64,000 bases of DNA from Octopus vulgaris (taxonomy: Eukaryota). Numbering within the stretch: the stretch's first letter is position 1; every line of letters starts with the position of its first letter. The DNA lies in assembly GCA_951406725.2 (NCBI GenBank), contig OX597828.1, positions 35,030,001 to 35,094,000 on the forward strand. Direction: 5' to 3'. The notes under the pieces are model-generated. The model did not search any database, was not told where the DNA came from, and saw only the letters and a program-made list of their open reading frames with translations. The translations under genes and the position numbers were made by a program. Of the stretch, positions 1-64,000 are shown piece after piece.

Positions 1-374
1 GTGTTTCTATCATTTTATCTCCTTTATTCACGGGTGACAACACTTTCAGAGTATAGTTAATGACAAAGGGAGATAAATCTTTCATGTCTAATCTATAAAG
101 ATCTTAATTAAGTTTTGTTAATTATAGTAATTAAATTAAATAGTATAATTATTTATAAAATTTAATTAAATTTTATTGCATTCGATGTTTGTCCAAACAA
201 ATTCAAAATTTATCTCCAAAATACGTTGGAATTTTCGAAAGAACTTCAATCGTAGACACCGAGTGCAGGAGCCAAACAATAGAAAATTAATCAGTCGGGA
301 ATACTAAGAACTTCGATGACTTGAAAGTCTATGGGGGAAAAGACATCCGAAGAAATGGATAGGAACAGCTTAAA

Positions 375-560
375 ATAATGGTTTCTAATTTTGGTACAAG
401 GTGAGAAGATTCTGGAGGGGTGCTTGGCTGGTACTTATTTTATCGAGCCAAAAGTGAGAAAAGAAAGGTCGTCCTCGGTGATATTTGAGCTCGGAATGTG
501 AAGCTGGAAGAGATGCCGAGCATCTTGTACGGCATCTAAACGATTCTGCTGGCTCTCCGC
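375..560 (-). mobile_element. Degenerate SINE family A2 copy
   Basis: Reverse complement resembles the A head (gcggagagccagcagaatcgtt), body (aagtaccag) and A2 tail (ccttgtaccaaaattagaa) seen at 9213-9379 and 54073-54235. Confidence 0.7.
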
Positions 561-579
561 TTTAATATCATCAAATAAT

Positions 580-762
580 ATTTTCTACTATATGCACAAG
601 GCCTGAAATTTTGAGGGAAGAGTTTAGTCGATTACTTTTACCCTTGTTGCTCGTCTGGTATTTATTTCATTGACCCAACAGAATGAAAGGAAAAATCGGC
701 CTCGGAGGAATTTGAACTCAAAACCTTAAAGACGGACGAAATGCCACTCACACTACGCCTTC
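580..762 (-). mobile_element. Degenerate SINE family A2 copy, tandem with the previous one
   Basis: gcacaaggcctgaaatttt...agtcgattac...ctggtatttatt...gaatgaaagg...ggaatttgaactca matches the reverse of the A2 body and tail. Confidence 0.75.
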
Positions 763-915
763 TGAATAGCTTTAAACGATAAATATTAATGATCTGTAGG
801 GACTCCATATTTCGTTATGCAACTGTATATGTAAAATTAGTATATGCAATCATGTTCCACTGCTACATTTAGTGGCCATTTAAGCTATGAGCTCGTGGAT
901 GTTAATGGACTGGAC

Positions 916-962
916 GGGTGCTGATGATGGAGCAAGAACTCCCGAAATAGGTATATATACCC
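916..962 (+). ncRNA. Type I hammerhead-ribozyme-like motif (PLE-type)
   Basis: GGGUG-CUGAUGA-U-GGAG(caagaa)CUCC-C-GAAA-UA(ggua)UA-UA-UACCC: stems I, II, III and both core boxes are present; position 10.1/11.1 is non-canonical. Confidence 0.55.
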
Positions 963-1713
963 ATTACCCATTTTTCATCTTCGATCTCATTGTTTGTTTA
1001 CATTAGGCGTACTCGGAGACGAAACGTCGTAAAAAAAAAAATCAATGCTTGCTATAATCTCTATAGAAAAATCTGTAGAGATAAGCTTAGCAAGTTAAAG
1101 GGTAAAATGTGTTTGTGAGTTTTGGTAAGATCGAGCCTTGTGTGGAGAAGAAAAAATCTGACGTCTTAGGCCTGTTCGTTCGTCAGACAGAAAGAAAAAT
1201 ATTCTGGAGATGAGCAATTATTTTTTAATTCACGAATAGCGTTGCTAATGCAAGCCGCAAATAAGAGTTAGTGACGTCGGACATCGCTATGAACTTACAA
1301 TCTATTTATATAATTTAAGATAATGGTACTTTCATGCTAGGATAATAAGAAAGATGAATTACAATATAAAGAAGAATTACAAAACAATTCAGCAATAATA
1401 AGCTTAATTATAGAAATAAGTATGGGACACGGACCGGAAGTTGCTGCATCTGTGCATGATTATAAAAATGCTCTTCAAGGCATTAATTGCAACGAAGTAA
1501 ATTAAACGTTCAGAGTTTCGTCCCGTTCTGTGCCGTCTGCGTTGTTTATCTCTTCCTCCATCTGTGTGCACATGTGTTTGCAAATACACCTGTATGCATA
1601 TATATGCACGTAAACGTTTGCTTATATGTGTATGCATGTTTCTCTTGATTTTATTAATGTTGTTCTTCTCCCATGGACCCAGTAATTAAGGCCGTTATCA
1701 ATAAACATGCTAA

Positions 1714-2120
1714 GGGCGGCGCGTTGTTGGTAGAATCATTAGAGCGTCGGTTTAGAACTCTTTATATAAGGCGGCGAGCTGGCAGAGTCGTTAGCACGAC
1801 GGGCGAAATGCTTAGCGGTACTTCGGCTGCCGCTACGTTGTGAGTTCAAATTCCGCCGAGGTCGACTTTGCCTTTCATCTTTTCGGGGTCGATAAATTAA
1901 GTACCAGTTAAGCACTGGGGTCGATATAATCGACTTAATACCTATGTCTGTCCATGTTTGTCCCCTCTATGTTTAGCCCCTTGTGGGTAATAATGAAATA
2001 GGTTTAGAACTCTTTATACTCCAAGTTCAAATCCTTCTCACACCATCTCCATTTGTTTGTTTGTTTGTTTGTCCTTTCAAAGGTGAGAAAATTAAGTACC
2101 AGTCATGTACTGGAGTCGTT
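1714..2120 (+). mobile_element. Old A-type SINE interrupted by an A1 insertion
   Basis: Head ggcggcgcgttgttggtagaatcattagagcgtcgg at 1715-1750; body resumes after 2018 with agttcaaatcc...aaattaagtaccagt. Confidence 0.65.
1767..2000 (+). mobile_element. Full-length tRNA-derived SINE A1 with 18-bp TSD
   Basis: Head ggcggcgagctggcagagtcgttagc, B-box-like gagttcaaattcc, tail agccccttgtgggtaataatgaaata; perfect direct repeat ggtttagaactctttata at 1749-1766 and 2001-2018. Confidence 0.9.
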
Positions 2121-2229
2121 ATAAAACAGACACTTCCCTTTCCGCAAAATATCTGACGTTGTACCGACAGCATGAAATGATTAATGAATACGTTGAGTAA
2201 TTTCGACCAAAGCCTTTTGTGTGCGCGTG

Positions 2230-2235
2230 TAGTAT

Positions 2236-2270
<35 letters not shown>

Positions 2271-2410
2271 ACTGAAGTAGTAATTGTCGTAGTAGCAGTA
2301 ATTGTAGTAGTAGTAATTGTAGTAGTAGTTGTTGTAGTAGTAGTTGTAGTGGTAGTAGTAGTGGTTGTAGCAGTAGTAGTTGTAGTTGTAGTTGTAGTAG
2401 TAGTAGCTGT
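2230..2410. repeat. (AGT)n/(TGT)n microsatellite
   Basis: Direct inspection; source of the poly-V and poly-L ORFs. Confidence 0.95.
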
Positions 2411-2419
2411 TTGGTCATT

Positions 2420-2610
2420 TACCGTCCAGAAGTCAGAGCTAATTGAGCAGAACTATAATCCAATTATGTTCCGGCTGTGATTGTCTCTTTTGGTATAGAC
2501 TTAGTGTATCTAGGACTATATCGTTCGATGCAACCTTATTTTATTTTGAGACTGTATGGAGTATTTCAATGGTGACTTATTTGTTATTTCCAGCATGTCC
2601 AACCGTGTCA
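2420..2610 (-). mobile_element. Degenerate family G interspersed repeat (SINE-like)
   Basis: Colinear similarity to 5300-5480, 28230-28415 and 56795-57015 (ggtcag...gagcagacctatgatc...gctatttctagcagg). Confidence 0.5.
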
Positions 2611-3285
2611 GTACAGTCTCCTATTAGTTACTGTTTCTGTTGTTGTTGCTGAAGTTTAGCTCCAGCCATTGCGGAGTTTGGACAGCCGTTGTGAACACAG
2701 GAACAACGGATCATTAATTTTGCTGCTATTAACATGTCCGCCATCAACGACACGATAAAAATGTATGTTTAGAATTCTTTCACGTGAGGTGTAAACTAAA
2801 TTGCAGAAATATATATAGGGCATCATGTGTGTACTTCAATATGAGTTATACATGCGTGCTGTATCCAGTTTGAAGTGTAACCACCTTCAGTAAAGTATAT
2901 CTGAGATGGGAGTGCTTGGCAGTAATGATAGAAAAAAACAGGTGAGAAAGGTAAACTAGACATGCGATTTTCTATTTATGGTTTGTTGAAGAGGTTGTCA
3001 ACCACTGCCGGATCCTAGAGTTAAAGATATTGTCAAACTGGGGCAAAGTATACTTCAGTGACCTAGGAACTGTAATTTCTTAAAAGCCATAATATACGGA
3101 AAGCTGCAAATGTAGGAATAAATCATTTATTACAAAATAGGGGTAGGATAGAAAAGTTCCAACCACAGCATCAACGTTTCGAATATCTAATTGTTAGTAT
3201 AATCAAAACAGAAAAAGTAAAAGGCTGTCCTGGAAGAATTAAACAGGAGCAACTTGCACAAACACTTTCAACATGTTTATGTATA

Positions 3286-3328
<43 letters not shown>

Positions 3329-3329
<1 letters not shown>

Positions 3330-3488
3330 GGCGCAGAGGGGGATATGTGGTAGATAGCTTGCTTACCAACCACATGATTCAGGGTCCTGTCACACTGCGT
3401 GGCTCCTTTGACAAGTGTCTTCTTCTATAGCTTCGAGCCAACCAAAGCCTTGTAAATGGATTTGGCAGACGGAAACTAAAAGAAGCCC

Positions 3489-3532
<44 letters not shown>

Positions 3533-3745
3533 ATATATATGTGTGTGTGTGTGTGTTTGTCCCCCCGCCATCGCTTGACAACTGATGTTGGCGTGTTTAC
3601 GTCCCCGTAACTTAGCGGTTCGGCAAAACAGACCGGTAGAATAAGTACTAGACTTACTAAGAATAAGTCCTGCGGTCGATTTGTTCGACTAAAGGCAGTG
3701 TTCCAGCATGGCCGCTGTCAAATGACTGAAACAAATAAAAAGAAT
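3329..3745 (+). mobile_element. SINE family B (tRNA-like head, internal (TA)n(TG)n, gactgaaacaa tail)
   Basis: Colinear with more than 10 other copies in the window. Confidence 0.9.
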
Positions 3746-3751
3746 ATATAT

Positions 3752-3945
3752 GAGACGAGCTGACAAACTCGTTAGATCGTCGGAAAAATGGTTGGCGGCA
3801 TTCCTTCCGAACCTCTGAGCCATCGAGGTCAACTTTGCCTTTCATATCATCAGATTCAATAAAATAAAATACCAGTTATGTACTGGGACGATGTTCTCGA
3901 CAAACTCCCTCTTCTTAAAGATTGTTGGCCTTGTGCCAGAAATAG
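3752..3945 (+). mobile_element. Degenerate SINE A2
   Basis: cgagctgacaaactcgttag...gaggtcaactttgcctttcat...ataccagtt...ggccttgtgccag. Confidence 0.7.
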
Positions 3946-4337
3946 TGGTTAGGTCTCACTCAAATGATATACTGGTGTCTTTAAAAAGGACTGGTTATTT
4001 AATCTGGCCTTGGGATTCCAACACGTTGGGAAAAGACAGGATGGTCATAGCTGAAATATCTTTAATCAATGATATTTTCAGTAATGGTTGACCTAGGGTT
4101 AGACAACAACAACAACAGAAACATTAAGGACAAGAACACAAACGAATGAGTGAGTTTTGTGTTGCCGTTAATTTGCTTCGACAAGGAACCAAACCATCAT
4201 CAAGTAACACTACGATCTTTAAGAAAGAGATGGTTCCATTCGACAATGTAAACTACATAAAAAAAAGATGGAATGGTCATGGGTGAGTTCACTTTAAGCA
4301 TAGGTCTGCTCAGTCAAGGCTGACCTGGGATTGAACC
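3936..4337 (+). mobile_element. Two degenerate family G copies, the first ending in (CAA)n
   Basis: ggatggtcatagctgaaat...tgacctagggttagacaacaac and aatggtcatggg...ataggtctgctcagtcaaggctgacctggg are the reverse complement of the G pattern. Confidence 0.6.
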
Positions 4338-4623
4338 GTGGAGGTAGCGGACTCGCGGTCGAGGGATCGCGGCTTCGAATCTCAGACCGGGCGATGTGTG
4401 TGTTTATGAGCGAAGCACCTAATCTCTACGCGGCTCCGGCAGAAGGTAATGGCGAACTTCTGCTAACTCTTTCACTACAACTTTCTCTCACTCTTTCCTC
4501 CTGCATCTTGAAGCTCACCTGCGACGGACCGGCGTCCCGTCCAGGTGGGGATCCTATACGCCAAGGAAACCGTGAAACTGGCCCTTATGAGCCAGGCATG
4601 GCTCGAGAAGGAACAAAAATCAA
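4338..4623 (+). mobile_element. SINE family D with 13-bp TSD and deleted A box
   Basis: Colinear with 5603-5899; TSD ctgggattgaacc at 4325-4337 and 4624-4636; head lacks cacatggcctagtggttagag. Confidence 0.85.
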
Positions 4624-5299
4624 CTGGGATTGAACCACTGCAACTTGCATAGACACACCTCTTTCAAAGCAACCAAACTACTTTATATTATTGTACTCAA
4701 TCATTGTACTTTTACATATTATTGTAATTACTTATAACTTATTACACATAATCATTATTTTAATTATAATATAATATTGTATAACTTTACCGTATTAAAA
4801 CGATTATTTCCATATTCTCTATTTCTAATAATTTCAACTACTTGTTGATAGAATTGTTCGCTTTTTCGCTTTCACTCCCGCAGTTTGAATCAAACATTTA
4901 TTTGAACTGAACTCAACGTTCAACAACTTGAACTTACGGATCAATATCGTACTTATTATACTGTCTCATCCACAACAATTATTGCACAGTGAGATATCGG
5001 AAATTATTATCAGAGAAACGTGTGTGTATTCATGACGAAAGTTTTTCTATAGTCGTTTTATCTTGGCCAAAGTTATGAAACAACATAATCGAAAGGCGCT
5101 GCTTGAATAGTTTATAATCGTGTCTTGAAATGATAGCGTTTCTATAACCACCTCCACCATCAACCTAATGTGAGTGTTGCAATTCTATTCTGTTCTATTC
5201 TCGTAACAGATATTTCTATAGCCGTTATTGTAAGCTTTTCCGCTCTCTACCTCAATGTACAATTAATTCATCGTTGTTATTGTTGCGTTGTTGTTGCTG

Positions 5300-5480
5300 C
5301 TCCGCTTCAGGTCAGACCCATGATCAAACAGACCTATGATCAATAGCTTTCCAGCCGTGACTAACCTGTCTTTTTTATGTATCTGAATTCATGACCGTAG
5401 TGTCTTTCGCTTTTTACAAGATGGTAATCTGTATATTTAGAAGGAGCAGGCTGTTATTTTTTGCAGGTCGAGCTTTCACC
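5300..5480 (-). mobile_element. Family G repeat
   Basis: caggtcagacccatgatcaaacagacctatgatcaatagctttccagccgtgac...ggctgttattttttgcaggtcgagc. Confidence 0.65.
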
Positions 5481-5602
5481 ATACAGTTTTTCGTTATATC
5501 AGATATGGGTGTATGTGTACCTTTCTGTCTCTCTCTCCCCTCTCCCCCTCTCTCTCTCTCTATTTATCTATTTATCTGTCTACCTTCCTACCTACGTACC
5601 TT

Positions 5603-5899
5603 GTGGAGGCACATGGCCTAGTGGTTAGAGCAGCGGACTCGCAGTTGAGGGATCGCGGCTTCGAATCTCAGACCAGGCGATGTGTGTGTTTATGAGCAAA
5701 ACACCTAAGCTCCACGCAGCTACAGCAGAAGGTAATGACGAACTTTTTCGCCATAACTTTCTCTCACTCTTTCCTCCTGCATCTTGCAGCTCACCTGCGA
5801 CGAATCGGCGTCCCGTCCAGGTGGGGAACCTATACGCCAAAGAAACAGGGAAACCGACCTTTATGAGCCAGGCATGGCTCGAGAAGGAACAAACAACAA
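5603..5899 (+). mobile_element. SINE family D (tRNA-derived head)
   Basis: A box tggcctagtgg, B-box-like gcttcgaatctc; central cctgcgacgaatcggcgtcccgtccagg resembles V/Meta-type SINE core domains (from memory, unverified); ends in aacaaacaac. Confidence 0.85.
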
Positions 5900-5951
5900 A
5901 TAAACCTATCTACCTACCTACCTACCTACTTACCTATCTATCTATTCTATC

Positions 5952-6005
<54 letters not shown>

Positions 6006-6376
6006 TTACCTGCCTCTCTGTATATGGTAATGCCCGTACATCGTCTGTGTACATGTACGTTTATGGCCATTGACACACACGGCGGTTCGTTAAGCATAGC
6101 CTTGTGTGACAAACCAACTCCTGCCCCAACTTGAAGCTAAGGTACGCACAAGATTCTCGATGCAACTATACGTAGGTTCATACAGGATTATTCTTTTTTA
6201 TGTAAAGGACTAAGTGGCATAAGAGTCTAATTGCGTTTCTATGTGTGTGTGTGTTATTTATATGTGTATGCGTGTTATCTATGTGTACATGTGTCTTTGA
6301 GCCTCATCGTATAAGACGGGCGCTTTTAAATGCTGATATGTGTATAAGTTTGTGTGCGCACAAATGTATGCTAGAA

Positions 6377-6416
<40 letters not shown>

Positions 6417-6589
6417 TATTCATATATACATGCATGCACACACATACACTTACATATCTATACACACACATACACACCTCCGTTTGTCTGTCCATATATA
6501 TACACAAATGTATGCACGTATGTATATGTCTATACTTGTAAGTAAATGCGCCTTGAGTGCGTATATGTCTATATATGTATGGATTTGTT

Positions 6590-6653
<64 letters not shown>

Positions 6654-7014
6654 TACGTCAGTCGTACGCCCGTACGTGCGTACTTGTCTGCTCAGCAGGG
6701 TCTGCCTCTTGCCTCTTAAGCCTTAATAATAACGGTTCGGTGAGACGGTGACCTTCTAGCATGTGTCGTTAATAAAGATGGCCTTTACACTATCTCTACC
6801 TTATTACATGGCTAGCAACAGACAGTAATTACATTTCAGCTTTGATTTCCAATTTAAATGTGTCGACATAATTGTACCGTTCGTTCTGTATGAAACGGTA
6901 GGAGGAGGAGGAGGAGGAGGAGGAGGAACAGCAGGAGGCAAAGTCAGAGGAAGAGAGAGGGGAAAAAGTTAGTGTAAAAGTGATTTCTATCAGTGGTTCC
7001 TTTGGTTATGGTAG

Positions 7015-7315
7015 CTGATAGTGATGATGATGATGATGATGGTGTTGGTAGTGGTAGTGGTAGTAGTGGCGGTAGTGGTGGTGGTGGTGGTGGCAATGGT
7101 AGTAGTTGTGGTGGTGTTGGTGGTGACGGTGGCGGTGTTAGTGATAGTGTTACTTAACTAGTGATGGTTGTTTTTATGGTGGCACCTATGGCTGATAATG
7201 ATGATGAGTGTGGTGGTGGTGGTGGTGGTGGTGGTAGTGGTGGTGATGGTGGTGGTGGTGGTGGTGGTGGTGGTAGTGGTGGTGGTGGTGGTGATGGTGG
7301 TGGTGGTGGTGGTGC
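7015..7315. repeat. (GGT)n-rich microsatellite tract
   Basis: Direct inspection; explains the poly-G and poly-T ORFs. Confidence 0.95.
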
Positions 7316-7452
7316 TTTGATGGTGAAAAGAGTCCGTAATAATAACAGGGTACCCTGGTAGTGATAGCGGATCAGAGATGGTGGTTATTTTATAAATGGT
7401 GGTTATAGAGGTTGATGGTGTTATAAGGCTGACAGAAGGAGTTGGGTTACAT

Positions 7453-7487
<35 letters not shown>

Positions 7488-7760
7488 TATATATATATAT
7501 ATATATACATACACGCATAAAACACAGTAAGTAGTAGAGTGTCATCGGTGTTGTAACCTGAACGTATTGCGTCGTAATTTGTTATGGCATCAGAAAATAA
7601 GTCATCTTCAAGTCGTGTACATATATATAAATATATATATATAGTTTATACATATATACATATATATATGTATATATATAGATAGTTTATATATATATAC
7701 ATATATATTTGTATATGATGTATACATATATACATACATACATTTATATATGATGTATAC

Positions 7761-7822
<62 letters not shown>

Positions 7823-8107
7823 TATATACCCATAAACATATATATGTATACATTTGTATATAAAGTATGTATATGTATATGCGCGTATATTTATATATGT
7901 TTGTATGTATGCATATGTACATATATGTATGTGTAGACGAAAAAAGAGAGTGCTCAAAACTAGATGTAGAGTATTATACCTTACTGGAAGTCGAGATACC
8001 ACAAATAATTACTCCAAGTTACATACACACATATGTGTATGTGTGAGTATATATATATATATATATTATATATATATACATTTATACACACACACACACA
8101 CACACAC

Positions 8108-8154
<47 letters not shown>

Positions 8155-8384
8155 ACGATTTGACCAGCTTACAGTTTTATAAACATTGGTTAAATCCGTG
8201 TCATTTTCTCAAAGCTAGACTAGATTTTAGAATAATCGCAAGGGAAGAAACAGATTTATAAAGCCGTAAGCTAGTCATGTATAAAGATTCTTGGCCCATA
8301 CAGCGCGTTGTATCCGAGAGCAAAGCTCTACATTACACGTTTCTCAAATCTGTTCAGCTATGATCAATACCCTTTCGACTGCTA

Positions 8385-8435
<51 letters not shown>

Positions 8436-8467
8436 CTCCCTCCAACTGTCATACTTTCTCTCTCTAC

Positions 8468-8499
<32 letters not shown>

Positions 8500-8797
8500 T
8501 ACACACAGCTGGTTTCAGTACAGTTTTCGTGTGATAAATTACACTTACACGTAATAGGGTGTACGAGGTACGTTCGAAAAATATCCGACTTTGCTTTTTC
8601 CCAGCAAAACTAATGCCGGCTCGGGCAAAATCCTTTGAGTAGGAGGTGACGCCATCTTTCCTGCACATGCTTAAAAGTTTTCGTGCCAACAAGTCGCGTC
8701 AGCTCGCCGGTATAACACTTACAGTATAGACATGTGGTGTGCGCTCGTTAGAGTTCCCTTTTCACGCCAGATGACCAAACGCATCGAGCAGAAACTA

Positions 8798-9690
8798 TAA
8801 ACCTATGTCTCATCACCGGTGATGATGGACTTCATGAGGTCTGGATCGCGATGGTTTGCACAGTCCAGCATGCTCTGAGCGATATCCATGCGGAGTTGCT
8901 TCAAATGCTCTACCGGCACCGGACGAATTTCGCCAACACTCTCCGCATGCATAAATCCACCATTAAAATGGAATGCACTTAAGGCGGCGAGATGGCAGAA
9001 ACGTTAGTACGCCGGACGAAATGCTTAGCGGTATTTCGACTGCCGCTACGTTTTGAGTTCAAATTCCGCCGAGGTCGACTTTGCCTTTCATCCTTTCGGG
9101 GTCGATTAAATAAGTACCAGTTACGCACTGCGGTCGATGTAATCGACTTAATCCGTTTGTCTGTCCTTGTTTGTCCCCTCTGTGTTTAGCCCCTTGTGGG
9201 TAGCAAAGAAATAGGTATTTCGTCTGTCTTTACGTTCTGAGTTGAAATTCCGCCGAGGTTGACTTTGCTTTTCATCCTTTCGGGGTCGATAAATTAAGTA
9301 CCAGTTACGCACTTGGGTCGATCTAATCGACTGGCCCCGTCCCCAAAAGATTTCGGCCGTTGTTCCTAGAGCAGAAAAGAAAACGGAATGCACTGATTCT
9401 GTGCTTATTCCCATTTCGTGATCAATATCCTGGATTGTTGCACGACGGTCTTCCATGACTATTTGCCGAACTTTCTTAATTGGTTCTTCATTTCGGCGTG
9501 TGGATAGCCTTCCTGAGCATGCCTCGCTCTCCACTGAGATGTGGCCATGTTTGAAGAAGTTGAGCCATTCCTTGATCTGAGTTTTGCCCATGGCCTCATC
9601 GCCAAAGGCCTGCTAAATCTTTTGAGGCTGAGTCTCACCAAGCTTTTTGGCAAAAATTAATGCAACATCTCTACTCGATGCGTTCGTTAC
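8798..9690 (-). pseudogene. Mariner transposase N-terminal half (HTH to first catalytic Asp), frameshifted and SINE-interrupted
   Basis: HTH motif W..FK.G..S.E...SGR, AKFV motif and ITGDET motif recognised by translation. Confidence 0.85.
8981..9379 (+). mobile_element. Composite SINE A1/A2 inserted into the mariner, 15-bp TSD
   Basis: TSD aaaatggaatgcact at 8965-8979 and aaaacggaatgcact at 9380-9394; structure is head-A1 body/tail-ggtatttcg-A2 body/tail. Confidence 0.9.
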
Positions 9691-10059
9691 AAACGAAAAT
9701 CCGACGTGTGCACACTACACGGCTGTATTTTAAGCGTAAAACACTAGGACTGACGCGGCCCACTGTCGCGAAAATCTTTACGCATGCGCATGAAGGATGA
9801 CATCACCTCATGCCCAAAAGATTTTTCCCACCCAGTATTAGTATTGGCGGGAAAGAATTAAATCTAATACTTTTGGGATGCGCCTCGTATTCTGCTTCGG
9901 TATCCTGTTCCGGTTACTGCAGCGTTGAGAATGTTTGAAATGCGATTTCCATCACAGCCATCACAACTACCACCACCACCACCACTATAACAACAACCGC
10001 TCAGTTTCCGAGATAGAGCGGTAGTGTATGGCAAATAATTTCCCCCCAAGTCCTGTATC

Positions 10060-10400
10060 TATTGTCTACACCGTTAAGTAACACGATGCTCATAGAATAA
10101 ACTGCAAATCTTGCTGATGAAGGAAAACACGGTCAGTTGGATTTAGACGTCTAAACCTTGTCAAGTTTGAAGTATCCATTGTTGTTTTTGACATAAAGAC
10201 GACCTGATAGCAGGAAGTGTACACCAGTAGATTAATATAGATCTGCAAGATTTAATGTCATGTTGATATCGTTTAATGTATCTACTTAACTTCCATAACT
10301 ACTTAGTGAAAGCAGCGGCGAGAATATTCCATTATAGTTTCTCTTTGTGGCAATATAAACGTCTAAAACAGAGTTTGACCCTTGGGTGCTTTTAACGAAA
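10060..10400 (-). mobile_element. Possible ancient LINE reverse transcriptase fragment
   Basis: Frame-broken FSPLL...VME-like and LADL-like segments in RT motif order; very degenerate. Confidence 0.25.
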
Positions 10401-12256
10401 TTCACTCTATTTTATGCATCTGGAACCAGATACTGTGGTTCTCTCTATAGTATTTATTTTTTTAAATTTTATTCTCTGTGAGAATAACTGACAGTGGTTC
10501 AGGCAAGGTGAGGTATCAACCGAATCAATTCCACCAGACTGAAAAACGCCTGAAAAAGGATAAAAATGCATCGCCTCTCTTCCCCTAACAAACATTATGA
10601 AATGCAATTTGGAAATTGGAAAGCCGTGTTTAGAAAGAAAACGAAGTCTTCGATGCCTCATTTAAGATTTCTCCTGCAAATGCACACAAGAAGTAAAAGT
10701 AAAAAATGATTTAAACAGTTTCCGCTTATTCTTTTATGGACTCCCTACGTTTTTATTCTTCCAGCTTTGCAGCTACTTTTCGCCCCAGACGTTGGTTAGC
10801 TTTGACAGTTAGCCGCTTTCTAAACCAGACGTAACAAAATTATGTCACAAAATGATTAGCTCAGACTCCTCTTCCTTGCAACGTTACAAAATACAATTGG
10901 ACAATTATTCTTCGTTTGATTTTTTTTTAAAATTGTTTTTCATAATTTTGTTTCTTTTCATTTCTTCCAAAGAAATTTCATTCTCCTTTAACTGTCCAAT
11001 AATTTTACTTTTTTCCCCCCTTTATCTATTTATTTATTTAATTATTCCATCCTGTTTATTTTTTTGATTTACCTATACACCTGTGTTTCCCTTTCTCTCT
11101 TTTATATTTTGCTATTTTTCTTTGTATTTTCTCCTCTATTTCACTCTCTCTCTCTCTTTCTCTCTCCTTTTAGCTCCTGCTCTCCTTCTTTCTCAGTCGG
11201 TTTCTCATTTCTTCCTCAGCTAAATGGGTTTCCTTCTCTATTCTCTCTCTCTCTCTCTCTCTAGCTCCTTCTCCCCTCCTTTACCAATCGGTTTTTCCTT
11301 CCTTCTTTGGCTAAATGGGTCTCCCTCTCTATTCTATCTCCCCCTCTATCTCTCTTGGGGAGAGGGAGCTTCTTTTGTGTAATTCCTTCCCTTCTGCTCT
11401 TCACCTTTTTTCTTACTTCATTCTTAACTCATTTTCTTCAACTTATTTTCATTGTTTCTTTCATTCATTCTTTCTTTTTCTGCCTGCCTTCATTCCTTCT
11501 CGTTTTCTTCACTTCCTTTTATTTCATCTCTAACCTCACCCTCAATATTTATCGCTTTCCCTCTTATACAGACGACACATAGACACATACAGACGACATC
11601 TAAGCACAGGCATATAAATATCTTCCCGCCACTTTCAATCCTCCTAAGAAAACCTCCCTCTTACCCTCTTTCATTCCATGTCTCCCTCCCCTGTCACTTA
11701 CTCAATTCCCTCCATCTTATATCCCTAATCCCATACATACCTCTTGCTTTCTGTCAATGGAAAGAAGACATTTTGAAAACAAAACAAAGCAAAACCAAAA
11801 AAAAAAAAAAACTCGAAAAAACCTATTGTCATATTTTTGACGTCTTCAACCATCGGTATAATGGTTCTCAACTATCTTATCGTTAATGTTGCTGCTGCTG
11901 TTGGTGATGTTTTACAATATTGTTGTTGTTCCTGCTGTAGATAAAGCAAAATTTTCCAGTTATTCTGAACGATTATAGGAAAATATTTGAGAGTAGTTGT
12001 CCCAGTTTAAGGAATAAAATATGTATTTTGACAACGCATTACTTAGCGGGATATTCGTCTCTTAAGAGGGAACGGCTTGGCAACCCTTTGATGACAGGTT
12101 CAAGAAACAGCTTAGCACTATGACAAACCAAGATTCTACGATAGTATTTAGTTCTTTATAAAAATTCTATAAATTCTTCGAGTCAGCATTAATGCTATTA
12201 ACAATTATTTTAGGCAAAGAAAAATTCCACTTCTTTATGCAAAGGTCATGTCTATT

Positions 12257-12335
<79 letters not shown>

Positions 12336-12366
12336 TTGTAGGTATGTATCTGTTTATGTATATATA

Positions 12367-13326
<960 letters not shown>

Positions 13327-13368
13327 ATAATAATATAATATATATATATATAGACAGATAGAGGAAAT

Positions 13369-13402
<34 letters not shown>

Positions 13403-13419
13403 TAGATAGAGAGATATGT

Positions 13420-13613
13420 AGGTGCAGGCGTGGCTGTGTCGTAAGAAGCTTGCCTCCTAACCATATGGTTTTGGGGGTTCAGTCCCAGTGCGTGGCACCT
13501 TAGCCAAGTGTCTTCTACTATAGCCTCGGGCCGACTAAAGCCTTCTGAATGTATTTTGTAGACGGGAAACTGAAAGAAGCCCGTCGTATACATTCACACA
13601 TACATATATATGC

Positions 13614-13691
<78 letters not shown>

Positions 13692-13893
13692 TATACGTAT
13701 ATTTTAGTTTGTGTGTCTGAGTGAGTCCCTCCTCACATCGTTTGACAACCGATTTTGGTGTGTTTACAACCCCGAAGCCGCTAGGTTTCGGGAAAGAGGC
13801 CGATAGAATAAGGAATAAGCTCTGGGGTCGATTTGTTTGGCTAAAGCCGGTGCTCCAGCATGGCCGCAGTCAAATGTCTGAAAGACGGAAAAA

Positions 13894-13894
<1 letters not shown>
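13420..13894 (+). mobile_element. SINE family B with expanded internal (TA)n
   Basis: Colinear with the other B copies. Confidence 0.9.
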
Positions 13895-13942
<48 letters not shown>

Positions 13943-14659
13943 CATGTACAGGCATACATGTAAACATTTGTTTATGTATATGTGTGTTGGCATGAATGTG
14001 TATGCACGTGTGTGTGTATATATATATATGTTTAATCGTGTATGTGTATGTGTGTGTGTGTTTAATGTAAATATGTACGGATACGGGTTCCTTATATGCG
14101 TATGTATAAGCGCGAATACATGTATACGTATGAATCAGTATATGAGTTTATGTGTGTGTGTATAAATATATATGCATATTTGTATGTGTATGCATGCGTA
14201 TATGTATATATAGGTAGGCATGTATTCACATACACATACACACTCACATAGATATAGATAGAGAGAGAGAGAGAGGAAGAGAGAGAGAGAAAGAGATAGA
14301 CATGCGCATGTGTGCTTGTAAGTGTGCAGATAGCCATGTTTTTTTCATGAATGTGTGTGCTTGTCCGTATGTACGTATGTATGCATGTATGTACATACAT
14401 GTATGGTAAATACTTAATTAGAAAAACGGAGGTGTTTGGTAAGTCAATACTCTAATTTCGAGCTGTTCTTACCTTACCAGCGGATATTACTATAACTTAA
14501 TTTACCACTGACAACCTTTATACATCACGTGGTATAGATCTACCTTCCTTATCAGTTGCCACTATTAATTCCTTCCTTATGTGAAATATACCCAGAAGTA
14601 TTTTTACAGCAGGTTATGAGCATTTGATGCCATGAAGCATCTTTGAATTGGCAGAAGTA

Positions 14660-14840
14660 CTATTATATCATTGTTATATTTCGGGAAGGTCACTTGTTTT
14701 CGCCAAATAAACACACGCACTATGTACTCGTTCTTTACTTCAGAAAGATTCTTATTTTACTGTCCTTATTTTACTGTTCTTATTTTACTGTCCTTTGCCT
14801 TAAATCTTTCGTTACACATCCTTCAGCGACTCTCCATCTC
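14660..14840 (-). mobile_element. Remnant of a PLE-terminal-repeat-like sequence related to 24920-25110
   Basis: Shared ttgttatatttcgg.a.ggtca...aataaacacacgcactat...cttcag and a partially deleted hammerhead-like ctttcgttacaca...tcag; internal 14-mer x3. Confidence 0.55.
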
Positions 14841-15831
14841 ACCTATGCACCACGCAATATTGAAATCTCATCTAAATTTAAAGTAAAGCTACAGTTTTAA
14901 AGCTATTGCTGTGGAACCTTAAACAGATGTTAATACGTCTTGTTATTCTCTCATTGTATACAGAAAAACATGACATTGTGCTGACTTGTTACACATTTCA
15001 TTGGCAACTCATCAGAAATAAATATCTCCTTATTGCTCTCTCCATTGAGAAAACTTATTACAAATTCACACACAAACTAAAATTTAATAGTAATGGCTAT
15101 TCAAATACGACGCTTTGCTTCCTAAGTTCAAACCCTGCCGGTACGATCTTTGCATTCCATCTCTTCGGTAGTCGATAAATAAACTATTCGTCTATAGCTG
15201 TTATCACTTCCTCTTCTTCTTTGGGCTTTGGCAGGGGCAAGTATACTCTAGCAACGGCATGCTAAGAAAAGATCGGCCGCTCCTGACAAACGACGGTGAT
15301 TGAAAAGCCACTGAAGCTGCAATTAGCCGGCAGGCTGAATTAAAACTCGTTATGAGCAACAAAATAGCAACCTATATGCCATAGTTAAACTAGCAATCTG
15401 CGTACCATAATTACAATATATACAACGTTGAAAGCCTAGCAGACGGCGGTATTAGTTTTGAGAAAGTATCTCTCATAAACGAGTTAAAATAAATAAAATA
15501 AAATAAACAGGAATATATCAGTAGTTTACAACAATTCTCCAGCAGAGGTCGTGGTTTTACTAAATACGGATTTCTGCCTCTTTGGATACTTGCTACTGGC
15601 GAAACGCAAGAGGGCAGATGTACTTATTTAGCATTGCCACTACTCATCTGGACGATTTTCGCCTGCTCTTGTACAGTTTTATGATTTTTAACACTATACG
15701 TTTATAGGAGATACTATATCGAGACGAATACCGCACATTATCAGGTTTCAACGATGTATATACTTTAAGTATGATACACCGATTACTATTTTGAAATATT
15801 AGTTGTCTCTCGCTCATAACGAAATATATGT

Positions 15832-16060
15832 GTATGTATGTGTCTTTGTGGTGGTGTTTTGTAGCGCTATCAACTGCTTGATAACCGGTGTTGGTTTGTT
15901 TAAGTTCCCGTAACGTAGCGGTTAAGCAAAAGAAGCCAACCGATGGAACAATAGCAGATTTTTTTTTTAATCCTGAGTACCAGGGTAGATTTGTTCGATT
16001 AAAAGCCTTCAAGGCGATGCCCCAGCATGGCCGCAGTTTAAAGACTGAAAAAAAAAAACA
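15832..16060 (+). mobile_element. SINE B, 3' half
   Basis: gcttgataaccggtgttggt...aaggcgatgccccagcatggccgcagt. Confidence 0.75.
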
Positions 16061-16063
16061 AAC

Positions 16064-16485
16064 GGAGTGGCTGTGTGGTAAGTAGCTTGCTAACCAACCA
16101 CATGGTTCCGGGTTCAGTCCCACTGCGTGGCACCTTGGGCAAGTTCCTCTGCTATAGCCCCGGGCCTACCAATGCCTTGTGAGTGGATTTGGTAGACGGA
16201 AACTGAAAGAAGCCTGTCGTATATATGTATATGTATATATATGTGTATGTGTGTGTGTTTGTGTGTGTGTGTGTGTTTGTCCCCCTAGCATTGCTTGACA
16301 ATTGATGCTGGTGTGTTTACGTCCCCGTCACTTAGCGGTTCGGCAAAATAGACCGATCGAATAAGTACTGGGCTTACAAAGAATAAGTCCCGGGGTTGAG
16401 TTGCTCGATTAAAGGCGGTGCTCCAGCATGGCCGCAGTCAAATGACTGAAACAAGTAAAAGTGTAAAAGAGTAAGAGTAAAAGAG
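16064..16485 (+). mobile_element. Near-intact SINE B
   Basis: ggagtggctgtgtggtaagtagc head, gggttcagtccc B-box-like, (gagtaaaa)n-like tail. Confidence 0.92.
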
Positions 16486-17047
16486 AATACTTAAAGGATT
16501 GGATCGTCCCCGAGTATTTAATTGGGTTTCCGTATGGGAGACAAAGGGCAAAGTAGGAAAACTCTTTGGGATTTGACCTCAGAATGGGAAAGGCCCTTTA
16601 ATGACATTGTACAAGAAAGACATTGTGTCATTTTTAGATTTCCGATGCTCCACCGCCCCGCTCCATCTCTACCTGCTGCTCTTCGTTGATCTGTAAATAT
16701 TACAACGAACGCCATTGAAGATTTAATGGCGAGAAAAACAATTTTAAAAAGAAATCGTGAAACGCTTCATCATTAAATTTATCCCTGGAGTAAAGACTGA
16801 TATTTACAGAGCACAAATATATATTTATACACTTGCACGCCAGTGTAAAATAATAAATACGATAGAAGAGAAAACGAGTCATTAAATAATATTTTTTTAA
16901 TTACTCTATTTATTTCTCAGTTATAAATTCGAAGGACGGTTGGCATTGTCATTTTCCTCTCTTAATTCTCAATAAATGTTGTGGAAGATACTATAATTTT
17001 ATGATCTTACAAGGAACATGCCTTTTTTCTTTCTCTACTCATCGAAC

Positions 17048-17049
<2 letters not shown>

Positions 17050-17122
<73 letters not shown>

Positions 17123-17156
17123 CATTATAATTATTATTATTATTATTATTATTATA

Positions 17157-17197
<41 letters not shown>

Positions 17198-17235
17198 CAT
17201 TATTATCATTATTATTATTATTATTATTATTATTT
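17050..17235. repeat. (ATT)n microsatellite
   Basis: Direct inspection. Confidence 0.97.
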
Positions 17236-18131
17236 TTGTTATTGCTTTTTTGCATAATAAAACGATTTTATACATTTATTTATGAATTACTTGCACATTT
17301 TTATATTTAGATTTTTTATGTATCTTTAAGAAATTTATTCCTGTATTTACTTTAATAATTTCGTATACATATACACACATATATACATGTATGTGTACAT
17401 ATATTCATACATACATACATACATACATACATACATACATACATACATACATACATACATACACACATACATACATACATACATACATACATACATACAT
17501 ACGTACATACATACATACATGCATGCACATATATATATACATACATAAGCATGTATGTATATATATATATATATATATATATACACGCATCACCAATACG
17601 CAATCAAAAATACTTTTAAGAATCGTTATTGTTGCAATCTGATATGAATATCTGTAAAATAGTCTCCAGAGACTCTAACAGAATAGATTTTTTTGGTCAG
17701 AATGAAAGAAATAAATTTTCTGATAATGTCAGGAAAAGTGTAGCTGGATTTAGAATTTTTAGTTCTATGCAGTTGCATATATAGGCTTCTTATATCTGCA
17801 GGCGAAGGTTATAATATAAAATGCTGCAATCGAAATCTCTAATGACTTAGACGAACAGAAAGAGAGAGAAAAAGAGAGAGGAATCTAGGATAAAATTTAT
17901 TAATAATAAATACGTAAACACCTGACACCAGTAATGGCTAGATATGAACGATTAAAGCAACCATTTGAGAGAAATTATCGTTCTAAATTAGTTTATAAAA
18001 TATCCCCAGCGAAGATCTAGATTCCAGTTGGAGTAGAAAGGATTCGTATTAAAGTTTTGCAACGAATAATTAAGAAGCCACTTTTCCTTGTGTGTCTGTC
18101 TCTCTTTCTTTCTCTATCTTATCTTCCTTTG

Positions 18132-18192
<61 letters not shown>

Positions 18193-18349
18193 GGCTTTCT
18201 GCATGTTTCTCTCCGTGTTTTGTTTTCGTTCTTTCTGTTCCTTTAATAAAATACAGATATCAGGTCGTCCAGAAATAAACATATCGATTTCTTCCCTGGG
18301 CGCAGACGTAGATTTGTGATTAACAAGCACGCTTTACATCAACGTGCTT

Positions 18350-18720
18350 TGCGTGCGGCACATTGGGCAAGTGTCTTCTACCATGACTCCCGGGGTCGAC
18401 CAAAGCCTTGTAAGTGAATTTGGTCAACGGAAAAGGTGTGGAAGCCCGTCGTATGTGTGTGTGTGTGATGTCTATGTATGTGTCTTTGTGTCGGTATTTG
18501 TCGACCCGCCCCATTACCACCACTTGACAAGCGGTGTAAGTTTGTTTACGTTTTCCTGACTTAGTGGCTAAGCAAAAAATACTGATCAAATAAGTACCTT
18601 TTTTTTTTTTAAAGAAAGAAACGTGTAAGTACCGAGGTTAACGTGTTGTACTAAAACCCTTCGAGACGGTTCCTTGATAAGGCCACAGTCACGTGACTGA
18701 AACAAATAACGAAGAAAAGG
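18350..18720 (+). mobile_element. Degenerate SINE B
   Basis: gggcaagtgtcttcta...gaagcccgtcg...cttgacaa...gactgaaacaaa. Confidence 0.8.
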
Positions 18721-18934
18721 AATCACACACACACACACGTGCGCATTCACACATAATCGTGAGTTAGATGTATTTGAAAAACCAGAACGCTGGACAGTGC
18801 GAAAATAAGAAAAAAAAGCAGCGAAAACTCGACGAAAGTTGATGCAAAAAAATGGAACGAAAAGAAAGAAACGAAAGCGAGAAAACCAAGATCCCTGTCT
18901 TCCATGATTGCAGAAACCACAATTAATAAAGCAA

Positions 18935-19085
18935 TTTCGAAAGAGGAGTAAACTCGATTACATCGATCCCAGTGCTCAACTGGTACTAATTTTGTGTTCC
19001 CCGAAAGGATGAAAGGCGAATTTGAACTCAGAATAGGGAGGCGTAGGAAGACCGGTGTGCTAACAATTCTGCCATTTCGCTTTCT
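18935..19085 (-). mobile_element. Degenerate SINE A2
   Basis: cgattacatcgatcccagtgctcaactggtact...ccgaaaggatgaaaggc...tttgaactcagaa. Confidence 0.75.
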
Positions 19086-19130
19086 TAAAATATGTATATA
19101 TTATTAAAAGTGTAATATATATATATATAT

Positions 19131-19298
19131 GAGTGGCTGTGTGGTAAATAGCTTGCTTACCAACCACATGATTCCGGGTTCAGTCCCACTGCATGACACC
19201 TTGGCAAGTGTCTTCTACTATGGCCTCGGGCCGACCAAAGCCTTGTGAGTGGATTTGGTAGACGGAAGCTGAAAGAAGCCCGTCGTGTATATATGTGT

Positions 19299-19335
<37 letters not shown>

Positions 19336-19462
19336 TGTGTGTGTTTGCGGTGCTCCAGCATGGCCACAGTCAATCGCTTGACATCCGATAGAATACGTAC
19401 GAGGCTTACAAAGAATAAGTCCTGAAGTCGATTTGTTCGAGTGGATTTGGCAGACGGAAACC
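19131..19462 (+). mobile_element. Rearranged SINE B segments
   Basis: B head and body followed by out-of-order B tail and body pieces. Confidence 0.8.
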
Positions 19463-19998
19463 AAAAAGCACTCCAGAGGTCAATAACAAGAAAGATAGAT
19501 GGCATGAGAGGCATTGATTATTGGGGTCGATTAAAAAGATTCAATCTCAGGTTTCTCTCCAACGCCGCCGGGAGAGAGTAGAGAGTGTTGTGTGGAAAAT
19601 ATTCCATCAATATTGCACAAATGGTGATGGCACCAATTTTAAAATCCATCCAAGACTTGGCCTCCGTGCTACTCGCCCGCTACAAACATCGAACTCGATA
19701 CACATAGCAACATTACGTCACAACTACTTTACCTCACCGGTCCAGCTCTCTTTAATACCATACCAAAATACGTCAAAACGGAAACGGATCCCATAAAATT
19801 CAAATGTTCACTGGACAATTTTCTTCAAAGAATCTCGGACCAACCTCCTGCACCCGGATATGTCTCCAACAATAATAACTCTTTGGTAGAGTAGGCCATG
19901 GAACCCCATATGTGACTAAAAGACTTCACCGGGTGATGGTATTTAGCTAGACATAGCCTGAGCCTATGCTGGCCGAAACTTGTCAAAGTTATCAAAGT

Positions 19999-19999
<1 letters not shown>
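19463..19999 (+). mobile_element. 5'-truncated CR1-type LINE (ORF2 C-terminus plus 3' UTR)
   Basis: Frame-broken peptide LQRSITRKIDGMRGIDYWGRLKRFNL / SLQRRRER / HPRLG / TLRHNYF / GPALFNTIP / FKCSLDNFLQRISDQP; tandem tail tcaaagtt x2. Confidence 0.85.
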
Positions 20000-20053
<54 letters not shown>

Positions 20054-20291
20054 ATGTGTGTGCGTGTGTATGTGTGTGTGTTGATGTGTCTATGTTTCCA
20101 CCCCAACATCGCCTGACAACTGATGCTGGTGTGTTTACGTCCGCGTAAATTAGCGGTTTGGCAAAAGATACCGATAGAATAAGTACCAGGCTTACAAAGA
20201 ATAAGTCCTCGGGGTCGATTTGCTCGACTAAAAGGCAGTGCTCCAACATGGCCACAGTCAAATGACTGAGACAAGTAAAAGAATAAAAGAA
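20000..20291 (+). mobile_element. SINE B, 3' half downstream of the CR1 insertion
   Basis: Internal (TA)n(TG)n followed by a typical B body and tail. Confidence 0.88.
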
Positions 20292-20734
20292 TATATGTAC
20301 TATGTATGTATAAATGGGTGGGGGGAAGCATCATGCCTTATTCATAGCTAAATTATGTTGAACGTGCGATCACACATACATGCAAACATATATACTTACA
20401 TATGTGTGTGTGTGTGTGTATGTGTGTGTGTGTAACCAAACGGCTGATGTTTTACGTGTGTATGCATCAAATCATACCTGTCACTGTAATTTTCGATTAG
20501 TTATGCTTCAAATATATGTATGTATGTATGTATGCATGTATGTATGTATGCATGTATGTATGCGCGTATGTATGTATGTAAAGAATGTAGAGTGGCACAA
20601 CGATGTAAAGCAATTCTGCTTCAATGAACATAGAAACCAACTTGATGGATCAATCTCCGAGCGCAGCTATCCTGCCCACGCATAAACTAACATACCCCGC
20701 AACACACAAACCTATGCATGCCCTTACACGCACA

Positions 20735-20812
<78 letters not shown>

Positions 20813-20879
20813 ATATATATATAAATAGATAGATACAGGTATACATACACATACATATATATAAATATATGTATGCATA

Positions 20880-20917
<38 letters not shown>

Positions 20918-21300
20918 CACACATATATATGTATATATTCATACACATATGTATATATACATATTTGTATCTATATATACACACACACACATACACACAC
21001 ATATATATACATATATATACATATATATATATATATATGCATATATATGTATATATCTATGCATGTATATATATATATATATATATACATGCATATACAT
21101 GTATATATACACACATGTATATATACACACATTTATATTTACATGCACACAAACACACTTGCACACAAACAACGCCATGTTTGTATGCGTATAGAAATAA
21201 AAATCAAAATAATTATTTGTTTATTTTTTGAAAAAAAAATGTCATAAACAACATCATCAGCAACAACAGCACCACCACCACCACCACCACCACCACCACC

Positions 21301-21332
<32 letters not shown>

Positions 21333-22008
21333 CAACCACAACAACAACAACGACAAGAACGCTAACAACCACAATATAAAAACAAACGCAATAATTTCAA
21401 GTTCCGCTTGGAATGCGCCATCTATCGACAGACAAGATTTGGGGGGTTGGTGAAGCTACTTGTAACTGATTGCTGACTCAAGTGACACTTTGAGGAATCG
21501 GAACTGTCTATTTATAGATTTCGCTGTTGTTATGTTGTTGTTGGCGGCGGCGGCGGTTCGGTAATGGTGGTGATGGGGGGGTTATTACTTTTTTTTTTTT
21601 TTACCTTACTCTATATCAAGTAAACTGCTGCATTTCTTTGTTCCATGTTGTAAACACGAATCTCTAATAGCATTATTGCCTTATATTATTTGATATATAA
21701 ATATTTATACTGTGTTGTTTGCCTTGTGTGAGTGAGCGTGTGGATGGGTGGACGAGTGTGTGAATGTGATGGTATGTCCATTTGTTATGCCTGTGCGTAT
21801 GTATTCAATTATGCGCGTAATGTGGAGTATATGTGTGCATTGCAGAACGTGTATGCGTGTATATGTGTGAATGTATAAGTAAAATAAATATGTATTTCGC
21901 AAAACAAAAAAACACGGAAATATTTTTCAGTTTAATGGTAAATTGTATTTATTATAACTTGACATGAAAAAAAAACGACCATTAACACACAAACACACGT
22001 GTGCGTGT

Positions 22009-22085
<77 letters not shown>

Positions 22086-22282
22086 GATGACGGCTAAAGA
22101 GCGAGAAACACAGCGCCTGGGAATCCGAAAGGGTACAGCACGGGACAGATATGATGTTATTACGCCATTTTTACCATAAGAGAGAATATTTTCTCAACGG
22201 TAACTGCAGCAAATTTCCCTTCAGAATTTGAAATATGTCACAAACATATTTTAACTAACCTAAAGTTCGCAATCATATACAT

Positions 22283-22642
22283 AGGGCGCAGGAGTGGCTG
22301 TGTGTTAAGTAGCTCGCTTACCAACCACATGGATCCGGGTTCAGTCACATGGATCCGGCACATGGATCCGGCACCTTGGACAAGTGTCGTCTGCTAGAGC
22401 CTCGGGCCGACCAAAGCCTTGTGAGTGGATTTGGTAGACGGAAACTGAAAGAAGCCCGTCGTGCATATATGTGTGTGTGTTTGTGTTTGTGTGTCTGTAT
22501 TTGTCCCCCTCCCACCATCGCTTCACATTCCATTGAATTCGTACGAGGCTTACAAAGAGTAAGTCCTGAGGTCGATTTGTTCGACTAAAGTCTGTGCTAC
22601 AGCATGGTCGCAGTCAAATTACTGAAACAAAGAATAAAAGAA
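22283..22642 (+). mobile_element. SINE B, internally deleted variant
   Basis: Shares the deletion and cgtacgaggcttacaaaga with the 19131 copy; cacatggatccgg occurs three times in the head. Confidence 0.85.
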
Positions 22643-22664
22643 TATATACAAACACATATATACA

Positions 22665-22973
22665 AGGCGCGTGGCTCAGTGGTTAGAGCATCGAGCTTAC
22701 GACCGTGAGGTTGTGAGCTCGAATCCCGGACCGGGCTGCGTGTTGTGTTCTTGAGCAAGACACTTTATTTCACGTTGGTCCAGTTCACTCAGCTGTACCA
22801 AGCTGTATCGGCCCTTGCCTTTCCCTTGGACAACATCGGTGACGTGGAGAGGGGAGGCCGGTATGCATGGGCGACTGCTGGTCTTCCATAAAACAACCTT
22901 GCCCAGACTTGTGCCTCAGAGGGTAACTTACTAGGTGCAATCCCATAGTCAGTGTCTGACCGAAGGAGGTCAC
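22665..22973 (+). mobile_element. tRNA-derived SINE family E
   Basis: A box tggctcagtgg, B-box-like gctcgaatcc, then gtgttcttgagcaagacacttta...cactcagctg; a related degenerate segment occurs at ~58805-58890. Confidence 0.75.
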
Positions 22974-23746
22974 CACCACAAACACACACACAGATACGAG
23001 CGCCAGTAAGAGTGGGTTCGACTGGTTTGCACAAATCTCACCAAAGTATCATCTAGACCTCCGTGCAAATATAATTATGATCAGTCATTCATTTTTAATG
23101 TTTGATTGCCAATAAAGGATCGATTTTGATAATGAAGACGCCTCCACTGCGCAGAATTAGCTACGCTCATTATATATAGATTGTATGTATGTATGTATGG
23201 ATGGATGGATTGATTAAAGAGCATATCTTTAATACGTAGGAGCATATCAAAGTGGAATACACTACACTTGATGGCTAGACAGTATGACATGAATCAACAG
23301 ATACACAATCCATTCCATTGGTGCGAAAGAGGAGTCCGTTAAGGGAGGTTCGCTAATGTTTGGTAATCTGCGAATCCAAGAGCATCCAAAATTAAGTGGA
23401 ACTTTGAAGTGTGGCGTAATATCGCAACAAGGACAGACGAGAAACCATAGAATCCGTTCGACTGTAATTACCATACACAGACTCAGACACAGACACATAC
23501 ACATAAACATATTTACACTCACACACACACACAAAATACACACACACAATCTGAATTTTCAACTTTATAGTCTAATACACTTGTTATGTCTAACTCTGAA
23601 TTCTTTGAAGTTCCTTATATATATCTGTAAAGTTTCGCGTATATTTATATACGCTTGATATATATATACACTGATACTTGTATAAATATCTGTTTCTATA
23701 CATGTAAACTTAAGTATATAAGTATATCTATGTGTATATATATATA

Positions 23747-24017
23747 TCACGTGACCGACCAGACCATCAGATGTTGCTACATCAGATGTGTTAGCCTTCG
23801 AACGACGCTACCCCGCTGGCTAAGCGAGCAGGCCAACAGAAGAAAGTGGGAGAAAGAGTGGTGAAAGAGTACAGCAGGGATCACCACCCCTGCCGGAGCC
23901 TCGTGGAGCTTTTAGGTGTTTTCGCTCAATAAACACACGCAACGCCCGGTCTGGGAATCGAAACCGCGATCCTCTGACCGCGAGTCCGCTGCCCTAACCA
24001 CTGGGCCATTACGACTC

Positions 24018-24020
<3 letters not shown>
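23747..24020 (-). mobile_element. SINE family C in (TA)n
   Basis: Reverse complement is colinear with 36591-36871 (tRNA-like head, ggtcggtcacgtga end). Confidence 0.9.
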
Positions 24021-24114
<94 letters not shown>

Positions 24115-24226
24115 TGTGATCACGTGACCGACCAGACCATCAGATGTTGTTACACATCACTGGTCACAATGCGTTCGCATTGTTTTAGCCTTCGAATGAC
24201 GCCACCCCGCTGGCTAAGCGAGCAGG

Positions 24227-24230
<4 letters not shown>
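24115..24230 (-). mobile_element. 5'-truncated SINE C in (TA)n
   Basis: Repeats the 3' end of the 23747 copy. Confidence 0.85.
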
Positions 24231-24266
<36 letters not shown>

Positions 24267-24399
24267 GTTATGTAATACAGTTAGTTGACGGTATTCTCTT
24301 CGCACTCAACTAGGAACATCTTGTAATATCATTATTTTTACATGACATTTCTTTTCATTACGAATATGGTTTTTATTGATTAAAACTTATTTTCGACCC

Positions 24400-24870
24400 C
24401 TTATAACTATATTTCTCTATGTAAATGTTAATTTAAAGTTTCCATTCTAAAGACAATGAATAGAAACAGCTCATTCATCGAGGAGGAAATTTAATTCGTA
24501 AACTATATTCAAATTTATAAATTCGTTTTATATATTTAAACCCAAGATGTTCCTGCTGAGGACGATTTCACCTAGCGAGTATATGTTATTTACTCGCTAA
24601 ACTAAAATCAGAAACCAATTGGTCCAGGAAACTAGATGGTAAAAATGTTATTATTTTTTCATTTCGTTCCTGTCGAATTTTATCCCTAATTTTATGGTTA
24701 TGGAACCTAGCTGTTCTTTCTAGCGTGTTGAATCCCTCGAGTGGATTCCTCATGTGTTTAAATGTACACTGTATTTTATAACTAATACAAAGTCTTTGGA
24801 CTAAATTTTTACACGTTAGGCCACTGAAAGTGAAAATTTTAATTAAATTCCATTTCCCTTTGATATGATT
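24400..24870 (+). mobile_element. Probable Penelope-like element 3' end
   Basis: Frame-broken FKVSILK...EEE.LIRKL..NL (GIY-YIG C-terminal-like) immediately followed by a hammerhead motif. Confidence 0.5.
24550..24630 (+). ncRNA. Type I hammerhead ribozyme motif
   Basis: Stem I UUCCUG/CAGGAA, core CUGAGGA, stem II GAUUU/AAAUC extended by UAGCGAGUA/UACUCGCUA, GAAA, palindromic stem III ACCAAUUGGU, GUC cleavage triplet. Confidence 0.8.
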
Positions 24871-25063
24871 ATATATATATATATATACGTTTAAATATTT
24901 GTTGTGCAAGATTTTTTATGTGAAGTCGTGTGTTGAAACAGATATTGTTATATTTCGGAATGGTCATATTGCCAGTTTAGCCAATAAAAACACACGCACT
25001 ATATATTTGGTGTTATTTTGCTTCAGTGATATTTATTTTTTACATTAATCTTAATCTTATTTC

Positions 25064-25108
25064 GGCCAAAGTTCTTTCGTCACACTCCTGTGACCGCATC
25101 AGTGGTCC
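25064..25108 (-). ncRNA. Variant hammerhead-like motif
   Basis: CCA-CUGAUGCG-GUCACA(ggag)UGUGAC-GAAAGAACUU-UGG; A9 is replaced, so activity is doubtful. Confidence 0.5.
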
Positions 25109-25668
25109 TTTGTTTTCTTCTCACTTACTTGTGTCTCTCCTTACTAACCGTCAGCCATTTTGTATTTCTATTGTATGTCTTCATTTGCGCATGCTTATAT
25201 CTCTATGTGCGTCTATGTTTATTTAGTGTGTGTGTGGGGGGGATGCCTGTAATATTTGTATCTTCTGGTTATATACATTCTTGTAATTTGTATTTTGTTT
25301 TTGTTGTTATTGCTTTTGTTCTAATTTTGTTCATGTGTTTACATCCACCCATTATTATCATTACATATGCTTGTATGTATGTATAACAACAATATTAGTA
25401 ATAATAATAATAAATCTAATCGAAAAAAAAAATAAATTAAAAAAATAAATAAAAAAAAAATAAATAAATAAATAAAAAAAATAAGAAAAGAATATACATA
25501 TACATATATATATATACATACATATACATATACATATATATATATACATACATATACACATACATATACATATATATGCACATATACACACATATATACA
25601 CATATAGATATTCATTTCTATTTCTTTAATTACCTGTGTATTTATTATGTTTGCAGGATCCACTATTG

Positions 25669-25940
25669 TCATATGTTGTGGTGTGCGCTATTGCTCCATT
25701 CTAGTTTTCTATTCAGGCTAGGTTTATTTTCTATTATATGTGTAGCTTCTGTAATTTGTCTAATTGTTGCATCTGTTCTATGTGTTGACAATATCTTAAT
25801 CTCTATGTTATTGATTGATCCCCCGTGTTCTTGTTCGGCGTGTTGGTACAGAATCGATGAGCTTTTACCTTCCTTGAGTTGTCTCCAATGTTCATTCACC
25901 CGCTCACCAATGCTTCTTGCAGTTTCCCCTACGTATGTTA
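25669..25940 (-). pseudogene. GIY-YIG endonuclease domain of a Penelope-like element
   Basis: TYVGETARSIGERVNEHWRQL...SILYQHAEQEH...IKIL...RQITEATHI...KPSLN carries the YxG, R..EH, E and N catalytic pattern. Confidence 0.88.
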
Positions 25941-26223
25941 CTGTCTTGTTACTGTCTTGTTACTGTCTTGTTACTGATCCAGAGAAGGGAAGACAGGAAA
26001 AAAAAATCGCCAACGGTACATACATACATATATATATGTATATATTAAGGGAATTACTATACATAAATGCCTCACGCTAGGAGTGGCTCTTAAAGTCAAA
26101 ACTACCATAATAAACACATTGTACCGAACGCGAAGGAATGCAACTCTCGAAGCGAGCCTTTTAAAAACAGATTCAGCTGCAGATCATATGATTTCACAAT
26201 TAGTGCATAAAATGCACTTTTTC

Positions 26224-26268
<45 letters not shown>

Positions 26269-26459
26269 CAGAGGTACATACAAACACATTGACACTGCAC
26301 CGCCTACGTTGCACTGACAATAATATGTGTACGTGTATGCGTGCGGGCGCGTAAGTAGATGTGTGTGTGTATGCAAGTGTTTATGTATGTAAATTATAAG
26401 TGCGAATGTATAAAAACATACTATAAAAACGAAACAAACGACATAACCATTATAAACAT

Positions 26460-26489
26460 AGCAGTAATAGTAGTAGTATTAGTAGAAGA

Positions 26490-26542
<53 letters not shown>

Positions 26543-26717
26543 CAGCAGCAGTAGTAGTAGTAGTAATAGTAGTAGTAGTAGAAGAAGCAGTAGCATCAGT
26601 AGTAGTAGTAGTAGTAGTAGTTGTAGTAGAAGAAGCAGCAGTAGTAGTAGTAGTAGTGGTAGTAGTAGTAGTAGTAGAAGAAGAAGAAGAAGCAGCAGTA
26701 GTAGTAGCAGCAGCAGC

Positions 26718-26755
<38 letters not shown>

Positions 26756-26780
26756 AAGCAGCAGTAGTAGCAGCTGTTGT

Positions 26781-26841
<61 letters not shown>

Positions 26842-26842
26842 A
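26460..26842. repeat. (AGT)/(AGC) compound microsatellite
   Basis: Direct inspection. Confidence 0.95.
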
Positions 26843-26951
26843 CTGTATACAAACAAGTCTAACACAATACCTCACACCACTTACCATTTCTTACCATTTT
26901 TGTTTTTCCTCCAACGACGAAACAACAAAATCTTCCATTTTCAAGGTTCGC

Positions 26952-27093
26952 ATCTTTCCACAAAATCAAAAATTCTCCCCCCCCCCCCCATCACCACCAC
27001 GACCACTACCACTACACACACACTTTTCTCTCTTTCTTTCCTCCATCTCTTTCACCCTCTCTACCCCCCTGTATCCCTCCCTCCATCTCTCTC

Positions 27094-27131
<38 letters not shown>

Positions 27132-28036
27132 CTCATCTCTCTCAATTTGACATTACAATCCACGTTTGTCGTCGTCGTCATTATACTAAGATTGTTGGCA
27201 TCCAAGAGGAAAATGCTGCAGTTATTTACTCGAAGAACAACGAAGCTAAAAGAGGAACATTTGCCATTTAACATTTTGTTCAATCATTGTTTCCTATACT
27301 TTTGTCATTCCATTAGTAAAAGAATGGTAACTTTAGGAATTCTTCACTATTTTCTCTTCCGTTCTCTTTTTTCAATCTATACATTTTTTTTTCTTTGTTT
27401 ATCATTGCTGTTTCTTTTTTTTTTTTGAGTATTTGTTAATTTGTTCCAAGTGTTCCGTTATCGACGGTTCTACAGTTGTTGTTTTTCTAGTTCTTGTTGT
27501 ATTATGCCGTATTCTTGCTGTTTTTCTTATTTATTATTATTATTATTGTTGTTGTTGTTGTTTTCTACATAACTTTGCTGTTGTTTTTGTTTTGCTATTG
27601 TTTTTTTTTTCATAAATTTTGTTGTAACTGCTTTTATTGTTAATGTTGTTGTATTGTTTACTTGTTCTCACTGTGTTGTTGTTGTTGTTGTCAATGTTGT
27701 TAAACCGCAGACCGGCTTTAATAAAAAAAGACTTATAATCAAAGGGATTCCTGTCGTGACCATCTCGACTTTTCCTTGTTTTTCTCTCTTTTTTTGAGGC
27801 ATTGTATATCTAAGGCTCAATCATCAAATGTGCGCTTTCATTATTACGACATTGATGTGTAATGTGAGGAAGATTTGGCTGCTATTTCGCTCATTAACAG
27901 GTCAGCACCGTTGAGATGAAATTATCGTTGGCTCATATAATTTTGGTTGTTGTTTAACTTCAGTACAACCCAGACTGAGCAGATCTATGAGCAAAGGCAT
28001 TCCATTCATCACCCTCCCCCTACAATATATATGTAT

Positions 28037-28086
<50 letters not shown>

Positions 28087-29005
28087 GAAGGGTAGGTGGT
28101 CATGGATGGAATAGCTTTGCTTATGTCTATCTTTAAAAACAGTTGAATGTGAGTTAGGGTGTTTTAGCTGCTAGTTTTAGCATACCTATTGACCGCAGAA
28201 AGACTCCATCCTCGACTCAATATTTTCCATTAGGACTGAGGTCAGACCTGATACAGAAGACCTACAATCAAGGCCATCTCAACTGCGACTAAAGTATCAG
28301 TCTAAGGGTATCTAAGACTACATTATCCAATGTATTATTACTTATTTAAGAGAATAAAGAGTATTTTCAGAGAGATTTGGGTGCTACTTCTAGCAGGAGC
28401 AGCGATCACATAGTAGCTTTACTTTTACTTTTACTTGTTTCAGTCATTTGACTGCAGCCATGCTGGAGCACCGCCTTTAATCGAGCAGATCGACCCCGGG
28501 ACTTATTCTTTGTAAACCCAGTACTTATTCTATCGGTCTCTTTTGCCGAGCCGCTAAGTTACGGGGACATAAACACACCAGCATCGGTTGTCAAGCAATG
28601 CTGGGGGACAAACACAGACACACAAACACACACGCACATATATACATATATACGACGGGCTTCTTTCAGTTTCCGACTACCAAATCCACTCACAAGGCTT
28701 TGGTCGACTCGAGGCTACAGTAGAAGACACTTACCTAAGGTGCCACGCAGTGGGACTGAACCCGGAACCATGTGGTTGGTAAGCATGCTACTTACCACAA
28801 AGCCACTCCTCCTTCTTCATTGTTTCATATTGTCCTCGTTATTTTATCCTCAACGATGTTACTGTTGTTGACGCTGATGTCATCGATTTTGATGTCTAGT
28901 TTATCCATGATTTCCCGCCATTGCAATTCTTATAACGTGTGTTTATATTTGGTTTTCTTTTATTTGTTATTTTTTGGCGTGGGGTGGAGTTGTATTTTGT
29001 TTTCT

Positions 29006-29063
<58 letters not shown>

Positions 29064-29400
29064 ATTTTGGTTAGTCTTTGAATTGATGCAATAATACCAT
29101 CTTCCATCGTCTTTCAGCCTGAAACTAAGAATAAAGAACCAGACCAAATATGCGTGTATGTGTGTGTGTGTATGTGTGTGTGTCTTTGTGTGTGTCTCTG
29201 TGTGTGTGTGAACATATGAATATCTGTATTTATATGTATGCGTGTGCATGTGTTTGTAGACATGCATTCGCCACACATATCCATATGTACGTACATATAT
29301 GTACATATATGTATCAATATGCATGCATATATATATGTGTGTATGTGAGTGCGCGCGCGTATTCATGTGTGTGCGTGTCTGTATATATGATATATATATG

Positions 29401-29452
<52 letters not shown>

Positions 29453-31135
29453 CGTGTGTGCATATATATATATATATGTGCGTGTGTGTATAGGTATGTG
29501 TACATGTATGTTCCATGATGTGCATACACACACACACACACACGCATTCGCAATAAAAGGAGAGAGGAAAGAATTAATTTTTTTACCCATATCTATGCAG
29601 TTATTTATTTATTAATTAATTCCTCTCCTACCTTTTCGTAAACCAAGACGTGGTGGTGGTGGTGGCGGCACTGGTGGTGGTGGTGGCGGTGGTGGTGATG
29701 GTGGTGGGTGTGGTGGTGGTGGCGGCACTGGTGGTGGTGGTGGGTGGGTGTGGTGGTGGTGGTAGTGGTGGTGGTAATGGTGGTGGTGTAGGTGGAGTGC
29801 AGCCTTGATGGGGTAGCTGCTGCTTCGGGGTGAATCAATAATCACTGGCTCTTGGTAATTATCTCTGCTAGTTTTAATGAACATTTAGATTGACATTTTG
29901 TTTGTTATTCTTAATTGATGACGGTGATGACGACGGTGGCAAGGGCAGAAGCGGGGGGGCAGCAGTAGGGACAGGGGGGGGGGGGCGATACAGTATCGGG
30001 TTTAGGTACCCTGCACTCATAGGCCTACGCCATTTTCCTGCACCACCCTTCCACCCTCTATATATTTTGCATCTTACTAAACACCCCCCCGCCTCCACAG
30101 ACTGCACCTGTAACCTTGTTTCAATTGAACGAAATCGATCGAATGTGAGATTGTATAACTTATTGACATCAACAAGAAAACACAGAGAGAGAACGGAGAA
30201 GAGATAGAGATGGAGGAGGAGGAGGAGGAGGAGGAGGGGAAAAGAAGAGGAAAAAGAAAAAGAAAGAGGAAGTGGAGAGGGAAGTGAGAATGAATGATGT
30301 GGGTAAGAGGATGATGGGCAGAAGGAGGAGAAGAAGGAGTGGTAGTAAGAGTGATAGTAGGGGTAGAACGAGTAGAAGAGGTAAGGCGAGGAAGAAGAGG
30401 AGAAACGAAATATAGCGGAGAAGAACGGAGAGGCGAAGGAGGAGGAAGAGATGAAGAAGAAGAAGAAGAAGAAGAAGAAGAAGAAGAAGAAGAAGAAGAA
30501 GAAGAAGAAGAAGAAGAAGAAGAAGAAGAAGAAGAAGAAAAAAGAAAAAGAAGAAGAAGGTACTAATAGAGGAAAGAGTAGAAAAAAGAATGAATTAAAT
30601 AAGGGAGAAGGAACGAAGTCGAAGAAGAAACTGAATTAAATCGAATTTTTTCTTAAGCGAAAAGGAAAACACAAGAATCGGAAAAAAAAACGGGGCGCGA
30701 GATTCGATGAACACAGCAATAATTAAATATATCCAAGAGATAGCAAATAGCTGCTTTCGGAATTTCGGATATTGGTAATTTCTTAGATGATGAAATTAAG
30801 ACATCGCATAAGGGAAAGGATTGAAGAGGATTAGGGAAAAGATAGTAAGATAAGCGGGAACCAACGTCAGATATCCTGGTTAGAGGTTAAGGATATTTGA
30901 GGCGCACGGCGACCGGGCCTGCACCAGTTTCTGCTATGATTTATGGCTAAATGATACATTCTTGCAGCATATCAGTTATCTTCAGGAAAAGACATTGTTA
31001 TCCCCCTCATTTTACCGTTCTCCATTTCTGAGGGAGTTGGGATTGTAAGTGGTTTCATAAGCCCTCCTATATAAAATGCAAGGAAGCCGATTGTGTGCAT
31101 GTGGCAGACAGATAGACAGATAGATAGATAGATAT

Positions 31136-31201
<66 letters not shown>

Positions 31202-31716
31202 GTGGAGAGACAGGGAGGAAGATGGATGGAGGAAGGGGAGAGAGTGGAGGGATAAGAGAGGCATTGTCCCCAGTCATTAACTGGTGTCTTATTTATTGGA
31301 AGACGCTTCATACATACATACATACATACATATATATACATATATATAATTATGTAACAAACGAAGGAAAAAAATTCACTGGTACGTCAGTTGAATACCA
31401 CAATAACAATCTAAAAATGTATTTACAATTTCATATAATATAATAAATATAATATAATATAATATAATATAATATAATATAATATAGATATAATATAAGG
31501 TAAGATAACATAAAAAATTATTAAAAAACTAAAAAAAACAACAATTTGTTTCGACTTATATACGTTATCTGATTTAAGGGGCCTGATATGTATTTGAATA
31601 GTTAACGCTCACGATTCTAAACGTAGGTATTTTGAACTAGTACATTGCAATCTGACAGTCCTTTTACACGGAATTTCGTCTGAAACCCTGAAGAGACTTG
31701 TATACATGGATATGAA
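26952..31716 (+). repeat. Copy 1 of a ~4.8 kb direct duplication
   Basis: Colinear with 32336-37167 from atctttccacaaaatcaaaa to tatacatggatatgaa, with SNPs and microsatellite length differences. Confidence 0.95.
28420..28811 (-). mobile_element. Young SINE B present only in duplicate copy 1
   Basis: Near-consensus sequence; empty site tagtagcttcttcattg at ~33702-33718. Confidence 0.92.
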
Positions 31717-31755
31717 TTGTTCTTAAAGTCAAATAATGTATATAAGCCGAAACAA

Positions 31756-31818
<63 letters not shown>

Positions 31819-31896
31819 CAAATAAGGAAAAGAGAAAATGGAATTCACGAAATTCTTTATTAATCACAACCATCGTTTCGGCCCATCATGGATCAG

Positions 31897-31974
<78 letters not shown>

Positions 31975-32235
31975 GTAGAATAAGAAACGGAAGACCCTTG
32001 GTACAGTAATGTATATTTGAAATCATTATTATCATTATTGTTGTTGAGTGAGAGAGCGGCGCATGCCATCAAAGTGAAGCTGGAATACAGATATATATGC
32101 ATTGCCCAATATATCCAGCATGACTACCCGTCTGACAAGAGTACACCAGGCACATGCATCACAACCATATGTGCACAACATGGTGACCACAGTGCATCAC
32201 CTTGCAGATGGGACTCAGAATTTTCTACAGGTCCA

Positions 32236-32335
32236 NNNNNNNNNNNNNNNNNNNNNNNNNNNNNNNNNNNNNNNNNNNNNNNNNNNNNNNNNNNNNNNNN
32301 NNNNNNNNNNNNNNNNNNNNNNNNNNNNNNNNNNN
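32236..32335. other. Assembly gap (100 N)
   Basis: Run of N. Confidence 1.
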
Positions 32336-34040
32336 ATCTTTCCACAAAATCAAAAATCTCCCCCCCCCCCCCATACCACCACCACCACCATCACACACAC
32401 ACTTTTCTCTCTTTCTTTCCCTCCATCTCTTTCACCCTCTCTACCCCCCTGTATCCCTCCCTCTCTTCCCCCACTCTCTCTCTCTCTTCATCTCTCTCAA
32501 TTTGACATTACAATCCACGTTTGTCGTCGTCGTCATTATACTAAGATTGTTGGCATCCAAGAGGAAAATGCTGCAGTTATTTACTCGAAGAACAACGAAG
32601 CTAAAAGAGGAACATTTGCCATTTAACATTTGTTCAATCATTGTTTCCTATACTTTTGTCATTCCATTAGTAAAAGAATGGTAACTTTAGGAATTCTTCA
32701 CTATTTTCTCTTCCGTTCTCTTTTTTCAATCTATACATTTTTTTTCTTTGTTTATCATTGCTGGGGTTTTTTACAGTATTTGTTAATTTGTTCCAAGTGT
32801 TCCGTTATCGACGGTTCTACAGTTGTTGTTTTTCTAGTTGTTGTTGTATTGTGCCGTATTCTTGCTGTTTTTCTTCTTTATTATTATTGTTGTTGTTGTT
32901 GTTGTTTTCTATGTAACTTTTCCTGTTGTTTTTGTTTTGCTATTGTTTTTTTTTAATAAATTTTGCTGTAACTGCTTTTATTGTTAATGTTGTTGTATTG
33001 TTTTCTTGTTCTCACTGTGTTGTTGTTGTTGTTGTTTTCAATGTTGTTAAACCGCAGACCGGCTTTAATAAAAAAAAGACTTATAATCAAAGGGATTCCT
33101 GTCGTGACCATCTCGACTTTTCCTTGTTTTTCCCTCTTTTTTGAGGCATTGTATATCTAAGGCTCAACTATCAAATGTGCTCTTTCCTTATTACGACTTT
33201 GATGTGTAATGTGAGGAAGATTTGGCTGCTATTTCGCTCATTAACAGGTCAGCACCGTTGAGATGAAATTATCGTTGGCTCATAATTTTGGTTGTTGAGC
33301 AAATCTATGAGCAAATGCATTCCATTCATGACCCTCCCCCCTACAATATATATGTATACATATATATATATATATACGAAGGGTGGGTGGTCATGGATGG
33401 AATAGCTTTGCTTATGTCTATCTTTAAAAACAGTTGAATGTGAGTTAGGGTGTTTTAGCTGCTAGTTTTAGCATAACCATTGACCACATAAAGACTCCAT
33501 CCTCGGCTCAATATTCTCCTTTAGCCCTAAGGTCAGTCCTGATACAGAAGACCTACAATCAAGGCCATCTCAACCGCGACCAAAGTATCAGTCTAAGGGT
33601 ATCTAAGACTACATTATCCAATGTATTATTCCTTATATAAGAGAATAAAGAGTATTTTCAGAGAGATTTGGGTGCTACTTCTAGCAGGAGCAGCGACCAC
33701 ATAGTAGCTTCTTCATTGTTTCATATTGTCCTCGTTATTTTATCCTCAACGATGTTACTGTTGTTGACGCTGATGTCATCGATTTTGATGTCTAGTTTAT
33801 CCATGATTTCCCGCCATTGCAGTTCTTATAACGTGTGTTTGTATTTGGTTTTCTTTTATTTGTTTTTTTTTTTTTGGGGGGGGGGGTTATTTTGTTTTCT
33901 TCCTCTCTCTCTCTCTCTCTCTCTTTTTCCTATTGGTTAGTCTTTGAATTGATGCAATAATACCATCTTCCATCGTCTTTCATCTTGTAGCCTGAAACTA
34001 AGAATAAAGAACCAGACCAAATATGCGCGTGTGTGTGTGT

Positions 34041-34083
<43 letters not shown>

Positions 34084-36118
34084 TGTGTGTGTGTGTGCAC
34101 ATATGAATATCTGTATTTATATGAATGCGTGTCATATATGAATCGCCACACATATCCATATGTGTGTCATTATATGAATCGCCACACATATCCATATGTA
34201 TGTACATATATGTACATATATGTATCCATATGCATACATATATCTATATATGTGTGTATGTGTGTGTGTGTGAGTGCACGCGCGTGTTCATGTCTGCGTG
34301 TGTGTGCGTGTCTGTATACATAATATATATATGTATATATGTGTGGGTGTGTGTATGCATATATATATATATATATATATGTGCGTGTGTGTATAGGTAT
34401 GTGTACATGTATGTTCCATGATGTGCATATATACACACGCGCGCGCGAGCGCGCATTCGCAATAAGAGGAGAGAGGAAAGAATTAATTTTTTTACCCATA
34501 TCTATGCAGTTATTTATTTATTAATTAATTCCTCTCCTACCTTTTCGTAAACCAAGACGTGGTGGTGGTGGCGGTGGTAGTGGTGGTGGCGGTGGTGATG
34601 GTAATGATGGTGGTGGTGGTGGTGGTGGTGGTGGTTGTGGTGGTTATAGTGGTGGTAATGGTGGTGGTGTTGGTGGTGGTGGTGGTGTGGTGGTGGGTGT
34701 GGTGGTGGTGGAGGTGGTAGTGGTGGTAGTGGTGGTAATGGTGGTGGTGGTGGTGGTGGAGTGCAGCCTTGATGGGGTAGCTGCTGCTTCGGGGTGAATC
34801 AATAATCACTGGCTCTTGGTAATTATCTCTGCTAGTTTTAATGAACATTTAGATTGACATTTTGTTTGTTATTCTTAATTGATGACGGCGATGACGACGG
34901 TGGCAGGGGTAGCGGCGGGGGCGGGGCCAGGGGTGGGGGGCGATACAGTATCGGGTTTAGGTACCCTGCACTCATAGGCCTACGCCATTTTCCTGCACCA
35001 CCCTTCCACCCTCTATATATTTTGCATCTTACTAAACACCCCCCGCCTCCACAGACTGCACCTGTAACCTTGTTTCAATTGAACGAAATCGATCGAATGT
35101 GAGATTGTATAACTTATTGACATCAACAAGAAAACACAGAGAGAGAACGGAGAAGAGATAGAGATGGAGGAGGAGGAGGAGGAGGAGGAGGGGAAAAGAA
35201 GAAGAAGAAGAAAAAGAAAGAGGAAGTGAGAATGAATGATGTGGGTAAGTGGATGATGGGCAGAAGGAGGAGAAGAAGGGGTGGTAGTAAGAGAGATAGT
35301 AGGGGTAGAACGAGTAGAAGAGGTAAGGCGAGGAAGAAGAGGAGAAAGGAAATATAGCGGAGAAGAATGGAGAGGCGAAGGAGGAGGAAGAGATGAAGAA
35401 GAAGAAGAAGGAGAAGAAGAAGAAGAAGAAGAAGAAGAAGAAGAAGAAGAAGAAGAAGAAGACGAGGAAGAGATGAAAAAGAAGAAGAAGAAGAAGAGGA
35501 GGAAGAGATGAAAAAGAAGAAGAAGAAGAAGAAGAAGAAGAAGGAGAAGAAGAAGAAGAAGAAGAAGGTACTAATAGAGGAAAGAGTAGAAAAAAGAATT
35601 AATTAAATAAGGGAGAAGGAACGAAGTCGAAGATAAAACTAAATTAAATCGAATTTTTTTCTTAAGCGAAAAGGAAAGCATAAAAATCGGAAAGAAAAAC
35701 GGGGCGCGAGATTCGAAGAACACAGCAATAATTAAATATATCCAAGAGATAGCAAATAGCTGCTTTCGGAATTTCGGATATTGGTAATTTCTTAGATGAT
35801 GAAATTAAGACATCGTATAAGGGAAAGGATTGAAGAGGATTAGGGAAAAGATAGTAAGATAAGCGGGAACCAACGTCAGATATCCTGGTTAGAGGTTAAG
35901 GATATTTGAGGCGCACGGCGACCGGGCCTGCACCAGTTTCTGCTATGATTTATGGCTAAATGATACATTCTTGCAGCATATCAGTTATCTTCAGGAAAAG
36001 ACATTGTTATCCCCCTCATTTTACCGTTCTCCATTTCTGAGGGAGCGGGGATTGTAAGTGGTTTCATACGCCCTCCTATATACAATGCAAGGAAGCCGAT
36101 TGTGTGCATGTGGCAGAC

Positions 36119-36162
<44 letters not shown>

Positions 36163-36163
36163 T

Positions 36164-36262
<99 letters not shown>

Positions 36263-37167
36263 GTGGAGAGACAGGGAGGAAGAGAATGGATGGAGGAAGG
36301 GGAGAGAGTGGAGGGAAGAGAGAGGTATTGTCCCCAGTCATTAACTGGTGTCTTATTTATTGGAAGAGGCTTCATACATACATACATACATACATACATA
36401 TACATATATATAAAAATGTAACAAACGAAGAAAAAATTCTTTCCATGGAGTGTTAAACACCCAATTCTCTGGTACGTCAGTTGAATACCACAATAACTAT
36501 CTAACAATTTATTTATAATTTCATATAATATAATAAATATAATATGATATAATATAATATAATATAATATAATATAATGTAATGTAATATGTGGAGGCGC
36601 AATGGCCTAGTGGTTAGGGCAGCGGACTCGCGGTTTTAGAATCGCAGTTTCGATTCTCAGACCGGACGTTGTGAGTGTTTATTGAGCGAAAACACCTAAA
36701 GCTCCACGAGGCTCCGGCAGGGGGTGGTGGCGATCCCTGTTGTACTCTTTCGCCACAACTTTCTCTCACTCTTTCTTCTGTTGGCCTGCTCGCTTAGCCA
36801 GCGGGGTGGCGTCATTTGAAGGCTATAACAATGCCAAGCGCATTGCGACCAGCCTGGTCGGTCACGGTGATAATATAATATGATGTGATGTGATGCGATG
36901 CGATGCGATGTGATAAATATAATATAATATAATATAAGGTAAGATAACATAAAAAATTATTAAAAAACTAAAAAAAACAACAATTTGTTTCGACTTATAT
37001 TCATTATCTGATTTATGGGACCTGATATGTATTTGAATAGTTAACGCTCACGATCCTAAACGTAGGTATTTTGAACTAGTACGTTGCAATCTGACAGTCC
37101 TTTTACACGGAATTTCGTCTGTCTTTTTGAACCGAAACCCTGAAGAGACTTGTATACATGGATATGA
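32336..37167 (+). repeat. Copy 2 of the ~4.8 kb direct duplication
   Basis: Begins exactly at the gap edge; colinear with 26952-31716. Confidence 0.95.
36591..36871 (+). mobile_element. SINE C present only in duplicate copy 2, inside (AATAT)n
   Basis: gtggaggcgcaatggcctagtgg head; copy 1 has an uninterrupted (AATAT)n at ~31435-31497. Confidence 0.92.
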
Positions 37168-37168
37168 A

Positions 37169-37270
<102 letters not shown>

Positions 37271-37376
37271 GAGAGAGACAGAGACAGAGAGGGTATAGTT
37301 GGTTGTGTAATAATGAGGTTCATTTTGTATTATAAGTATATAATGAATACATTGCTTTATGTGGACTAGATGGTGG

Positions 37377-37436
<60 letters not shown>

Positions 37437-37440
37437 TATG

Positions 37441-37489
<49 letters not shown>

Positions 37490-37644
37490 TTGTGTATGCA
37501 CGAAAATTAGTGATCGTTATTTAAGGTATTGGATCGCTCACTTAGGACATTCGATTCCTTTTTGCTGATTGTAATGTGTTCAATTGAACCCTAATTGAAG
37601 CCCCTCGAAACGCATGTCTCTCTGTTTATCAATGCATGTATTTC

Positions 37645-37706
<62 letters not shown>

Positions 37707-37992
37707 TTATCTATCTGTCTGCCTATCTCTCTATCTGTCTATCTGTCTGCCTATCTTGATGTCTGTCTGTCTGTCAGTCACTATGCCTTTTCGATATATC
37801 AAAACAAGCGTACGTGACTCATCTTCACTCCCGGGCTATTTTCTTCTTCTTCGTGTTCTGGTAGTTGTTGTTGCTGCTGTTCTTGGCATTGTTGCTGCTG
37901 CTGCTGCTGATGTTGATGATGATCTTGTCATTTTTCTTTTCTATTTCTCTCTCTCTCTCTATGTATATATATATGACTGAATGCATATGCAA

Positions 37993-38064
<72 letters not shown>

Positions 38065-38402
38065 TGTGCTTATATTTTTCTTCCATTTTGTGCTGCTCTC
38101 TCTGACACACGAGTATGTTGAACCTAATAAACCAGCGTCAAGGCATACCCATACACACACAGACAAGCATGGCAGAGAAAAAAAGAGCTTGCATAAACAC
38201 AATTGCATAGACACACATTGCATTTATAAGTGCTTGCATGGCACATGCATTCTATGAATGCATGTTAGACATATGCATAGATATTCATAAAAATCATATA
38301 TAAGTATATCAACATATATGCATGTGTATATACATATACATATGCATGTATATGTGTATATGTATATATATTTATATGTGTCTGTGTGTGTGTGTTTGTA
38401 TA

Positions 38403-38469
<67 letters not shown>

Positions 38470-38601
38470 ATACATATATATATACATATATATATATATA
38501 CACACGTATATATATATATATATTCACATTCTTTTAATATGTGCCATAAATCATTATGCAAATAGTTGTGCACAAACACATACATAAACGCATTAACGCA
38601 C

Positions 38602-38641
<40 letters not shown>

Positions 38642-39241
38642 CACGCATATAAACAAGATATAGATATTTATGTGTATAGTTATTTCTTTCTCATCTGAAG
38701 CTCTGCTTTATATCACAACATAACAAAACCCGGACCTACGTCAGCATCGACTGAATCCCAAACCCTCTTAAATCTCTTTCTTTCTCTTTTTATCTCGCCT
38801 TTTTTCCTTTCCCTCTTTTCTTCCCTCAAACTCTACATCATAACCCCCCTCCTCCGCCCGCTTACCTCCTACCATCATCGCCACCATTACGTTTTCACTT
38901 TCCTGCCTTCTCCTCCAACGCTTTCTCATCTCTCACTCCCTCTCTTCCTTTTTCACACGTTGTCTCAACTCAACGCCGTTATCATCTCAGACCCTGTCTC
39001 ATCTCCATTACTTTCCAATCCGAGAGATACTTTTCAATAATCCCAGTCCAGCTTCAGCCATCTCCAAAGTGAATTTATTACAGCACTTAGACGGCATTAA
39101 TAGCTTCACCCTTATGAATACATACAGACAGACATACATACATACATACATACATACATACATACATACATACATACATACATACATACATACATACAAA
39201 CAAACATACATACATACATACATATATACATACATACATAC

Positions 39242-39273
<32 letters not shown>

Positions 39274-39875
39274 TCATGCATGTAAACATATTTCAATAAT
39301 GTGCCTGTATATAGATATTCATGCATGTATATATATATATATATATGTTTGTATGTATGTATGCATATATATATGTATTCATATTATATATCAATATGTA
39401 TATATATGAATATATGAATGCGTACATATGTGTATGTGTATACATAATGTGTATGTGTATGGTCTATATATTTGTATATGTGCGTTTGTGTACAGATATG
39501 AAATGATATTTAATAAATATGTATAGACATAAACATGTAGGTAGGTATGTTACATACACATCTGAATATGTGTTGCGCAGCCCACGTGTATACATCTAAC
39601 TATCCAATCGTCCACTCACAATCACACACATACACACACACACGCACACACACACACACACACATATACAGAGTTTATCGTAACTAAATCTTTATCTTAC
39701 GACACAAGTTTCACGCCACTGCAATCTTCACGCGAGAACAACGATCACTGTACCACTGAACACAAGCCACGCGATGAAATTACACTTTCAATATAGTATA
39801 CACCCTTCAACGTGCAACCATCTTTCATTCGTTCGTATATGTACATATATGTATATACATATACACGGGCGAACG

Positions 39876-39920
<45 letters not shown>

Positions 39921-40383
39921 CTCTGTTGATTCACCAGAAACAGTATATGACCTCAATTTTGAAAATCACACATATTTGAAACCGGTTAAGTGTATTAATA
40001 TTAATATAAATGTATTTTCTTGTACATTCTGAATGCATTTTCACCGTTTTCCATTGTACTACTACGACGTGTAGGGATTAGGAAGTATTTATACATGTGC
40101 GTGTGTGCATTTGTGTGTGCGTGTGTGTGTGTGTGTGTGTGCGTGCGTAGGGGTGCATGTGAATGAGTAGGAATTTACGCAAGCATGGATTTTGTGTGTA
40201 AGAAAATTGGCTGGTATTGAATACCAATTTTTCCCGTTTGTCCATGCAAACACACACGTCTAATCACATACACACGCGCACATACACACACACACACACA
40301 AATACACACACAAGCATACATGTATATAATTGTGATACTTATAAATAGATTGGTAGACAGACAGACAGACTAAGAGACAGACT

Positions 40384-40414
<31 letters not shown>

Positions 40415-40418
40415 TGAC

Positions 40419-40509
<91 letters not shown>

Positions 40510-40884
40510 GAGAGAGACCTAATGGCATACTTGTTTGTACTTAACACGTGCTCACTACTGAGAAATGTACTGATGGTCCCATGGGGAATGTATTTAAATG
40601 AAATAATTAGATGATGAAATGATGATGATAATGACGACGAAGACTACGACGACGACGACGACGATGATGATGATGAGCATAATGAGGAAGAGGATGAGAA
40701 GAATGATTATGATGAGGATTTCTATGAGGAAGAAGTTGATGGTGGTAGTGTTGGTATTAAAAAAAACTTACGACGAGAAAGAGTGCGGAAGAAAAGAAGA
40801 AGATTGCAATGAATGAGAATAAAATAATGAAGAATAAAATAATGAAGAAGAATAGAAGAATCAGTTAAGTAAAATTATCAAGTG

Positions 40885-41260
40885 TGAAGAAGAAGAAGAA
40901 GAAGAAGAAGAAGAAGAAGAAGAAGAAGAAGAAGAAGAAGAAGAAGAAGAAGAAGAAGAAGAAGAAGAAGATAAAATAGAAAGAAGAGGAGGAAGAGGAG
41001 GGGAATAAGAATATAAAGTAAAAAGAGGAGGAAGGGGAGGGGAAGAAGAGCAAGAAGGAGGAGAGAAAGAAGATAAAACAGAAGGAAGAGGAAGAAGGAA
41101 GGGAAGAAGGAGGAGGAGGCGGAGGGCGATAAGAAGAGAAAGAAGAAAAAAGTCGAAGGGGAAAAAGAAGGAGGAGGGGGAAGAAGAAGAAGAAGAAGAA
41201 GAAGAAGAAGAAGAAGAAGAAGAAGAAGAAGAAAAAGCAGTAGTAGAAGAAGAAAAGGAA
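40885..41260. repeat. (GAA)n and purine-rich low-complexity tract
   Basis: Direct inspection. Confidence 0.95.
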
Positions 41261-41651
41261 GGAGGAGGAATATTATCGCTAGCAGAGGGAGGTGAAAAAA
41301 GTGAAACCAACGATAGATAGATATTTGATCCCCTTTCGCTTCGAGAATCAATGGCTCCAATAAGAAGAAGAAGAAGAACAACAACAATATCATGAACTAT
41401 AGATAAACTATTTGATTTGTCTATAATACACAGCACTAAGTTATGGTTTACGGAAGGGTGGTTACCGTTAAATAATGATAAAGATCTCGCTATTTTCTGT
41501 ATGTTTGTGTGTGTGTGTGTGTGTGTGCATAACATTATAAGATATATGTGCATCTAATATATACATATATATGTATATTGCATAAATATATATATATATA
41601 TATATATATATGAATGTGTATGTATATATATATATACATGTATATATATAC

Positions 41652-41690
<39 letters not shown>

Positions 41691-41834
41691 AACACATATA
41701 TATATGTATGTATTATATATATACACAGGCATATATATGTATGTATGTTTATATATGTGTGTGTGTTTGTTTGTATATATGTGTTTGTCTGTGTGCGTTA
41801 TATATATATACTGTGTGTATATATATATATATAC

Positions 41835-41919
<85 letters not shown>

Positions 41920-42889
41920 GGCACATATGTGTAATTAAAAATGCACACACAGATTCATATATGCATGTATATATGAGCGTGTATATACGCTCACGATGAA
42001 TGATAATTTTGCACGAAACCGTTGAAATAACGTCATTGATTCTTTGACTTAAATAGCGTGTCGTCCCGAAAACTATCTTCCATTGCACAGATAGTGTGTG
42101 TATGTGTGTGTGTGTATGTGTGTGTGTGTATGTGTGTGTGTGTGTACGTGGAAGTTTCAGTGCGTTTTTGTAGTCTAGGGAGATGTTGTGGGACCTTTGG
42201 GGATTGTGGGTAAGGTGATAGCGGGGGGAAAAGTGGGGGTGGGTTTATAATGATTGGGGGTCAGTTGTCGGTCATGTGTATCCTGTATAGACTGTGAAAT
42301 TATCGAACGAAATAAAAGACTATTAGAAATATCACGTACGATGACTAATGTTGGGAAACAAACGGGGGCGATTTAGGGAGAGAAAGGAGAATGGGGTTTG
42401 CCGAAAGAAAAGAGAGAAAGCGAGACTGAAGGGGGAGGGGTTCTGAAAACGAAGGAGTGATAGTGGGAGGAGAAGGAGGAGGAGGAAGGTGATAGAGACG
42501 AGATGGACGAGCTGTAAATGTGTGGAGAGTAAACCACAGCAAATGAGACAATTGTATGGTTGTTATAGTTGAACAAAGTTTCACTGCTTTTATCAGATGT
42601 GTTATAATGGTGTTTAATGGCGAGAGATATTCAGACGACAAAAATCAACTCCCGGCGTGTCGAAACGAGATCAACTGGGTCCAAGAGCCCTTTTGAATTA
42701 CTCGGGGAAAACCAATTCACTCTGCTTCATCTCATGAACATAACAAACATAACAAAAAAAAGAAAGAAAATGCAAAAGGAAAAAAGTCCTTCCACTGTTC
42801 TTTTTTTTATGTCTGGGTAATAATAATGATAAAAATAATACATTATCAGTGTTGTAAAACCGTATCTTTTAAAAAAAAATCTTTTATCT

Positions 42890-43060
42890 TTTTTTACTTG
42901 TTTCAAGCATTGAATGGTGGTCATGCTAGAGCACCGCCTTCGAGAGATTTAGTCGAGCATATGGCTCCCCGACTGTCGGACTCCTTTTTGGAGCCGCAAG
43001 GTTAGTGGAACAAAAAGAAACCAATACCAGTTGTCAAGCGGTAGTGGTTGTGGTGGGAAA
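42890..43060 (-). mobile_element. Degenerate SINE B, 3' part
   Basis: tacttgtttca...catgctagagcaccgcctt...gttgtcaagcg. Confidence 0.7.
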
Positions 43061-43258
43061 CACACACACACACACTCACACACACACACACACACACTCA
43101 CACACACTCACACACACACGTACGTACTTATTTAAGTATGTATAACCACAAAAGTAGGCGGTATAAAAGGTGAACTTGCATTTATTTAGTTATTTGGATT
43201 GCTAGCCGAGTCCGTAAGAAGAGCTTTCTATGGTTCTGCGAACTCACATGTTATAATA

Positions 43259-43307
<49 letters not shown>

Positions 43308-43349
43308 TAGTATAACATGTGAGTTCGCATGACCATTCCGAAATATAAC

Positions 43350-43380
<31 letters not shown>

Positions 43381-43543
43381 GTACATACATACATACATAC
43401 ATACATACATACATACATACATACATACATACATACATACATACATACATACACACACACAGACACACACACGCACACACATACATATATATATAGTCTG
43501 AATAACACCTTATAGCTTCATTGGAGACTCGAATATGAAGTGA

Positions 43544-43623
43544 GGCTCTGATGAGGCTATAAGGTGTTACTCAGGCACTCAACTATGGGTTCACTGCATC
43601 TAAAGCAGAAACAGCTGTAAGCT
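43544..43623 (+). ncRNA. Hammerhead-like motif with long loop II
   Basis: GGCU-CUGAUGA-G-GCU...AGC-A-GAAA-CAGCUG-UA-AGCU; palindromic stem III ACAGCUGU, GUA triplet. Confidence 0.6.
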
Positions 43624-44144
43624 AATGGAGTTCATAAGATAATCATTTATTCCTTTTGTTATCTCACTTTCTTTCACACACTCACACACACACGCACACA
43701 CACACATATATATATAACATAATATGTCATAATATATCTGTTTGATCAGGGCTGGAGTTAAACAACTATATCAATAGCTCCAAAATCGTGATTTCGTTTT
43801 CTCTTTCCGTTTACAAATCACGGGGCCCTGCAAAAGATCCCCGTCGCTATTTTTTCCCTGTGTTGGTAAGCCATACAAAATAATCTCCGACATGCAGACA
43901 GTGCCTTACAAACTTGGTTACCGTGATTTCCTATCCGTCCATAGGATTTCCCTATCTTTGCGTACAACATCAGTAATTCTGGCATATCGATATTTCGTTT
44001 TTATCATCCCTCCTCTTCTATACCCTGCTCTACATTTTTGATATTTATGATTATGAAAATTACTGCTGAGTGTAGCCAGCAAAAGAACAATCTGGCACAA
44101 TCATGACGCGACAGACTTAATGAAGAAACTTCCAGGCTGAATCG

Positions 44145-44248
44145 TATTGGAGAAGGATGAAAGGCAAAGTTAATCCCGGTGGAATTTGAACTCAGAAAAC
44201 TAGACATTTTGCCTGGCGTGCTAACGATTCTGCCAGCTCGTCGCCTGT
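44145..44248 (-). mobile_element. SINE A fragment
   Basis: aaggatgaaaggcaaagt...ggaatttgaactcagaa...gctaacgattctgccagctcg. Confidence 0.75.
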
Positions 44249-44873
44249 AACTAGAAATCAATATTGAGAAATAAATTAAAACATTGAAAGAAACACAGAG
44301 AAAATTAAAGAGAATTAAACAAGAAGTAAAACATAAAACAAAAATATCTCAACCCAATTTCTATAAAATTTAACGCCATCTGTGCAACGTTGTTCCTTAC
44401 TTCCTTCCTTCACAACTAATTCTGTGATGAGTGCAAAACCATATTTCTTTTCCTTTTGCCTTCGTGTTAGAAAGCAATGTGTCCAATGATTGATTTTTAT
44501 CCAATATAGAACTCTTGACAACCAAAAATAGAAGTTTATTCATTACGAGATATTGTAAACTCGGACATTTTCAACCCTCGTTCATTTATATCGCTCCATT
44601 TTTTCATAAATGAATATAGCGTACATATTGCGAGACTTCTATGTAATTTTTTCTTTCCTTTCTTTCCTCGACCACATCTCGCGGTTTGTATCTTACAAAT
44701 TGACGTCTGCCACCTCACCCATTTTATTCTATGCAAGTTTTATTTTCACATTCTCCACCCTACCACCTTTCTTTCGTTTACTCTTGATGTTCTTCCACTC
44801 TGGCCTCCATTTTCTCTGTCACTCTCTCACTGCCAATCTGCCTCCCTCTCTCTCGATCTATCTATATCCATCC

Positions 44874-44978
<105 letters not shown>

Positions 44979-45235
44979 CCTATCTATCTATTTATTTATT
45001 TATTGGCTTTACTGCTGTACAAATTCACTTATATTTCGCGCGCGCACACAAACACAGCTAGAGAGAGAGAGAGAGAGAAAGAGAGAGGGAGAATATAGAA
45101 TAAAAACAAATAAACGGGTCATAGAAAACAAACGAAAATACAAATAGATAGATACATACATACATACATACATACATACATACATACATACATACAAACA
45201 TACATATATCTATTTGTGTGCGTGCGTGTGTGTGA

Positions 45236-45279
<44 letters not shown>

Positions 45280-45280
45280 G

Positions 45281-45312
<32 letters not shown>

Positions 45313-45409
45313 TGTACAAACAAATTAAAGTAAAATTGAATGGGCAAAACGTCTGTCATCATTTGAAAAACACATTTAACTTAGACAGACAATGTAAATA
45401 TACAAAGTT

Positions 45410-45502
45410 TCTAACAGGTGTTTTCAGAATAGCCAAGAATGTTAATCGTGATATTCAGTAAGGATTCCATATGCTGAGAACTCCGAACTCCGTCATCAGA
45501 GA
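45410..45502 (-). ncRNA. Degenerate hammerhead-like motif with long loop II
   Basis: UCU-CUGAUGA-CGGA...UUCU-GAAAACACCUGUU-AGA. Confidence 0.35.
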
Positions 45503-45655
45503 GGGAGAAATCAGAGAGATGTAATAATGAGGGAATTATCCCCAGTCGGAGATATTAGTATATTGCAGCTTGTCGAGAATGGGGGAAGGATCAAAGTAAA
45601 AGAGGTATGCGTTACGTAGCGCCATGATCGAATGAATAACGCAGTTATAGGTAAT

Positions 45656-45814
45656 TATTTACATTATTTACATTAGACGGATATTTGTCCTCATCTTGTT
45701 TGTTGTTAACACAACGTTTTGGCTGATATACCCTCCAGGCTTCATCGGGTGTGTTGGGGAAATTTCGAACATTGGTTCTCATTCCTAAGGTAATTTTCGA
45801 TATTGCTATTATTA

Positions 45815-45887
<73 letters not shown>

Positions 45888-45890
45888 TAT

Positions 45891-45923
<33 letters not shown>

Positions 45924-45964
45924 TATTATTATTACTATTATTATTATTATTATTATTATTACTA

Positions 45965-45995
<31 letters not shown>

Positions 45996-46093
45996 TATTA
46001 TTATTATTATTATTATTCAGGTCACAGCCTGGAATCGAACTCGGAATCTTGGGGTTAGAAGCCAGCGCTCTTAACCACTACGCCATATTCCTG
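45656..46093 (-). mobile_element. SINE family H: tRNA-Arg(TCT)-like head + (AAT)n + hammerhead-like tail, 13-bp TSD
   Basis: Head TGGCGTAGTGG (A box), CT-TCT-AA loop, GAGTTCGATTCC (B box) at 46017-46092; TSD agttataggtaat at 45643-45655 and 46094-46106; hammerhead-like motif at 45709-45752. Confidence 0.85.
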
Positions 46094-46380
46094 AGTTATA
46101 GGTAATGCCCATCAGCAGCTTCAAATGAGAATATTCAATAATTCATGGCAAGGAATTGTGGATATTACCAGTTCCAATTTCGAACAGAGAAACCTGGTCA
46201 CTTCTGGCCGCCTCTGATAGACAATCTAACAATAACGCTTTCAGTTGTAGTTTAAACCGGAATTTTGGCGGCAAACCAAACTGAACGCTCATAGAACCTG
46301 CTTATTGTTTTACGTCAGTTGACAAAAACGCCTTATGTATTCTGCTTGTATGTATGTATGTATGTATGTATGTATGTATA

Positions 46381-46781
46381 CTCTTTTACTCTTTTACTTG
46401 TTTCAGTCATTTGACTGCGGCCATGCTGGAGCACCGCCTTTAGTCGAGCAAATGGACCCCGGGACTTATTCATTGTAAGCCCAGTACTTATTCTATCGGT
46501 CTCTTTTGCCGAACCGCTAGGTGACGGGGACGTAAACACACCAGCATCGGTTGTCAAGCAATGCTAGGGGGACAAACACAGACACACAAACATACACATA
46601 CATATATATACATATATACGACAGGCTTCTTTCAGTTTCCGTCTACTAAACCCACTCAAAGGCATTGGTCGGCCCGAGGCTATAGCAGAAGACACTTGCC
46701 CAAGATGTCACGCAGTGGGACTGAACCCGGAACCATGTGGCTGGTAAGCAAGCTACTTAAAACACAGCCACTCCTGCGCCT
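46381..46781 (-). mobile_element. Near-intact SINE B inserted in (TATG)n
   Basis: Full head to tail; (TATG)n on both flanks. Confidence 0.92.
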
Positions 46782-47437
46782 GTATGTATGTATGTATGTA
46801 TGTATGTATGTATGTATGCATGCATGTATGTATGTATGTATGTATGTATCCATGTATGTATGTTTGTATGTATGTATGTATGTATGTATGTATGTATGTA
46901 TGTATCCATGTATGTATGTATGCATGTATGCATGTATGTATGTGTGTATGTATGTATGTATGTATGTATGCATGTATGTATGTATGTATGTATGTATGTA
47001 TGTATGTATGTATGTGTGTGTATGTATGTATGCATGTATGTATGTATGTATGTGTGTGTGTGTGTATGTATGTATGTGTGTGTGTATGTATGTATGTATG
47101 TATGTATGTATGTATGTGTGTATGTATGTGTATGTATGTATGTATGTATGTATGTATGTATGTATGTGTGTGTATGTATGTATGTATGTGTGTGTGTATG
47201 TATGTATGTATGTGTGTATGTATGTATGTATGTGTGTGTGTATGTATGTATGTATGTGTGTGTGTGTATGTATGTATGTATGTATGTGTGTGTATGTATG
47301 TATGTATGTATGTATGTATGTATGTATGTGTGTGTGTGTATGTATGTATGTGTGTGTGTGTATGTATGTATGTATGTATGTATGTATGTATGTATGTGTG
47401 TATGTATGTATGTATGCATGTATGTATGTGTGTGTAT
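46782..47437. repeat. Long (TATG)n/(TG)n microsatellite
   Basis: Direct inspection; source of the longest ORFs. Confidence 0.97.
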
Positions 47438-47657
47438 GCATTGAAGGGGCCTGGTAGGAGAGAAAGGTTGTAAATTTAATCAACAACAAACAAACAAAAA
47501 AAAACACGCTCTCAATATTAATTTAATGGATCATTTTGTTTGTTTCGTTTAAATAATTTTTTTAATGAAATAAACAAGCTTTTTACAAGAGTGGAATCCA
47601 TTAAATGAATGTGTACGTATGCGCATGTGCGTGTCTCCGCTTGTTAGTGTGTACGTT

Positions 47658-47708
<51 letters not shown>

Positions 47709-47823
47709 ATGTATATGTATATATATATATATATCCATATATATATATATACATACAAATATATATACGTATACGAACACACACATATATATATATATAC
47801 ATACAAACATATATATATACTTG

Positions 47824-47879
<56 letters not shown>

Positions 47880-48007
47880 GCGCGCACAAGCATACATATG
47901 CATAAATGTATATAAACATACATATATACATGCATACATACACATGCACACACATATATATAGAGATACATATGTATATATATATATATACATCCAAATA
48001 TATATAT

Positions 48008-48070
<63 letters not shown>

Positions 48071-48667
48071 CGCACATATATATATATATGCATATATGTA
48101 TATACACATATTTACAGACATACATACGTGTCGTGTGTGTGTGTGTGTGAGTCCTTTTCTCTCTAATGCACTCCTACACAAATTCACACGCTAAGATATA
48201 TATTCAGAAAAAATGCACACGCCACACGCGCGCGCGCGCGCGGGGGGGCACTCACTTTGTGCAGCAGGATGCATAAAGTAAACCGAGCGACCTTAAGGTG
48301 TGAAAATAGCTTCCCAACTCAACTATTATTATTCATTTAGTTTTCATTTCTTTTTATTTTATAAGAAAGCTGAAGAACTATTCCCCGTAAACATAAATTG
48401 ATGTAACTCCAAGAATTAAAGTAAAACTGTTGTTTCTTTCTAGAACAACAAAGCATTAACAAAAACAACTGCAACGACAAAAAAAAAACAACAACAATAA
48501 CAACAATAACAACAGCAGCAGCAGCAACAGAATGAAAGTAACTTTTGTTTTTCCTCGGCCACCTTCTAATTGCAGTCAAATCATCTAAAATTTCAACTCA
48601 CGTTTTAACCCTTAAATTGTGGAATTAAATGTCATGGTTACTCCAGTAATTACGTTAAATATAAACC

Positions 48668-49162
<495 letters not shown>

Positions 49163-49164
<2 letters not shown>

Positions 49165-49540
49165 GAGAGAAATACTGTCAGATCAGTGGTGTAGCCATAC
49201 CAAATGACGTGAATGTTGTGGGTAAAAGAGGTTGAAAAAAATCACCAAGTACTTCGAATTGAAAATGGAAATGGCAAGACTGTATGGAATGCGAGAGGGT
49301 AATGTAAAAGTGATACCAGTGGTGATCGGAGCGTTGGGCTCAATCCCATTGAAACTTCAAAGCTTCTTAAGGCAACTGGAAATCCCATACAAGATTGATG
49401 TCTTGCAAAAAGCAGCTTCATAGGGCACAGCGCACATCTTAAGGAAAGTATTATCTGGCTGAGGTCCTTGTTGTGACTTGGCAGATCACTAAAGACTCCG
49501 GTGCAATTTTACCTACACTGTGTTACCAATGAAAAATAAT
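49163..49540 (+). mobile_element. 5'-truncated R4/Dong-type non-LTR retrotransposon (RLE C-terminus plus 3' UTR)
   Basis: VAIPNDVNV..KEVEKITKY.EL..E..RLY...VKVIPVVIGALGSIP...LQKAAS*GTAHILRKVL; one frameshift and one stop; abuts (AAT)n. Confidence 0.88.
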
Positions 49541-49884
49541 AGAATTTGTATTTTCTACCAGTCACGTTGCCTCAATAAGCTTCACATATCTTAACAGAAA
49601 ATTGTTTCAAGCATAATATTCTTCAACAAAAAATAGAATGGTATAAAACAACTGCTTTCTACAGTTAAGGCTAATGAAAATTTGATGGAAATATCTGATT
49701 TCCGCAGTAAATGGGTGTTAAAAGTTGGGGCTTAGTATTGTTTAGTCAGGAGCGAAAAGGGTTTTACGGGGTATATAAAGGAGTTGGGTTGAGTTGATCA
49801 GCCACTACATGGGTTCAGAACTCACGAGAGACGAGGAACAGACAAATATTGGACAGGCACCTCCCTTAAAAAGCAAAAGCCTGA

Positions 49885-50163
49885 AAGCTCCTATGTGCTT
49901 TGAAAGGACGTAAGCAAACCAACACCGTTGTAAATATTGATGGAGGAAAACACTCATGAACACAATGTCACCAACACGCGCGCGCGCGCAAACACACACA
50001 TATACAAATATGGCGGGCTTCCGCACGGTTTCTGTCTACCAAATCCACTTACACGGTGTTGGTCAGCCCGGGGCTATAGAAGAAGACACTTGTCCCAAGG
50101 TACTGCGAGATGGAACTGAACCCGGAGCCATGTGGTTGGAAAGTGAACTACATAGCCATGACT
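49885..50163 (-). mobile_element. Degenerate SINE B
   Basis: gtctaccaaatccact...gctatagaagaagacacttgtcccaagg...actgaacccggagccatgtggttgg. Confidence 0.8.
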
Positions 50164-50330
50164 GCAAACAATAAATAAATAAAATAGAATAGACGGGATG
50201 GTCATGGATGGGTTGCCTTTGATCATTGTTATACACTTTTAGAAATGACCTGGGGTTAAACGACATGAACACAAGAATCTGTAAGTACAACGGGGAAGAG
50301 GAACATTAGGGACAATAAACAACCAGAAAC

Positions 50331-50498
50331 GGCTGTGTGGTAAGAAGTTTGCTTCCCAACCACATGGTTCGGGGTTCAGTCCCACTGCGTGACATCTTGG
50401 GCAAGTGTATTCTACTATAGCCTTGGGCCGACCAAAGCCTTGTGAGTGCATTTGGTAGACGGAAACAGAAAGAAGTCCGTCGTATATATATCTATATC

Positions 50499-50575
<77 letters not shown>

Positions 50576-50820
50576 ATATATATGTATGAATGTTTGTTGT
50601 TTGTGTCTGTCTTTGTCTCCCCAACATCGCTTGAAAACCGATGTTGGTGTGTTTACGTCTCCATCACTTAGCGGTTCGGCAAAAGAGACCTATAGAATAA
50701 GTACTAAGCTTACAAAGAATAAGTCTTGGGGTCGTTTTATTCGACTGAAGGTGGTACTCCAGCATGGCCGCAGTCAAATGGCTGAAACAAGTAAAAAGAA
50801 AAAAAAAAGAATAAAAGAAT
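50331..50820 (+). mobile_element. SINE B
   Basis: Colinear with the other B copies. Confidence 0.9.
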
Positions 50821-51063
50821 AACCAACAAGATCAACAAGAACAAGGATAAAAACAACAACAACAACAACAACTGGACCGACTACAACGCTTCTAACGAGA
50901 ACAGCAACAAGAAAGGAAGAGTAATGCATAATGAGTAATGAATAATGTCAACGGCAGTTTCAACAGCAACAAACAAAACAAACAACAATATTGATAAATA
51001 GTAATAACGATATATGTACACACACACACACACACACTCACACACATACACACACACACACAA

Positions 51064-51114
<51 letters not shown>

Positions 51115-51624
51115 GAGGGGGGGAGAGACTCATTCCTTTCGCACGGAAAGAAATACACGTGTGAACATAAAATAGGTACGAGCATACCCACACACATACA
51201 TGCACACTCACATACACACATATACACATATACATGCATGCATACACACATACATTCATATATATGTTCATAAATGCGTGCATACGTACGTATACACAAA
51301 CATACACGCATACATACATACATACATACATACATACATACATACATACATACATACATACATGCATACATGCATACATAGATAAATACATACATACATA
51401 CATACATACATACATACATACATACATACATACATACATACATACATAGATAAATACATACATACATACATACATACATACATACATACATACATACATA
51501 CATACATACATACATACATACATAGATAAATACATACATACATACATACATGCGTTCATACATACATAATACATACATACATGCATACATACATACGTTC
51601 GTGATACATACATACACCCATACA

Positions 51625-51655
<31 letters not shown>

Positions 51656-52456
51656 GTGTGTGTGTATGTATATATTTAGACTAACATACATGTTACGCGC
51701 GCACAGGTACGCGCGCACACACATACACACACACACACACATACACACACACACGCACACTCACGTACGTACACGCACGTACACAATGCAGAAACAATAA
51801 AAAAAAAAAAAGAAATTAAAAGAAAAAAAACAAAAACAGGCAACAAACATTCAGTGACAATCAGAAATTTGAATTAAACCCAAATTAATGGTACCGTGAT
51901 GGTTTTCAATAGAAATGGTACAATAACCATTCTATAAGTAAACATGTTTAATCACAGACAAAGACACGTCACAGGTCTATTCAGAGTGCTAATGTATGGA
52001 GAACAACATCGCAGAACCCACCCCCGCCGCCACATTCAACCATTCACAAGGTTCCGTGTTTACAACGCGTACCCAACATGTAACAAGGTGAAAGAACGAA
52101 AAAATGTGTTCGACATGAATCGGTGTTTATGTGTGTGTGTGTTTGTGTTTGTATGTTTGTGTGTGTGTGTGCGTTTGTATGCGTGCTTATGTGTGTGTAT
52201 GGGGGGTGAAGCATGTACACAGGTATATACACACACACACATATATATATATACACACATGTATATATGAATATATATATATATACATATATAGCTGTGT
52301 ATATATATATATATATATACGCACACACATATATATGAATATATGCATAAACATTTGTATAAGTCTGAGTGTATATGTGTGTATACACACACACACATAT
52401 ACAAAGAGAGGGGGTGAGAGAGAGAGAGAGAGAGAGCGACAGACAAACAGACAGAC

Positions 52457-52496
<40 letters not shown>

Positions 52497-52573
52497 TATG
52501 TGTACATATCTATAAAAAAATTTATATGTGTACATATATATATACATGCTTATGTGTATGTGTGTATGTATGC

Positions 52574-52608
<35 letters not shown>

Positions 52609-52942
52609 TGCGTGTCTGCGTATTTGTATATGTATATAATACTAATTTTAGTGTCTGTATCGTGAATTTCCAGAAGCGAAAGAGCGTCAGACAAAATGTC
52701 AAAATGCTTTGCGGTATTTCTTTATAACCATTTACACTCTGAGTTCAAATTCTACCGAAATTTGTTTTGTCGTTCACCTTCAAAATGTCAAGGCTTCGTG
52801 GCTATGTCAGCAATGGATGACTTGTATAATAAAACATGTTATGTAATGAATTAATTGGATCGTGAATGGTAACCGATCGATCGACCGAACGATTAATCAA
52901 ACGATCGATGAGTTAATTGGTTAAATGTACATCGATCTGCTA

Positions 52943-53150
52943 ATGATAGTAAAAGATGTGAAATAGGATGTGTGTGTACGTGTGTGTGTGTGTGTCCTTA
53001 TTACTGGTATAATGATACTCCCGAGATAAATTCTGCTTCAACACACAGGGTCATCATGATAGTAAAAAAGTGAAATTGAATCGGTGCGTGTGTTTATTAC
53101 TGGTATAATGACCCTCCCGAGATAAATTCTGTTTCAACACACAGGGTCAT
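52943..53150 (+). repeat. Two tandem ~100-bp units carrying the PLE-associated structured motif
   Basis: atgatagtaaaa...ttattactggtataatga...ctcccgagataaattctg.ttcaacacacagggtcat occurs twice. Confidence 0.85.
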
Positions 53151-53349
53151 ATCAAGAATTTTCCAAAGACCAAATAATATAATAGAACAGTCTGATCGCC
53201 TATATTATCATATAACACCGCGGCTTACGTACGTACATACATACATACATACATACATACATACATACATACATACATACATACATACATACATACATGC
53301 ATGCATGCATACATACATACATACATACATACATACATACATACATACA

Positions 53350-53382
<33 letters not shown>

Positions 53383-53651
53383 GAGTGCGTTACGTATGTA
53401 TTGGTGACATAATAAATGCTAGCCTCCAGCCAGCTAAGGAATATCTATATACAGAATCCTCGATAGCGCCATATCGGTGATCAATTTCATTACTGATTGA
53501 ACTTACGACATCTGTTTAAGTTATATTTACTATTTGTGCATAAATTATAATATATTTACTATATATGTATAAATTATAATATATCTAATATATGTATGTA
53601 ACTTACGTTTATTTTGAAATGATGTCTTGTCTGTTTATATTACAATGAAAT

Positions 53652-53682
53652 ATTTTCATTTTCTTTTTATTTGCAGGTAAGT
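53652..53682 (+). promoter_or_regulatory. Candidate recursive splice site (juxtaposed 3'ss/5'ss)
   Basis: attttcattttctttttatttgcAG|GTAAGT: long pyrimidine tract, CAG and a perfect donor. Confidence 0.5.
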
Positions 53683-54072
53683 CATTGCATTCCTGATAAC
53701 CATTTCTCCACTTCCGGCTCTTGGTCACCAATTCTTAATTATTATTTTCTTGAAGAAGCCTTTTGAGGTGAGAATTTTCATCGAATTCTTTATATCACTC
53801 TTCTAGCAGTTTTAATTCTTCTCGGTCTTCGTTTTTGTTATTGCTGTTGATGATGACGCCTGTTTAGCGCCAGGTCAGCTCTGCTCCAGTAGATTTGTGA
53901 TTAAGGGTGCTTCAGATTTGTGATTAAAGGCGTCTCATTCTATATCACAGACCACATTGTTTGATGTCTCCTTTATTAAAGCCGGTAATATGAATGATTT
54001 GTAGAAGATTGGTGAGTGTTTCTAACACGAATTATAGGACAGAAAACTCCCTTAACAGTATCCGTACATTGA

Positions 54073-54520
54073 TTTAAAATTTCTGCACAAGGCCAGAAAT
54101 TTCGAGGGAAGAGATAAATCGATTACATCAACCCCAGTGCTTAACTGGTACTTATTTAATCGACCCCAAAATGAATGAAAGCAAAGTTGACCACAGCAGC
54201 ATTTACACTCAGAACGTAAAGACGCAGGAAATACCTATTTCTTTACTACCCACAAGGGGCTAAACACAGAAGGGACAAACAAGGACAGACACACGGATTA
54301 AGTCGATTATATCGACCCCAGTGCGTAACTGGTACTTATTTAATCGACCCCGAAAGGATGAAAGGCAAAGTTGACCTCGGCGGAATTTGATCTCTGAACG
54401 TTACGACAGACGAAATACCACTAAGCATTTCGCCCGGAGTGCTAACGCTTCTGCCAGCTCGCCGCACGAATTACCGCTAAGCAATTTGCTCACAGGCTAA
54501 CGATTCCGCCAGCTCGCTGC
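54073..54520 (-). mobile_element. SINE A2 containing a nested full-length A1 (54236-54465)
   Basis: Two heads in series; imperfect TSD gcaggaaatacc at 54224-54235 and gcacgaattacc at 54464-54475. Confidence 0.88.
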
Positions 54521-54816
54521 TTTCACAGCATCCTTATATTATCACAGAAGTAAACCAGGTTTACTTCGTATTAGTCTTCGGTGATTGGAGATTCGTGACA
54601 ATTTCCAAATAATATTCGCATAAACGTCACATTCAGGACGTAATTAGTTAGCAAAGGAATTCTGAACCGATTTTATGAATGTGGGTCATTGAGCTTGATG
54701 TGTGCGTGAGTGTTTGAGTGAGCACAGGCTATTGGCTCAATTTAAATGCGTCACTTAAAATATTTTTGTCTTGATTAAACAATCGTTAATCCTGTCCGAT
54801 TGTACACTATAACTCC

Positions 54817-54855
<39 letters not shown>

Positions 54856-55132
54856 CTCGTAATCCAGGTTTCTCGTAGCACTAGGCCACTTGGTGTGGAA
54901 TAAATATACTATTAAATTAGTATCTAATTCTCTCACCCTTATTAATTAATTATATATATATATATATATTTATATACATATACATACATTTTGGCTGCCC
55001 CCTCGTTATCGAGCATGGCCATTGCACGAAGCTTAACTGTTACTGGTGCTGTGATCGAATGTGACGTTTTAGCCCAGAATTGTACAGAATTGGCAACTAA
55101 AACCTTTACATACATACATACATACATACATA

Positions 55133-55341
55133 TTCTTTTACTCTTTTACCTGTTTCAGTCATTTGACTGCGGCCATGCTGAAGCACCACCTTTAGTCGAG
55201 CAAATCGACCACAGGACTTATTCTTTGTAAACCTAGTACTTATTCTATCGGCCTCTTTTGCCGAACCGCTAAGTTACGGGGACGTAAACACATCAGCATC
55301 GGTTGTCAAGGGATGTTGGGGGGACAGAGAGAGAGAGAGAG

Positions 55342-55385
<44 letters not shown>

Positions 55386-55523
55386 TCGACGGGCTTCTTT
55401 CAGTTTCCGTCTACCAAATCCACTCACAAGGTATAGTAGAAGACACTTGCCCAAGTGGCCACGCAGTGGCGCTGAACCCGGAACCCTGTGGTTGGTAAGC
55501 AGGCTACTTACCACACAGCCACA
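55133..55523 (-). mobile_element. SINE B
   Basis: Colinear; flanked by (TACA)n-like sequence. Confidence 0.9.
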
Positions 55524-56494
55524 TACAAGCATATACTTAACATCGGCATATGGATATTTATGTATATATCTGTACTTACAAATCATTCATTTTTACATTC
55601 ATACATACACTTATACATACATACATACATACATACATACATACATACATACATACATACATACATACATACATACATACATACATACATACATACATAC
55701 ATACATACATACATACATACACTTATACATACATACATACATACACTTATACATACATACATGCATACTTTCATGCATGCGTACACCATGACATGACCTA
55801 TACAGAAGCGTAGTTTAAAATCCTTAATTAACGCAATTATAACAGATCATCATTAGAATACGTATCAAAATAAAAATAACAAGCAAAACAGCAATACAAA
55901 TACGTAAGAATTGGCGGGAAACTTCGTGTTTGTTAATATGGCGGCATTGAAACGAAAATATTGTGAATTCGAAGCGCAACTTAATTAAAATGCCCGTCAG
56001 GGTGTGGAGTCTGACAATATAATGTGTGTAGCAAAAGAAATATCATTTCTGCTTGATAATGTTGACTCTAGTAATAAACGCTATATCGTCTTGCAATTCA
56101 GCTTCGCTGGCGTTTCCATGGAACGCTGCGCTGATTATTCCAAAAACACTTCGCTGAACACACGAGGAGGAATGAAATGAAATGAAATGAAATGAAATGA
56201 AATGAAGAAAAAAAAAAAGCAAAAGAAAGAAAGAAAGAAAGAAAGGGTAAAAAGAGAAGGGCACAACATGGCTACTTTCCGGCAAAGCAGATATGATGGG
56301 AGTGTTTTTACGATTTTTTGTTTTTTTGTTGGTTGTTTTAGAAGCTGGGATACTGAGAGTGGGGTGCGGCGGGGTGGGGTGGGGTGGAGGGAGTGCAATA
56401 CGATCTAGGAATAGGATGTTTCTTCGGGAAATGCGTTTTTGGGTATAGAAAAGGTCACCAAAGATCCTTAGCAGAAGCAGCAGCAACAGTAGCA

Positions 56495-56546
<52 letters not shown>

Positions 56547-56563
56547 GCAGTTGCAGCAGCAGC

Positions 56564-56595
<32 letters not shown>

Positions 56596-56794
56596 CAGCA
56601 GCAGTAGTAGTAGTAGTAGTAGTAGCAGCAGTAGCAGTAGCAGCAGCGGGGGCGGCGACGGTAGCAGCAGCAGCAGCAGTAGTAGTAGTAGTGTGGAATT
56701 GATGTTGATAGTAGTTTTAGTGTTGGTAGAAGCGGTGGCGCTAGTGGTGATGGGAGCGGGCGTGGTGGTTGTTGTGGCATTACATTCGTGTTAT

Positions 56795-57015
56795 TTAACC
56801 CCAGGTCATCCCTGATTGAGGTGATCGAGGTTAACCTGACGTTAAATAACACCAATGTACTCAAAGGATTTCCAACCGTGACCATCTAGTTTTTTCCCTA
56901 TATGATCAGAATCCACTACGACATTATTCAAATATTTCTTCATCTAAGAAGGTCGAATATGATTTGAGTTAAATTTGTCTTCTATTTCTAGCAGTTTGAG
57001 CGGTCACATACAAAT
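56795..57015 (-). mobile_element. Family G repeat
   Basis: aaccccaggtcatccctgattgag...ttccaaccgtgaccatc...ctatttctagcagtttgagcggtcacat. Confidence 0.65.
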
Positions 57016-57744
57016 TCCGTCGTCGGCTAGACGTTGTATTAATGTTGGTAGTGGTGGTGGGAGTAGCGGTTGTCATGAAGGTGGCGGTGATAATCAGGTG
57101 CGGGTGAAGGTGAGAAGTGCTGACGATGGTGGCAGTTGTGGTGGTAGTATTGAGGACGGTGGTGGTTGTAGTCAGGATGACGACGATGGCTGTGTCAGTA
57201 TTGATGGCGTTAGTGGTGCTGCCATGATGGTGGCCATGGTTATGGTGGTGGTGGTGGTGGTGGTGGTGGTGGTGGTGGTGGTGGTGGTGGTGGTGGTGGT
57301 GGTGGTGGTGGTGATGGTGGTGGTAGTGTTGGTAGGAGATGGTTAATTGAAGGAACAAGTGCTGAAGCAATGCAGATTGTATTGTGCGACATCTTATTTC
57401 CTTCACTGATCATCAAAGTTCGCTCGTTGGCTGGTTCGCTGGTTGGTTGGCTTGTTGTGTTAAGTGAGTGAGAGGAAGAGAGAGAGGGAGAGGAGGGGGG
57501 AGGATAAGTGAGGAGACTGGGATAAAGGATGGCCAACATCAGTGTCAGATTTAGCAATAAGAAACATCCAAAAGACAGTAACAACAACAACAATGGCAGT
57601 AATGCCGAGGCTGTGCCAAGTCATCGACTCAACAGAATGTTAATAATACTAAATCAATTGTAACAACTCCAACTCTAACCCTAACTGCCAGATTCGCCTT
57701 CAATTTGCTATGATTACAACTGTTATTGCTGCTGCTGCTGTTGC

Positions 57745-58016
57745 TCTTGCTGTTGCTGTTGAACGAACGGTCTTCGTCCCAGAGCTCGCAAGATGGGAGA
57801 AGTCCGAAACGTGGTCCTTTGCTATTCGTAAGACCCGCAGAAGAGAAAGCAAGGTCAACCCCCGACACCGAGAGCATCGACGGATGGGTGAATGCGCATC
57901 CAGGCTCAGCGGTTGCGTAGGAAGAAAGAGTGAGAGAAAGTTGGAGCGAAAGAGTACAACAGGGGTCTCCACCACCCCCTGCCGGAGCCTCGTGGAGATT
58001 TAGGTGTTTTCGCTCA
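57745..58016 (-). mobile_element. Headless C-body SINE with a third type of 3' tail
   Basis: 57922-58016 matches the C body; 57760-57921 is a different tail ending in (AACAGC)n. Confidence 0.7.
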
Positions 58017-59312
58017 TGCTGCTGCTGCTACTGTCACTGCATTATTTGATTTAGTTCCAGGTCAGCCTGGAACGGTGACTAAATCATTGCGTGGTATATA
58101 CAGCAATTTGGCAGAGTCGTTGGATAGAACGCTTCGAGCTGAGCTTACACTTTGCCAAGCTCAATCATCTTTGCCTTTCACCTTTTCCCGGGCGATATAA
58201 AAAAAAATATCCATTCAAGATGGTGGGTTCACGAAAATTTAAGCGAAGCGTCGTAATGAATGCGTTGCGATATTTTTTGTCTTGGCTCTTCGCATTCTAA
58301 GTTCAAATCTCACCATGAACACATAGGTGACTTAATCCGTCACCCGGTCTTACACCAACACCTGGCACTTCAGGGACTGTTGCAAGCGTTCGGCAGAGGT
58401 TTCCGGCTTAAGGATATTCTTCTCCCTCTTTCCTAACAGTCTCGAAGGCTCTGAAAGTCATAGATATTGCGTTCCCTCTTGGAGTAAAAGACAAAAACGC
58501 GACTTGTGATTTCAGTAATGTCTTTTAGCAGAATCTACTCCTTTTGGAAGCATTCAAACCAAGTCTGTAATTCTAGTATAAATTCTGTTTTTTCCCCTCC
58601 CATTTACGGAAGTTCTGAAACCAGCCATGGCTGTTGTCTTTCTCACTAAGCCATAGAATCTATAAAACAAGGCATTCCTACCGTGACCGTCAAACCATTT
58701 CAGACTACTTTAAGGAGAGCAGAGTTTGACTTTAGGAGGCGAATTAGAAGATTTGTTGCCTCCCATTCCATTACAATTATACTTTTCACCAGTACAGCAA
58801 TGACCACCTGTGCGGGAGTTACATTATGCCCTTCGGCAATACACTTTACTACATATTGCTCCATTCCACTTAGCTGACATAATTGAGTATTTAGTCAGAA
58901 TGCCCAGTTGGCAACAAGTTAACGCGACAGAGTTAACCAGTCGGTGATACAACCCTTGCCAAAACATTCAGGTATGACAAGGGATATTTCCAGCAATAAA
59001 GTGTTATATCCTATCTTTACTGTTTTTACAAACCGGATAATAATACCTTGTGGTATTTGTTATGGTTTTCTGCCCTCCGTGCTTAAATCCAGCCGAGGCG
59101 AGCTCTGCCAGCTTTGCCTTTCATTTCTTCAGGATCGTACCAGTCAAATACTGGAACTATTCTTCTTCTTTATCTTTTTTTTTTATTTTATTCTTCTCCC
59201 TTTTTATCCTTCTCTCGAAGAACCGTCTTTGCTGCACTCAACCTGGAGAGGGACGTGGGAAACTATTCCCCGTGTCTGCACTGGCAGAAAGGATGGGACA
59301 CGGTTTACCTTT

Positions 59313-59502
59313 TAACTTTTACTTGTTTCAGTCATTGGACTGCGGCCATACTGGAGCGCACATTGAAGGGTTTTAATCGATCCCAGTACGTATTTTTGAA
59401 GTCTGGTATCGGTCTCTATTGCCGAACCGCTAATTTACGGTGATGCAAACAAGACAACACCGCTTGTCAAGTAGTGGGGGAAGAAACACACACACACAAC
59501 TA

Positions 59503-59550
<48 letters not shown>

Positions 59551-59690
59551 CATACGACAAGTTTCTACACAATCCCCGTCTACAAAATTCTTTCAGAAAG
59601 AATTGGTTGGCTAAGGAGTATAGTAGAATATTTTCCCACGGTGCCGCGTAGTGGGACTGAACCCGAAGCCATGTGGTTGCAAAATACACA
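59313..59690 (-). mobile_element. Degenerate SINE B
   Basis: tacttgtttcagtcattggactgcggcca...gccgaaccgctaa...agtgggactgaacccg. Confidence 0.8.
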
Positions 59691-60929
59691 TCTTCAGACA
59701 TGTCTTTTTTTAACCTCCGGAGAGCTCTGAAGAGCCGCCAACGCTCCACGATTTGGCAGTTGTCGATGACAACGACGACAACGATGTTGGTGATCATAGT
59801 GATGATGATGATGGGACGTGACAAAGAACTGGCTGCTATTTTTAGCAAGTTGTATGACCACGGAAAAGACCTTTCATTGATTCGAAATGAGAACATTGTT
59901 TTGTTGATGCAACTGCTGCTGTTGCTGTTGCTGCTGTTGTTACTATTGCTGCTTATACATTAATCCAATTAAGGTTTTAGAGGCAAACACAGATTATGTT
60001 TGCCCTTTACGCTTGAACTTCATAACCATCTGAAAACCTCTAACATATACCATCTCATTCAGCCATTCAGCCATTCATATGTATTCTATTTTGGCTTAGT
60101 GGCGGCGGTGGTAGTGTGGTGGTGGTAGTGGTGGTGGTGGTTGGTGTGGCAGTGGCGTTGGTGGTAGTGGTGGTGTTGAGGATAATGATTGTGGTGGAGC
60201 AGGTGATAGCAGCTGTGGTGGGGTTGTGGTGGTGGTGGTGGTGGTGGTGGTGGTGGTGGTGGTGGTGGTTGTGGTGGTGACGGTGGTGACGGTGGTGATT
60301 TTGGTAGTAGCGTGAAGTATGAAGATTTTGGTAGTAGCGCGAGTAAAATTGTTTAAACTGTGTATCGTTTGTTTCAGTATTTCTCCAACGCCCCAGATTC
60401 ATAAGAAGGACACATTGCTGGGCCCTGAACTTGCACAGGCTCACAAGACCCTCATTAACTATACAATAACACACAATGCTTCAGGGCAACAAATTAATTG
60501 CATTTACGCATCGTGATATCTATTTACAACGCGATGGTTTAAAATAGCTACAGTTAAGAGAATTCGCGATAGGCACAGAGCAGTTTTGTTGACCTTTTAA
60601 AGAATCTTCTTCTGGTCCCGACAAGCGTCTGGTTCGTCGAGCTTTTCCATTAATTAAACTTCTTAATCGTTAAATAATCGTGTAAGTGGCTGAGTAAACT
60701 AGAAACATGTATACTCTTAACGTAATTCTCGACACGAATCAGCGTGATGCGGTATATGATAAGGGTGTATCTTTGAGTTACAATCTTCGCAGTTTCGTGC
60801 TACTCAATGACATTAACCCATCTTGGGTCGATTCTCGATCTGAGGTCAAAGAAAAAGGAAAAAAATAAATAAATATATAAAATAACCCTACTTCAAGATA
60901 CCAAGCAATGAGATCGAACTCTTGTTCTC

Positions 60930-61950
60930 ATGGTTGCGAAGCGAACTTCTTAAGCACTTCTCTATATCTTGTGTACGTTATTAGCATAAAACACGGTTGA
61001 CTTGTTTGCCCTATATTTTCAAGTAGATCGAAATCTACGCGACAATTATAACTGACCATACATACACACACACACATACATGCGTACACAGGCTTCGCTT
61101 GTTGTAGGCTCGAGGCGTCCGATGACATACATTCGCACATATCAATTATATTTCCTGCGCATGTGTAGCTATAATAATTGTCTTCTTACTGAACAGGTCA
61201 TGACATGCACTGACTCCCTCTAATACACGAAATATAGTGCGGTTATTAACGCTTCAGTTATTATAAACCTTAGCATTAGTGTAATATGTCTTTGCGAGAT
61301 CACAGAACACATGTATTCATACGCTGCAGCACACGGCTTGTATTCGGACACATCACGCCAATTAATATAGTGCCTGTATAAAGGTAAAGTTCATCATATC
61401 ACCTTTGCACATGTAATATATACATAGTCAAATAGTTTGTACGATATACTGGTCTATAATAGTTATTGGTATGAGGCTCAAATTATACATTTATCATTGA
61501 TCAGAACATTGTACGTAGTTGTTGGTACTATTTACAGGGAACAACAGCAGTTATCGAGAGAACTACTTTTCGGCTCAACGACAACGTAGATAGAACTACA
61601 GCATGCAGAAACCAAAGAAATGTGACTTCATTGGTAGAAACGACTATTGTTACAGCTCTTTGGTCAATGCCAGCCGTTGTAGATGGGACTATTTTCAAAA
61701 TTTACAACAACGATGTCTGTATTATTGAATGACGCTATTTAGAATAGACAGACACCCAAAGATACAAGCCGATGCGACCATTTAGCACAAGAGCTAGAGA
61801 GAATCGTTAGACACGCGCCAAAAAGGATGTTTGCCAAGATTTTAGTGGAAAAAAGAACACAAAATTAGTTCAAAGCGTAGATTATAGCATAAAAGACGAG
61901 GTGATATTAGTTCTTTTCATTCGTATTTCTACACCAAGAATAAAAAGGAA
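60930..61950 (-). mobile_element. Possible very old Penelope-like RT-thumb/GIY-YIG remnant
   Basis: Frame-broken motifs in the expected order: FLGVEI, NILFG, TCS...TCAG, ENIGQT. Confidence 0.3.
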
Positions 61951-61966
61951 ATACTGTGTGTGTGTA

Positions 61967-62061
<95 letters not shown>

Positions 62062-62091
62062 TATATAATATATTATATATCATATATATAT

Positions 62092-62158
<67 letters not shown>

Positions 62159-62248
62159 GACCTGTTATATATATATATATATATATATCGAAGCTTTTGT
62201 GTTTCTAAAGCACACGATCTCAGATCAAATTAATGGAGTACATCTCCG

Positions 62249-62286
<38 letters not shown>

Positions 62287-62427
62287 CAATTTTCTAAATG
62301 AAAACAATTTTCTAATGCCAAATATGCCGAAATTAGACACATAGTCCATAACCATATAATTCATCCCAATACGCACGCTACTCGAAAAAGGTCGACAGAA
62401 ATTTCTAAAAGATTCCATTATTACCAT

Positions 62428-62478
62428 ATCGGACCGATGTCAGGGTTAGTTCATAAGAACCCTCCCTTCGTCAGTGAT
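62428..62478 (-). ncRNA. Degenerate hammerhead-like motif
   Basis: AUCA-CUGACGA-A-GGG...CCCU-GACA-UCGG-UC-CGAU (GAAA mutated to GACA). Confidence 0.45.
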
Positions 62479-62624
62479 AAATGTGGCAAAGAAATATGTG
62501 TATGTAGGTTTTCGTCACTGTTTACAGTTTTATAGTTATCTTTAAAAGAATTTTTAAACGTATCTTCTAGATGTAATTTTTGACGCTGAATCCGAATTTG
62601 TTATTCATTTATTCCAGAAAATTT

Positions 62625-63222
62625 TTTCAAAAATGTTACGGGTGTTCAAAATTTAATAATTTTCAGAATTTTCAACCAATCAGAAAACAGCGCGTTCGCT
62701 ACCTCTTCCATCATCAGGGTGTGGGATATCGGCATGTCAAAACGTGGAACTAGCTACAACAAACAAACCAGCAGGAGTTGCTAGAAATAACAGTTAACAC
62801 ATTAAAATGTACACTAAGTTAGCATTAAAACATTCGTGGGAAAATTGAATGTTTTAAAGCTACGATCAAACCAACAGGAGTTGCTAGAAATAACAGTCAC
62901 ATTGTTTAAAACAGACGTTTATTAGTTTAAAAGTTTCAAGAACGAAAGTTTACAATACACTCTAGGATTTTATAAAATTAATTATCTTTCTCATATAAAT
63001 TCACATAAATTCACAAAGATAAGAGTCAAGAACAGAACGATGTATTCCATACCAGCGTTTGTTTCCTACACCCCTTTTCCGCATGCGCAGCATCTTTGAT
63101 ACTGCGGAAGCAGAGTATAAAATACTCGCTTTTGGTTACTATGGAAACAGATGTGCGAAATACTCGCTTCTGATTGGTTACTCGCCCAGATTTTGAACAA
63201 TATAAAGACCGATAACTTTTTT
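62625..63222. mobile_element. Possible old non-autonomous DNA transposon with inverted subterminal motifs
   Basis: Inverted motif series gtta...tgttcaaaat...aaccaatcagaa versus ttctgattggtt...attttgaaca...taac; internal ~30-bp direct repeat caaacca.caggagttgctagaaataacagt. Confidence 0.4.
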
Positions 63223-63394
63223 TATTGTGGATTTATAGGGGAAATGAATTTCATTTTCATTTTCATAATTAGCATACAAAACTTAATCCATATACCAAAC
63301 TTGAGATCAATTTGAATAGAATTGTAAACAGTGGCGAAAACCACAAAGATCCCACACATACATGTACATACCCCCCCCCACACACACATATATA

Positions 63395-63470
<76 letters not shown>

Positions 63471-63678
63471 CGTATATATATATATATATATATAGTATAT
63501 ATATATTATATATATATGTAGCTGGAAGCGTATATAATTACGAACACCAGGACACAAGGGACATATATATATATATGTATGTATGTATATAATTGCAAAT
63601 TTGTTACATTCTTCTTTCTCCAAAAACGAATTTTCCTATTTGTTTGTATATATATATATAGAGAGAGAGAGAGATTTG

Positions 63679-63710
<32 letters not shown>

Positions 63711-64000
63711 TGTATGTATGTATGTATGTATGTATGTATGTGGGTAATGTCTCTATGTGTGTGTGTCTGCGTGCCTGCGGGCATGCATGTGTGTATGCAT
63801 GTCAGTCTGGTTAGATGATGGAGATTTGGAAAATGTTAGGATGGGAGAGTTTCAGCCCTTAGGTCAAGACAGTAATTATTTCAATCATTACTTTTGACCC
63901 CAGGATTGATTTTAAATAACTTTCACCTTTCATACCGGAAGAAGTCAAACGAGTCGCTCATTCTTTTTCTTTTTAGATTTATTTGTTTTACCTTTTTGCA

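What the first reader, a model, noticed from the sequence alone, without database searches (positions are those of the whole stretch)
45643..46106. TSD-flanked SINE combining a Pol III tRNA head with a Penelope-type hammerhead tail
Seen: on the minus strand, one unit bounded by a perfect 13-bp TSD reads tRNA-Arg(TCT)-like head (A and B boxes), ~200 nt (AAT)n, then ACAC-CCGAUGA-A-GCCUG(loop)CAGCC-AAAA-CG-UU-GUGU, then a short (AAUGUAAAU)x2 tail. The motif is three substitutions from a canonical minimal type I hammerhead with palindromic stem III (AACGUU). Known: Penelope-like elements carry such minimal hammerheads, and tRNA-plus-hammerhead repeats exist in schistosomes (Sm-alpha). Inference: this is a Pol III-transcribed, ribozyme-bearing non-autonomous retroelement that borrows a Penelope-like rather than LINE machinery. 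This particular copy is probably catalytically dead.
Basis: partly seen in the sequence, partly recalled or inferred. Interest (0 to 1): 0.82.

Follow-up and report, generated by a model that had tools for sequence, protein, structure and literature searches.

The report
Penelope retrotransposon with tRNA-derived promoter

Summary
The 13-bp duplication, tRNA-like head, (AAT)n and damaged hammerhead are there, but this is not an independent SINE. Head, tract, hammerhead and tail are the pseudo-LTR of an autonomous Penelope-like element. The head follows the stop codon of its ORF (28 of 30 loci). The 'tail' is the first ~50 codons of the same 835-aa reverse-transcriptase ORF (26 of 30 loci). Short and ORF-bearing copies show no diagnostic difference (228 sites). 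At least 50 of 83 insertions are head-to-head pairs; 33 of 38 classifiable pairs have one long and one short 3' end, known Penelope hallmarks. The family hammerhead core is intact (5,521 pattern matches); this copy is predicted dead. New: 37 of 52 arms stop within about 5 nt of the tRNA start, and the 2.6-kb sense strand has no TTTT (P about 0.03; five control families have 1.7-5.3 per kb). Both suggest Pol III transcription from the pseudo-LTR, perhaps through the whole ORF. No RNA evidence was obtained.

The parts
46094..46106 (-). Target-site duplication, 5' copy (13 bp)
   Evidence: Perfect match to 45643-45655 and unique in the window. Family duplications found are 8-14 bp.
46091..46093 (-). 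CAG: either the decayed first bases of the head or a 3-nt stub of the inverted long-end arm (inferred, undecidable)
   Evidence: L074 carries an 8-nt and L247 a ~5-nt stub of this kind. This copy's other end is the short type.
46018..46092 (-). tRNA-derived segment of the pseudo-LTR. A box 46075-46085, B box 46032-46040; likely Pol III promoter
   Evidence: 94.6% identical to the PLE consensus. Lies 29 nt after the ORF stop in the consensus. tRNA-like against shuffles. No ARAGORN or Rfam call.
45802..46017 (-). (AAT)n microsatellite inside the pseudo-LTR, expanded in this copy
   Evidence: TRF 70.3 copies. 9-147 nt in most other copies.
45656..45801 (-). 3' part of the pseudo-LTR, equal to the 5' end of the PLE ORF (ATG at 45780-45782). 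Ends at the family's 'short' end site
   Evidence: 94% identical to consensus positions 1-149. Reads in frame into the 835-aa ORF in long copies.
45708..45753 (-). Minimal type I hammerhead. Predicted cut between 45713 and 45712; predicted inactive here (U4C, G10.2C, G12A)
   Evidence: Folds at z +1.07 against -1.73 for the intact copy L081.
45643..45655 (-). Target-site duplication, 3' copy (13 bp)

Best explanation
[quoted passage not shown] Shown: the unit is a sub-segment of a 2.6-kb element (835-aa ORF with RT, stop codon, 29 nt, tRNA head, (AAT)n, hammerhead, then the next ORF start). Insertions are mostly head-to-head pairs inside an 8-14 bp duplication, with two fixed 3' end sites about 30 nt apart, one per arm. 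5' ends pile up at the tRNA start. Inferred: the protein cuts both target strands and primes one cDNA on each, at the two sites; one cDNA runs to the RNA 5' end, which lies at the tRNA start because Pol III initiates there; the two cDNAs are joined head to head. Any copy with intact A and B boxes could then act as a SINE-like source. The hammerhead is likely not cut in the RNA that is copied, since copies span the cut site. The family has decayed about 5% from consensus and this copy is a relic.
For: ORF end runs into the head in 28 of 30 loci, counting the query and 5 segmental duplicates. A forward tail directly precedes the ORF start in 26 of 30 loci, query included. L196, L281 and L283 are pLTR-ORF-pLTR elements. 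RVT_1 E 1.4e-10. 1,016 homologues at E<=0.001; the best 120 listed share precomputed PF00078, PF28514 and/or PF26215 with one exception. No site separates 66 ORF-attached heads from 57 tRNA-start heads (228 sites, lowest P 0.008 uncorrected). In 83 position-ordered loci: 50 are inverted; 33 of 38 classifiable pairs are long plus short (Fisher P 5e-6); duplication of 8 bp or more in 25 of 40 against 3.1% in mismatched flanks; 37 of 52 arms reaching +4 stop at -6..+4, 9.2% per nt against 0.25-0.4% in ORF/UTR and head interior. Of 50 inverted loci, 28 have one arm at the tRNA start, 2 have both and 20 neither. Sense strand has 0 T>=4 runs in 2,631 nt against 30 antisense; synonymous-shuffle expectation 2.9, P 0.03; control ORF families 1.7-5.3 per kb. 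PMC11167929 reports cutting and extension of both strands, two RT start sites and no need for hammerhead cleavage in a Poseidon element.
Against: No direct RNA evidence for Pol III. Rfam and ARAGORN recognise neither head nor hammerhead. Pfam GIY-YIG does not hit this family's C-terminal domain. The T-run result is one test at P 0.03 on a consensus, and the sense strand is A-rich. A short palindrome overlaps the tRNA start and may sharpen the pile-up through microhomology; stop rates beside it (+5..+20, -20..-7) are also raised at 1.5% and 2.7% per nt. Only 2 of 6 ORF-bearing elements whose upstream pLTR reaches +4 stop there; 4 run on into an upstream ORF. A and B boxes are not clearly better kept in tRNA-start copies (23 of 57 with both) than in ORF-attached ones (22 of 66).
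Confidence: 0.65

Rival explanations
1. It is an ordinary Pol II-driven PLE pseudo-LTR. The tRNA-like segment is an inert passenger, such as an old SINE head plus (AAT)n that landed in the master. The 5' pile-up marks a Pol II start or a palindrome-favoured junction.
For: All structural features except the head are standard PLE (PMC8557442 passages; PMC4209133). A palindrome sits at the boundary. The T-run test is modest (P 0.03).
Against: The boundary falls at the expected distance from the A box (about 7-13 nt upstream; expectation recalled). In 20 of the 28 one-arm cases the partner arm ends far from the palindrome (my count from the list). Zero T4 runs against 2-13 in each control ORF.
Confidence: 0.27
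2. One reading: an independent tRNA-derived SINE acquired a PLE tail and is mobilised in trans, and the PLE later happens to share it.
For: Most copies are short and begin at the tRNA start. Short copies outnumber ORF pieces: 6,547 exact stem II matches against 461 and 337 first-look candidates for RT and N-terminal DNA (different measures).
Against: The entire unit, head included, is part of the autonomous element. No diagnostic sites, and divergence is similar (4.7% vs 5.6%).
Confidence: 0.06
3. A palindromic DNA transposon (MITE) with CAGT-starting inverted termini.
For: Many insertions are inverted pairs, and the long end reads CAGT on the outer strand, sometimes next to TA.
Against: The two ends differ (1 of 38 pairs long/long), the centre is variable, duplications are 8-14 bp rather than TA, and the sequence past the long end continues into an RT ORF.
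Confidence: 0.02

Closest known systems
Penelope/Poseidon clade PLEs, e.g. PAc of Anolis carolinensis (PMC11167929) and D. virilis Penelope
   Same: Single RT plus C-terminal endonuclease-like ORF with no CX2-5CxxC linker. Partial tandems forming pLTRs, inverted 5'-truncated copy, ~30-nt tail at one end. Minimal hammerhead overlapping the ORF start, two RT start sites inside the ORF start.
   Different: The pLTR carries a tRNA-derived segment with A and B boxes and an (AAT)n tract. 5' ends pile up at the tRNA start, and the sense strand lacks T4. In PAc the ORF starts at stem II; here the in-frame ATG lies 34 nt upstream of the core.
TRIMp3 elements Helenus, Ajax, Cassandra (PMC10886601)
   Same: Small-RNA-derived, putative Pol III promoter inside the terminal repeat of a retroelement, proposed to arise by SINE insertion into the repeat.
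   Different: Those are non-autonomous LTR elements. The author argues that autonomous partners must use Pol II. Here the repeat belongs to the autonomous, protein-coding PLE itself.
Schistosome Sm-alpha/Sj-alpha and animal non-LTR retrozymes (review PMC6765202; bioRxiv 10.64898/2026.07.22.740005)
   Same: Pol III-type promoter followed by a type I hammerhead (Sm-alpha); non-coding units related to PLE pLTRs (retrozymes).
   Different: Those are head-to-tail tandem repeats without an ORF. Here copies are dispersed, single or head-to-head, and are pieces of a coding element.
Octopus tRNA-derived SINEs OK, OR1, OR2 (Ohshima and Okada 1994; not held, seen only as a citation)
   Same: tRNA-derived heads in what appears to be the same animal group; the short copies would be annotated as such a SINE.
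   Different: Could not be compared. OR1 or OR2 is described as a CORE-SINE in PMC4824008 and PMC4758252, whereas this unit has no middle domain other than (AAT)n.

Membership tests
EN+ Penelope-like element (Penelope/Poseidon) | Single ORF with reverse transcriptase | tested here: met
   835-aa consensus ORF; RVT_1 E 1.4e-10 and 5.5e-10 on real copies
EN+ Penelope-like element (Penelope/Poseidon) | C-terminal GIY-YIG endonuclease | tested here: inconclusive
   No PF01541 hit on P0001. A degenerate VY..Y.GET motif is visible, and 2 of 120 listed homologues carry PF01541.
EN+ Penelope-like element (Penelope/Poseidon) | No CX2-5CxxC linker between RT and EN | tested here: met
   Absent by eye from the translation; present in the other 781-aa PLE family; criterion from PMC8557442
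EN+ Penelope-like element (Penelope/Poseidon) | Partial tandem forming pseudo-LTRs | tested here: met
   L196, L281, L283 complete; 26 of 30 ORF starts preceded by the tail
EN+ Penelope-like element (Penelope/Poseidon) | Inverted 5'-truncated copy and a 30-40 bp tail at one end only | tested here: met
   50 of 83 inverted; 33 of 38 long plus short
EN+ Penelope-like element (Penelope/Poseidon) | RT phylogeny places it in the Penelope/Poseidon clade | not tested
   No named reference set on hand. 40% identity to an Anolis sagrei protein and 28% to the other PLE family.
Minimal type I hammerhead (min-HHR) | CUGANGA, GAAA and NUH core; extra base after A9; G10.1-C11.1; palindrome in place of helix III | tested here: met
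   Consensus of 68 copies not selected on the motif, 29 of 68 with intact core; 5,521 pattern matches against 2 for the control. Not met in the window copy.
Minimal type I hammerhead (min-HHR) | Covariation in stems | tested here: inconclusive
   Copies decay from one young family, so stems cannot covary. The two commonest non-CpG variants in the motif fall at free positions, N7 (16 of 75) and loop 2 (11 of 76). No Rfam hammerhead hit.
Minimal type I hammerhead (min-HHR) | Self-cleavage (as dimer or protein-assisted) | not testable with these tools
   Needs an in vitro assay
tRNA-derived SINE | 5' tRNA-related head with A and B boxes | tested here: met
tRNA-derived SINE | Independent non-autonomous family sharing only its 3' end with the partner | tested here: not met
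   The whole unit is part of the autonomous PLE, with no diagnostic site in 228
tRNA-derived SINE | Simple-repeat or poly(A) 3' tail at a fixed end | tested here: not met
   The 9-nt repeat is in-frame coding sequence, and there are two alternative ends
tRNA-derived SINE | Transcribed by Pol III | tested here: inconclusive
   Indirect support only
Non-LTR retrozyme / Sm-alpha | Head-to-tail tandem repeats of a hammerhead-bearing non-coding monomer | tested here: not met
   No chain of two complete same-orientation units among 87 loci

The most novel reading that the evidence does not exclude
An autonomous, protein-coding retrotransposon transcribed end to end by RNA polymerase III: a tRNA-derived promoter in the pseudo-LTR drives a terminator-free 2.6-kb uncapped RNA that is both message and template, while the same promoter turns every truncated end piece into a SINE-like element. 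This would be a direct route by which SINEs arise inside their own autonomous partner.
Probability: 0.33. Interest if true: 0.8.

Novelty: new variant of a known kind. Interest (0 to 1): 0.55.

Why it matters
If Pol III drives this element, it is a counter-example to the stated view that autonomous retroelements need Pol II (PMC10886601, section 4.2), and it raises the question of how an uncapped RNA is translated; ribozyme-induced cap-independent translation has been reported for RNA viruses (PMC13725137, abstract only). Whatever the polymerase, the family gives a large genomic record of the poorly understood PLE insertion reaction: one cDNA per target strand, each from its own fixed start, with a measurable duplication around the pair. 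That makes the two-start model from in vitro work testable on thousands of insertions. Practically, thousands of apparent tRNA-SINEs in this genome are PLE fragments and are easily misannotated.

Tried and rejected
Rfam on the window stretch and on two near-consensus copies: no tRNA or hammerhead hit, only chance matches. ARAGORN: no gene in the window or in 9 loci with heads. Looking for the partner through Pfam GIY-YIG returned mainly a different, younger 781-aa PLE family that does not share the tail; the true element surfaced through locus L080/L091. A LINE 3' end upstream of the tail in L014, L019 and L023 was considered as partner and rejected: in L014 it sits inside the AAT tract between head and tail. 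MITE model rejected. Sequencing runs: no RNA holder listed. Laying three raw RNA runs of a same-label organism and one contig run on L166 gave equal depth in both directions and no start or end pile-ups, so it is uninformative on Pol III; L166 also has a deletion at the hammerhead, a poor choice. Its loose ends did recur at the two 3' end sites. A search for a sister family with a 72%-identical foreign protein returned only this family (30 of 30 loci), so the age of the tRNA head could not be tested. Arm-sharing test: the two arms of an insertion share more derived variants than random pairs (7.1% vs 3.2+-1.0%; N7 concordant in 56 of 63), which does not separate one RNA from two co-active RNAs or from gene conversion. 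Cofolding two hammerheads did not give a clear dimer fold. Ohshima and Okada 1994 and Lunse et al. 2017 were not held. Look-ups in earlier scan findings gave nothing relevant.

Full report
Observation. The minus strand at 45643-46106 holds a perfect 13-bp direct repeat at both ends, unique in the window, an A box and a B box, about 210 nt of (AAT)n and a hammerhead-like motif. Against the family consensus the motif has U4C, G10.2C and G12A, plus one change at the end of stem I. Loss of G12 predicts no catalysis (established hammerhead chemistry, recalled). The copy does not fold its stem II (z +1.07), unlike intact copy L081 (z -1.73). The TCT anticodon is private: 114 of 171 heads read CTACTAA. 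The head scores 43 against the genome's tRNA-Arg(TCT) and tRNA-Arg(TCG), 36-40 against six other tRNAs and 27+-2 when shuffled. An Arg origin is therefore plausible but rests on the few isotypes sampled. ARAGORN and Rfam call neither head nor hammerhead. The genome has 2.8 Gb; that it is an octopus is my recall from its repeats and comes from no call.

The family. The 20-nt stem II occurs exactly 6,547 times (control 0), and an intact-core pattern occurs 5,521 times (control 2; a few of the 100 listed belong to other families). In the 30 best tail matches, query included, 19 had the head upstream. In 68 hammerheads found through ORF searches, and so not selected on the motif, the consensus is CUGAUGA, an extra A, a 5-bp stem II, GAAA, CG, UU and stem I; 29 of 68 keep the core. 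The commonest non-CpG variants are at N7 (16 of 75) and in loop 2 (11 of 76), both unconstrained positions, and U4C occurs in 4 of 75. This matches the min-HHR described for PLEs, including the base between 9 and 10.1, the palindrome and opposite-strand pairs 100-700 bp apart (PMC4209133, parts 1-2 of 4 read).

It is part of an autonomous PLE. Locus L091 showed an ORF end running straight into the head. A search with that ORF end gave the head directly behind it in 28 of 30 loci, counting the query and five segmental duplicates. Walking upstream gave RT (RVT_1 E 1.4e-10) and elements with the tail in front of the ORF. A search with the ORF start found a forward tail directly before it in 26 of 30 loci, query included. 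An in-script consensus (coverage 24-50) is 2,631 nt with one 835-aa ORF whose ATG lies in the 'tail', 34 nt before the hammerhead core. L196, L281 and L283 are pLTR-ORF-pLTR. The protein has 1,016 homologues. The closest listed are 60-72% identical and unnamed, and one such cluster has barnacle members. Pfam GIY-YIG did not hit the C-terminal domain, so that feature rests on a visible motif and on homologues. Heads attached to ORF (66) and heads starting at the tRNA boundary (57) differ at none of 228 sites after correction (lowest P 0.008) and have similar divergence (5.6% and 4.7%). There is no sign of a separate SINE lineage.

Insertion anatomy. I took the first 95 of 6,547 stem II matches, all on contig C1, merged pairs to 87 loci and dropped 4 segmental duplicates. 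Of 83 loci, 40 are head-to-head pairs with both outer ends recovered, 10 more have an inverted part and 33 were scored forward-only (long AAT tracts break some chains, so 50 is a lower bound). Outer ends fall at two sites about 30 nt apart. Of 38 classifiable pairs, 33 have one of each, 4 are short/short and 1 is long/long (P 5e-6); 2 pairs were unclassifiable. A shared flank word of 8 bp or more occurs in 25 of 40 pairs against 3.1% in mismatched flanks. In ORF-bearing insertions the ORF arm ends short in 27 of 41 and the inverted arm ends long in 13 of 18. The inverted copy and the one-sided 30-40 bp tail are described PLE hallmarks (PMC8557442, passages). A purified Poseidon protein cuts and extends both strands, starts at two sites inside the ORF start and does not need hammerhead cleavage (PMC11167929, parts 1-2 of 4). 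That paper saw no difference in start site between strands, so the one-start-per-arm rule seen here adds to it and needs testing. The window copy has the short end; the CAG after its 5' duplication may be a 3-nt stub of the long arm, as in L074 and L247, or decayed head.

Evidence for Pol III. Of 76 arms that reach into the head, 52 reach +4 and 37 of these stop at -6..+4: 9.2% per nt, against 0.4% in the head interior and 0.25-0.28% further upstream; the flanking bins are intermediate (1.5% and 2.7%). A short palindrome overlaps this boundary, but only 2 of 50 inverted loci have both arms there, 28 have one and 20 none; in 20 of the 28 the partner ends far away (my count). The simplest reading is an RNA 5' end just upstream of the A box. 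The consensus sense strand has no run of four T in 2,631 nt (antisense 30). Synonymous shuffles expect 2.9 in the ORF (P 0.03). The other PLE family, with the same T content, has 8-9 in 2,343 nt, and four LINE-type ORF families have 2, 3, 7 and 13 (1.7-5.3 per kb). That T4 ends metazoan Pol III transcripts is recalled. L247 and L264 begin at -1 and +4 and read on into the ORF. Against: 4 of 6 ORF-bearing elements whose upstream pLTR reaches +4 run past the boundary, box integrity is not clearly enriched, and the T-run test is a single modest result.

Mechanism. Shown: structure, ends, duplications, boundary, absence of T4. Inferred: Pol III starts at the head; the element's protein nicks both strands and copies from two fixed starts; cDNAs join head to head; short copies can re-enter the cycle in trans. 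I put the identity as PLE pseudo-LTR at about 95%, Pol III origin of the short copies at about 65% and Pol III transcription of the whole coding element at about 33%.

Novelty. Nine full-text searches listed no paper describing a PLE with a tRNA-derived segment in its pLTR or this family; most hits were judged from listings only. The closest precedents are TRIMp3 (PMC10886601: abstract, discussion and passages), Sm-alpha (review PMC6765202, passages) and retrozymes as PLE derivatives (bioRxiv 10.64898/2026.07.22.740005, parts 1-2 of 5). Passages of cephalopod or mollusc repeat papers (PMC13282606, PMC8967140, PMC6962438, PMC4758252, PMC4824008) do not mention it. PMC13725137 was seen as abstract only. 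Repbase, Dfam, SINEBase, Ohshima and Okada 1994, Lunse et al. 2017 and all supplements were not seen, and the family or its short form may be listed there. Earlier scan notes held nothing relevant.

Verdict. A relic fragment of a known class of element, in a variant that appears undescribed and carries a testable, surprising possibility. New variant of a known kind; interest 0.55.

Noticed in passing
L271-L276 (e.g. L271 ORF 964-3306); L042: A second, much younger PLE family with many intact 781-codon frames, a CxxC linker and a variant hammerhead-like motif (core starting UUGAU, palindrome ACAUGU) behind tandem 60-70 nt repeats in its pLTR. Used only as a control.
   Followed up: partly
L014, L019, L023, upstream of the tail: 3' ends of a LINE that looks like Dong/R4 (label recalled) inserted in the AAT tract of this element.
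   Followed up: no
L062, about 150-250 nt upstream of stem II: A piece with a different hammerhead-like motif sits between the two arms of an insertion; it may be a fragment of another PLE family copied in the same event or inserted later.
   Followed up: no
G000:C1:4515044, C1:10992075, C1:19721012: Minimal hammerheads with other stem II sequences among the 100 listed pattern matches, pointing to further PLE families.
   Followed up: no
P0021 cluster: Homologues about 60% identical include barnacle (Amphibalanus amphitrite) proteins, high for so distant a host if the window is from a mollusc; horizontal transfer is possible.
   Followed up: no
window 5600-5760, 19130-19260, 36590-36760, 46375-46780: Other tRNA-headed repeats of at least two different families, unrelated to this element beyond the A/B boxes.
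   Followed up: no
L104/L107/L109, L106/L108, L127/L128/L130/L131, L167/L168/L170-L172: Copies with identical flanks, that is segmental duplications on C1 and C31.
   Followed up: no
L216, L221, L238: Clusters of tRNA-Cys and tRNA-Thr genes.
   Followed up: no
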